Shown in pieces: positions 1 through 64,000 of a DNA stretch of 64,000 bases (position 1 is the stretch's first letter; each line of letters begins with the position of its first letter). Made by a program: the position numbers and the translations under genes. The stretch comes from Octopus vulgaris. Taxonomy: Eukaryota. The stretch covers positions 2,728,001 to 2,792,000 of the forward strand of contig OX597815.1 in assembly GCA_951406725.2 (NCBI GenBank), given 5' to 3'. A model generated the notes under the pieces. That model did no database searches. It was given only the letters and a program-made list of their open reading frames with translations, and had not been told where the DNA came from.

Positions 1-73
1 TCAAACAGTCCAACCCATGCTAGCATGGAAAGCAGACGTTAAACGACGATGATGATGATGATGATGATGATAT

Positions 74-475
74 ATGTGGCTGTGTGGTAAGAAGCTCGCT
101 TCTCAACCCCATGGTTCCAGGTTCAGTCTCACAGAGTGGCACCATGGGTAAGTGTCTTCTACTATAGCCTCAAGCTGACCAAAGCCTCATGAGTGGATTT
201 GGTAGACAGAAACTGAAAGAAGTCTGTCGTATGTATATATATATGTGCGTGTGTGCATGTTGTGTGTACATGTTTGTATGTCTGCGTTTTTCCCCCCACC
301 ATCACTTCACCACTGATGTTGGTGTGTTTACATCCCATAACTTAGCGGTTTGGCAAAAAGACTGACAGAATAAGTACTTGGCTTACAAAGAATAAGTCCT
401 GGGGTCGATTTGTTTAACTAAAGACTGTGCTCCAGCATGACCACAGTCAAATAACTGAAACTAATAAAAGAATAA
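74..475 (+). mobile_element. tRNA-derived SINE family A
   Basis: Head TGGCTGTGTGGT (A box), GGTTCAGTC (B box), internal TA/TG tract, AAAGA tail. An inverted partial copy follows at 489-654. Confidence 0.85.
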
Positions 476-1983
476 ATATACACATACACATGATGGGCTT
501 CTTTCAGTTTCCGTCTTCCAAATCCACTTACAAGGCTTTGGTCGGCCTGAGGCTATTGTAGAAGACACTTGCCCAAGGTGTCACACAGTGGGACTGAACC
601 CGGAACCATGTGGTTGGTAAGCAAGCTACTTACCACACAGCCCCTCCTGCACCTTTGTCTACTCCTCTCTACACACATTTATATACACCTACCCACATGT
701 GTGTGTTTGCATGTTGAAATATATAACATTTGAATCATTATAGCCCTAGGCAAGCGTACACAGTGAACGCATGTGGCTTAGCATTTGCAGTATTTGGCTG
801 AGGAGCACAAAAATGTGCATTTAATTCCTGGCCTAGATCGTGTGTTGTGTGCTTGAGCAAGGCACTTCACTCCACATTACTCCAGCTAACTCAGCTGAAT
901 GACTGCTAGTGCAGCCCTTTCCTTCTCCACATCCTTAATTTTCCCTTGGGTCAAGGATGAGAGGACCATAAAGAGGATCCCTGTCTCCCCTCAAATACAT
1001 GGTCACTGAAACTAATAAGTGAAACACGGTAATGCTGCCAGGTCCTAATTGCTCGTGAGTGAGGGCTGACTGCATTCTAGATTCATAAATATGGGTGTGT
1101 GTGTGTGTGTGTGTTTACATGTGCATGTGTGTCTATGTATGCATATATGCGTGTGGTGTTCTCTAAAAGATTGGTATGTTGATGAGGCTACAAGGAAAGA
1201 GTAAAAATATGTAACATTTCGGGTAGTCCATGCAGTTAGCACACACACACACATACACACACACACGCACATACACACATACACGTACATACATACACGC
1301 ACACACACATACACGCACACACACACACACACCACAAAGTTGCTGCAAAGAAAAATTATTGACTGTTGAACTTCAGGTAAATATAATGATGATGATGAGG
1401 AGGAGGAGGAGGAAGTAATGAAGGGCAAAGAAAATTAAAGAGAGGGAAAGAAATAAAGTTAAATATCTCCCATTAAAGAGAAAAAAAAACTGTTACAATA
1501 TTGTAGACATGGGGAGGAAGGGGAGAAGTAGGAGAGAGAAAAGAAGCAAAGTTTATGAATATCATCATCGTCTTCATCATTTCATGTCCTTTTTTTTTCC
1601 ATGCCGTAATGGCTTGGATGGTTTGACAGGAACAGACAAGCCAGAGGGCGACACTGCATCACAATGTCTGCTTTGATGTGGATTCTACAGCTGGATGCCC
1701 TTCCAGGTGCCAACCACTCCACAGGGTGCTGTAGGTACTTTTTATTGTGGCACCAGCACTGGTGAGGATACCAAATACCTGTAAGGCAAAACTTCTTAAC
1801 TTAGCGGGGCATAATGTGGAAGGAGAGAGAGAGAGAGCCTTGAGGTCAAGGTTTAAGGTGAATGTGAGATAGAGAAATAGGAAAGAAGGAACAGAAAAGG
1901 TGGATGCGTAGGTAAGTGTGCTTGAGTGAGAATAAGATAGGGAATATACACACATATTTACACATGCATAGATATATACATAC

Positions 1984-2853
1984 ATCATCATCGTATAACG
2001 TCCGTTTTCCATGCTAGCATGGGTTGGACAGCTCAATTGGGGTCTGGGAAGCCAAGAGGCTGCACCAGGCTCCAGTCTGACCTGGCAGTGTTTCTACAGC
2101 TGGATGCCCTTCCTAATGCCAACCACTGTGAGTATAGTGGGTGCTTTTTACGTGCCAGGGGAGGCTGGCAATGGCCATGATCAGTTGGTGCTTTTTATGT
2201 GCCCCCGGCACGGAAGCCAGTGATGTGGCTGATGACAGTACTGCCTGATTGGCACCTGTGCCAGTGGAACATTAAGAGCACATCCAAACATGGGGTGTAA
2301 TCAGCCCACTCATGAGTACCCCTCATTCATTGGACAATAAACTTTGCTTGTGAAGACCTATTGAGGCAAGTGAAATCAAATCAAAATCGCTGACGTGGCC
2401 AATGACAGTACCGCCCGATTGGCACTCATGCCAGTGATATATTAAAAGCACATCTGAGCATGATCATTGCCAGGGCCATGGATTGGCTCCCGTGAAAAGC
2501 ACCATTTGAGCATGATCATTACCAGCGTTGCCTTACCGGTACATGTGCCGGTGGTATGTGAAAACCAACATTTGAGTGTGGTCATTGCCAGTGCCACCGG
2601 ACTGGCTCCTGTACAGGTAGCATGTAAAAACACCTTTTTGAGCGTGATCGTTGCCATTACCGCCTGCCTAGCCCTCATGCCAGTGGCACGTAAAAGCACC
2701 CACTACACTATCAGAGTGGTTGGCGTTAGGAAGAGCATCCTGCTGTAGAAACTTTGTCAGATCAGATTGAGCCTGGTGCAGCCTCTGGCTCACTAGTCCT
2801 CAGTCAAACTGGGAAGCATGGGAAGCAGACGTTAAACGATGATGATGATGATG
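1984..2853. mobile_element. Family C (RTE 3' UTR-like, (GAT)n tail): two fragments in opposite orientation
   Basis: Minus copy 1984-2220 and plus copy ~2220-2853 share GAAGGGCATCCAGCTGTAGAAAC...CAACCCATGCTAGCATGGAAA blocks. Further copies at about 1-70, 5188-5465, 8836-9330, 11420-11897, 12048-12315, 18168-18430, 19380-19720, 23715-24117, 25720-26195, 29026-29208, 46738-47140, 52190-52404, 54066-54360, 54915-55360 and 59905-60105. Confidence 0.85.
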
Positions 2854-2865
2854 AGTATGTATGTA

Positions 2866-3211
2866 TACAGTGGAACCTCAGTTAATGAGTTCAATTCATT
2901 CCTGAAGACCGTTTGTCATCTGAAGTGTTTGTAAACAGCAATTATTTTTGCCCTGAGAAATTCATGAGGCGGCACAGCAAATTGAAACAGGGATCTGCAT
3001 TGAGTAAAAAAAAGGGCAACAACTGATGCTCTCCCCACCACTGACACTCCCCATTTGGTCTCCAAACATGGTGGCCAGCTTTGCATATTCATTACTCAAG
3101 ACCACCGTCACCAAAGATGGTTTACGTTTGAGAAATTGTTCTTGAACTGATTTGTTTGTGATGATGAGAGGCATTCAAAAAAAAAAAAAAAAAAAACCAG
3201 GTTCTCCAGTA
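2866..3211. mobile_element. Possible Tigger/pogo-type MITE remnant
   Basis: Starts TA-CAGTGGAACCTCAGTT; degenerate counterpart AACCAGGTTCTCCAG-TA near 3195-3211. Confidence 0.35.
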
Positions 3212-4705
3212 CACACACACACGCAAAATTTTCAATTGATCATATTGATCCCCAGCACTGCTAATTTCAGTTCGCAACCACATGGTTTTAAGTTCAGTTC
3301 CACTGCACAGCATTGGTAGGCAAGTATCTTCTATGGTCCTGGTTTGACCAAAACACCATGTGAGTGAATTTGGCAGATGAAAACTGAAAGGAAGCCTTTC
3401 ATGTGTATGTATCTCCTTGTCTTGACAAAGGGCATCATCATCATCATCACTTTGTCAGTTTCCATGCTGGTATGGGTTGGGTGGTTTGACAGGAGCTGAT
3501 AAGATCGGGGTCTGCACAAGATCCATTGTCTGTTTTGGCAGGGTTTTTATAACAGGATGTCCTTCCTAACACCAGTCACTACCCAGAGAGTACTCGGTGC
3601 TTCTTATGGGGCACAAGCACCAACACTTTTAATGTGAAAGCAGCACAATTAAAATTGTAAACAAACCTCACCCTCATACAAGCAGTGTCGTTTGTTTGCA
3701 ATCTTCTGCGATTTGAACACTAAGGGAAATATAGTACGTGGCTTGGAAACAGGTAAGGATTACTGACATGAAGAGCATCTGGCTGTTGAAAATCTACCTC
3801 AACGAATTTTATAAGACCCACAGAAATATGAATGATTATTATCATTATTATCATCTTTATCATAATAATAAAAATTGTTTATAACATATGTTTGCAGTCA
3901 GAAATTTCGGTGGGGTGGGATGTGTGTGTGTGGGGGGGCATCAGTTATATCAGCTCCACTATTTCACCGGTACTTTACACATTCTTATACACCCACAACA
4001 CATATAGAGAAATTGAGTTGCTGAAAGAATAAGAATTTATAGATAAGAATTAGCAAAATTTGCATGTATGTGGATATGTATATGTGTGTGTATATATATG
4101 TGTGTGTGTGTGTGTGAGAGCATATGTGCATGTGTGTATATATATACATGTGTGTGTGTGTGCAGAGTGGAATGTATAAATATACACGTGTTTGAAGTCC
4201 TACACATGTGAGTGAATATTTTTGCTTGTGTATACATCTCTGTGAGCATGCCTGCAGGTGGGCCGGTATGTGTGTGTGTGTATAGAATATGTGTGTACGT
4301 GTGTACGGGGGGGGGGGGATATATTTAAGAACCGATTCTAAGTCAGCTGTACTACAGCCTTGTGTTCCATATCAGCTAAAATCTCTCCCCAGTGCTAACT
4401 GATGAATGGCTGGTGTCTCATTAACAAGTGTTCTGATTGGCTGCTTTCACAACATGGAACTCTGTTGATTGGCCAAGAGCTTGCTTGCAATTCTCCAGAA
4501 GCTAATAGCAGCTGAGCTAAGCAGAATTAATAGCAACCTCCATATTTCTTTTTTTTTTGTGTGTGCTTGTATTTACCTTTCTTCTCTTTTTTTCATAAAA
4601 CAAACAAAAGTTTTGACAGAGAATCTGCTTCAACAGATTAAATTAAGTCCAATGAGTTAATCCAACGATTTAATCCAGTGAATTAATGGTAAATATTTGC
4701 TCAAG

Positions 4706-4940
4706 AAGGCGGTGAGCTGGCAGAATCGTTAGCACGCCGGGCGAAATACATAGCCTTATTTCGTCTGCCGTTACATTCTGAGTTCAAATTCAGCTGAGGT
4801 CGACTTTGCCTTTCATCCTTACGGGGTCGATAAATTAAGTACCAGTTACGCACTAGTGTCGATGTAATCGACTTAGTCCATTTGTCTGTCCTTGTTTGTC
4901 CCCTCTGTGTTTAGCCCCTTGTGGGTAGTAAAGAAATAGA
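4706..4940 (+). mobile_element. SINE family B (AAGGCGGCGAGCTGGCAGAA head)
   Basis: GAGTTCAAATTC B-box-like motif and GCCTTTCATCCTT..GGGGTCGAT block; 15-bp TSD TAAATATTTGCTCAA (4690-4704, 4941-4955). Confidence 0.9.
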
Positions 4941-5647
4941 TAAATATTTGCTCAATCAGGCGTGATCAATCAGGCATAGTTATGAGGTTAGCACGTTTAG
5001 TTTCACAACCAAGGGGTTCTAGTTTCAATCCTACTGTGTGACACCATGGGCAAGTGTCTTCTACATTATTCCACTCATTCAACACCTGACATAAAACCAC
5101 CTTCGCCCCTGCCTCTCAGATGCACTCATACTACTAAGTTGAGGAGGGGAGGACTTCTTCTTTGTCTAGGGACCTCACTGGTGTTAATCATCATCATCAT
5201 CATCATCGTTTAACGTCTGCTTTCCATGCTAGCATGGGTTGGACGATTTTGACTGAGGGCTGGCGAACCACATGGTTGTACCAGGCTCTCATCTTGATCT
5301 GGCAGAGTTTCTACAGCTGGATGCCCTTCCTAATGCCAACCACTCCAAGAGTGTAGTGGGTGCTTTTACGTGCTGCCGGCACGGGGGCCAGTCAGGCGGT
5401 ACTGGCAATGGCCTTGCTCGGATCTTTTTACACATGCCACCGGCACAGGTGCCAGTAAGGCGACGCTTAATGTCCTCTAAAAAGCATCCAGGACTCCATG
5501 TAAAGTGGGTGACATTAAGAATGACATGGTTATTACAGCTGAATGTCTAAGCTGATATTGGTGCTCAATGCATTTTTGCAGCTTTTGGGGCCCTATTAAA
5601 CTGTCTGACCAATGCCAGTAAGGAACATGCACATTGAACGACAATGA

Positions 5648-5882
5648 AACAGGCAGCGAGCTGACAGAAACGTTGGCACGGCGGGCAAAATGCCTAGTGG
5701 CATTTCGACTTCCACTACGCTCTGAGTTCAAATTCCACCGAGGTCGACTCTGCCTTTCATCCTTTCGGGGTCAATTAAATAAGTACCAGTTACGCACTGG
5801 AGTCGATATAATCAGCTTAATCCGTTTATCTGTCCTTGTTTGTTCCCTCTGTGTGCAGCCCCTTGTGGGCAATAAAGAAATA
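5648..5882 (+). mobile_element. SINE family B
   Basis: Same blocks as the 4706 copy. Confidence 0.85.
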
Positions 5883-5903
5883 AGGAATCTGTCTCATATA
5901 CAC

Positions 5904-6137
5904 CAGTGGTTCCCAAAGTGGGCACTACCACCCCCACCCCCTGGGAGCGGTGGAAACAAACAAAATAAAAGGTTAATTAGGTCAAGTTTTAATTTGTGTA
6001 ATACTATCGTTTTGAATTTGCTGCAGAAAATGGTTTATGTCTCTGATGGTGAATGGTGGAGGGGGACACTAGGAATGTGGCCTCAGAACCAAGGGGGGCA
6101 GCAGCAGCAGCAGTCTGAAAAAGTTTGGGAACCACTG
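5904..6137. mobile_element. hAT-type MITE
   Basis: 14-bp TIR CAGTGGTTCCCAAA / TTTGGGAACCACTG; 8-bp TSD ATATACAC / ACATACAC (7 of 8 match). Confidence 0.8.
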
Positions 6138-6208
6138 ACATACACAGGGTGGCTCAAAAGTTACTTGACCATTTTAAAATGGAACTTTTTTAACAATCAA
6201 TTTTTTCA

Positions 6209-6344
6209 TTATTTACATTTAATGGATATTCGTCCTCATCTTGTTTGTTGTTAACACGTTTCGGCTGATATACCCTCCAGCCTTCATCAGGTATCTTGGG
6301 AAAATTTCGAACTTAGGTTCTCATTCCTAAGGCATTTTTTAATG

Positions 6345-6382
<38 letters not shown>

Positions 6383-6563
6383 TTCTATATTTAAGAGATG
6401 AGGAATTATTTACATTATTTACATTTGATGGATATTTGTCCTCATCTTGTTTGTTGTTAACATAACGTTTCAGCTGATATACCCTCCAGCCTTCATCAGG
6501 TGTCTTGGGGGAAATTTCAAACTTGGGTTCTCATTCCTAAAGTATTTTTCGATGTTGTTGTTG

Positions 6564-6604
<41 letters not shown>

Positions 6605-6785
6605 TTCTATATTTAAGAGATGAGGAATTATTTACATTATTTACATTTGATGGATATTTGTCCTCATCTTGTTTGTTGTTAACATAACGTTTCAGCTGAT
6701 ATACCCTCCAGCCTTCATCAGGTGTCTTGGGGGAAATTTCAAACTTGGGTTCTCATTCCTAAAGTATTTTTCGATGTTGTTGTTG

Positions 6786-6829
<44 letters not shown>

Positions 6830-7006
6830 TTCTATATTTAAGAGATGAGGAATTATTTACATTATTTACATTTGATGGATATTCGTCCTCATCTTGTTTG
6901 TTGTTAACACGTTTCGGCTGATATACCCTCCAGCCTTCATCAGGTGTCTTGGGGAAATTTCAAACTTGGGTTCTCATTCCTAAAGTATTTTTCGATGTTG
7001 TTGTTG

Positions 7007-7044
<38 letters not shown>

Positions 7045-7222
7045 TTCTATATTTAAGAGATGAGGAATTATTTACATTATTTACATTTGATGGATATTCG
7101 TCCTCATCTTGTTTGTTGTTAACACGTTTCGGCTGATATACCCTCCAGCCTTCATCAGGTGTCTTGGGGGAAATTTCAAACTTGGGTTCTCATTCCTAAA
7201 GTATTTTTCGATGTTGTTGTTG

Positions 7223-7263
<41 letters not shown>

Positions 7264-7441
7264 TTCTATATTTAAGAGATGAGGAATTATTTACATTATT
7301 TACATTTGATGGATATTCGTCCTCATCTTGTTTGTTGTTAACACGTTTCGGCTGATATACCCTCCAGCCTTCATCAGGTGTCTTGGGGGAAATTTCAAAC
7401 TTGGGTTCTCATTCCTAAGGTATTTTTCGATGTTGTTGTTG

Positions 7442-7479
<38 letters not shown>

Positions 7480-7656
7480 TTCTATATTTAAGAGATGAGG
7501 AATTATTTACATTATTTACATTTGATGGATATTCGTCCTCATCTTGTTTGTTGTTAACACGTTTCGGCTGATATACCCTCCAGCCTTCATCAGGTGTCTT
7601 GGGGAAATTTCAAACTTGGGTTCTCATTCCTAAAGTATTTTTCGATGTTGTTGTTG

Positions 7657-7694
<38 letters not shown>

Positions 7695-7872
7695 TTCTAT
7701 ATTTAAGAGATGAGGAATTATTTACATTATTTACATTTGATGGATATTCGTCCTCATCTTGTTTGTTGTTAACACGTTTCGGCTGATATACCCTCCAGCC
7801 TTCATCAGGTGTCTTGGGGGAAATTTCAAACTTGGGTTCTCATTCCTAAAGTATTTTTCGATGTTGTTGTTG

Positions 7873-7907
<35 letters not shown>

Positions 7908-8112
7908 TTCTATATTTAAGAGATGAGGAATTATTTACATTATTTACATTTGATGGATATTCGTCCTCATCTTGTTTGTTGTTAACACGTTTCGGCTGAT
8001 ATACCTTCCAGCCTTCATTAGGTGTCTTGTTCCTAAGGTAAACATCAAAAAATACCTTATCTGTCAAATGTAAATAATGTAGATAATCCCTCATCTCTTG
8101 AATATAGAACTG
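6209..8112 (-). repeat. Tandem array of 9 ~216-bp units, each with a hammerhead-ribozyme motif and a (GTT)n(ATT)n tract; retrozyme/Penelope pLTR-like
   Basis: TCATCAG (minus-strand CTGATGA) at 6284, 6493, 6715, 6937, 7152, 7371, 7587, 7802 and variant TCATTAG at 8015; spacing 209-222 bp. Inverted partial unit at ~8041-8112. Flanking direct repeat ATCAATTTTTTCA at 6196-6208 and 8117-8129. Confidence 0.9.
6905..6950 (-). ncRNA. Minimal type I hammerhead ribozyme motif (representative array unit; cleavage triplet deleted in this copy)
   Basis: Minus strand reads GACAC-CUGAUGA-A-GGCUG-GAGGGUAUAU-CAGCC-GAAA-C-GUGUU: core boxes, 5-bp stem II and stem I (GACAC/GUGUU) present. Units 2-3 retain GAAA-CG-UU. 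Confidence 0.75.
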
Positions 8113-9887
8113 TCTTATCAATTTTTTCAATTGTCAACAACAAAAAGGTAGTCATTTGAAGGATGTAGTTTTCAGAATTAATTGGAAAGGTTTTCCAAGA
8201 AGTTCTTTTGTTTACAATAGAGTAAAAGTGAAATTTTAATAAATAAAAGGGTTATTATATTCTGAAATGATCTAGAAACTTTTGGGCCACCCTTTTACAT
8301 GCTTGGTGTGGGCCTCCAACCCTTGATGGATAAATAAGAGTGGTGCAGCACATCTTGGGTATTTTAGATATAGCAAGGGTATCCTATACCCTTGCCAGGT
8401 TTGATCATTGTTAATTTCTGAGAGGGTGAAAAACAGTGGGGATGGATGGGGAAAGAAAGAGAAGGGGAAAGAGAGAGAGAGAAGGAAAGAGATGGACGTA
8501 GAAGAGCTGACCTCAGAACAAGGCCGGTACCTCGACTTTCATTCTTTCATGGTCAGTAAGGTTACCTTGACAGTATTTGAACTCAGAGTGAAGAGAACCA
8601 GAATTACCATTGGTTTCGAATTTTGGTACAAGGCCAGCAATTTCAGGGGTGGGGCAGTAAGTCAATCACATCGACCCTTAGTGCTCAACAGGTGCTTGTT
8701 TTATTGACCCCGAAAGGATGAAAAGCAAAAATCCAGATGAAACACCACAAAACATCTTCCCCAGTGTGTTAACAATTCTGCCAGCAATGGAAGGCAATCC
8801 AGCCATTGTTCATAAGTACTTCACCACTCACAATTCATCATCATCATCATCATTTAATGTCTGCTTTCCATGATAGCATGGGTTGGACGGTATAACTGAG
8901 GTCTGGAGAGCCAGGAGGCTGCACCAGGCTCCAATCTTGATCTGGCAATGTTTCTACAGCTGGATGTCCTTCCTAACACCAACCACTCTGAGCGTGTAGT
9001 GGGTGCTTTTTATGTGCCACCAGCACGGGGGCCAGTCAGGTGGTACTGGCAATGACCTTACTCAAATCTTTTTACACATGCCACCAGCACAGGTGCCAGT
9101 AAGGCGACGTTGGTAACTATCACGCTCAAATGGTGCCCTTTTATGTGCCACCGGCATAGAAGCCAGTTGGCTGCTCTGGCAATGATCACACTCGGATGGT
9201 GCCCTTGGCACCCTACTAGCACGGGCACAAGTACCAGTAAGGCGATGCTAGTAACGATGACACTCGAACGGTGCCTTTTATGTGCCAATGGCACGGAAGC
9301 CGGTTAGGCGCTCTGTCAACGATCACACTCCTAATTGAATGTAATTAAAGGAAGATTTGGCTGCTATTTCTAACAGGTTAAAGGATCACATGGAAGCTAC
9401 CATATTCGCTCATTCTCCATTTGGTATTAATGTAAGGTATTTAACCCTGTTCACTCCTTGTAATTAGTCATCGGAAGAGGGAATGGAAGTCTTGAACACT
9501 CCTTAATAAGTTTCTGGAGTTGCCACAAGAACACCAAACACAGGCCACTGCAATAACACAGGCAATGGTTTGTGTTATTGGAATGGATTTAGCTCAGCGC
9601 TTTACCAGCCTCATTAACACCTTACTCTCAGTAATAATTAGTCATAATAGTTATAATTAACTTTTAGTAATAAAAATAATAAAGAGGCCTTCACTTGCTA
9701 CAACAACACTAAACATACACTGTTACATGACACTCCTACAAACTGATCTTTGTGACAAAAACACTCACAAACACACCCCATACACACACACATGTATAAT
9801 GTATGTGTTTCCTAAACAAACGCATAAAGTTGAGAAACCTAAAACTGATGCAATGACTCATCATCTTTGAATGAATAAATAAATGCC

Positions 9888-9942
<55 letters not shown>

Positions 9943-10296
9943 GTATATATCTTTATCTAAATATATCTAAACTTTACTCAACAATCTATACCTTTATATA
10001 AATATTACTGTTTGATGGCATAAAAGACACATGGGCATATTAGACGCACCCTAATTTCAGCAGCACATGTTCAGGGAAATGTAAATGTATCTTATATGCT
10101 ATTAAAAACTTCATTAGCTTACAGCTGTTTCTGCTATAAGAAGCAGAGCACTCAGAGCCAAGTGCTTCCTTGGACCCACTGTGTATGTGTGTAAAAACAT
10201 GTGCATATTCTGCATTAATTAAGAAATACCAACGAGTAAAAATTTTGTAAATAAAATTATAAGCTTTCATTGTATATATATGTATATATGTGTATA

Positions 10297-10960
10297 TCAT
10301 CATCATCATCATCATCGTTTAATGTCCGTTTTCCGTGCTAGCACGGGTTGGATGGTTCGACCGGGGTCTGGGAAGCCAGGAGGCTGCACCAGGCTCCAGT
10401 CTGATCAGGCAGTGTTTCTACAACTGGATGCCCTTCCTAACGCCAACCACTCTGCGATTGTAGTGGATGCTTTTTATGTGCCACCGGCACAGGTGCCAGG
10501 GGAGTCTGGCAGCGGCCATGATCAGTTGGTGCATTTAACGTGCCACTGGCACAGAAGCCTGTCAAGGCGGCGCTGGCATCGGCCACATTCGGATGGTGCT
10601 TTTTATGTGCCACCGGCACAGTTATCACAACTACTATTTCCATTGATATTTATTTCAATGTTCATGTACTTGACTCAAAAGGTCTCCTCAAGCACAGCGG
10701 GATGTTCTGAAATCCAAGGTACTTTGAATGGGCAGGGGCTAAGCGGAACTGGTGCAGGAAGCAGCCCGGGTCTTTGCAGTCACAGCATATCTCCAGAGAT
10801 CTCGGTCCTTCGCCATTGCCTCAGTGAGGCCCAACGCTCTGAGGTCATGCTTGACTACCTCATCCCATGTCTTCCTGGGTCTACCTCTCCCCCTGATACC
10901 ATCAACTGTTTGGTAGCGGCACTTCTTCACACATCTCTCCTCATCCATCCGCAGTACATG
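10297..10960 (-). mobile_element. RTE-type LINE 3' end: ORF terminus plus 3' UTR with (GAT)n tail
   Basis: ORF 10739..11011 contains HVLRMDEERCVKKC...GRGRPRKTWDEVVKHDLRALGLTEAMAKDRDLWR and runs into the abundant (CAT)n-ended repeat. Confidence 0.85.
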
Positions 10961-11048
10961 ACTATAGTTGAAAATTATAGAAAAATGATGAAACAGGTGT
11001 AGGAACAACAAGCATGTGTATTAGTTTGATGTTGGGAAGAATGAAAAT

Positions 11049-11086
11049 GTCTTTCACGATTTGAGCCTATGCTCTTCAACAGAAAG
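11049..11086 (-). ncRNA. Degenerate hammerhead-like motif in a third repeat (~10965-11100)
   Basis: Minus strand CUUU-CUGUUGA-A-GAGC-AUAG-GCUC-AAAU-CG-UG-AAAG: same layout, with the GAAA box mutated. Confidence 0.4.
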
Positions 11087-12404
11087 GAATAAGAGAATAT
11101 ATATCTGGCAATTTCAGTGTGGAAGCCATAAGGTAGCCATTCAGAAACACACAAAAACTGTCAGCTACACTTAAACATTTATTTGTAAAAATGGTGTCAT
11201 CATTTTTTGAAAAGTTCATCAACAGCAGAACTTTTGTGTCAGTGACCAGGTTGCAGTTTTGTGTGAGGAGAATTTTGACACCACGTTACAAATGGTTTCA
11301 GTAAAGGGAATGGATGTTGTGTGATTCTGAATAAGGATAACTTGAGGCTTCCACACTGTAATCGCTTTAGTTTCAGCACACAATCTCAAAGTGTGTGTGT
11401 GTGTTTGAATTTTGAATCTCACAGAGGCAATGGCTAGTGACTAAGACATGCTTGAGAAGACCCATGAAGCCAAGTGAAATCATAGTTGTGGCTGATGCTG
11501 GTGTCACGTAACTGGCACCCGTGCTGGTGGCACATAAAGAGCACCTTTCGAGCGTTGGGCCTCACGGAGGCAAAGTGACTGAGCTCTTTTCAAGTGTTGG
11601 GCCTCATGGAGGCAATGACCAAGACCTTTGGCATTAGGTCGTGCTTGAGAAGAAAAGACCCATCAAGCCAAGTAAAATCACAGTCGTGGCAGATGCTGGT
11701 GTCACACAAATGGCACCTGTGTCAGCGGTACATAAAAGCACCCATTACACTCTTGAAGTGGTTGGCATTAGGAAAGGCATCCAGCCATAGAAACCATGCC
11801 AAATCAGACTGGAGTCTGGTGTAGCCTTCCAGTGTGCCAGCCTAGGTCAAACCATCCAACATGGACAATGGACGTTAAATGATGATGATGATGATGATAT
11901 ATAAATATAAATGATTCATTATAGGATTCAGCTGTATTTTTGGCACATCAACATGTAGGATGCCAGAAATGGCTAGGAACAAGAACAAAAGGTTCAATTA
12001 GGTAAAACAACTTTGAAAGTACCATGTGTTGGTAGAATACTGTAGATATCATCATCATCATTGTTGCTTAACGTCTGCTTTCCATGCTGGCATGGGTTGG
12101 ACAGTTTGACCGAGGACTGGTGAGCCAGTGAGCAGCCCTGGCAACCATCACGCTCAGATGATGCTTTTAACATTCCACTGGCACCAGTGCCCATCAGGTG
12201 GTACTGTCATCGGCCACGTCAGCAATTTTGATTTCACTTTCCTCAACAGGTCTTTGCAAGCAAAGTTTATTGTCCAATGAATGAAGGGTACTCATAAGTG
12301 GGCTGGTTATACACCATTCAAATCCAATTTCAACTGTAGATCCAACTCGGGGCTGGTTCTAGGTGTGGTGTAGGTCACATACAACTGGCAAGATATTACA
12401 TCTA

Positions 12405-12640
12405 AAGGCGGTGAGCTAGCAGAAACGTTAGCACGCCGGGAGAAATGCCTAGCGGTATTTTGTCTGCTGCTACATTCTGAGTTCAAATTCCACCGAGGTC
12501 AACTTTGCCTTTCATCCTTTCAGGGTCGATTAAATAAGTACCAGTTACGCATTGGGGTCGATATAATCGACTTAATCCATATGTCTGTCCTTGTTTGTCC
12601 CCTCTGTGTTTAGCCCCTTGTGGGTAGTAAAGAAATAGAT
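12405..12640 (+). mobile_element. SINE family B (a second, 5'-truncated copy lies at ~12835-13025)
   Basis: Flanked by direct repeat AGATATTACATCTAAAGG; the second copy is flanked by GGTATT(A/G)TCAACAGATA. Confidence 0.9.
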
Positions 12641-13127
12641 ATTACATCTAAAGGACAGCATGTCTGTGTCAAATTCTGCAGGGAACATTACATATCCAAG
12701 TTGAATTAAACACCAGAGATGCATTGCCCCAGGCACAAAGTGCAGGGGCTAATCAGCAACATTGCAAGCTCTTTCTCCCATGGTGACTAAAACTGTAGAA
12801 ATGTTGGACACCCTTCGGTATTATCAACAGATAATGTTTAGCGGTATTTCATCTGCCGTTACGTTGTGAGTTCAAATTCCGCCAAGGTCGACTTTGCCTT
12901 TCATCCTTTCGGGGGTTGATTAAATAAGTACCAGTTACGCACTAGGGTCGATGTAATCGACTTAATACCTATGTCCTTGTTTGTCCCCTCTGTGTTTAGC
13001 CCCTTGTGGGTAATATAGAAATAGGTATTGTCAACAGATACCTTTGGGTCACAAGCATTTTGCCTCTTAGCTTGAACGTCTCACATGAGATGGGCAGTGA
13101 GGAGTGGATTAGCCTGTGCTTGTAGAG

Positions 13128-13460
13128 GGGCCCCAAGACATGTAGTGAGTGATAAAAATCAAACATCCAATCAACATCATGGTGTTTGGAGTGATCACTA
13201 GTGATGGCAACGTTATGCCACCATTCATCGTCCCCACATGACCTCACGCTCAACATGGAGGCCTACATTAAGTGACTGGAGGAGGTAGTGCTGCCCTGGG
13301 GCAAGAAGGTGGCTGCTGGAAGACCCTATGTCTGGCAACAAGACTCTGCATCATGCCACACAAGCAGGAGAGCCCAGTCAAGGCAGTCATATAATTTCTG
13401 CGACCACATCCCGCGTAACTCCTCAGACTGCAACCCCTTGATCATCCTGTGTGGAGTGCA
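13128..13460 (+). pseudogene. Decayed Tc1/mariner-superfamily transposase fragment (maT/DD37D-like catalytic region)
   Basis: KHPINIMVFGVITSDGNVMPPFI from 13161, a +1 frameshift near 13233, stop TGA at 13273, then LEEVVLPWGKKVAAGRPYVWQQDSASCHTS...NSSDCNPL (WQQD / SPDxNPLD motifs). Confidence 0.85.
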
Positions 13461-13781
13461 GGGATTCAAGAAACTGTGTAGTAGGGGCCCGTTACAGCTG
13501 AAATTAATCTTTAGAAGTTTGTAGGTAAATATATGAATTACAATCAATTGGTTTTTAAAGCAAAGCGAAGATGCCGGGTTTCCAACTTCTGTGCGTCTTT
13601 TAGTGGCAGAGAGAGAATTTAAAGACCGAGAGGGGCCATGGGGACAACATTGCATTCGGTTGTTTGTTAGTATCTACCATCATATCTAACTATTTCCCTC
13701 AATACCTACTTACCTGGCTTCCTACCTTTCTCTTTCTACCTTTCTTCTATCTCCCTGTCTTCCCTATCTCTTTCCTTCATC

Positions 13782-13812
<31 letters not shown>

Positions 13813-14403
13813 TATTTCTCTCACTATCTCTTTCCTTCATCCTCACTCTCTCTCTCTCTCTCACTCCCTATTTCTCTCACTATCTTTCTCTCCCCTATTT
13901 CTCTTTCCCTATCCCTTCCTCTTTCCCTCTCCCTATTTCTCACTCTTTCCTTCACACACACACACACACTCACAAAACGGACAAGTAAACAAAAACCAAA
14001 AAACCAAGAACAAAGCGCCATTATTTATCCCAGATGATGTATTCCCCACAGAAATTCTTCAGATTACAAGCCATTACCCTCCTCAGTGCAATGTATGTAT
14101 TTAAGAAACACGAAATAAATATTTGTTATTCGGGGCAATGGGAAGGGGGGCACAGCACCATAGTTACAAAACAACAACACCACCAGTTCTATATATATTC
14201 ATCTTTAATACCCAACATTTTTCGCAGTTTTTCTTTGGGTACTTTTTTTCTTTCTTTTGTTTTGTTTCAAATTGTTTTCATTCTTTTCTTTTATATTTCT
14301 ACCTAGCAGCATTCCAGTTCCGATGCTGAACCCTAAAGGTGTAGGAATCTCTAAACATTAACTTCCAACAGTGTTTAGAAACAAAACAAAACAAGAAAAA
14401 TAT

Positions 14404-14449
<46 letters not shown>

Positions 14450-14479
14450 GCAATTTCTTTTTCACTGGGCACACAGCCA

Positions 14480-14515
<36 letters not shown>

Positions 14516-15039
14516 AGCAAAGAGGTAAAAGTCAGTTGAATCAACCACCAACCTTGGAAGGGTTCAAACTCAAAATGCAGAAGTTTGCTTCCCAACCACG
14601 TGGTTCTAGGTTCAGTCTCAATGCATGGCACCTTGGGAAATCAAAGCCTTGTGAGTGAATTTAGTAAATGGAAACTGAAAGAAGCTCATGTGTGCACGTG
14701 TGTGTCTGCATCTGTGTTTGTTTCCCACCACTGCTTGACAACCCATGCTGGTTTGTTTATATCCCTGTAATACAGCAGTGACAAAAAAAAAAACCGATAG
14801 GACTAAGTACCAGGCTTAAAACAAAAAAAAAAAACAAAAAAACTGGGGCCGATTCATACCCTCAGTATAGTAGGAAGGATTTTAGTCAATTGAATAAATG
14901 CCACATGTATTACTGGTACTTATTTTACTGGCCCTGGGTAGAATGAATGGCAGAGTTGCTCATAGCAAGAACTGAACTCTGAACATGGAGCAGCTAACTG
15001 CAACACAAGCAATAATTACAAATAACTAATTAATACAGG

Positions 15040-15601
15040 TAAAAAGCACCATTTGAGCGTCGTCGTTGCCAGTGCCGCCTGACTAGCTCCTGTGCCAGTG
15101 CCGCCTGACTGGCTTCCGTGCCAGTGGCACATAAAATGTACCATTTGAGCATGGTTGTTGCCAGTGCCGCCTGACTGGCATGGTCGATGCTAGTGTCAGT
15201 CGACTGGCTTCCATACTGGAGACATGTAAAAAGCACCATTCAAGCATGGTTGTTGCCAGTGCCACATGACTGGCCCCTTTGCTGGTGGCATGTAAAAAGC
15301 ACAATTCAAGCATGGTCGACGCTAGTGGCACATGAAAAGCACCATTTGAGCATGGTCGATGCCAGTGCCACCTGACAGGCTCCCATGCTGGTGGTACATA
15401 AAAGCACCATTCAAGCATGTTTGATACCAGTACAACCTGACTGGCCCTTGGAGTGGTTGGCGTTAGGAAGGGCATCCATCTGTAGAAACCTTGCCAGATC
15501 AGACTGGAGCCTGGTGCAGCCTCCTGGCTTGCCACTCCTCAGTCAAACTGTCCAACCCATTCCAGCATGGAAAATGGACGTTAAATGACGATGATGATGA
15601 T
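15040..15601 (+). mobile_element. Family C copy with amplified internal subrepeats
   Basis: Repeated AAAAGCACCATT(T/C)(G/A)AGCATGGT...GCCAGTGCC blocks before the (GAT)n tail. Confidence 0.85.
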
Positions 15602-15839
15602 GCTCAGAACAGGTATACACTAACTACAGGTAGCTAATTAATATACGTATACACGAAAGTATATATATAGTAATAGTTGAAGACAACTAATTAATAAAGA
15701 GTCACAGAACATGAACACAGTAATTGCAGATAGCTAATTAATAACGAAATACTGTAAGCTTTTGTAGGGAGCATTCTGTTGATTTTGCCCTTTACAGTTT
15801 TCACCTATCACACACACACACACACACACAAATATGGAT

Positions 15840-16085
15840 AGAACAGAAGATGGAGGGAGAGAAAAAGAGGAGTGGGAGAGAAAAGAGAGAGAGAGGTAGA
15901 GAGAAGTAGAGAGAGGAAAGAGACAGAGAGAGAGGTAGAGAGACATAGAGATAGAGATGGAGAGATAGAGAGAGGTAGAGAGAAGTAGAGAGAGGAAAGA
16001 GACAGAGAGAGAGGTAGAGAGATAGAGATGAAGAGATAGAGAGAGGTAGAGAGAAGTAGAGAGAGGAAAGAGACAGAGAGAGAGG

Positions 16086-16121
<36 letters not shown>

Positions 16122-16714
16122 TTGAGAGAGAGATAGAGAGAGAGAGATAGAGAGAGAGAGGGAGAGGTAGAGAGAGAGAGGTAGAGAAAGAAAGAGAGGT
16201 AGAGAGAGAGAGATAGGGAGAGCATGCAATTACCGTACAACACCAATAGCTTTCCCCAATACTTTGTGAACGGAATGCAACGTACAGTGTGTGGGGTGGG
16301 GGTCACTCAGCCTGCAAAGGGTTTGCCAAAAGAGACCAATGGGATCAAGACTAGACTTAAGAATGAGTCCTGGGGTAGATCTGTACGACCTAACTCTGCA
16401 AGGTGGTGCCCCAGCATGGCCACAGCCCAGTCACTGAAACAACTATCAAAAAAGATGCATAAGAAACAGGAATATACACATGTATGTGAGAGGGGGGAGA
16501 GAGAGAGGGGGAGGAGAAAAAAGGGAAAAAGAGAAAGAGAAGGGGGTGAGAAAAAAGGGGAAAAGAGAGAAAAAGAGAGAGAGAGGGGAGAAAGAGAAAA
16601 AATAGAAAAAGAGAGAGAAAGAGAGAGGGGAGAAAGAGAGAAAAAAGAGAAAAAGAAAAAGAGAAAAAGAGAGAGAAAGAGAGAGGAGAGAAAGAGAAAA
16701 AGAGAAAAAGAAAA

Positions 16715-16748
<34 letters not shown>

Positions 16749-16750
16749 AA

Positions 16751-16783
<33 letters not shown>

Positions 16784-16990
16784 GAGAATGAGACAGGCAG
16801 AGAGAAACAGGGAGAGAGAAAAAAGGACAGAGAGAGAGAGAGAGAGAGGAAGAGACAGAGAGAAAGAGAAAGAGGGACAAAGAGAGAGAAAGAGAGACAG
16901 AGAGAAAGAAAGAGAAAGAGAGAGAAAGAGCGAGAGAGACAGAGAGAGTGTTTAAGATTATCATAGAATCAGAGAGAGAGAGAGAGCAGA
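15840..16990. repeat. GA-rich purine low-complexity tracts (15840-16220 and 16490-16990)
   Basis: (GA)n/GAAA/GATA runs with higher-order duplications. Confidence 0.95.
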
Positions 16991-17344
16991 CAAATGTAGA
17001 AAAATAATAAAAGAAAGTGATTATCATGGTTTTGAGAAGTTCTTTAATTTGAAGATAAGAGACGGAGGCTGGAGATAACAATTAGCACAGGTTTGGGAGG
17101 AGGAGGGGCGATTGACGGAATGGAAATCCTGAAGACAACAACAACAACAGCAGCAACAACACTGTGTGTGTGTGTGTGTTTAGGAAAATAAACAAAAACT
17201 CAGAACTTATCAAAGATTTAAGATAAAGTGGAATCTAAGGAGATATCTGTGTTGATTAAAATTCCTTAACGATATATAATTGAAAGCTTGGAGGGGCAGA
17301 GAGAGGTGGAGGGGCAGAGGGTGTGGAAGATAAATGCAGACAAG

Positions 17345-17710
17345 GCAGCTTGGTAAGAAGTTTGTTCCCCAACCACATGGTTCTGGGTTCAGTCCCACTG
17401 TGTGATGCCTTCGGCAATTGTCTTCTACTAAAACCTTGGGCTGACCAAAAGCTTTGTGAAGGGATTTGGTAGACAGAGACTGAAATAGTTCTCTGTGTGT
17501 GTCTTTGTGTCTGTCCCTACCACTGTTTGACAACCAGTGTTGGTGTGTTTACAGCCCTGTAACCTAGTGGTTCAGCTAAGGAGATTGATTGAATAAGTAA
17601 CAGACTTAAAAGAAAAGAAAAGTAATGGGGGTTGATTTGTTTCATCAAAATTTTTCAAGGCAATGCTCCAGCATGGCTGCAGTCTGAGGACTGAAATAAG
17701 CAAAAGATAT
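17345..17710 (+). mobile_element. SINE family A (diverged)
   Basis: Same head, body and tail blocks as the other family A copies. Confidence 0.75.
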
Positions 17711-17867
17711 AAAGATATCCATATTGCATGCATACACAAACACACCCCATATAAACATAACCACATATATCTACATGCACACAAAAGGCATAACATATTT
17801 ATATATATTTAAAGTGTTTTTAGTTATATTTATCATTCATTTTCATACATTTTAAATATATATATAT

Positions 17868-17902
<35 letters not shown>

Positions 17903-17908
<6 letters not shown>

Positions 17909-17981
17909 ACAGAATGGTCATTTTGCCAGTTTAGCCAACATTGGTTAAACTGGCAAAATGACCATTCCAAATATAACAATA
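17903..17981. other. Near-perfect inverted repeat (27-bp arms, 2-nt loop)
   Basis: GAATGGTCATTTTGCCAGTTTAGCCAA-CA-TTGGTTAAACTGGCAAAATGACCATTC (17912-17967), extended by TATTGTTA/TAACAATA. Confidence 0.9.
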
Positions 17982-18454
17982 TCTGTTTCAACACACGACT
18001 TCACATAAAAAATCTTGCACAATATAATAAATATATATATATATATTATATTAATTATATATATTATTTGTTATTTATGTATTGGTTTATGTCTATCACT
18101 GTTTGAGTTGCATAATAGTGGTTTTATCTCTAATTTATATTTTGTATATATATATATATATATATTATATCATATCGTTTAACGTCCGCTTTCCATGCTA
18201 GCATGGGTTGGACGGTTCAACTGGGGTCTGGCAAGCCTGAAGGCTGCACCAGGCCAGTCAGATCTGGCAGTGTTTCTACAGCTGGATGCCCTTCCTAACG
18301 CCAACCACTCCGAGAGTGTAGTGGGTGATTTTATGTGCCACCGACACAGGTGCCAGACGAGGCTGGCAGACGGTCACGCTCGGATGATGTTTTTATGTGC
18401 CACCGACACAGGTGCCAGACGAGGCTGGCAGATTATATATATATATATATATAT

Positions 18455-18805
18455 AATAAAATAATGAAATTATTGTATACAGTGCTCAGGTGTGCCACAA
18501 CTTGTCAAAAGTGTGTATAAAGTATATGCAGTAATGTACAAATGTCTGGGAAGTGAACAGTGTATGAGTCAGATCCATGCTTGCGTGTGTATGGAGGGGA
18601 GAAAGATCAGGTGTAGTGTTGGCGAATCTCAGAAAGATTGGAAGTTTTGAAGGATGCAGTGCTCCGACAACTGATGCCGGCAGTTTGATCCATGTTTCAG
18701 CAACTTTTAGCGTGAAAAAATGTTTCTGAAAGTCATGGGAGCTGTGCTGTTTTCTGACTTTGTAAACATGTCCACGGGTGTGAGACGGGTGGAGTTTGAA
18801 ACACA
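18455..18805 (-). mobile_element. CR1/L2-type LINE 3' fragment
   Basis: TRGHVYKVRKQHSSHDFQKHFFTLKVAETWIKLPASVV matches the CR1-clade C-terminal TRGH...FF..RV...WN.LP..VV motif. Confidence 0.8.
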
Positions 18806-18909
18806 CACCTGTTTATTTTATGAAAAACTGAGAATCTGCTCTGACTGTTTATGACAGTCATCAACAGCCCAGCTCTGGCTTTTGATATAATAAATGGACC
18901 TACTTACCT

Positions 18910-19310
18910 ACTCTACCCAAGGTACTCCTTTGGTGCCAGGATACTTTGAAGGATTATGATTTACCATTGGCTGAATTTCTTACCCAATCAGTGACTCTGC
19001 TCAGAAACTGGGGTGTGTCCTGTTAATTGAACGATTCAGGAAGGTCAGCTCAGACCGCTTGGCCATGTTGCTTGATTTTCCAAGTTAGACCCTACTGACC
19101 GGATTCTCTTCACTGAGGATCTGGGCTGGGTTGATGGTTTGTGCTGGTTGACCACATGTCACCTGGTCAGGGCAGATGAAGAGGTATCTTAGAGGGATAT
19201 GGAGTGACTAGGACTCTGCTCAACAGTGCACCCAGGAATATACCCACAAATGAAGGATGCAGCAACGTGCTGCAATGGTGCATGACCCCACATCTGACCT
19301 CACCTACTCA
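18910..19310 (+). mobile_element. Old RTE-like LINE 3' fragment
   Basis: QLRPLGHVA*FSKLDPTDRIL near 19045-19110 resembles the RQLRxxGHVAR...DP motif; heavily decayed. Confidence 0.5.
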
Positions 19311-19722
19311 ATGTACCATGTTCTACATCAGACAATATATTATCAATATACTTAACTTCGATTGTAGAGTGACCTGCTGTTCTTGAGGTGAGGCCTACTG
19401 AGTCAAATACATCACCAGCATCAAAATAAAAAATCAAATGGAAATTGTAGTTAAGATACCTGTGCCAGTGACACATAAAAATCACCGTCCGAACATGGAA
19501 GATGCCAGTGCCACCTGACTGGCATTCATGTTGGTGACTCGTAAAAGCACTCACTACATTCACGGAGTGGTTGGCGTTAGGAAGGGCATCCAGCTGTAGA
19601 AACTCTGCCAGAGCAGATTGGAGCCTGGTGCAGCCTCCTAGTTTCCCAGACCCCGGTAGAACAGTCCAACCCATGCTAGCATGGAAAACGGACATTAAAC
19701 GAAGATGATGATGATGATGATA

Positions 19723-19778
<56 letters not shown>

Positions 19779-19787
19779 TATATACCC

Positions 19788-20954
19788 AAGGTGGTATCAA
19801 AAAGTTCCCAGACTAGTTATGTTCAATAAACAACTTATTTGCCTATGTTTTAACATCATCTCCTATGAAATAGCCATCATGTGTAGCAATACACTGGTCC
19901 CAGAGTTCCTGCCACTTTTGGAATCTGGCCCGGAAATTGTTTTTTGTGAGTCGAGGACCTTCTGCAATTCATCCTGGATCTTGAAAACAGTGTTAAAACG
20001 GCAACCTTTGACCTGCATTTTAGTCTAGTGGAGGAGATGGAGGCCCACGGGTGCTAAACCTAGTGAATAAGATGCATGAAAAAGTGACGATATGTCGTTT
20101 TTGGTGAGAAGCTCCTGTGTGAGGAGAGCTCAGTGAGAGGCTGTATGGTGATGAAGAATCCAATTCTTTGCACTCCACACATTCGGACGCTTTCGCTGAA
20201 TGTCTTCCTTCAAACACTTCAAAATGCTGCAGCAGAACTCTCAATTGATAGTCTGGGGGAGGAATTGATGGTCTTGCCCAGGGGAACAAATTGATGGTCT
20301 GGCCTTGGGGGAGGAATTGATGGTTTGGCCCTGGAGGATGAATTGATGGTCTGGCCCTGGGGGACGAATTGATGGTCTGGCCCTGGGGGACGAATTGATG
20401 GTCTGGCCCTGGGGGGATGAATTGATGGTCTGGCCCTGGGGGGACAAATTGATGGTCTGGCCTTGGGGGATGAATTGATGGTCTGGCCCAGGGGAACAAA
20501 TTGATGGTCTGGCCTTGAGGGAGGAATTGATGGTCTGGCCCTGGAGGACGAATTGATGGTCTGGCCCTGGGGGATGAATTGATGGTCTGGCCCTGGGGGA
20601 GGAATTCATGGTCTGGCCCTGGGGGGACAAATTGATGGTCTGGCCCTGGGGGAGGAATTGATGGTCTGGCTCTGGGGGAGGAATTGATGGTCTGGCCCTG
20701 GGGGACAAATTGATGGTCTGGCCCTGGGGGAGGAATTGATGGTCTGGCCCTGGGGGACGAATTGATGGTCTGGCCCTGGGGGACGAATTGATGGTCCATG
20801 ACAAAATCGCAGGCTATAGCATCCATGTGATAAAAAAAACAAATTTCACAAAAACACAGCAATGTCACAGTGCACTTTCTCATGAGGGTCACGGCTAGCT
20901 CTCACTCTGCATCCAACCATGTGCTGCCATCTGTTGGCACACTATAGAACTAGT
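19788..20954 (-). mobile_element. Internally deleted mariner element with a dead transposase C-terminal half
   Basis: Minus strand translates HQFVPQGQTIN...ILKCLKEDIQRKRPNVWSAKNWILHH..SH*...HASYSLGLAP...*TKMQVKGCRFNT. TIR-like GGTGGTATCAAAAAGTTCCCAGACTAGTT at the left end; only AACTAGT remains at the right end. Confidence 0.85.
20243..20796. repeat. 26/27-bp minisatellite (~21 units, GAATTGATGGTCTGGCCCTGGGGGAC)
   Basis: AATTGAT recurs every 26-27 bp (20263, 20289, 20315 ... 20786). Confidence 0.95.
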
Positions 20955-21003
20955 ATGTATGCATGTGTGTATGTTTGTGTATATATATATATATATATAT
21001 ATA

Positions 21004-21695
21004 TCATCATCATCATCATTTAACGTCCGCTTTCCATGCTAGCATGGGTTGGACGGTTCAACTGGGGTCAGGGGAGCCCGAAAGCTGCACCAGTCCAGTC
21101 AGATCTGGCAGTGTTTCTACAGCTGGATGTCCTTCCTAACGCCAACTACTCCGAGAGTGTAGTGGGTGATTTTATGTGCCACCGACACAGGTGCCAGACG
21201 AGGCTGGCAAACGGCCACGCTCGGATGGTGTTTTTTATGTGCCACCGACACAGATGGTGTTTTTTATGTGCCACCGACACAGGTGCCAGACGGCCACGCT
21301 CGGATGGTGTTTTTATGTGCCACCGACACAGGTGCCAGATGAGGCTGGCAAACGGCCACGATCGGATGGTGTTTGTTACGTGCCCACAGCACGGAGGCCA
21401 GTCGATGCGGTACTGGCTACGGCCACGTTCGGATGGTTTCTTGTGTGCCACGTGCCACTGGTACCACAAAGATACAAATTCCATTGATGTTCATCTATTT
21501 TGATTTGTTTTGATTTTCACTTGCCTCAACAGGTCTTCGGTCTTCACAAGTGTCACAAGAAGGAAGGTATGCACAGGTGGACTGACTACGTCCCAGGTAG
21601 GGGCCACAGGTTATGGCCTGACTAGTCTTGCCGGGTCTTCGGATGGTGTTATGTGCCACCGATACAGGTGCCAGATGAGGCTGGCGAACGGCCAC
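21004..21695 (-). mobile_element. Family C copy with internal subrepeats
   Basis: TTTATGTGCCACCGACACAGGTGCCAGA repeated about 5 times. Confidence 0.85.
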
Positions 21696-21944
21696 GAATA
21701 TATATATATATATATTAATAGTAATGGTATGACAACAAAAGAATGAATGAGACCTCAATATTAGGTAAATAAAGGAATTTATCTCTAATATAAAATGTGA
21801 CAATTATTCGGTTGCCATAATAAAACTCCAAATTTCGAATGTCAGGGCAGAAATCTGCTCCAGCATCTCATCAGCTACTAAGACAATCAAAGAAATTTTT
21901 GAAACCGAATAATTGTCACATATTATATATATATATATATACGT

Positions 21945-22245
21945 GGAGGCGCAATGGCCCAGTGGTTAGGGCAGCGGACTCGTAGTCATAGGATCACGGT
22001 TTTGATTCCCAGTCCGGGTGTTGTGAGTGTTTATTGAGCGAAAACACCAAAAGCTCCACGAGGCTCCAGCAGGGGGTGGTGGCGATCTCTGCTGTATTCT
22101 TTTGCCACAACTTTCTCTCACTCTTTCTTCTGTTGGCCTGCTCGTTTAGCCAGCGTGGTGGCATCATTTGAAGGCTAAAACAATGCAAAGTGACCAGCGA
22201 TGTGTAACAACATCTGATAGCATGGTTGGTCACGGTGATCACGGT
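21945..22245 (+). mobile_element. tRNA-headed SINE (family D)
   Basis: TGGCCCAGTGG A box, GGTTTTGATTCCC B box, non-tRNA body, TA flanks. Confidence 0.7.
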
Positions 22246-22492
22246 AATATATATATATATACACAAATATACATACCATCTCATATGAATGTATTTATAA
22301 TATATATATAAAGAAAGAGATGAATAAGGGAAAATAGATTGAATGAGATTCTTTATAACATTACAATTGTTTATACACATTGGTACACCCAGAGTACATT
22401 GATGAGAAGATATAATTTCTAATGGGTTTCTTCGGGTATTTTGAGTAAGTCTAACTGTCATTTCACTCTATGAATACACATATTTATACACA

Positions 22493-22888
22493 TACGCAGG
22501 AGTGGCTGTGTGGTAAGTAGCTTGCTTACCAACCACATGGTTCCGGGTTCAGTCCCACTGCGTGGCACCTTGGGCAAGTGTCTTCTACTATAGCCTCGGG
22601 CTGACCAAAGCCTTGCGAGTGGATTTGGTAGACAGAAACTGAAAGAAGCCTGTCATGTATATGTATATGTGTGTGTGTGTGTTTGTGTGTGTCCACCCCC
22701 CACCCCCCAACATCGCTTGACAACCGATGCTGGTGTGTTTATGTCCCTATAACTTAGTGGTTTGGCAAAAGTGGCCGATAGAATAAGTACTAGGCTTACA
22801 AAGAATAAATCCTGGGGTCAATTTCCTTGACTAAAGGCGGTGCTCCAGCATGGACGCAGTCAAATGACTGAAACAAGTGAAAGAGTAA
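22493..22888 (+). mobile_element. SINE family A
   Basis: GCAGGAGTGGCTGTGTGGTAAG...GGTTCAGTCCC...CAAATGACTGAAACAAG. Confidence 0.9.
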
Positions 22889-24710
22889 TACACAATTTTG
22901 ATTCTTGCTGATCACTCCATACATGACAATCCATCATCAATTGACAGATATCAGACTGCATTAGCAAATAATTACTGAACTTATAAACAAGAGCCACAAT
23001 TCATTAGTCGAGGCTGCCTCTAACTGAGGTGACACAATGATGTAGAAACACCAGTGTCTCAAAGTCACCCTATACTAATGAATTGAGAATGTTAAGAACA
23101 CACATTTATCAGAAAGGAGAAGTTGATCTCCAATGACAAAATACAACAGCGATTAGCATTTAACATTCAAGTTTGCCAGAACATACCAAACATAAACATG
23201 CAATCCATCATTTTGTTTTTCGCTATTCTTTATGGCACATGACAATTTATTTAGAAAATTAGGTTGTTCAGAATTGAATTTATATGGCACTCCCAGATTT
23301 TAGTGCCTCAGGCAGTTATCGAGTGTGCTCGGTGAGAAGTTCTGGCCCAGTCACTGAGTCATCAAAAGCAGGAAGTTTTTGCTAAAACATCAATTGGTTT
23401 AGCTTTGCTATCACTTAATGAAACTAAAGAACATTGGGCTGATGTACTGCGCAACGGATGTGAACCTGTGACCCCTCTAAATTGACAACTTTGATATTTT
23501 AAGTTTGCTGGTATGATGACTGTTTCAACAGATGCTGGTAATAAATGTTTTCAACATGCAACTAAACTTTTCCCGTCCAATTAAGTAACAATTAATGTCA
23601 TCAAATTAAGAATAAAAAAAAATCTAAGAACCACCTGATAATTAAGGACAATTCTGAGAATACAGGATTTCTTTAAATGTCAAAAACTGTAAATCATCAA
23701 CATGGTAATCACTTTCATGTTGCCCGATGCCAGCGCTGCCTTGACTGGCTTCCGTGTTGGTGGCATGTAAAAACCACCAACCGATCATGGCCATTTCCAG
23801 CCTCCCCTGGCACTTGTGCTCGTGGCATGTAAAAAACACCTTCCGTACGTGGTCGATGCCAGTGCCACTTTGACTGGCTTCCATACCGGTGGCACGTAAA
23901 AAGCACCAACCGATCGTCGACGTGGCACCTGTGCTGGTGGCACATAAAAAGCACCCACTACACTCTCGAAGTAGTTGGCGTTAGGAAGGGCATCCAGCTG
24001 TAGAAACTCTACCAGATCAGAATGGAGCCTGGTGCAGCCTCCTGGCTTCCCAGACCCCGGTCGAACAGTCCAACCCTTGCTAGCATGGCAAACGGACGTT
24101 AAACGATGATGATGATGTTTCTAGGCTTGCAGGGGTCACATGGAATTTGCTGAAGTAGATTTTCTACAGCCGGATGCCCTTCCTGTTGCCAACCTTCACC
24201 TGTTTCCATGATAGGGTAATATTTCCCCTTTGCTGGGCATGTTTTCATAGAAGATTGGAAACAAAGGACACCGCCTGTAAAACAGTGATGCTCATTTATA
24301 ACAATCATGCCATGCCAAGACTAGGAGACACAAACAAATGCACAAACACACACACACACACACACATGATAGGCTTCTTTTAGTTTCCATCAACCAAATC
24401 CACTCATGGTGTTTTGCTCAGCCAAGGGCGATAGTAGAAGACACTTGCCTAAGGTGCCATGCAGTGGGATTGAACCAGAAACGGAATGGTTGGGAAGAGG
24501 ACTTCTGAAGCACACAACCATGCCTGTGCCTTTGTTTATCAGCCATTAAAATGACTCAGGGTGGAAATTAAAAGGAAAAGAGTGAAATTAATAAAAGGAA
24601 CACAAGACAGGAAATATTAGTCTCAAATTTTGTGATAAGGCTAGTAAATTCAGGGGTGGGGATAAAGTTGATTACATTGACCCCAGTATGCAACTGGTAT
24701 TATTTTATCA

Positions 24711-25095
24711 AAGGTGGCGAGCCGGTAGAAATGTTAGCACACCGGGCAAAATGATTTGCGGTATTTCGTCTGCCATTATGTTCTGAGTTCAAATTCTGCC
24801 AAGGTCAACTTTGCCTTTCATCCTTTCAGGGTCGATAAGTACCAGTTATGCACTGGGGTCGATATAGTCGACTTAATCCATTTGTCTGTCCTTGCTTGTC
24901 CCCTTGTGGGTAGTAAAGAAATAGGTATTTTGTCTGTCACTACGTTCTGAGTTCAAATTCCACCAAGGTCGACTTTGCCTTTCATCCTTTCAGGGTCGAT
25001 AAATTTAGTACCAGTTACGCACTGGTGTCGATATAATCGACTTAACCCGTTTGTCCTCTCTGTGTTTAGCCCCTTGTGGGTAGTAAAGAAATAGG
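24711..25095 (+). mobile_element. SINE family B, tandem dimer
   Basis: Tail AAAGAAATAGGTAT runs directly into a second body; flanks GGTATTATTTTATCAA. Confidence 0.85.
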
Positions 25096-27674
25096 TATTA
25101 TTTTATCAACCCTGAAACGATGAAAGGCAAAGGTGGCATCAACATAATTTGAACTCAGAATGTAAAGACGGAAGAAATGCAGCTAAACATTTTGCCCAGC
25201 ACAGTAACAAATATTCACCATAAAAATCACATTTTCACTTAAAAATAAGAATCTTGCTAGAAATGAATAAAAAAAATCAAATATAATCCAAAAAATACAT
25301 CAGAAATATAGTTTGCTCTTTTTATTTTTTTCTATTTTATTTAAAAAATGATTCAGGACTTTCGTTATGCAATATGCGGTTACAAAGAAAAGCTTAATGT
25401 TAGTGTACCAAGGAAATGCTAACCCGTGATATTAGAACTTTCTTACAGAATTTTAACATTTAAATTTATCAGAATGAGTTTTAGTAACACAAACCACCGT
25501 TTCATCTCCTCAAATTCTCAAGTCTTAACTCGGCCATCAAATATTAACCACACCCACTGTTTCATGTTTTGTGTCTTATTGCTCAAATATCTACAAAAGT
25601 ACAGTGAATGTCTGAACACTTTTAGCATTCAGATTTCCTTTGTCAAATGTAAAGTTTATTTATTAAAATTGTTTTGAATTACTCATGCATTACCTCATAG
25701 CTTTGATATTTTGATGATATCATCATCATTTAATGTCTGTTTTCCATGCTAGCACGGGTTGGACAGTTCGACTGGGGTCTGAGAAGCCAGGTGGTTGCAC
25801 CAAGCTCCAGTCTGATCTGGCAGTGTTTCTACAGCTGGATGCCCTTCCTAACGCCAACCACTCTATGAGTGTAGTGGGTGCTTTTTACGTGCCACCAGCA
25901 CAGGTGTCAGGGGAGGTTGGCAGTGGCCACGATCGGTTGATGCTTTTTACGTGCCACCGGCACAGAAGCCAGTCAAGGCGGCGCTGGCATCGGCCACATT
26001 TGGATGGTGCTTCGGCACAGGTATCACAACTACAATTTCCATTTGATATTTATTTTGATGTTGATGTACTTGACTCAATAGGTCTCCACAAGCACAGCAG
26101 CTCACCCTACGATCCAAGGTAAGCACAGCAGGTTGTTCTGCAATCCAAGGTACTTTAGATGGGCTGGGGCTATGCGAAACTGGTGCAGGAAACAGCCATA
26201 TCATTGTTTATTTTTAGAATGGCAATGTAGTGTATGTGTGAGAAGCTGCATCAGGCCAGTTTGAACATAGAACAGGTAAAATATTTGGGCCAGATATAGC
26301 ATGTTTAAATACTGAAAAGTCAAGGCATGGGTTTGAGTATTGACCTCACTAATAAAAGGTTGTGGGGGTCAGTTTGTAGACCAAGTGATGTATTGAGTCC
26401 TTGAGCAAGCCACTTCATTTCATGTTGCTCCGGTTGAAAATGAATCCCTGTGTTGAGTGCTGGGGTGTGGTTCTTTCACTTCCTCCAGCTGCCAAATCCT
26501 CAATGTTCTACTGAGTCGATCATGGCAGTTGTTGAGGCTATCTCTTTATGCTCAAATAAAACAATTAGCCAAAGCATGGTACCCGGCCAGACTTAACATC
26601 TGGCAGCTGAATTGGTAGAAATCTTGCAATATTATCCATCATCTTTCCAACAACACCTTTGGCCATCATTGTCATCATTTAATGTCTATTTTCCATGCTG
26701 GCATGGGTTGGATGGTTTGACAGGAGCTGGCAAATCAAGGGGCTGCACCAAGCTCCAGTGTCTGTTTTGGCATGGCTTCTATGGCTAAATGCCCTTCCTA
26801 ATGCCAACCCCTTTACAGAGTGACCTTGGTGCTTTTTCTGGGGTTTTTTACATTGCTTCAGCACAGGTCCTTTTAACGTGGGACCATCACCAGCATTTCA
26901 AGATTGGTTGTTAAGCAGCTGGAGGGAACACAAACAAAGATACAAAGGCACGCGTATCAACACACACACACACACACACACACACGGACTTCTACATAGC
27001 ATGTCCACCAAATCCACTCTCATATGCATACACATATACATGCATACACTCACTCACATGAATGCATACACACAGGTACAGCACACATGCATGTCTGGAC
27101 AAACACACACACACACACACACAGAGGAATGCATTTATGTACTACAGACTTGAGAATTGTATGCTAAACATTGTGCACATGTGTGTGTGTGTGTGTGACA
27201 GACAGACAGACAGAGTGTGTGTATGTGTGATAGAGAATATGTGTGTGTATGATAAAGAGCAGGTATGTGTGTATGTGTATCCGAGAGAGAGAAAGAGTGT
27301 GTGTTAAATAAGAAAGAGAGAGCGAGAGAGAAGAGGAGAAGGGGGGGAGAAGAATTTAAGAAAGTTGGGAATCCAATGCTATGAATATTTAGTTTCATAT
27401 ATAAAAAAAAACTATTTCAAAACTGATTATGGCAGAATTTGAGATAATAATGATAGACTTTTGTAGACACACACGTATGTATACACACAAGCTATTTACA
27501 CTGACACACACACAACCATGCAAACAAACACAAAAATAATGTGGTAAGTAGCTTGCTTCCCAACCACATGGTTCCAGGTTCAGTCCCTCTGCATGGCACC
27601 TTGGGCAAGTGTCTTCTGCTTTAGACTCAGGCTGACCAAAGCCTTGTGAGTGGATTTGGTAGACAGGAACTGTC

Positions 27675-28055
27675 AGTGTGTGTGTGTGTGTGGTGTGGTG
27701 TGTGGTGTGTGTGTGTGTGTGGTGTGTGTGTGGTGTGTGTGTGTGGTGTGTGTGCGTATGGTGTGTGTGTGTGTGTGCGTGTGGTGTGTGTGTGTGCGTG
27801 TGGTGTGTGTGTGTGTGTGGTGTGTGTGTGTGGTGTGTGTGTGTGTGTGGTGTGTGTGTGTATGGTGTGGTGTGTGTGTGGTGTGTGCGTGTGCGTGTGG
27901 TGTGTGTGTGTGTGCGTGCGTGTGTGTGTGGTGGTGTGTGTGTGGTGGTGTGTGTGTGTTGGTGTGTGTGCGTGCATGCGCGTGTGGTGAGGTGGTGTGT
28001 GTGGTGGGTGTATTATGTGTGTGGTGGTATGGTGTCTGGTGTGTCGTGTGTGCAT
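27675..28055. repeat. (TG)n/TGG compound microsatellite inside a SINE A head-tail composite
   Basis: Directly visible; SINE head at 27538-27675. Confidence 0.95.
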
Positions 28056-28572
28056 GTGTACCCTAGTCCAGATGTCATGATGGTTGTAAATGAGCTTCAC
28101 CATCATAAAAGTGGGGTTGTTCATTTGCAGGCCTGTGTGGAAAAACATGCCTGGCTATGGGGAAATATTTACCTTGCCTGGAAACCAGTGAGGGCTGGAG
28201 GCACGAAGGGCATCTGGCTGAAGAAAATCTGCTTCAACAAATTCTGCCTGACCCATACAAGCATGGAAAAGTGGACATTAAATGATGACGCTGACAAAAA
28301 AAAAAATCTGTATATGTCTCTAAGAAGTTCTTAAGAGCAGGGTCTCTACCTCCAGATTCACAGCATTAAATCGTCTAGAGGTAATCAAATACAACATTAG
28401 ATAGAAGACAGGTATCTCATAGGTAAGATTTGCAAGACATCTGGTACATATGCCTAACAGTTGAACTCATGTTTCTCATTCAGGGTCCATGTGGCCCATG
28501 AGGGCCGACAGGAGATTTTGTGGTGAAAATTTACATACATTGAATAAGATATACTTTTACAATAGTAAAATA

Positions 28573-29000
28573 TAGGCGCAGGAGTGGCTGTGTGGTAAGT
28601 AGCTTGCTTACCAACCACATGGTTCCGGGTTCAGTCCCACTACGTGGCACCTTGGGCAAGTGTCTTCTACTATAGCCTCGGGCCGACCAAAGCCTTGTGA
28701 GTGGATTTGGTGGACGGAAAATGAAAGAAGTACATCGTATATATGTATATGTATGTTTGTATGTATATATATATATATGTGTGCATGATTGTGTGTCTGT
28801 GTTTGTCCCCCAGAATCGCTTGACAATCGATGCTGGTGTGTTTATGTCCCCATAACTTAGCAGTTCGGCAAAAGAGACTGATAGAATAAGTACCAGGCTT
28901 ACAAAGAATAAGTCCTGGAGCCAATTTGCTCAATTAAAGGCGGTGCTCCAGCATGGCCACAGTGAAATGACTGAAACAAGATAATAGAGTAAAAGAGTAA
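28573..29000 (+). mobile_element. SINE family A
   Basis: Full-length copy with AGAGTAAA tail. Confidence 0.9.
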
Positions 29001-29355
29001 AGAATAACAATATTTTATACAATTCATCATCATCGTTTAACGTCTGCTTTCCATGCTGGCATGGGTTGGATAGTTTGACAGGGGACTGGGAAGCCAGGGG
29101 GCTGCACCAGGCTCCAGTCTGATCTGGCAGAGATTCTACAGCTGGATGCCCTTCCTAATGCCAACCACTCCCAGAGTGTAGTGGGTGCTTACTGCGTGCC
29201 ACTGGCACTAATAGATTTAATCATAAAACTACTAAAGGATTTTTTTAAATGATGGAATGGTTATGAGGGTCCACCTGAGTAAAACAAGACTAAAACAGGT
29301 GCACAGAGAATGAAAATGGTTGAGAACCACTAAGCTAGACTTAAGTGAGGCAATC

Positions 29356-29748
29356 TCTCTCTATATATATAAAGCTGAAGTCTGTGTGTGTGTGGCAGGT
29401 TTGGTAGCCTTCAACTAACACTATCTCCTCCGAGACCCTACAGCACAAGTTGACCAAAATTGAGAGTATGATAGAAGAAGGCTTGCTCTTCCTTCCGTAG
29501 AAGAATTCAAATCGGACCATGTTAACACCAAAAATTATTTACTTCAAAAAGTTGCTTTTTTTTCTATGAAAGTCCCTATTTTTTACGATTTTTTGACTGC
29601 TGTGTCGCCATTTTTCAGTGTATTTCAACCAGAAAAATGTTCACTTAAAGAGAATAACAAGCTACATAATGCAAAATTTTTACTTTTCAAAAATTCCAAT
29701 TCTAAAGGGTCAAAACAAACCCAAGCAACGCCAGGCAATACTGCTAGC
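29356..29748 (+). mobile_element. Non-autonomous Helitron-like element, copy 1
   Basis: 5' TCTATATATATAAAGCTGAAG; 3' GC hairpin remnant CCCAAGCAACGCCAGG followed by CTAG. Homologous to the 33.8 and 39.2 kb copies. Confidence 0.7.
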
Positions 29749-30519
29749 GTAGAATAAAGTGATCTGCTCCAGAATATACTCTGAAATGTCTACACAATGG
29801 ATGAGCTCATGGGCCATCAGCTGGTGATCTGGTGTCCATTCAGTCCAGGTAGAATTAATCTCTTGCCAATATTTGACACCTTGGATGCATTAAGATGCAT
29901 TTGTAACTCTGGTTATAAGCATTTAGGTTAGATTTCTGGTTTAGGGATCTTCCCCCACTCCTAGTCTTGGAGGCTCTGTAAATGGTCATGGCATTGCATT
30001 CTTCCTTGCCAAAAACAGAAAAATATCTTGAAGAGGCAATGATATTTATACACCGGTAAATTCTATATCTCTCAGGGAGCTGACAGACACTGGTAAAAAT
30101 ATACTTTGCTGAAGAGTTCTAATAGTACTGAAACATGTCATGAGTTGTCTTGTTGCCATTCAGTTTTTTTTTTTTATTTCTTTTTGCCTTTTTCTCTCTT
30201 GTTCAGAATTTATTATCAAACCAGTCATTTTCTTTCTTTTGTTTCCAGATGTAAATTTAAGATTTTTTTGATTAATTACATTGAAAATGTTAACATTTCC
30301 CTATCCAAACATACAACCACATCACCACACATACAACCACACACACACACACATACCTACAACCACACACGCACGCATGCACATACAACATGTACGCACA
30401 ACCACACGCATGCACGCGCGCGCACACACTGCTCTCTTTCTCTCATTGGTTAAATATGATCCGTTCATGAAATAGAAATGTGAAATAATATATAATGGTA
30501 TTTAAGCATTGAATCTCTA

Positions 30520-30917
30520 TGAGAGAGAAAGACGGGGAAAGGTGGAAAGAGAGGGAGAGAGAAAGAAAGAAGTAGAGAGAGAGAAGGGAGAGAGAGAGAG
30601 AAAGATGGAAAGAAAGAAGTAGAGAGAGAGAAGAGAGAGAGAGAAAGATGGAAAGAGAGGGAGACAGAGAGAAAGAAAGAAATAGAGAGAGAGAAGGGAG
30701 AGAGAGAGAGAGAGAAAGATGGAAAGAGAGGGGGACAGAGAGAAGGGAGAGAGAGAGAGAGAGAGAAAGATGGAAAGAGAGGGGGACAGAGAGAAGGGAG
30801 AGAGAGAGAGAGAAAGATGGAAAGAGAGGGGGACAGAGAGAAAAAAAGAAGTAGAGAGAGAGAAGGGAGAGAGAGAGAGAAAGATGGAAAGAGAGGGGGA
30901 CAGAGAAAGAAAGAAGT

Positions 30918-30950
<33 letters not shown>

Positions 30951-30951
30951 G

Positions 30952-30988
<37 letters not shown>

Positions 30989-31065
30989 GAGAGAGAGAGA
31001 GAAAGATGGAAAGAGAGGGGGACAGAGAGAAAAAAAGAAGTAGAGAGAGGAGGGGAGAAAGAAAG
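30520..31065. repeat. GA-rich compound satellite
   Basis: Recurring AAAGATGGAAAGAGAGGGGGACAGAGAG block within (GA)n. Confidence 0.95.
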
Positions 31066-31522
31066 ATGATTTGTAGAAGTCAATATTGTTCATTTGAAAC
31101 TGAGGCGATTAAATTTATTTGGCAAGTTGTCATAAACGTAAACGCACACCCGACCCGCACCCGACCCGCACCCGGCAAAGTTTCTGGGCTGGTTTAAAGT
31201 TCAGCTAACACTTACCCATCCCAACATCAAAAAGCAGCTTCTATCGAAGCATAGAAATGTGGGCTGCAGACAAGTGCATACATCTCTTTTGTGTGGCATC
31301 CTGTTAGGTAATTAGAAACATGGTCTGTTAATCTGTAAACAAACAAGGACTGGTTCCACGCTTAGGATGCTGGAGCAAGATGAGAATGACAGACAGGATG
31401 TGATGTTCACAGCTTCAACAGAGTCGGTGTGTAATCCAAATACGAGATCAGATTAGATTTTAGACGCCGTTTCATTAACAAAATGGGACTGGATGTTGCG
31501 GTGCCGAGGGAAATATCTGACA

Positions 31523-32138
31523 AGGCAGCAAGCTGGCAGAGTCGTTAGCACGCCAGACAAAATACTTGGAACGTAAAGACAGACGAAATGTCACCGAGTT
31601 CAAATTCCACCGAGGTCAACTTTGCCTTTCAACGTTTCAGGGCCGATGAAATAAGTACCGTTTGAACACTAGGGTTAATGTAATCGACTAATGCCCTCCC
31701 GCTGAAGTTTCTGGCCTTGTGCCAAAATTTGAAACCATTATTCTTTTCTATTCTAGGTACAAGGCCCTAAATTTTTGGGGAGGGGACCAGTCGATTACAT
31801 CGATCCCAGTACGCAACTGGTACTTAATTTATCGATCCCGAAACGGTGAAAGGCAAAGTCGACCTCGGCGGAATTTGAACTCAGAACGTAACGGCAGACA
31901 AAATACCTGTTTCTTTACTACCCACAAGGGGCTAAACACTGAGGGGACAAACAAGGACAGACAAACGGATTAAGTCGATTGGATCGACCTCTGTACGCAA
32001 CTGGTACATAATTCATCGACCCCGAAAGGATGAAATGCAAAGTCGACCTCGGCGGAATTTGAACTCAGAACGTAACGGCAAACGAAATACCGCTAGGCAT
32101 TTCGCCCGGCATGCTAACGTTTCTGCCAGCTCGCCGCC
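31523..32138. mobile_element. SINE family B cluster (+ copy, then minus-strand dimer)
   Basis: Plus copy ~31523-31740; minus copies ~31745-32138 ending CTCGCCGCC. Confidence 0.85.
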
Positions 32139-32399
32139 TCTTTGAAGCCAATATCATCCTCATGTAATGCTGTAATAATGGTGGGTGGTATTAGCGAGGA
32201 ACTTTGTTAATTCTGGTTCGAACAGGGTTATTTTCTTTCTCTGCGACACCTTGTGTACTTTACCTGAAGAATACGGCTTTCAAAGAGTTTAAAAGAGCAG
32301 AGGGACCTCCTCCTCCCTTTAGCACTGTCTCTTCGCTTGTGTCGGTCGGTATATCACATCATAATTGAAACTATCACCGTTGTGGTGGCACCACTTAGG

Positions 32400-33015
32400 G
32401 GGGGGGAGGATGGGGGAGAGAGAGAGAGGATGGGGGAGAGAGAGAGAAGGGGGGAGAGAGAGGATGGGGAAGAGAGAGAGGATGGGGAAGAGAGAGAGGA
32501 TAAGGGGAAGAGAGGGTGGAGGAAGGGAAGAGAGAGGGGAGGGGAGAGGTGGGAGGGGAGAGGTGGGAGAAGGAGAGAGTGTGAGGAGAAAGGGAAGAGG
32601 GGAGAAAGAAGGGAAGAGAGAGGTGGAAGTGTGGAAAAAGGGAAGAGAGAGAGAGGGAAGGGTAGAGAAAGGGAAGAGAGAGAGAGGGGAAGGGTAGAGA
32701 AAGGGAAGAGAGAGAAAGGGAAGAGAGAGAAAGAGGGGAGGGTGGAGAAAGGGAAGAGAGAGAAAGAGGGGAGGGTGGAGAAAGGGAAGAGAGAAAGAGG
32801 GGAGGGTGGAGAAAGGGAAGAGAGAGAGAGAAAGGGAGGGTGGAGAAAGGGAAGAGAGAGGAAGATGGAGAAAGGGAAGAGAAAGAGGGGAGAGAGAGAA
32901 AGGGAAGAGAGAGAGGGGGAGATGGAGAAAGGGAAGAGAGAGACAGAGACAGAGAGAGGGAGAGAGAGACAGAGAGAGACAGACAGAGAGACATACAGAG
33001 AGAGAGAGTGAGAGA
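32400..33015. repeat. Polypurine low-complexity tract
   Basis: Recurring GGAGAAAGGGAAGAGAG motif. Confidence 0.95.
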
Positions 33016-33419
33016 GCGATATCAACAGCAGACGATAATTTGAGTGATTGGCAGACGACAGTTTAGTAAAGATGGAGACGTGAGGAACAGACATTAAGGG
33101 AGAAGAGAGAGAGACATTAATTAAGCGGCGACAATTTATAAACAAGAGACATTTTCTGGAGGGAAAAAAAAGCTGGACTGATGAACTCTAAAGGGACAAA
33201 AAGAATGGAGCCCCTGGAAGAGGTTAGTTATAAACACTTCTTAATTTTAGAATTGCAGCCAAAGACACAAGACATCGGAACTTCTAATGGCGTAAATATA
33301 CAGAAATGTATTCACCTTTCATCGAATCAGAAGTAAATAATTGCGGCTTGTTCAATAATTTGGACATATATTCGATGACAGAGCATCGTAGGTATTATGG
33401 TCATATTTATATCTCTCTC

Positions 33420-33626
33420 TTTTACTCTATTACTTGTTTCAGTCATTTGACTGCGGCCATGCTGGAGCACCGCCTTTAGTCGAGCAAATCGACTCCGGGA
33501 CTTATTCTTTGTAAGCCCAGTACTTATTCTATCGGTCTCTTTTGCCGAACCGCTAGGTTACGGGGACGTAAACACACCAGCATCGGTTGTCAAGCAATGC
33601 TAGGTGGACAAATACATACACACACA

Positions 33627-33668
<42 letters not shown>

Positions 33669-33820
33669 TACAACAGGCTTCTTTCAGTTTCCGTCTACCA
33701 AATCCACTCACAAGGCATTGGTCGGCCCGGGGCTATAGCAGAAGACACTTGTCGAAGATGCCACGCAGTGGGACTGAACCCGGAACCATGTGGTTGGTTA
33801 GCAAGTTACTTACCACACAT
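33420..33820 (-). mobile_element. SINE family A
   Basis: Reverse-complement copy; head truncated at the Helitron junction. Confidence 0.9.
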
Positions 33821-33821
33821 C

Positions 33822-34216
33822 TCTCTCTATACATAAAGCTGAAGTTGTCTGTGTATGGCAGGTTTGGTAGCCTTCAACAAACACTATCTCCTCCGAGACC
33901 CTGCGGCACAAGTTGACCAAAATTGAGAGTATGATAGAAGAAGGCTTGCTCTTCCTTCCGTAGAAGAAAAAATTCAAATCGGACCATGTTGACACCAAAA
34001 ATTATTTACATTAAAAAGGTGCTTTTTTTCTATGAAAATCCCTATTTTTTACGATTTTTTGACAGCTGTGTCGCCATTTTTCGGTGTATTTCAACCAGAA
34101 AAATGTTCACTTAAAGAGAATAACAAGCTACATAATGCAAACTGTTTACTTTTCAAAAATTCCAATTCTAAAGGGTCGAAAAACAAACCCGAGCAACGCC
34201 GGGCGATACTGCTAGT
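33822..34216 (+). mobile_element. Non-autonomous Helitron-like element, copy 2
   Basis: 5' TC start; 3' hairpin CCCGAGCAACGCCGGG then ...CTGCTAGT; no TSD seen. Confidence 0.75.
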
Positions 34217-34277
34217 AAACAGTTATATTTTAGAATAGAAAAAGAACAAATTGGCAGAAGAAAGTTCCAGAAAGCTC

Positions 34278-34580
34278 CCGACCAATGCCTTGTGAGTGGA
34301 TTTGGTAGACGGAAACTGAAAGAAACCCGTCGTATATATGTATATATATATATGTATGTGTGTTTGTGTGTCTGTGTTTGTCCCCCTAGCATTGCTTGAC
34401 AACCGATGCTGGTGCGTTTACGTCCCCGTCACTTAGCGGTTCGGCAAAAGAGACCGATCGAATAAATACTGGGCTTACAAAAGAATAAGTCCCGGGGTCG
34501 ATTTGCTCGATTTGCTCGATTAAAAGGCGGTGCTCCAGCATGGCCGCAGTCAAATGACTGAAACAAGTGAAAGAGAAAGA
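34278..34580 (+). mobile_element. SINE family A (5'-truncated)
   Basis: Body and tail with CpGs intact and a 10-bp internal duplication (GATTTGCTC-). Confidence 0.85.
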
Positions 34581-35267
34581 GAGAGAAACAAACCAGAAAG
34601 TTTTGCTTCCGTCTTTTTAATTGCTGGGAGATAATGGTGTTGATGGAATTTCAAAGTAGAAAGACGATAAGAAAGGATATTTCACCTGAATCCTGATTCG
34701 TTTCTGTCAAACCGTCAGCCACAACAATAATTTCTCCCTTTCTGACAGAAACATTAAAAACTGATTCTGGTTTTCTTCCACCCATTATTAATGTCCATTG
34801 CCTTTCATCCTTTCGGGGGTCGATAAAGTACCAGTTGCGTACTGGGGTCGATCTAATCGACTTCCCCCCCCCGCCTCTCCCCAAAATTTCGGGTCTTGTG
34901 CCTAGAGTAGAAAGAAATTATTAGTGTCCAAAGGCAGAATCGTTGGCGCGCTGGACTTGGTATCTCGCCGGTCGCTATGTTCTGAGTTCAAATTCCGCCG
35001 AGGTCGACTATGCCTTTCATCTTTTCTGGGATCGATAAATTATGTACCAGTGAAACACTGGGGTCGATGTAATCGACTAATGCCCACCACAAAAATTCAG
35101 GCCTTGCGCCTTTAAAAGGAAAGTTTATTAATGTCCAGCAGAAATCTAGTTTTGAAGAGTCTGAGCTTTAATAGAGTCCAGTAACCAAGGACCAGAAAGT
35201 AAACTGGCGCAATTCCCTCTGCTTCTGCTACTAATTAATTACCATATTAATGATTTTTTTTAACATA

Positions 35268-35658
35268 TAGGCGTAGGAGTGGCTGTGTGGTAGTGAGCTT
35301 GTTTACCAATCACATGGTTCCGGGTTCAGTTCCACTGCGTGGCACTTTGAGCAAGTGTCTTCTGCTATAGCTTCGGGTCGACCAAAGCCTTGTGAGTGGA
35401 TTTGGTAGACGGAAACTGAAAGAAGCCCGTCGTATATATGTACCTATATATATGTGTGTGCGTGTCTGTGTTTGTCCCCCGAACATCGCTTGACAACCGA
35501 TACCGGTGTGCTTACGTCCACGTAACTTAGCGGTTCGTCAAAAGAGACCGATAGAATAAATACTAGGCTTACAAAGAATAAGTCCTGGGGTCGATTTGCT
35601 CAACTAAAGGCGGTGCTCCAGCATGGCCACAGTCAAATGACTGAAACAAGTAAAAAAG
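35268..35658 (+). mobile_element. SINE family A
   Basis: Full-length copy. Confidence 0.9.
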
Positions 35659-35691
35659 TATATAAACGAATTTGTGAAGGTAAGTTTTAAA

Positions 35692-36073
35692 GGCATACCT
35701 ACACAAGTGTGCCCCACCGAATTTGTTTCATCATAATTTCCAGAAAAATGGATATTTTTTAATGAAATTTTCTACAAATATGTTTCAGATGGCGTAGATT
35801 ACAATTATATCGGAATTTAATATGAAAAATAAAATTCGGTGGACTTTTACACATACATAGTGGCACCACACGTCATGAAATTTCGAAAAACATTGTGATG
35901 TATGTCAGTATGTATATGTAGTGGCTCATCAAATTTTATATTAATCTCCGATATAAGCGCAATCTACACCATCTGAAGCGTATTTAAATTCCCTTTTAAG
36001 ATATCCATTTTTCCTGGAAGTCATGAGACAACAAAGTCGGTGGGGGGCGGCGGTACAGATGTGTAGGTATGCC
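35692..36073. mobile_element. Foldback/MITE with long imperfect inverted arms
   Basis: GGCATACCTACACA / TGTGTAGGTATGCC termini; inner arm blocks (AAAAATGGATAT / ATATCCATTTTT and TTCAGATGGCGTAGATT / AATCTACACCATCTGAA) are also inverted. Confidence 0.75.
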
Positions 36074-36251
36074 GGGTTACAGTCAATCAGATAGACCCTA
36101 ATATGATATTATACCGATGTTGGGAAGATAAGACCCCATTATGATTTGAGTTTAATGTAGTGAGACATAAAACTAAATAACAAACCATCTTAGAAAATTA
36201 CTATTTTTAAATCTCACAACGAGAGATAAGTCAGCAACAGTACTTTTGCAG

Positions 36252-36360
36252 TAAAGATTGTTTGCCAACATAATATGGAAGTCCTGGTTTAGGACGAATG
36301 TTGCTGTAATTTAGCCCCAGGAGACATCGTCTCCAGTTAGTTATGCGACATGATCTGTGT

Positions 36361-36421
<61 letters not shown>

Positions 36422-36589
36422 AGTGGATGTGTGGTAACTAGCTTGCTTACGAACCACATGGTTTCGGGTTCAGTCCCACTGCATGGCACCTTGGGCAAGT
36501 GTCTTCTACTATAGCCTTGGGTCGACCAAAGCCTTGTGAGTGGATTTGGTGGATGGAAACCTGAAAGAAGCCCGTCGTATATATGTATG

Positions 36590-36639
<50 letters not shown>

Positions 36640-36968
36640 TGTGTGTTTGAGTGTCTGTGTCTGTCCCACCAACATCGCTTAACAACCGATGCTGGTGTGT
36701 TTACGTCCCCGTGACTTAGCGGTTCGGCAAAAGAAACCGATAGAATAAGTACTAGGCTTACAAAGAATAAGTCCTGGGGTCGATTTGCTCGATCGACTAA
36801 AAGCGGTGCTTCAGCATGGCCACAGTCAAATGACTGAAGCAAGTAAAAGAGTATTAGGATACAGATCGTGTCGCATAGCCAGCTGGAGGCGATGTCTCCT
36901 GGGGTTAAATTACAGCAACATTCGTCCTAAACCAGGACTGCCATGTTTATGTTGGCAAACAGTCTTTA
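36252..36968. mobile_element. Palindromic MITE (~110-bp arms) with (TA)n and a SINE inserted at its centre
   Basis: 36252-36363 is the reverse complement of 36856-36968 (e.g. AGTCCTGGTTTAGGACGAATGTTGCTGTAATTTA / TAAATTACAGCAACATTCGTCCTAAACCAGGACT). Confidence 0.8.
36418..36850 (+). mobile_element. SINE family A nested in the palindromic MITE
   Basis: Full-length copy following (TA)n. Confidence 0.9.
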
Positions 36969-37214
36969 TCAGAACCTATTTTGTCCAGTACACTACCATC
37001 TCTGAAATGAGATTGTCTTCTAGTTTAAAAAATGTGGCAAGAATGATAAAAGTTTTTAGTAAGATAAAATATCATTTTGGGGAAAAAGTTGATAAAATCG
37101 ATTTCATTGGTACTTGATTTTATTTAGCCCCCGGCAGCATGAAAGAGAAAGTTGTAACTAGCGGGATTCGAGCCGGGAACAAAGGACCATCGACAGGATT
37201 TGAACTCAGATTGT

Positions 37215-37466
37215 AAAGAGCTGGAATTAAATACCTATTTCTTTATTACCCACAAGGGGCTAAACACAGAGGGGACAAACAAGGACAGACATAGGTATTA
37301 AGTCGATTACATCGACCCCAGAGTGTAACTGGTACTTAATTTATCGACCCCGAAAGGATGAAAGGCAAAGTCGACCTCAGCGGAATTTGAACTCACAACG
37401 TTGCGCCAGACGAAATACCGCTAAGCATTTCGCCCAGCACGCTAACGTTTCTGCCAGCTCGCCGCC
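37215..37466 (-). mobile_element. SINE family B
   Basis: Full reverse copy. Confidence 0.9.
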
Positions 37467-37581
37467 TACCACAAAGCATTTAATGATCCATCGCTGCTCT
37501 GTTCGATTTATCTGAGATGACCCGAGCAGGAATTGAACTCAGATTACAGAAGACACCTTGACCAACGAGGTAACAATTCTA

Positions 37582-37627
<46 letters not shown>

Positions 37628-38537
37628 GCACAAGCCAACGAAGGAGCCCTGTACGATTTGGCTCACTTTGCTAGAAATAGAAGTTAAATCTCCTCCAATT
37701 CTTTCGAAAAATAAAAATGATGTCGTCATTGGAAAGTATAGACAACTGAAGATGACGTTGCCTGAAAAAAATAAAAAACCGGGAGGGGATGGTCACGGCT
37801 GGAGTTCCTTTTGTCGTAAGTCTGCTCGATCAGTGTTGACCTGGGGTTAAATAGTAGTAAACTTGATACCCCTTCCTCCTACTCTTCCAATTAACCTCCA
37901 GAGGAGACGAAACGAAGTAGTAGGAGGAGGAAAGGTTAAGAAAGAGGTTGCAGTTAGATACACAATCTTTAAGGCTCACAAACATATCTTCAAGGTTCAC
38001 ATGAACCTGGCAGTAAGGAGGAGAGAGAGAGAGTGAGGGAGGGAGAGAGAGAGAGAGGGAGGAGAGTGTGAGTATATATATATGCGCACGTGTATAGATA
38101 GAGAGAGAGAACGTGTGTGTCTATATATCTATTTCTTTACTACCCACAAGGGGCTAAACACAGAGAGGACAAACAAGGACAGACAAACGGATTAAGTCGA
38201 TTATATCGACCTCAGTGCGTAACTGGTACTTATTTAATCGTCCCCGAAAGGCAAAGTCAACCTCGGCGGTATATCTGCGTAAATATGTATGTGTGCGTGC
38301 AGGAGCCTTCATGAATTCCTCGCCATATCGCGGTTCACCTATCGCGATTTATTATTTAAGCTAACGTCGATTCCTCCGTGATGCTGTTTTGCATTTATAA
38401 TAAAATGATTATGTATATATTAGCAGTATAACCTGGCCTTGACCGGGATTAAGTTACGATTATTAATCAAGTTCTTTATTTCAAACCAAACTAAGTAATA
38501 TAGACGTCAAACTTGGGCGAAATCCGTTGAAATTAGT

Positions 38538-38591
<54 letters not shown>

Positions 38592-39163
38592 AATATATAT
38601 ATTAATCTATATGGGCAACAGACACGGACACACATACACACACGTACGTACGTACACCCATTGCATGTTTTGTGCATGCATACATGTTCGTAAACAGAAA
38701 TGAATGATTTAAAATAAATATATTGTAATTGTTGTGTAAGAAAGTATATGCATGGGTATGGCCGCAGCTCTGAACTGAAACAAGAAAAACGAAATACTAT
38801 GATCATAAAATATAGTGTGCCTTTTAAAAACAAAAACAAAACATTTTACATTTTATTTTTTTATGAACTTATTCTCTCTCCCTCTCTCACTTTGTCTTTC
38901 CAGTGAAACTCTCTGCCTCCTTCTTCCACTTTTCTTTATCTTATTTTTTTTTTTTTTTGTTAGACGCCATCGAAAAAGCAATGACTGATATTTGTTATGG
39001 TTAAAAGGTATGGTTGAAAATGGTTGAAAATAGATTTTTACCCTATCCGTGGGTGCCTTGGGAAAAAATAAGTTGACAAAACTCAGATAGGATGTTGAGA
39101 AATGTCCTCCTAAAATTTGAGCAACATGTGTGCTAATTTGTGTATGTGCATAAATTACAATCA

Positions 39164-39200
<37 letters not shown>

Positions 39201-39222
39201 CCACCCTTTTATAGATATGATA

Positions 39223-39612
39223 AACTAGCAGTATCGCCCGGCATTACTCGGGTTTGTTTCAACCCTTTAGAATTGGAATTTTTGAAAAGTAAAAAGTTTG
39301 CATTATGTAGCTTGTTATTCTCTTTAAGTGAACATTTTTCTGGTTGAAATACATCGAAAATGGTGACACAGCAGTCAAAAAATCGTAAAAAATAGGGATT
39401 TTCATAGAAAAAAAGCACGTGTTTGATGTAAATAATTTCTTGGTGTTAACATGATCCGATTTGAATTTTTTTTCTACGGAAGGAAGAGCAAGCCTTCTTC
39501 TATCATACTCTCAATTTTGGTCAACTTGTGCTGCAGGGTCTTGGAGGAGAGAGTGTTAGTTGAAGGCTACCAAATCTGCCATGCACAGACAACTTCAGCT
39601 TTATATAGAGAG
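39223..39612 (-). mobile_element. Non-autonomous Helitron-like element, copy 3
   Basis: Reverse complement of the same ~390-bp element (ACTAGCAGTATCGCCCGG...CTTCAGCTTTATATAGAGA). Confidence 0.75.
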
Positions 39613-40929
39613 AGATTATAAAAATAATTTTAAAAAATATATACAGTACAGTGCTGTTTCTACTTTGCGATTTTTCACCTATTGCGGTGGGTTTTGGAAT
39701 GTAACACCCGTGTTTGTCGAGGGATTGCTGTACTGAATGAAGTAACATTGTGTGTGTAATGGGCACATGTGTGTGTACTTAAGCTTACATTACATTTGTT
39801 TTGGAGATCTAAGCAAAGACCACGCTGGAGCATATATATGTACGGATGTATGTATGAATGTGTGTCTATTGACGAGTGTATTAAGAAATGACTGTTTAGT
39901 GTGTGCGTATAGGATTTATGTGTGCGTGCATGCGTATAAGTACGGGGGAGGGGTATGATTATGTGTGACAACCCATAATCTCCCTACCTCTGCCACCCTC
40001 GTATCATTTCGTCACCTTGTTTACCTGACAGTCAGCAACTAGTACAGCTGTTTTTTTTCTTTTCTTTTTTTTTCCTTAACTGCCACAGAGAGAGAGAGAG
40101 AAAGAAAGAGCGACTGAGTACGCGACAAGGAGGAGAGGGTGAGAGAGAGAGAGGAGGCTGGTGGGTATGTATGTATAAGAGAGAGTTAAAAGAAAAAGAG
40201 ATACGAGTGAAGGAGAGAGTGAGTGAAGAAAGATGGTAGGAGAGCAGAAATGTAAGGACGAAGAGTGAAATGGTGAAAGAAAGAGGAAAGAGAGAGTAGG
40301 TGAAGCAAGATGAAAAAGATGGAGGTAGAAAGAGGAAGAAATGGTTATACATGGAGAAGATAAAATAAGGAAACAAAGCAATCTGGTTTCCCCAACTCTC
40401 CTTGTACTGCAGGCAGCCTCACAACTTGTCCACAGTTTCATATCAAAGTGGGATTCTGATCAAGGTGTGCACACTTGTGCAGAGAAGCATAAAAAAGACT
40501 GTTCCTTGCTAAAATTTGCATACAAATGAGGAATGCATATAAACAGCTTTATTAGCATACAATATGCATTGGCATATTCTAAATTCCCATTTATAAATGA
40601 ATTTGCAGAGCTAGGATACCAAATATCTCGCACAGATAGATATGCATAAATCTATTGCAGGCAGAGATGCAATACATTCATAGCAGAGATGCACGCATGA
40701 ATGCATTTAGATAATTATACACATACAAATCTATACGCACACATGTGGCCCGTGTGATAAAAAGTTTGCTTCCCAACCACGTGGTCCCAGGTTCAGTTGC
40801 ACTGTGTAGCATCTTCAGCAAATGCCATTCATTAGGGCCCCCAAGCTGACCAAAATTGGGAGAGTAAATTTGGTAGGCAGAAATGGAAAGAAGTCCATCA
40901 TATATAAAACCCTTCTTACATATCGAGCA

Positions 40930-41965
40930 GGGCCATCTCCTTCAACTCCTTTCAGGGAGATGGCTTCGCTTTGTATGTAAGAAGGGTTTAGCAGAAACCC
41001 CATACATTGGATCCAGTGCAAGCTTTGGACATGTAAGAGGTGCAGTGGTATCACAGGAAGGTTAACGGAAAATATAGTCTTTGTGTGTGGCAAATATGCA
41101 GGTAGAATAAGCACTAAAAATGCACAGACAGTAGACTCCCTCAAATGCTTGTGGGAATCATTAGAAGTAGTAGATAGCTTCTGTTACCTAGGAGACCAAG
41201 TTAGCAGGGGAGGAGGGAACTCTGAAAGTGTAGTTGCTAGGATAAGAACAGGCTGGGCAAAGTTCAGAGAGCTTCTACTTTTGTTGGTAACTAAGGGCTT
41301 CTCTCCTCCAGAGTGAAAAGCAGACTGTATGATGCCTGTGTACGTACAGCTATGCTGCATAGTAGTGAAACATGGGCTCTGACAACAGAGGATTTGCAAA
41401 GGCTTGAAAGAAATGAAAGCAGCATGCTTTGCTTGATGGGTAATGTCAGTGTGCATGCATGACAGAGCGTAAATGATTTGAGAGAGAAACTAGGTAACAT
41501 ATGAGGCATCATATGTTGTGTGCAAGAGAAAGAAGACTGTGCTGGTTTGGTCATGTGATGCATATGGATGAGGATAGCTGTATAAAGAAGTGCTTTACGT
41601 TATTTACATTTGATGGATATTTGTCCTAATCTTGTTTGTTGTTAACACAACATTTCGGCTAATAGTAATAATAATAACATCAAAAAATGCCTTAGGAATG
41701 AGAAGCCAGGTTCGAAATTTCCGCAAGACACCTGATGAAGTCTGGAGGGTATATCAGCCGAAACATTGTGTTAACAGCAAACAAAATGAGGACAAATATC
41801 CGTCAAATGTAAATAATCTAAATAATGTAAATAATTCCTCATCTCTTAAATATAGAACTGTAAAGAAGTGCTGAGCTCTACTTGTAGAGGGTGCTTGTGG
41901 AAGGGGTAGGCCCAGGAAGATGTGGGACAAAGTGGTGAGAAAGGCCCTTCAGATGCTGGGCTTCC
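40930..41965 (+). mobile_element. RTE-type LINE ORF 3' region (decayed), interrupted at 41595-41860
   Basis: Cys-rich motif remnants, LEVVDSFCYLGD...RIRTGWAKFRELL, LYDACVRTAMLHSSETWAL, WFGHVMHMDEDSCIKKC, then VEGACGRGRPRKMWDKVV after the insertion. Confidence 0.85.
41595..41860 (+). mobile_element. Dispersed copy of the hammerhead element with an inverted 5' fragment, inserted in an RTE LINE
   Basis: CTGATGA 41732-41738 ... CAGCC-GAAA-CA-TT-GTGTT at ~41755-41772. Inverted partial copy at 41597-41660. Direct repeat TAAAGAAGTGCT on both sides (41583-41594, 41861-41872). Confidence 0.85.
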
Positions 41966-42689
41966 TGTACCTCAAAAGGGTTTTTGACAGGTCCTCTGAT
42001 ATTTGTGAGACCGATATTGTTGATGAGGTTTGTCTCTTGAATGATAGTAAATAAATGACTGGAGGAATGACATGAGTGGGGAGAGAAGTCCAGAGGGATC
42101 ACAAGTGGAAGAAGAAGGATTGGCTATATTGGATAATATTAGATTGTATGAGACTACAACAAGGGCAATGAGATTAGGGCAGAAGAGTGAGTGAGTAAGC
42201 TTGGGTGAGAGTGGCTCATTGCAAGATGGCACAAAAGAGCACATGTCATTGTAGTATTGATTAAGAAAATGTGGCATGAGGGGGGAGAGAGAGAGAGAGA
42301 GCACATCTATAGACTAGCAGCTGAAGTATTACACCAGACAGGGTAGCCCCAATATCTCGGTTTCTTTATTAGCCACAAGGGCCCAAATATAACAAGGACA
42401 GACAGGACACCAGAAAGGGGACAATACATAGAACGAATATGATGAGATGGTTATACAAAAATGGGGTTATGAATGGCTGCATGTGCCCCTCATCACATGC
42501 ATTACCATTAATCTTTTTAAACTGTCCGTTTTTATCATGTATTTACATAACACTTAATTAGCCCCAGAATCTCATCAGTAGAAAGACAGCTATCCCTTTC
42601 CCTTGATCATACTCCAGCTTCTCAACTGGCACACAGCCCCTTTTCTCAGCTGAGAGGTCCTTGTCATGCAAGGTACTTGGCAAACCCAC

Positions 42690-43200
42690 AGGTGCTGGTT
42701 TCACGTCTAATGCATCCATGCTGGTTCCATGTCAAATGCCCCTGTACTGGTGCCACATCAAATGCAACCATGCTGGTTCCACGTCAAATGCACCCGTGCT
42801 GGTGCCCATGTCAACTGCACCCGTGCTGGTTCCATGTCAAGTGCACCCATGCTGGTTCCATGTCAAGTGCACCCATGCTGGTTCCATGTCAAGTGCACCC
42901 ATGCTGGTTCCATGTCAAGTGCACCCATGCTGGTTCCATGTCAAGTGCACCCATGCTGGTTCCATGTCAAGTGCACCCATGCTGGTTCCATGTCAACTGC
43001 ACCCGTGCTGGTGCCCATGTCAACTCTACCCGTGCTGGTGCCCATGTCAACTGCACCCGTGCTGGTTCCACGTCAAATGCACCTGTGCTGGTTCCACGTC
43101 AAATGCACCTGTGCTGGTGCCCATGTCAACTGCACCCATGCTGGTGCCCATGTCAACTGCACCTGTGCTGGTGCCCATGTCAACTGCACCCATGCTGGTA
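42690..43200 (+). repeat. 26/27-bp minisatellite (~19 units, TGCTGGTTCCATGTCAAGTGCACCCA) at the 5' side of a family C copy ending ~43357
   Basis: Direct tandem units; the last unit grades into the family C body. Confidence 0.9.
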
Positions 43201-44418
43201 CCACACAAGAAGCGCCTACTACACTGTAAAACAGTTGGCATTAGGAAGGGCATCCAGCTATAGAAACCATGTCAAAACAGACAACTGGAACCTGGTGCAG
43301 CTCCTGTCAAACTGTGCTACCCATTCCAGCATGGAAAACAGATGTCAAATGATGATGATAACACACACACACACACACACACACGGGCAATCATTACTTC
43401 CTCGTGCAGATGCTGGAACCATTTATATTTGTAGTTCATGTAGTTATCTCTTAGATGTATCATTTTGTGGGAAGCATTCACACCAGATATCGCATGTCCC
43501 TTATCCATCTATAGTGTTTTGGACAAACCTATAATGAGAGCCATTCCATCTGTGACAAACCAGCTTTATGAATATCTAGCATTTTATTGTGCAGGTTGTG
43601 TGTCTTTTTTAAGATAATTGTGTATGACCTGAAGGAGACTTGGCTGATATTTCTAGCAAATCAACGGACCATGTAGTGATTCTCTTGTTGGCTCATACAG
43701 GTTTTTCTTGTAGACATCATGAGCCCTGAGGATAGGGAATGGCATATTTTGATGTTAATGGTTTTCCTAAAGGGAACAGGAACAGCAAATAGAACATTTA
43801 TGGATGGAAATCATATCTAATTATAGACATCTCACCCTCCTCACACACAGGCTGTGGGAGATGGGATATAAGGAGTACAGAAAACCTGGACTTGGGAATT
43901 TCCAGAGCTCTCAGAAAATGTTTACATATATTGAAGACTAACATATGTTGAAGGGCCCCAAAAGTAACTTTGTATCTCTGATAAAATTCCTCTGAGAGGC
44001 CCTACATATGCGAGCATGTACCCCCTCTTCACAGTCTACAACATTGGTTGTAGTCTAAAAACACCACCTGGCTTAATACCATCCCTATCAACACCACCCC
44101 ACCTCCACCACATTGCTTGAGTCAATAATGGAATGTTTAATTGGCCACCCATCTCGCTAGAAATAGAAGCCAAATCTTCCTTGCATCACACCCAATCAGC
44201 TTAACCCTTTTAATGGGGAAATGTATATCTACTCAAAATTTCATTAGCTTTAACTGTGGAAAGAAGTTTTATTTACCAATCAACCTTTTGTTGAGACACA
44301 TTTTAATTCAAAACTTAACACAAATTAATACGACTTGCAGAAAAAAGCAATTTTATTTTCTGTAGATATTTAATGACATTATGTGAATGACTACGAAATT
44401 TAATTTTATAGTTAATGT

Positions 44419-44822
44419 AGGCATAGGAGTGGCTGTGTGATAAGTAGCTTGCTAATGAACCACATGGTTTTGGGTTCAGTCCCATTGCGTGGCACCTTAG
44501 GCAAGTGTCTTCTGCTATAGCCTCGGGCCGACTAAAGCCTTGTGAGTGGATTTGGTAGATGGAAACTGAAAGAAGCCCGTCGTATATATGTATATATGCA
44601 TGTGTGTGTATATGTTTGTGTCTGTGTTTGTCCCCCCAGCATCGCTTGACAACCGATGCTGGTGTGTTTACCGCCTTGTAACTTAGCAGTTCGGCAAAAG
44701 AGATCGCTAGAATAAGTACTAGGCTTACAAAGAATAAGTCCTGGGGTCAATTTGCTCAACTAAAGGCGCTGCTCCAGAATGGTCACAGTCACATGACTGA
44801 AACAAGTAAAAGAGTAAAAGAG
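44419..44822 (+). mobile_element. SINE family A
   Basis: Full-length copy. Confidence 0.9.
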
Positions 44823-45076
44823 TTAAAGAAGGGGCTGGTACCACATGAAATGAGCCGGCACCACATGAAAACAAATGGAACCTAGTGTAGCTCTCCAGCT
44901 CCTGTCAAACCGTCCACTCCATGCCAGCATGGAAAATAGACATAAAACAAGGAGTAATTTCTATATTGCTCAACTCCTTCATGAACTAAATTCACTCTTT
45001 AGAGAGAGTACATTAGAAGACGGCAATGTGCTCCATGAAAATAGGTGACATTGAAAATATACGTATTTTGATCTAT

Positions 45077-45518
45077 TTAACCCTTGCTTTACTGTATTTC
45101 TGTTGAGATGCTCTGTTTCTTTCAATTATTTCAAATATAACAAAGAATTTTTGTAAAACAACTTAGTTATTATCATTCAGCTAGTGTTAGGAACATAAAT
45201 TTTAACTAAGGTTTGGTGGAAGGCTTTTATTTGTATTACAGAGCCAGGATGGTAACGAAAGGGTTAAGAATTGTTGCTCTATTATATATTTTAACCCTTT
45301 TGTTACCATATTTTTGTTGAGATGTTCTGTGTTTCTTTGAATTACTTTATAACAAAGTATTTAGTAAAATAACTTAGTTATTATCATTCAGCTAGTGTTA
45401 GGAACATAAATTGTGACTGAGGTTTGGTGGAAGGTTTTTATTCAAAACTTATGAAAACAAGACATTTGTATTACAGAGCCAGAGACGGTTTCAGCCGGGT
45501 TGGTAACAAAAGGGTTGA
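45077..45518. mobile_element. Two adjacent copies of a TTAA-CCCT...AGGG-TTAA (piggyBac-type) MITE
   Basis: Copy 1 at 45077-45267, copy 2 at 45291-45518; TIR CCCTTTTGTTACCA / TGGTAACAAAAGGG; shared internal sequence. Confidence 0.75.
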
Positions 45519-48060
45519 TGTTCTTTTTATTTGAATATTATTTTACCTTCTCTTAATTCTCTCTTGAATATACAGTTATATGTCAATGAAACAAAGTCTT
45601 ATTTATTCCAGGCATAAAACAACAGGTTGTGCACTAGTGTCTTATATACTAAGTATTAATAGTTTTGGTGTGAACAGGCAGTTTATACCTTTCCTACCCA
45701 GAGGACAAATCTCTGATGCAAGTATGCATACTCATTCAAATGTACTGGGTGACATGCATGAAAACCTACATTTGGGAATATATTTTCAGAAACAACATAT
45801 ACTTGCATATCAAAACATACATATATTTGTGTACGCAAATGCACACAAACATAAACTCAGTCAGAAATACGTAAACATGATCACATGCACAAATCCACAG
45901 CTGTACACACATGCGCAGACGTTACCCTTTCACAGGACCATACTTTTATGGTAACAACTGCACACACACATACATACACACATGCACTATGAAATACAGG
46001 ATTGCAAGAGCATACACACACACACACACACACACACATGGGATGCTCAGAAACATATTCACAGAAAGAACCACACGCATGCACACACATATATAAATGA
46101 ACATGTGAAAATGTACAAAAATGCACAAGACATGCACACACAAGAATGCACATATGCACACATACACAAACCCAGACATGCATACATGAACTTATAAGCA
46201 CCCATGAACATATACACACACGTGCATAATTGAATGTATACGCACATATACATACTTGAACATGTACGTATGCATATGCAAATGTGCATATACAAGGGTA
46301 CATGCACATAATTGTACACAAATGTTCCAATAAAACAACACACACACACACACACACACACACATGGCAGCAAAATGACAAAGGTGTCAGAGTAGTGGAC
46401 AGAATGACTTGCAGTATTTGTTCTGACTCTCTGCACCCTGAGTTCAAATCCTGCCAAGGTCTGCTTTCAAGGTCAGTTAAAATAGTACCAATTCACAGTG
46501 GTGGATTAGCAGAACAGTTAGAGGGATCAAGTAAGGTGCCTTGTGCTATTTGTTTTAGCTAATTTTCTATTCTGACAGCAATGTCTGTGGGTGGCATTGG
46601 TGCCAAGCTGTATTGGCCCAATTCTATGGCATCTTCCTTGGATAAATATCAATAGAGAGGAGAGGGAAGAAATTTGCATACATGGGCAAATACTAGTCTT
46701 TCATTCAAAATATTTTGACCAGCTCTGCACATACATGTCATCATCATTTAATGTCCGCTTTCCATGCTGGCATGAGTTGGACAGTTTGACTCAGGACTGG
46801 CAAGCCAGGAGGCCGCAGAAGGCTCCAATCTGATCTGGCAAGGTTTCTACAGCTGGATGCCCTTCCTAACGCCAACCACTCCGAGAGTGTAGTGGGTGCT
46901 TTTTACATGCCATCGGTATAGGGACAGTACTGGCATCGACTGCACATGAATGGTGCTTTTACATGCCACTGGCATGAGAGCCAGACAGGTGGCACTGACA
47001 ATGACCACATTCAAATGGTGCTTTTTACGTGCCACCAGCATGGGAGCCAGTCAGGAGGCCCTGACAACGACCATACTTGAATGGTGCTTTTTTTGAATGG
47101 TGCACAGGTATCACAACTACAATTTCCATTTGATTTTTTGATCTAGAAATAAATCAATATCTATAACAGATCAATACCTGGTACATATATAACTATAGAA
47201 GTACCAGGCACACAGTACCCAGAATATTTTGCAATAGATTACATATACACATAGCTGCAGATATAACTCCATATATAATACCGAATACACATATACAACC
47301 AGGGCTTCTGAGATGAAATTTCACGAAGTGACACAAAGTTTCTTTTTGATTCCTTTACAAACATGAATTATTATGTGTATCTCTGGAATTCTAGGAAGTT
47401 CCTGGGCTCACCTATGTCCCTCTCGCAGCTTCCTAATGACCATCACCCTCATGCATAGTTCAGATGCGAGTACATAAGGGTAGATTTTTCTATAGCTGGG
47501 CACCCTCCCTGATGCTAAATCCCACCCGTTTCCAAGTGAGGCAATAAATCACACACAGTCTATTAAACAACAAGCAACCTAAACATGTTTATGTGGAGAC
47601 CTGGAAACAAACGGCACTGACACAAGTATTTCTGTTTATGCTAATTAAGCTACATGAGAAAACATGTAAAGAAGCCTGGCCATGCATTCATCATGGACTG
47701 CATGCAAATGACATCTTTAGCATTAGCAAAACTATCATTTACAAATCTGTGAATGAACACATGTAGACTTGGGAGCTACAGACTTGCTCTCAGAAGCACA
47801 CACACTCACATAGATGTGTGTGTGTGTGTGTGTGAATAAAGAATGGGGGAAATGAAAAGTGGAGTTTGTAAGAATTTTTATTCAACACAACAATTGTTTT
47901 GACCCAACCTGCATCAGTCCCTGAACGATGTGGTTCGGAAGCAAACTTCATACCACACAGCCATGCCTGTACCTATACTTAGAACAAGCAGGCAGAAACG
48001 TTAGCACGCCGGGTGAAATGCATAGCCGTATTTCGTCTGCCATTACGTCCTGAGTTCAAA

Positions 48061-48300
48061 TATTTGAGAAATGAGGTATCATGTACATTTACATTTTCGG
48101 CAGATATTTGTCTTCATCTTGTTTGTTGTTAACACAATGTCTCGGCTGATATACCCTCCAGCCTTCATCAGGTGCTTTGGGGAAATTTCAGAACCTGGGT
48201 TCTCATTCCTAAGGCATTTTTCGATATTATTATTATTAATATTCAGGTCACTGCCTGGAATCGAACTTGGGCATATAGCGTAGTGGTTAAGAGCGTGGGC
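48061..48300 (-). mobile_element. Hammerhead element copy adjoining a tRNA-like head (B box on minus strand, inverted A-box fragment)
   Basis: TCATCAG 48165-48171 with the same stem II. After the (ATT)n tract the minus strand reads GTTCGATTCC (48257-48266, B box), then + strand TAGCGTAGTGG (48276-48286, A box). Confidence 0.7.
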
Positions 48301-49657
48301 TTATTCTTGCCTAATGTTGTCTTTGGCCATTTTCTCTTTTAACTGTAACTCTTAAAGAAATGCAGGGACGGAGGGAGCAAGTGAAATTGATGGTGCAGCA
48401 AGAAATGGTGCAACTGCACAGTACAGTGGAGAGAAAAATTGGAATCTGGATATAGCGAGGTCAAACTATATCATTCAGTCAACTACCTGGACCTGGTCAA
48501 TCAAAACTGACCAGTAGCTGCACAACAACTATGGACATCTTTATGGTCACTTGCTTAATTACCATCATCATTTAATGTTAGTCTTCCAGGTCAGCATGGG
48601 TTGGGTGGGATCTGGTGAACCAGTGGATTATGTCAACCTTCAAGGTCTGCTTTGGCATGGTTTCTATGGCTGGGTGCCCTGTCTAATACCAAACACTTTA
48701 CAGAGTGTACTGGAATGCTTTTTATGTGGCACCAGCACTAATGAAGTCACCAAGAAACTCACAAGACACGACCACTCAACCGAGTGGGAGAGGAGTATTG
48801 AGGGAGGTGGGTTTGTGGCCATGTGATGTGAGGCTGAAGAATGATAAGAGGACTGAAACAGAAAGGGTCTTGCAGTGGTGGAGATAGATGGCTGCCTCGC
48901 TTGGAAAAGAGAGGAAAGTGAAAGAAAGACAAGATGGTGGTGAAGATGTGCCTGGTTGGGCCCTAAAGTTACAAGGAGGTGAATAAGTTGAGAGAGTGGG
49001 GTAGGGTGACAGATGGATAGAAATGGGGATAGAGGGGAATGCAGGGATTGGTGAACTCAGGTGGATGGGTTGGTGATAGGTAGAGGAGAGATTCATTAGG
49101 GATGCATGGTGTGTAGGGGCACAAACATAAAATAATTTTAGGGCCCCATTTTTGCTTTGATTGTTGGGTCTTCTTGAACCAAATCTTACAAAGCATGTTC
49201 CACTGTCTTTTTTTTTTATGAAAGACATCAGGTTTTAAGGGAGAAATCTTAGAACAATATATATTTAATGTCAAAGTCATTTGGATCTGTTAGGGAAATG
49301 TCACTTGGTTCTCCAAAAGATGTTAATTAGATGAAATATAAATCTCTTGCTGGCATCAAGCAGTTTGGTAAACTGAAGTGATGCTCAGATGAAAGAAAGG
49401 ACAACCGAAATAAGCAACAAAGCAATACACACACATGTGCATATATACACACACATATACACATGTGCACACATACAGACACATACACATATATACATGC
49501 ACATGCACATATACATGCACATGCATATACACATATGCACATGCATATACACATATGCACATGCATATACACATATATACATGCACATACACATATACAT
49601 GCACATACATATACACATAAACAAGCACATATATACATATGTGCATACATATACATG

Positions 49658-49707
<50 letters not shown>

Positions 49708-49873
49708 CTATATTTTGCAGAAGCATGAGGAAGACATGGGGAAAAAGTGGTGAAGGTTTGATTTCAGAATGAGGACTCTAGCAAAAGGGATGACAAAGGA
49801 CTGCAATAAGGGAGAAGATGCTGTGGTAGATGGGTTCTGACTAATCCATACAGAAAATAGAATGGAAAATGAT

Positions 49874-49931
<58 letters not shown>

Positions 49932-50540
49932 TTGTACGGCTAAGGTAATGTATGCTTGTATGATATGGGTGAAGTGATGTGTGTATGTGTGTGATTGAGA
50001 CAGCAGGTAGTAGTGGTATGTGTATTAATGTGTGTATGCATCCGTACAAAATGTGGAGGTATGTTTATGTATGTGTAGTATCTTAGATTAGTTTAGGGGT
50101 CAAAAGGGAGAAATGGGGACTCGTGAGTTAGCAAGCTTTTAAGATGAAACTTTTTTTTTTCAATTTCTCACTACCTTAGTGTGTAGTTACCACCACCACC
50201 ACCGTACACATAACTCTTTCTCTTTCATACATCCATATAGCCACAACAACAACAACAACACGTAGGCAAGCCAACCCATGGGAAGTAAGGTTGCCAGAAT
50301 GACATTCACTCATTGCTGGATTGGATCCAAGATCCTTAATACCAAATACATCTCAAATATTCACGTGAGGAATTACCTTTGTGTGTGTGTGTGTGTGTGT
50401 TGCTATTTTCTGGTCTGTATTATTTATGAGACGTAGTGCAAATATATGAGGAAAAAAGTATTCTCAATTCTGTACAATCATTCACAAACATGTGGTGTGT
50501 ATACACATTCAAACATAGACACATTCAAATTTATCGACCC

Positions 50541-51133
50541 CTTTACTACCCACAAGGGGCTAAACACAGAGGGGACAAACAAGGACAGACAAATGGATTA
50601 AGTCGATTACATCGACCCCAGTGCGTAACTGGTACTTAATTTATCGACCCCGAAAGGATGAAAGGCAAAGTCGATCTCGGTGGAATTTGAACTCAGAACG
50701 TAACGGCAGACAAAATACCCATTTCTTTACTACCCACAATGGGCTAAACACAGAGAGGACAAACAAGGACAGACAAACGGATTAAGTCGATTACATCGAC
50801 CCCAGTGCGTAACTGGTACTTAATTTATCGATCCCGAAAGGTATGAAAGGCAAAGTCGATCATGGTGGAATTTGAACTCAGAACGTAACGGCAGACAAAA
50901 TACCCATTTCTTTACTACCCACAATGGGCTAAACACAGAGAGGACAAACAAGGACAGACAAATGGATTAAGTCGATTACATCGACCCCAGTGCGTAACTG
51001 GTACTTAATTTATCGACCCCGAAAGGATGAAAGGCAAAGTCGACCTCGGCGAAATTTGAACTCAGAACGTAACGGCAGACGAAATACGGCTACGCATTTC
51101 ACCCGGCGTGCTAACGTTTCTGCCAGCTCGCCA
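50541..51133 (-). mobile_element. SINE family B tandem trimer (~185-bp period)
   Basis: CTTTACTACCCACAA starts at ~50541, 50724 and 50910; only the last unit has the head. Confidence 0.9.
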
Positions 51134-51294
51134 CACGATAATGTGAGGTAGTTTAACTAAGGTAACATGTATGCATGTATGTGTGTATGTACATATATGC
51201 ATGTGTATGTCTGTCCATGTTTGCATGTGTATGCGTGTATATGTGCATTAGTGTGTGCATATGAGATTTTCGGCAGTGGTATATCTTTATATAA

Positions 51295-51530
51295 GACAGC
51301 GAACTGGCAGAAACGTTAACACGCCGGGCGAAATGCTTAGCAGTATTTCATCTGCCGCTATGTTCCGAGTTCAAATTCCGCCAAGGTCGACTTTGCCTTT
51401 CATCCTTTCGGGGTTGATTAAATAAGTACCAGTTATGCACTGGGATCGATATAATCGGCTTGATCCCTTTGTCTGTCCTTATTTGTCCTCTCTGTGTTTA
51501 GCCCCTTGTGGGTTGTAAAGAAATAGGTAT
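51295..51530 (+). mobile_element. SINE family B
   Basis: TSD GGTATATCTTTATAT on both sides. Confidence 0.9.
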
Positions 51531-52900
51531 ATCTTTATATGATACAACCCTTGGCAGGTAAAATTAAGGGAGATCTTTGAGTGCCTATGGGTTAGAATTT
51601 TACCAACCGTATGCTAAGACCATCACCACTGATATAGAAAAACAGTGAGTGAACAATCCCTGGTGTTGCGATTAGCCGGGTGGCTGAATAAAAATTTGTT
51701 ATATGCAACAAAGGCAGAATAGATTAAAATAGACAACTGTGTACCTTGCTAAATGTATAGGAAATAATATCATAGTATTTACCTGAAGATAATATTTCTT
51801 ATGGGTGTGCTATGTTTAAAGACACAAATATGTCTGTAACAGATGGAAACAGTCCAGAAGAAGCAGTGAGGATGCTGGACAATTATTCAGCTGGGACAAG
51901 CATAATCCAAGTGTCTTTTCTGTTTTATTTTTAATAACTGCTATTTCTAGCAAACTGAGTGACCATATAAAGGATCCCTGTGTGAGGTTTAGAGAGAGAG
52001 AAATGAGAAAGAGAAAATAGAGAGAAGAGAGAGAGAGAGAGAAAAGAGAAAGAGGGAAAAGAGAAAGAGAAATGAGAGAGAGAGAGAGAAGAGAAAGAAA
52101 TGAGAGAGAGAGAGAAATGACCACCAATAGATTCATCGTAATATGGGTATGGATGCACTCACCTACCATACACAACAACAGTGTTTACGTGGCCATTTGC
52201 CAGCCTCCTCTGGCCCCTGTGCTGGTAGCACGTAAAAAACACCCACTACACTCATGGAGTGGTTGGCGTTAGGAAGGGCATCCAGCTGTAGAAACTCTGC
52301 CAGATCAGATTGGAGCCTGGTGCAGCCTTCTGGTTCACCAGTCCTAAGTTAAATCGTCCAACCCATGCTAGCATGGAAAGTGGACGTTAAACGATGATGA
52401 TGATGGAGCATTTACTCTATGATAATGCTTTGTACCAATAATTTATGTCAAAAGTCATCAGCTTCAGGCAAACTGCACTTAGATTAACGAGCTAAATAGA
52501 ATTAATAGAGCTTCAAACAATATTTACAACTCTGTCAAACAATGAACTTTGTGTCAACTGACAGAAACTTTTTGTTTGGTTATAGTTTTATATTTGACAT
52601 TTAACACACTGGAAATTAGTTTTTCAAATGACACATTGATGCAATGCAATGTGATACATTGATGCAATGCAAAGCCTGATGTGATGCACTGTTTGATGCA
52701 ATGCAGTGTTTCAGGCAACATATTGTTTGATGCAATATAATAGTGTCTGTGTGATGTGACATTGTTTGATGTGATGTTTGATACACTGTAATGTTTAATG
52801 TGACATCACAATGCAATGTAATGCTTGATACCACAGATTTGCTGCAATCATGTTTGATGCAACATACTGACACAATCATGTGTGATGTGATGTAATATTT

Positions 52901-53142
52901 GACACGTGGCTAGGTGGTTAGGGTGTCAGCACCATGATCGTAAGATTGTGGTTTCGATTCCTGGACCGGGCAACGCGTTGTATTCTTGAGCAAAACACTT
53001 CATTTCACGTTGCTCCAGTCCACTCAGCTGGCAAAAATGAGTAACGCTGCAATGGACTGGCATCCCATCCAGCTGGGGAACACATACACCATTGAAACCG
53101 GGAAACCGGGCCCATGAGCCTGGCTAGGCTTTAAAAGGGCGC
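52901..53142 (+). mobile_element. tRNA-headed SINE (family E); decayed relatives at ~765-900 and ~26330-26450
   Basis: TGGCTAGGTGG A box, GTTTCGATTCC B box, CTTGAGCAAAACACTTCATTTCAC body. Confidence 0.7.
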
Positions 53143-53172
53143 TAATTATCTTAGCAAGTTATCCATTATATA

Positions 53173-53572
53173 TCTCTTTTACTCTTTAATTGTTTCAGTC
53201 ATTTGACTGCGGCCATGCTGGAGTACCGCCTTTAGTCGAGCAAATCGACCTCGGGACTTATTCTTTGTAAGCCCAGTACTTATTCTATCGGTCTCTTTTG
53301 CTGAACCGCTAAGTGACGGGGACGTAAACACACCAGCATCGGTTGTCGAGCAATGCTAGGGAGACAAACACACACATACATACATACATACATATATATA
53401 CACAGATACGACAGGCTTCTTTCAGTTTCCGTCTATCAAATCCACTCACAAGGCATTGGTCGGCCCGGGGCTATAGCAGAAGACACTTGCCCAAGATGCC
53501 ACACAGTGGGACTGAACCCAGAACCATGTGGTTGATTAGCAAGCTACTTACCACACAGCCACTCCTGCGCCT
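53173..53572 (-). mobile_element. SINE family A
   Basis: Full-length reverse copy ending CCACTCCTGCGCC. Confidence 0.9.
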
Positions 53573-54035
53573 ATATATGTGGAACAAAATTAGTTAATTG
53601 CGATACAAAATGTGACAATCTTACTGCTTATTACAACAACCAATTGCTCTGAATAGAAATGAGTGCACATCTCCTTTATAATAATTCTGTCATCATATCA
53701 CATGTTGAAGTCAACACACACACAACTGCACATGTATATGATGATGTATATATATATATGTATGCATGCATATGTATGCACAAATGCATATTTGGTATGT
53801 GTAGACATCCATGTGAGTATGCAAGTGCATGAACATAAGATGTTTGTAATCATTTTCATTAGGTGCAGGAGTGGCTGCATGGTAAGACGCTTGCTTTGCA
53901 AACACATAGTCCCGGGTTCCGTCCCATTGCGTGGCACCTCAGGCAAGTGTCTTCTACAATAGCCTTGGGCTGACCAAAGCTTTCTGAGTAGATTTGGTAG
54001 ACGGAAACTGAAAGAAGCTCATCATGTAAGTGTGT

Positions 54036-54069
<34 letters not shown>

Positions 54070-54371
54070 TCATCATCGTTTAACGTCCGCTTTCCATGCT
54101 AGCATGGGTTGGACGATTTGACTGAGGTCTGGTGAGCCAGATGGCTGCACCAGGCTCCAATCTGATCTGGCAATGTTTCTACAGCTGGATGCCCTTACTA
54201 ATGCCAACCACTCCGAGAGTGTAGTGGGTGCTTTTAAAGTGCCACCAGCACGAGGGCCAGTCTGGTGGTACTGGCAATGGCCATGCTCAAAAATGGTGTT
54301 TTTTACGTGCTATCTTACCTGCACAGGAGTCAGTCCAGCAGCACTGGCAACGACCTCACTCATATATATAC

Positions 54372-54427
<56 letters not shown>

Positions 54428-54430
<3 letters not shown>

Positions 54431-54833
54431 TTTTACTTGTTTCAGTCATTTGACTGCGGCCATGCTGGAGCACCGCCTTTAGTCGAGCAAGTCGACCCCG
54501 GGACTTATTCTTTGTAAGCCCAGTACTTATTCTATCGGTCTCTTTTTGCCGAACCGCTAAGTGACGGGGACGTAAACATACCAGCATGGGTTGTCAAGCA
54601 ATGCTAGGGGGACAAACACGGACACACAAACACATACACACACACACATATATATATATTTATACATATATACGACAGGCTTCTTTCAGTTTCCGTCTAC
54701 CAGATCCACTTACAAGGCATTGGTTGACCCGGGGCTATAGCAGAAGACACTTGCCCAAGATGCCATGCAGTGGGACTGAACCCGGAACCATGTGGTTGGT
54801 AAGCAAGCTACTTGCCACACAGCCACTCCTGCG

Positions 54834-54835
<2 letters not shown>
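54428..54835 (-). mobile_element. SINE family A inside (TA)n
   Basis: Full-length reverse copy flanked by TA tracts. Confidence 0.9.
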
Positions 54836-54901
<66 letters not shown>

Positions 54902-55506
54902 CATATATGATGTAATGACTAGCAACTGAGACCTTTGGAGATATGCTGTGCTTAAGAAGACCCGGCAAGCTAAGTGAGATCGTAGCTATGGCCTATGCTC
55001 AGTATCACATAACCAGCCCATTTAGGAGTTCCATTCAATTGTCAGGCAATGTGCTGTGCTTGAGAAGACCTATTGAGTCAAGTAATATTGCTGTCGTGGC
55101 CGATGCCAGTACCACCTGGTGGCATGTAAAAAGCACCATAGGAGTGTGGTCAATGCCAGTGCTGCTTGACTGGCTCCCATGCCAGTAGCATGTAAAAGCA
55201 CCATTCAAGCATGACCAATGCCAGTGCCACCTGACTGGCCCCTGTGCCAGTGGCACATAAAAGGTGCCCACTATACTCTTGGAGCGGTTGGCTTGCCAGT
55301 CCTCAGTCAAACCATCCAACCCACGCCAGCATAGAGAGCGGACATTAAATGTCAACAATGATAATATATAAATGAAAGAAGCCAGTCATATATATATATA
55401 TATATAATGTTAATCCAAACAAGAAAGCACAAAAAAACACAACAACGTGAGGACGTGGAACAAATATAGTATTATTGGACGCTCAGGAAAGAAGGAAAGA
55501 AGGAGG

Positions 55507-55541
55507 GTTTAACGTTTCGAGCGGAGCTCTTCGTCGGAAAC
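55507..55541 (-). ncRNA. Minimal hammerhead-like motif in a different repeat (~55405-55610), probable Penelope-type pLTR fragment
   Basis: Minus strand GUUU-CCGACGA-A-GAGC-UCC-GCUC-GAAA-CG-UU-AAAC: stems I and II pair; the core has a U4C variant. Confidence 0.6.
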
Positions 55542-55905
55542 ATAGGAGAAGGAAAGATCCAGAGAAGGGAAGACAGAGGGAAAAAATCGCCAACGGTACA
55601 TACGAGGTCACGTGTGTGTGTGTGTGTGTGTTTGCCCATCTCCACCACCACTTGACAACTAATGGTGTGTTTACATCTCCGTAACTTAGTGGTTTGGCAA
55701 AAGAGACTGACAGAATAAGTACTAAGCTTATAAAGAATAAGTCCTGGGGTCGATTCATTTGACTGAAGGCGGTGCTCCAGCATGGCTGCAGTCAAATGAC
55801 TGAAACAAGTAAAAGAATAAAAGAATTCACTCAAAAATTTTTAAGGTGTGTGCATGAGTGTAGGCATATATGCATAGCATACCTCTGATTATTAATTTAT
55901 ATACA

Positions 55906-55943
<38 letters not shown>

Positions 55944-56710
55944 CATGAGTGTATGGGTGTATATATGCATCCACGTGTGAAGATGTATGTATGTGCTTTT
56001 ATTTACCTGCATGTGAGGTGTGTGTGTGTGTGCATGTGTGTGTGCATTCACCTGTACAGTTGAAGCTATTTATGTACTTAGACACACATCCTTGAGATGT
56101 GTGTCTAAGTACATATCTGGGTATTTTTATGCGAGAGAGCAGTCACAATCACATAAAAGTGTAAATGCAAGTTCACACACACACACACACACGCACACCA
56201 TTGCCTGTGTGTGCATATGAAAACATACAAGCAACTGCAGGTGCAAGTGCACACACAAAGCACACTGCAACATTCGTATGTGCAAATATACAAGCGCATA
56301 CCAATGTGGGTGCAAACAGACTTTTACCTCCGAGCTTGCATGCACTTGTACACCTTTGAATACCTGCAAAATACACCCATATGGGCGCCCACAAACACAC
56401 ACACATTCTTCAGGATGTGTAATGTGTACACAGATATACATACCTGGATGCATACAGGTAAATGCATACAAATATCATTTTATGTACAAATGAAGGGACA
56501 CGCATACAAATATCTTCACATATATATACATGTATATACACACACATACACACACACACACATGCATACATGTAGATATGTATATCTGCATATGTATTTA
56601 CATGTCTACAAAATACACATGCATACACAAGTATATATATATACACACACACACACACAAGTATATATATATACACACACACACACATATATACACACAC
56701 ACACATATAT

Positions 56711-56762
<52 letters not shown>

Positions 56763-57594
56763 TTAGAAACTCATACCTCCCCATACATGTATACACATGG
56801 CAGAAGCACAGTTACCATGGTAGCAACACAATTGTTTTTGTTGACGAACCCAAAAACTAAAAGCTAAATTCCTCCACCCTTACCCATCCCACATCCGAAC
56901 CCCACAAAATACCCAGCAAAAGGAGGGAACAAAATAGAAGGAAAACAAACGTAGTAGCAATAACGATAAAAGAAAATAATAATGATCTTTTAGTAATGAT
57001 AATAATAATGCTAATACAGATAATAATTAACGATTAATAATAATGAAGAGAGAGAGAAAAAAAAAAAGAATGAAGGTGCTAAGAAAGGAAAAAAGAGCTA
57101 AATATAGAGTTATCTATAAGTGTACATTGAGGTAGGCTAAATATAATCTACCCCACCTACCCCAGCTTCACCACCGCCGCTGCCTCCAGACCCTAATATT
57201 ACTACCAGCTGTATATAGCTTACTGATGATGCTGAGAACTAGGTAGGAGTGGAGGAACCGGGGGTGGAGGGTGTGGGGGGGATGGTGTTACATAGCATCC
57301 TTTCTCTACCATCGCCGCCGCCGCCGCTGCCACCAGCTTGTGTCAGTTGGTATGCTTCTTCTTGCTTGGTACTTCAGTCTTAAAATGGACCAATCACACA
57401 AGCCTTACAACATCTTAATACCCATTCCACCCCAGCACCACCACCCCAGCACCACCACCACCAGCCATTCTCCCATCTATCTACCCACGCACTCCCCTAA
57501 CCTCTCGGAGAAAGCCCTCACCTCCACCCAGAGCCACTTCCACCAAACTTTTGCAGAATCCTCAAGAATAGAAAGGCAACCTAATCATATGTGT

Positions 57595-57632
<38 letters not shown>

Positions 57633-57759
57633 ATGTATATGTATTTTTAAAATGCTCTCCCTAGGGGTTATAACCCAAAATTTATTTTAAGGTAATGCTA
57701 AATATACATTCTTATATAGAGTTAATTTTAAACGGGTGTGTGCATCATGTATTATACAA

Positions 57760-57800
<41 letters not shown>

Positions 57801-57909
57801 CACACAAGTAATTTTGTGAGAGTATATGCAAACACACAGAAAAATCACATATATGACAATACATTTTGAATGTATGTGTATGCATATGTGCAATCTCATT
57901 ACACACCAA

Positions 57910-58372
57910 TGTGTGTGTGTATATATATATATATATACACACACACATACATACAGATCTATACACACATACATACATATATATACACACACATACATAC
58001 ACATACATGCATACATATTCACACATACATACACATACATACATACATGCACATACATGCATACATATACACACATACATGCACATACATATACACACAT
58101 ACATGCACATACATGCATACATATACACACATACATGCACATACATGCATACATATACACACATACATGCACATACATGCATACATATACACACATACAT
58201 GCATACATATACACACATACATACATTCATACACATACATGCATACATATACACACACACATACACACACATGCATACATATACACACATACATACACAC
58301 ACATACATACACATACATGTATATATATATACACATACACACACACATACATACATACATACATACATACAC
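57910..58372. repeat. CA/TA/CATG compound microsatellite
   Basis: ATACATGCACATACATGCATACATATACACAC units; similar tracts at 1240-1335, 45960-46360, 49430-49710 and 56520-56760. Confidence 0.95.
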
Positions 58373-58505
58373 AGGGTGCGACTGGTAAATTGTTAGCATT
58401 ATATATTTTTAATTTCATGCATGTGCATTGTTTGTTTTTAATTTTGTCAACTACACAGTATTGTAGGATCAATTGGGCACTGTCTGTGAGAAAAACAGTT
58501 ATGGT
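58369..58505 (+). mobile_element. Possible Tc1/mariner terminal fragment
   Basis: CAGGGTGCGACTGGTAAATT terminus after a TA-rich repeat resembles CAGGGTG-type TIRs; no partner TIR found. Confidence 0.3.
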
Positions 58506-58984
58506 TTAGTCCCAGGTGATCTATAGCGACAGATGTGGCAGCCATGACCATCTTTTCAAACTTTTCCTCACAGCCTCTCTTGGTCCCTACTGTCCAATAA
58601 ATCCCCATTTGAGATTGTAAAATGCTTTTAGCAGGAGATCATGTTACTAACACTGTTTATAATAATCCTGCTAATCTTTATGATTTATGTGCAAATGAAA
58701 ATGATCTTAACAAGGCTAATGTTATTAATGACAGCAACAGCAAAGCTAATCATAATGACGGATGTGTGGCTAAGAAGTTCAAACAACAACCACCTGGTTT
58801 TTGGTTCAATTCCACTGCTTGGCACCTTGGACAAATGCTTTCTAGCTGACTTCAAGCTGACCAAAGCTTCACCCCCCACCCCATAATGCAGAGAAGAGGA
58901 AAATAAACAACTAGAGGGGCCTAAATGGCTGCTATTGGTTTGTGATGGTCACTGTTGAGACCTCAGGCGCTTTTCCAACCTCAC

Positions 58985-59403
58985 TCTTTACTCTCTTACT
59001 CTTTTACTTGTTTCAGTCAGTTGACTGCGGCCATGCTGGAGCACCACCTTTAGTAGAGCAACTCGACCTCAGGACTTATTCTTTGTAAGCCCAGTACTTA
59101 TTCTATTGGTCTCTTTTGCTGAACCGCTAAGTGACGGGGACATAAACACACCAGCATCGGTTGTCAAGCAATGCTAGGGGGACAAACACAGACACACAAA
59201 CATACACGCAAACATATATATATATATATATACATATATACGACGGGCTTCTTTCAGTTTCCGTCTACCAAATCCACTCACAAGGCATTGGTCGGCCCGA
59301 GGCTATAGTAGAAGACACTTGCCCAAAGTGCCACGCAGTGGGACTGAACCCGCAACCATGTGGTTGGTAAGCAAGCTACTTACCACACAGCCACTCCTGC
59401 GCC
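58985..59403 (-). mobile_element. SINE family A
   Basis: Full-length reverse copy. Confidence 0.9.
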
Positions 59404-61383
59404 TGATTTTTCTCTGCAAAATCAGGATAACTATGATCAGTCTGAGAAATGAGCTTCGAGTGGTGGGGTGGCTGCTGTACTGAGTGTCACTGGCCATTCT
59501 CCATGGCAACGCTTTTCCAGTCATGTCTGTACAGTGCAGCAAAACACACCATTTGTTCTAAGGTGTACACAACCATTTACTCCCCCACCATTTTTTACTG
59601 CTTCAGTCACCACCCTTTCTTTCCTTTTTTTCTTTGTTCCCTTGGTGAGGTAGTTATAGGCTTTTTCTTGTTAATTTGATCTTTTATAACTTTTTCTCTA
59701 TTTTCTTACTGTTAAAATATGGTTAACAAAGTCTGTTTGTTAACCAAATTCACTAAAGCCTTGTTAGTGAATTTGATAGATGGAAACTGTATTGAAGCCC
59801 ATCATTAATATATATACATATGCTAATGCACACATATACATATGTAATATATGTGTTTGCATGTATGAGTATGTCTCCTTATATGCTGTATTAATTGTAA
59901 ACCCCCCCTGGCACCTGTGCCGGTGGCACATAAAAAGCACCCATTACACTCACGGAGTGGTTGGCGTTAGGAAGGGCATCCAGCTGTAGAAACTCTGCCA
60001 GATCAGACTGGTGCCTGGTGCAGCCTCCTGGCTTCCCAGACCCTGGTCGAACCGTCCAACCCATGCTAGCATGGAAAACGGACGTTAAACGATGATGATG
60101 ATGATGAATATCACTGTCACACAAATAGTGCCATGCCATTTTTGCAATCTTCAAGAAAAATAGAAAAGTGTCTCAACTAGGGTAAAATATCCGTTTGCTT
60201 TAGTAAGAAGTGAAGGTTGGTGACAGGAAGTGCATCCAGCTGTAGAAAATCTACCTGAATAAATTTTGTCTGACCCATGCAAACATGGCAAACTGGACGC
60301 CAGCAAACAAGGCCATGATGATGCTGATGAGGACAACGATAACGATGAAGAAAACTTTGGAGACAATAACAAAAAAGATGACAATAAATATCTTTTACTT
60401 GCTTCAGTCATTCGACTGTGGCCAAGCTGGAGCAGCATCTTGAAGAATTTTTAGCTGAACAAATTGACTCCAGTACTCATTTTTTATTTAAACCTGGTGC
60501 TTATTTTATCAGTCTCTTTTGCTGAGCCTCTAAGTTACAGGGACATAAACACACCAACACCAATTGTCAAGCATTGGTGGACACACACACACACACACAC
60601 ACACACACCAGGGGCTTCTTTCCGTTTCCATCTACCAAATCGACTCACGAAGCTTTTAAAGACATTTTCCTCAGGTGCCTTGCAGTGGGACTGAACCCGG
60701 AACCATGTGGTTGGGAAGCAAACTTCCTATCACACAGCTATGCCTGTACCTGTTGATGGTAAAGATGAAGAATCCCATTAACTCGTACCAAATGACCGTA
60801 AATGTCTACAGATGACTAAGCATTCACAGTTTTCTCCTTGTAGTTAATATCTACCAATATCTAAACAGTCTGCTTAGGCACATGAAGAGCCCTACATTTA
60901 CTAAATTAACTGCTACAAACAGCAGAGTCCACTAATGGATGAAAGTCCTGCAGCTAAGACGAAGAGAAGTTGCGGGTAACTTGGCATCTGCTTCTTCTCC
61001 AAGCAACTTGCACCTGCTGATAAGTGATCAAAGAATACGAAAAGAAAGCTCAGAAGGATATACATACAACATGGAATACTAGGGAGCTTTACTGCTAGGA
61101 GCAGGGAGATGTTGGCAGAAAATTTGGACCCACCACAAGCACCTACCATCTGTATCTAATGTAGGGTAAGAGCCCTGCTGATAAGAATGGAAGATGCCAA
61201 AGCAAACCCCTGAACATAAGCATACATCTAGCATTCACTATACACATACATCTCTAACACCTGAAAAATCTCTTCACACACACACACATACATTGTAATA
61301 ATTTTTTAAACATTAATAAAATACATTTTAGCATTTAAAAAAAAAATGTAATGTATTTATTTATTTATTATTACTAAGTTGGT

Positions 61384-61745
61384 AAGGCAGCAAGCTGGCA
61401 GAAATGTTAGCATGCCGGGGGAAATGCTTTGTGGTATTTCGTCTGCCGTTACGTTCTGAGTTCAAATTCCGCCGAGGTCGACTTTGCCTTTCATCCTCTC
61501 GGGGTTGATTCAATAAGTACCAGTTACGCACTGAGGTCGATGTAATCGACTTAATCCATTTGTATGCCTTTATTGTCCCCTCTGTGTTTAGCCCCTTGTG
61601 GGTAGTAAAGAAATAGGTATTTCATCTATCTTTACGTTCAAATTCCACTGAGGCTGACTTTGCCTTTCATCCTTTTGGGGTCAATAAATTAAGTACCAGT
61701 TGCATACTGGAGTTGATCTAATCAACTGGACCCTCCCCCAAAATT
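61384..61745 (+). mobile_element. SINE family B, dimer
   Basis: Head, body and tail followed by a second partial body. Confidence 0.85.
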
Positions 61746-62139
61746 TTAGGAAGGCGATGCTGGCAACGATCACGCTCGGATGGTGCTCTTTAAGGCGACG
61801 CTGGTAACGATCACGCTCGAATGGTGCCTTTTAAGTGCCACTGGCACGGAAGCCGGTTAGCCACTCTGTCAATGGTCACACTTGTATGGTGCTCTTTGCA
61901 CTCCGCTAGCACGGACGCCAGTCATCAAATTTGATTTTGATTTTGATAATATTATTGAAATATACTTTACTAACTTTTAACCATAAAAATCTGCAAACTA
62001 TGACCACAAACTTCACTATTATTAAAGATCAGTTCCTTGTTTTTTTTAATAGACTCCTTAGATTTTTTTTTGTATATATATTTGTCCGTGGTGCACAAGT
62101 GTTATTCAGTGCAGTTTCTCTTTTTGTCTTTAGCACATA

Positions 62140-62340
62140 GAGCAGCAGGTTGATGCAAGTGGTTCCTGTTGGCTGCCAGTTTCTCTACATCCAACCAGGT
62201 GACACTGGCTTCTCTCAGGTCACTTAAGAATGTTCTGTGTCACCTAGTTTTCCATCTTTCTCTCTTTTCCCCTCTGGTGGTGTCCATTTGAAAGCTGTTT
62301 TAGAATGGCCTTGTTCTGGTAGCCCCAATGTATATGTAAC
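62140..62340 (-). mobile_element. Old RTE-like LINE 3' fragment
   Basis: Minus strand gives approximately SKTAFKWTPPEGKR...HRTFLSDLREASVTWLDVEKLAANR (WTP..GKR..GRP..TW motif region, with indels). Confidence 0.55.
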
Positions 62341-64000
62341 CTGCTAGCTTTAATCTTCACCTGGATTTCACTTGGAAACAGGTGAAGGTTGACAGCTGGA
62401 AGGACATCTGATCATAGAAAAACTGACCCAAAGTCTATCCTGGTGCAAAAATTAAATTATGATGCTATCTGAAATCCCCCAACTGCTCAACAGATCACCA
62501 TCATTTAATGCTCGTTGCCCAAACAGGGATGAGTTGGATGGTTTGACAGGATCCAGTGAATCAGAAAACTGTATCAAGCTCGAAAATCCATTCTGGCACG
62601 ATTGGCATGGCTGGATGCCCTCCTTTATGTCATACATTAAATCTGAAAAAATTTTGGAAAATGTTCTAGTGTTCACAGAGAACACCTCAATGGCTGCCTT
62701 GTGAACCACAATTCCTCTGGCGCTGAGCTACGACCCACATCATTATCACTGCCCTTACTTTGTTACATAACTTTCAAACATTCATCTCCTTCGCAAATGT
62801 AACAAAACAACACAAGTCATTATTAAAGAGAATATGTATGGGATGCAGTGACATTCACATCTTTGATGAAGAGCATTAGTGACATAAGCAGGATAAATAC
62901 ATCCGGGAGTTGAAGGTTAGATGCAGAATCATTTCTTGGACCACAGAATGAACCTCATAGATCTGCTCTAGTAAACATACCAAGGAGAGGAGGGGAGGGC
63001 AGAGAGGGAGAGAGAAGGGATAACCACATCTATTGCCATTCTCAGCATTCCTGGAATTCTTTAGTTATTAAAAAATATTGAATTACTGTATGTATATATG
63101 TGAATGTTTGCGTATTTGTGATGTGCATGTGTGTTCAGAGGAAATGGGGGAAAGGGCAGAAATCATAATGTTCAATTTGATAATTAGGTCACATTCAATT
63201 TGATAATTAGGTCAGGTTCAATTTGATAATTCTGCCATTGTTGACTTTGCCTTTCAGCCTTTTGGGGGTCAATAAAACAAGTGCCAGTTGAGCAGAAAGG
63301 GCAATATAATAGATTTACCTCTATTCCCTTGGAAATATTGACCTTGTGCCCAAATTTGAAACCAAAATATTAAATCATGGTCATCAACGAAGCTTTAGTG
63401 CAAACCAGTGTTTAAGTAGGAGCAACATTTAGGCTAGTTGAAATACGTTTGTCACATATTTCAACTGCTAAAAGGCAAATACACTGCAGTTATGGTAGAG
63501 AGAAAAAAATCTCTCTTATGGTAAAAAGGTGTGAAAACACACAGTTCAGTGTTGCCATCTATTAGGAATTCAAAACATTGATGTTTTGAGTTTTTGGACT
63601 TTTGTCAATGAGATGTGCCTAAGGGGGGTAACTCTGAATGAATTTAATAAAGTCATAGCTTTATATATAATTCAGTCAAGATGTTGGCTTACTTGTACAA
63701 GTAGATTGCCCAATCAAGGTAAACAACAAATGCTACCACAAAGCAGTGTTTAGATATGAGCAGAATTTAAGCTAGTTATTTACCCCAATCAGGCAATCTA
63801 CTCGTGCAAATCAGTCAACGTGTTGACTGGATTATACATAAAGCAACAGCTTTATTAAGTTCATTCAGAGTTACCTTTCTCAGGTACATCTCATTGACAA
63901 GTGTCAAAAAACTCAAAACGTCGATGTCTGGGATTCCTAATAGATGGTGACATTGAATGAACCAGGTGTTTTCACACCATTTTACCATATGAGATTTTTT

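Follow-up and report, generated by a model that had tools for sequence, protein, structure and literature searches.

A terminal repeat with a tRNA-like head at 48 kb

The stretch of Octopus vulgaris DNA analysed here (the window, 64,000 nucleotides) contains, at 48061-48301, a 5'-truncated, 5'-inverted terminal repeat (pLTR) of a protein-coding Penelope-like element (PLE), whose parts are listed in Table 1 together with two other copies. The minus strand carries, in order, the 3' half of a tRNA-like head, an (AAT)n spacer and a 165-nt body that holds a hammerhead core. On the plus strand, the beginning of the head is present as an inverted arm, which matched a tRNA profile at E 0.064. The initial annotation had described an (AAT)n tract that runs, in the sense of the ribozyme, into a B box, with an inverted A box adjoining it, and both observations held. 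Because the A box lies on the strand opposite to the B box, this copy cannot serve as a sense Pol III template. The two head pieces overlap by 3 nt, and family positions 412-426 are absent. The same inverted junction was found at three other loci (L003, L005 and L014), where the inverted arms extend through the body.

The hammerhead core of the window copy is damaged by two changes (GAGAC for GAAAC and ATT for GTT), and the ribozyme is predicted to be inactive. Neither a tRNA nor a hammerhead was called when Rfam and ARAGORN were run on the window. The copy has no target duplication and adjoins half of another repeat, which points to a later deletion. This neighbour (48000-48061) is part of an abundant repeat with about 15 matches within the window; it meets the pLTR copy at a short shared word, and its remainder is missing on the other side.

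Table 1. Features of the window and, in the last seven rows, landmarks on the family scale, which is that of the natural copy L040:1501-2144.
Feature	Position	Strand	Basis
Headless tandem array of the pLTR, ~8.5 units of 215 bp	6209..8112	-	sequence, blastn
Short inverted tail arm of the headless array	8058-8112	+	sequence
Third copy, headless, with short inverted arm	41595..41860	+	sequence, blastn
pLTR body (ORF start), finishing in the optional tail (48061-48086)	48061..48225	-	sequence comparison with family copies
Minimal type-I hammerhead motif, Penelope kind	48131..48175	-	sequence; features as described in part of PMC4209133
ATG, putative start of the RT-endonuclease ORF	48204..48206	-	translations of L243, L234, L235, L242; relative P0005
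(AAT)n spacer joining head to body	48226..48245	-	sequence
3' half of tRNA-like head	48246..48270	-	sequence, blastn
B box, within the 3' half of the head	48257..48266	-	
Inverted 5' arm, initial 33 nt of tRNA-like head (family positions 379-411)	48269..48301	+	blastn vs natural copy L040, 91%
A box	48276..48286	+ (opposite to B box)	sequence
L040 scale: ORF stop	347-349		
L040 scale: hairpin	372-383		
L040 scale: tRNA-like head	379-451		
L040 scale: A box	from 386		
L040 scale: B box	from 431		
L040 scale: (AAT)n	452-474		
L040 scale: body	475-644		

Head, spacer and body recur as one collinear unit

A search of the genome (2.8 Gb) returned 958 exact matches to the intact 44-nt hammerhead core, with none in a reversed control, and 2,330 matches to a 34-nt head pattern. 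Evenly spaced samples adding up to 400 kb contained 4 loci, which supports a rough copy number of about 28,000 loci (95% range 7,600-72,000) and is too few for end statistics. Among loci picked solely by the hammerhead core (the first 90 among 100 core matches listed; these all come from C1 and the beginning of C2), 50 carry a collinear head piece directly upstream. When loci were instead picked solely by the head (40 from the first 44 listed, after removal of three duplicates of the earlier set and one partner arm), the head continued into the body in 34. Since the head-body arrangement recurs in both sets, it is real: the full unit is a tRNA-like head, (AAT)n and a hammerhead body, as the initial annotation had proposed. 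The check put forward there was for a collinear A box-B box head 5' of the hammerhead across copies; a collinear head piece is what the core-selected loci show in 50 of 90 cases.

All six heads without a body break within the (AAT)n tract, some with other repeats at that place, and two of the six are duplicates of each other; a free parent SINE made of the head and (AAT)n alone was not established from these loci. At L261, L255 and L257, other repeats are lodged inside the (AAT)n tract. The insert at L261 resembles what we take to be the endonuclease region of an R4/Dong-type LINE.

All 40 head loci matched a profile built from 12 tRNA genes of the same genome (E<=1, best 2e-8). The A and B boxes of the head are spaced by 35 nt, compared with 34 in two Arg tRNA genes of the genome, and among the roughly nine isotypes sampled the head aligned best to Ala and Arg tRNA genes. 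Rfam and ARAGORN did not call the head of family copies a tRNA, and a cloverleaf was not recognised; lowering the ARAGORN threshold produced many spurious calls, which we disregarded. The boxes are conserved among copies at 0.92 and the body at 0.94.

The unit is the terminal repeat of a coding element

Endonuclease-like coding sequence lies just upstream of the head in several copies, and partial tandems place the head immediately ahead of an ORF. Among the 30 best loci for the endonuclease sequence, the head sits about 30 nt past the ORF stop in 29; the body score was passed by 26 of these loci and the head score by 29. The order head-(AAT)n-hammerhead-ORF was read in L231, L234, L235 and L243, and two of these, L231 and L235, run from an ORF end through head and hammerhead to an ORF start. 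In ORF-linked copies, a frame that begins with an ATG 19 nt inside the body passes through the hammerhead and the tail into the ORF (translations of L243, L234, L235 and L242). The ‘body’ is in fact the initial ~50 codons of the RT-endonuclease ORF, and the relative P0005 has the same N-terminal segment, colinear with it. Of 20 ORF-start loci fetched from 40 scored, 17 have the tail ahead of the ORF. We also considered the tail as an intron that provides the start codon, an idea ruled out by the upstream ATG in frame through hammerhead and tail, by 3-nt and 9-nt variants that preserve the frame and by the colinearity of P0005; no GT..AG skip of the tail was present among the 15 RNA-seq joints listed of 34.

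From the ORF stop, the unit of about 2.6 kb continues with a 30-nt stretch and a hairpin, then with the tRNA-like head, its A and B boxes included, and the (AAT)n tract; after the ATG come the hammerhead, the tail, RT and the GIY-YIG-type endonuclease. L061 is a near-complete 2.6 kb unit with a match to RVT_1 (Pfam RT) above cut-off, and the protein of the element is 36% identical to the Anolis protein P0073 across RT and endonuclease. The Pfam search gave no direct GIY-YIG match in the endonuclease region of L061. This region aligns to the corresponding region of P0073, and a member of the same clade, P0050, matched GIY-YIG (PF01541) at 1e-5. Telomerase and group II RT chains were among the weak matches of the family profile to the PDB. 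The putative hammerhead of the pLTR has the core, an extra base ahead of stem II, a stem II of 5-6 bp, a stem I of 4-5 bp and a palindromic stem III; as far as its sequence goes, it fits the minimal hammerhead of PMC4209133, as described in part of that paper, and Rfam gave no hammerhead match in family copies.

Because the head follows the ORF stop, the body opens the ORF in frame and the hammerhead leads into the ORF, the repeat is almost certainly the pLTR of a PLE with a C-terminal endonuclease. The initial annotation had proposed a SINE that parasitises a PLE rather than a LINE. A PLE, not a LINE, does move the unit; the stand-alone SINE fell away, as the unit is the element's own pLTR. 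The family looks old, since 62 aligned pieces deviate by 3.4-7.6% from the column majorities and no intact copy or intact ORF was seen among the family copies aligned. A search for a closer sister family in the genome, with part of P0005 as the query, gave 150 scored matches that were all 53-62% identical, and the four fetched belong to the same family.

Copies end and pair like Penelope insertions

An inverted arm lies upstream in 52 of the 90 core-selected loci. The 90 loci have their 3' ends at either of two sites, separated by about 30 nt (46 with the tail, 41 short and 3 broken), and 38 of 44 unbroken head-to-head pairs have one end of each type (P about 1e-6). The flanks had words of at least 8 nt in common at 32 of 90 loci, compared with about 2.6 in controls; target duplications measure 8-16 bp, and inverted junctions fall at self-complementary words. 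For PLEs, features named in part of PMC8557442 are 5' truncation, inverted 5' copies and, at one end, a tail of 30-40 bp; the Anolis element PAc, according to part of PMC11167929, nicks both target strands and uses two internal priming sites that bound the tail.

The 5' ends are concentrated just ahead of the A box. Fifty arms extend as far as the head: 34 have their end at 371-397 (0.040 per nt), 9 at 398-453 (0.0034) and 3 at 183-370 (0.0028), with none at 338-370; the excess at 371-397 is 12- to 14-fold per base, some positions having been corrected by eye. The modal end is position 372, where 12 arms end exactly, 14 nt ahead of the A box, a distance that fits a type 2 Pol III start. Another 20 ends, in copies without a visible inverted arm (classed by eye), also lie within 372-397, and three such copies (L135, L173 and L196) are bounded by target duplications. 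The pile-up coincides with a hairpin at 372-383, extendable to 362-389, and almost every end at 372 continues into fold-back sequence, so that template switching could produce the pile-up without an RNA start.

Along the sense strand, no run of four T-majority columns occurs in 2,330 columns. Against codon shuffles, the lack of T runs gave P 0.012 for L061 and 0.073 for the column majorities, and Phe codons are TTT:TTC 5:14 (P 0.048); as a signal, the absence of TTTT is weak. At 46 related loci from metagenome contigs, the overall number of T runs matched expectation (281 versus 271), and four of the 46 have none in the RT-endonuclease region.

In RNA-seq data mapped to L235 (three runs from one study, about 6% of each), both strands were covered equally and depth mirrored copy number, with about 3,000-fold over the body and about 10 over the ORF, as is expected of host read-through over many copies. 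None of the three runs had a start-site pile-up. A search for sequencing runs that contain the element listed none recorded as RNA. In L235:250-901, A>G and T>C variant sites were about twice as frequent in RNA runs as in a DNA-type run (P 0.01-0.03), the runs being from differently labelled organisms; this excess may reflect A-to-I editing of hairpins from head-to-head copies.

A second lineage with boxes in the same place

We placed the element among its relatives with a quick version of a tree, from which relatives with fragmentary matches, including L297, were excluded. It falls in a clade of 27 rows, separate from the one with Anolis P0073, a protein that may be PAc. In the 3' regions of 33 relatives, boxes scored above all shuffles in one, L311, where A and B boxes plus AATAATAAT lie between the stop and the hammerhead, in the same place as in the octopus element (score 20.8 against a shuffle maximum of 9.9). 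L311 belongs to the same 27-row clade and is not the sister of the octopus element; the clade members L287, L288 and L293 have no head. The L311 unit contains two TTTT (P 0.16), and Rfam and ARAGORN called neither a tRNA nor a hammerhead in it. This metagenome contig (1510-1610 and 4300-4400) represents a distant Penelope-like element with a 2,791-bp unit, an open frame of 901 codons and the box spacing of a long variable arm. Between stop and hammerhead, the octopus element has no TATA-like word or T-rich tract, which are present in 13 of 15 relatives with a called hammerhead, L311 excluded.

The head as a promoter, a passenger or part of a SINE

We cautiously favour the reading that the tRNA-like head of the pLTR is a Pol III-type internal promoter that would set the start of the RNA, a proposal drawn from sequence. 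In its favour are boxes at the spacing of tRNA genes, the concentration of 5' ends ahead of the A box, the weak depletion of T runs and the boxes of L311. It has to contend with the hairpin at the pile-up, the weak T-run signal, the TTTT in L311, the flat RNA-seq profile, boxes that are kept no better than the body and clade members that have no head. There is a real, if lesser, possibility that the segment is a passenger in the same PLE, such as an old SINE head inserted into the repeat, with transcription by Pol II and with 5' ends piling up where the hairpin and short palindromes favour RT jumps. The hairpin at the modal end and the self-complementary words at inverted junctions suit this account, as do RNA-seq data without a promoter sign, T-run depletion that is only marginal and the 32 of 33 relatives that do without the head. 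The ends themselves suit it less well: a stall at the hairpin should leave them at its 3' foot (about 389) rather than at its 5' edge, with none at 338-370, and the pile-up is also found in copies without an inverted arm. Also set against a passenger are a spacer that lacks the TATA-like word or T-rich tract of 13 of 15 relatives and boxes in the same place in a second lineage, L311.

If head, (AAT)n and hammerhead made up a tRNA-derived SINE that propagates independently from masters of its own and is moved in trans by a Penelope-like partner, several observations would fit: most copies reaching the head start there (34 of 50), have target duplications and far outnumber ORF-bearing copies. 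Sm-alpha provides a precedent for a tRNA head with a hammerhead (part of PMC2770079). We nevertheless consider such an independent SINE improbable. The whole unit is collinear with the end of the coding element, and the body codes for protein. After correction, none of 17 variable columns, 15 of them at CpG, tells the 63 short copies from the 43 ORF-linked ones; the lowest P values, 0.022 and 0.041, both belong to CpG sites and are uncorrected. The (AAT)n tract is internal, and instead of a simple-repeat or A-rich terminus the 3' ends fall at two PLE-type sites. The PAc template, moreover, needs ORF sequence past the tail (part of PMC11167929), which solo copies here do not have. That an unrelated SINE head came to lie beside a hammerhead repeat by chance might be suggested by the inverted A box of the window copy and by the six of 40 head loci with no body following. 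It is so improbable as to be negligible, since the collinear order recurs in separately selected loci (50/90, 34/40 and 29/30) and the six body-less heads break in (AAT)n.

If the head is a Pol III-type promoter, transcription would start about 14 nt upstream of the A box and could proceed into the ORF, since the sense strand has no TTTT. The protein would come either from translation of this RNA or from Pol II read-through. By analogy with Anolis PAc (part of PMC11167929), the protein would nick both target strands and start reverse transcription internally, at the short-end and tail-end sites. Priming in the first repeat of the RNA would yield a product of 240-270 nt that ends at the head, giving SINE-like copies, and priming in a downstream repeat would yield longer, ORF-bearing copies. 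Two cDNAs primed off opposite strands and joined at short self-complementary words would form head-to-head pairs. The window copy would be such a pair, most of whose inverted arm was lost later.

A broader version is tentative and, in our judgement, somewhat doubtful: that some coding PLEs swapped the Pol II promoter of the pLTR for a tRNA-derived Pol III promoter, at least twice (the octopus family and L311), with one terminator-free Pol III RNA templating both full elements and tens of thousands of short copies and possibly serving as an uncapped mRNA, so that an autonomous retrotransposon would be its own SINE. Pol III RNA is uncapped, which counts against a Pol III promoter in the narrower version as well. 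In addition, Pol III is regarded as poorly processive, and Kojima argues that the autonomous partners of TRIMp3 must use Pol II (both from part of PMC10886601); the characterised Penelope promoter, that of D. virilis, is LINE-like and internal, with a DPE (part of PMC2377424).

Pol III promoters are generally regarded as restricted to short retroelements that do not code for protein. If true, a Pol III promoter in a coding PLE would show how an autonomous element can give rise directly to SINE-like repeats, and it would suggest a testable origin for Sm-alpha and other hammerhead-bearing SINEs. With both RNA ends and the two priming sites preserved in its many copies, the family is a natural read-out of how PLEs work, a mechanism that is poorly known. 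Copies of this kind are readily misfiled in annotation as SINEs or tRNA pseudogenes. Our literature search, judged by title and the opening of the abstract, found no description of a PLE with a tRNA-derived Pol III promoter; an unpublished library entry in Repbase or Dfam may exist.

Comparison with known elements

Comparisons with published elements draw on parts of the cited papers. The octopus element shares with Penelope/Poseidon-type PLEs, such as PAc (Poseidon_Ac of Anolis carolinensis) and D. virilis Penelope, a single ORF with RT followed by a C-terminal GIY-YIG-type endonuclease, a pLTR with a minimal hammerhead that overlaps the ORF start and an optional 30-40 bp tail, as well as heavy 5' truncation, inverted 5' copies, partial tandems and AT-rich targets (PMC11167929, PMC4209133, PMC2377424, PMC8557442). 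The ORF of PAc starts within the hammerhead, much as in the octopus element (PMC11167929). What sets the octopus pLTR apart from these PLEs is its (AAT)n spacer and a tRNA-like segment with A and B boxes; D. virilis Penelope, with its LINE-like DPE promoter, also differs in having an intron (PMC2377424).

The schistosome SINE-like repeats Sm-alpha and Sj-alpha also have a tRNA-derived head followed by a hammerhead, reach high copy number and form tandem copies (PMC2770079, PMC6765202). The schistosome repeats are reported as apparently transcribed by Pol III and are described as non-coding, with canonical hammerheads and a tRNA-Gln-like head, whereas the octopus unit carries a minimal hammerhead and serves a coding element as its terminal repeat and the start of its ORF. 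The initial annotation had called a ribozyme-bearing tRNA SINE unusual. A tRNA-derived head joined to a hammerhead is already known from these repeats and is not new by itself; what is unusual is the tRNA-like head inside the terminal repeat of a coding PLE. In the TRIMp3 elements Helenus, Ajax and Cassandra, too, a segment of tRNA or 5S origin lies within a terminal repeat; there it is a Pol III-type promoter, for which an origin through SINE insertion has been proposed (PMC10886601). These are non-autonomous LTR elements with a PBS and PPT, whereas the octopus segment lies in the own repeat of a coding PLE, whose copies have inverted arms and whose target duplications vary.

tRNA-derived SINEs were reportedly described from octopus by Ohshima and Okada in 1994. 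Set beside the octopus element by description alone, they share a tRNA-derived head; they differ in that the octopus element has no sign of a LINE-type 3' end and its partner is a PLE. OR1 has been named as a CORE-SINE (PMC4824008). Octopus annotation counts 190 Penelope-like families, 6.83% (part of the supplement of PMC13282606), and the head-bearing pLTR structure is not described in the examined parts of PMC13282606 and PMC8967140.

Other copies and repeats

The array at 6.2-8.1 kb represents a single insertion, flanked on both sides by 13 duplicated bp (6196-6208 and 8117-8129). Its units link the tail to (AAT)n at a shared CTG/CAG, with no head in between, in agreement with the initial annotation, which had described headless units that rejoin the 3' end of the element. 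Within this array (6196-8129), units 2-3 differ from units 4-9, and the latter lack 3 nt of the hammerhead core, which suggests that the array expanded once it had inserted, or that it was copied from an RNA that was multimeric or circular. The copy at 41.6 kb is a single insertion with a 12-bp target duplication (41583-41594 and 41861-41872).

Positions 21949-22013 (+) of the window match the tRNA profile of the genome strongly (E 4e-8), were not called by ARAGORN or Rfam and are probably a tRNA pseudogene or SINE head. Elsewhere in the genome, L202 (G000:C12:25267077-25270148) has seven Cys-type tRNA genes or pseudogenes clustered in 3 kb. Tandem arrays occupy 20253-20796, 42693-43203 and 50541-51087, with periods of 26 bp, 26 bp and 185 bp, respectively, and the 185-bp unit overlaps the repeat seen at 48000-48061.
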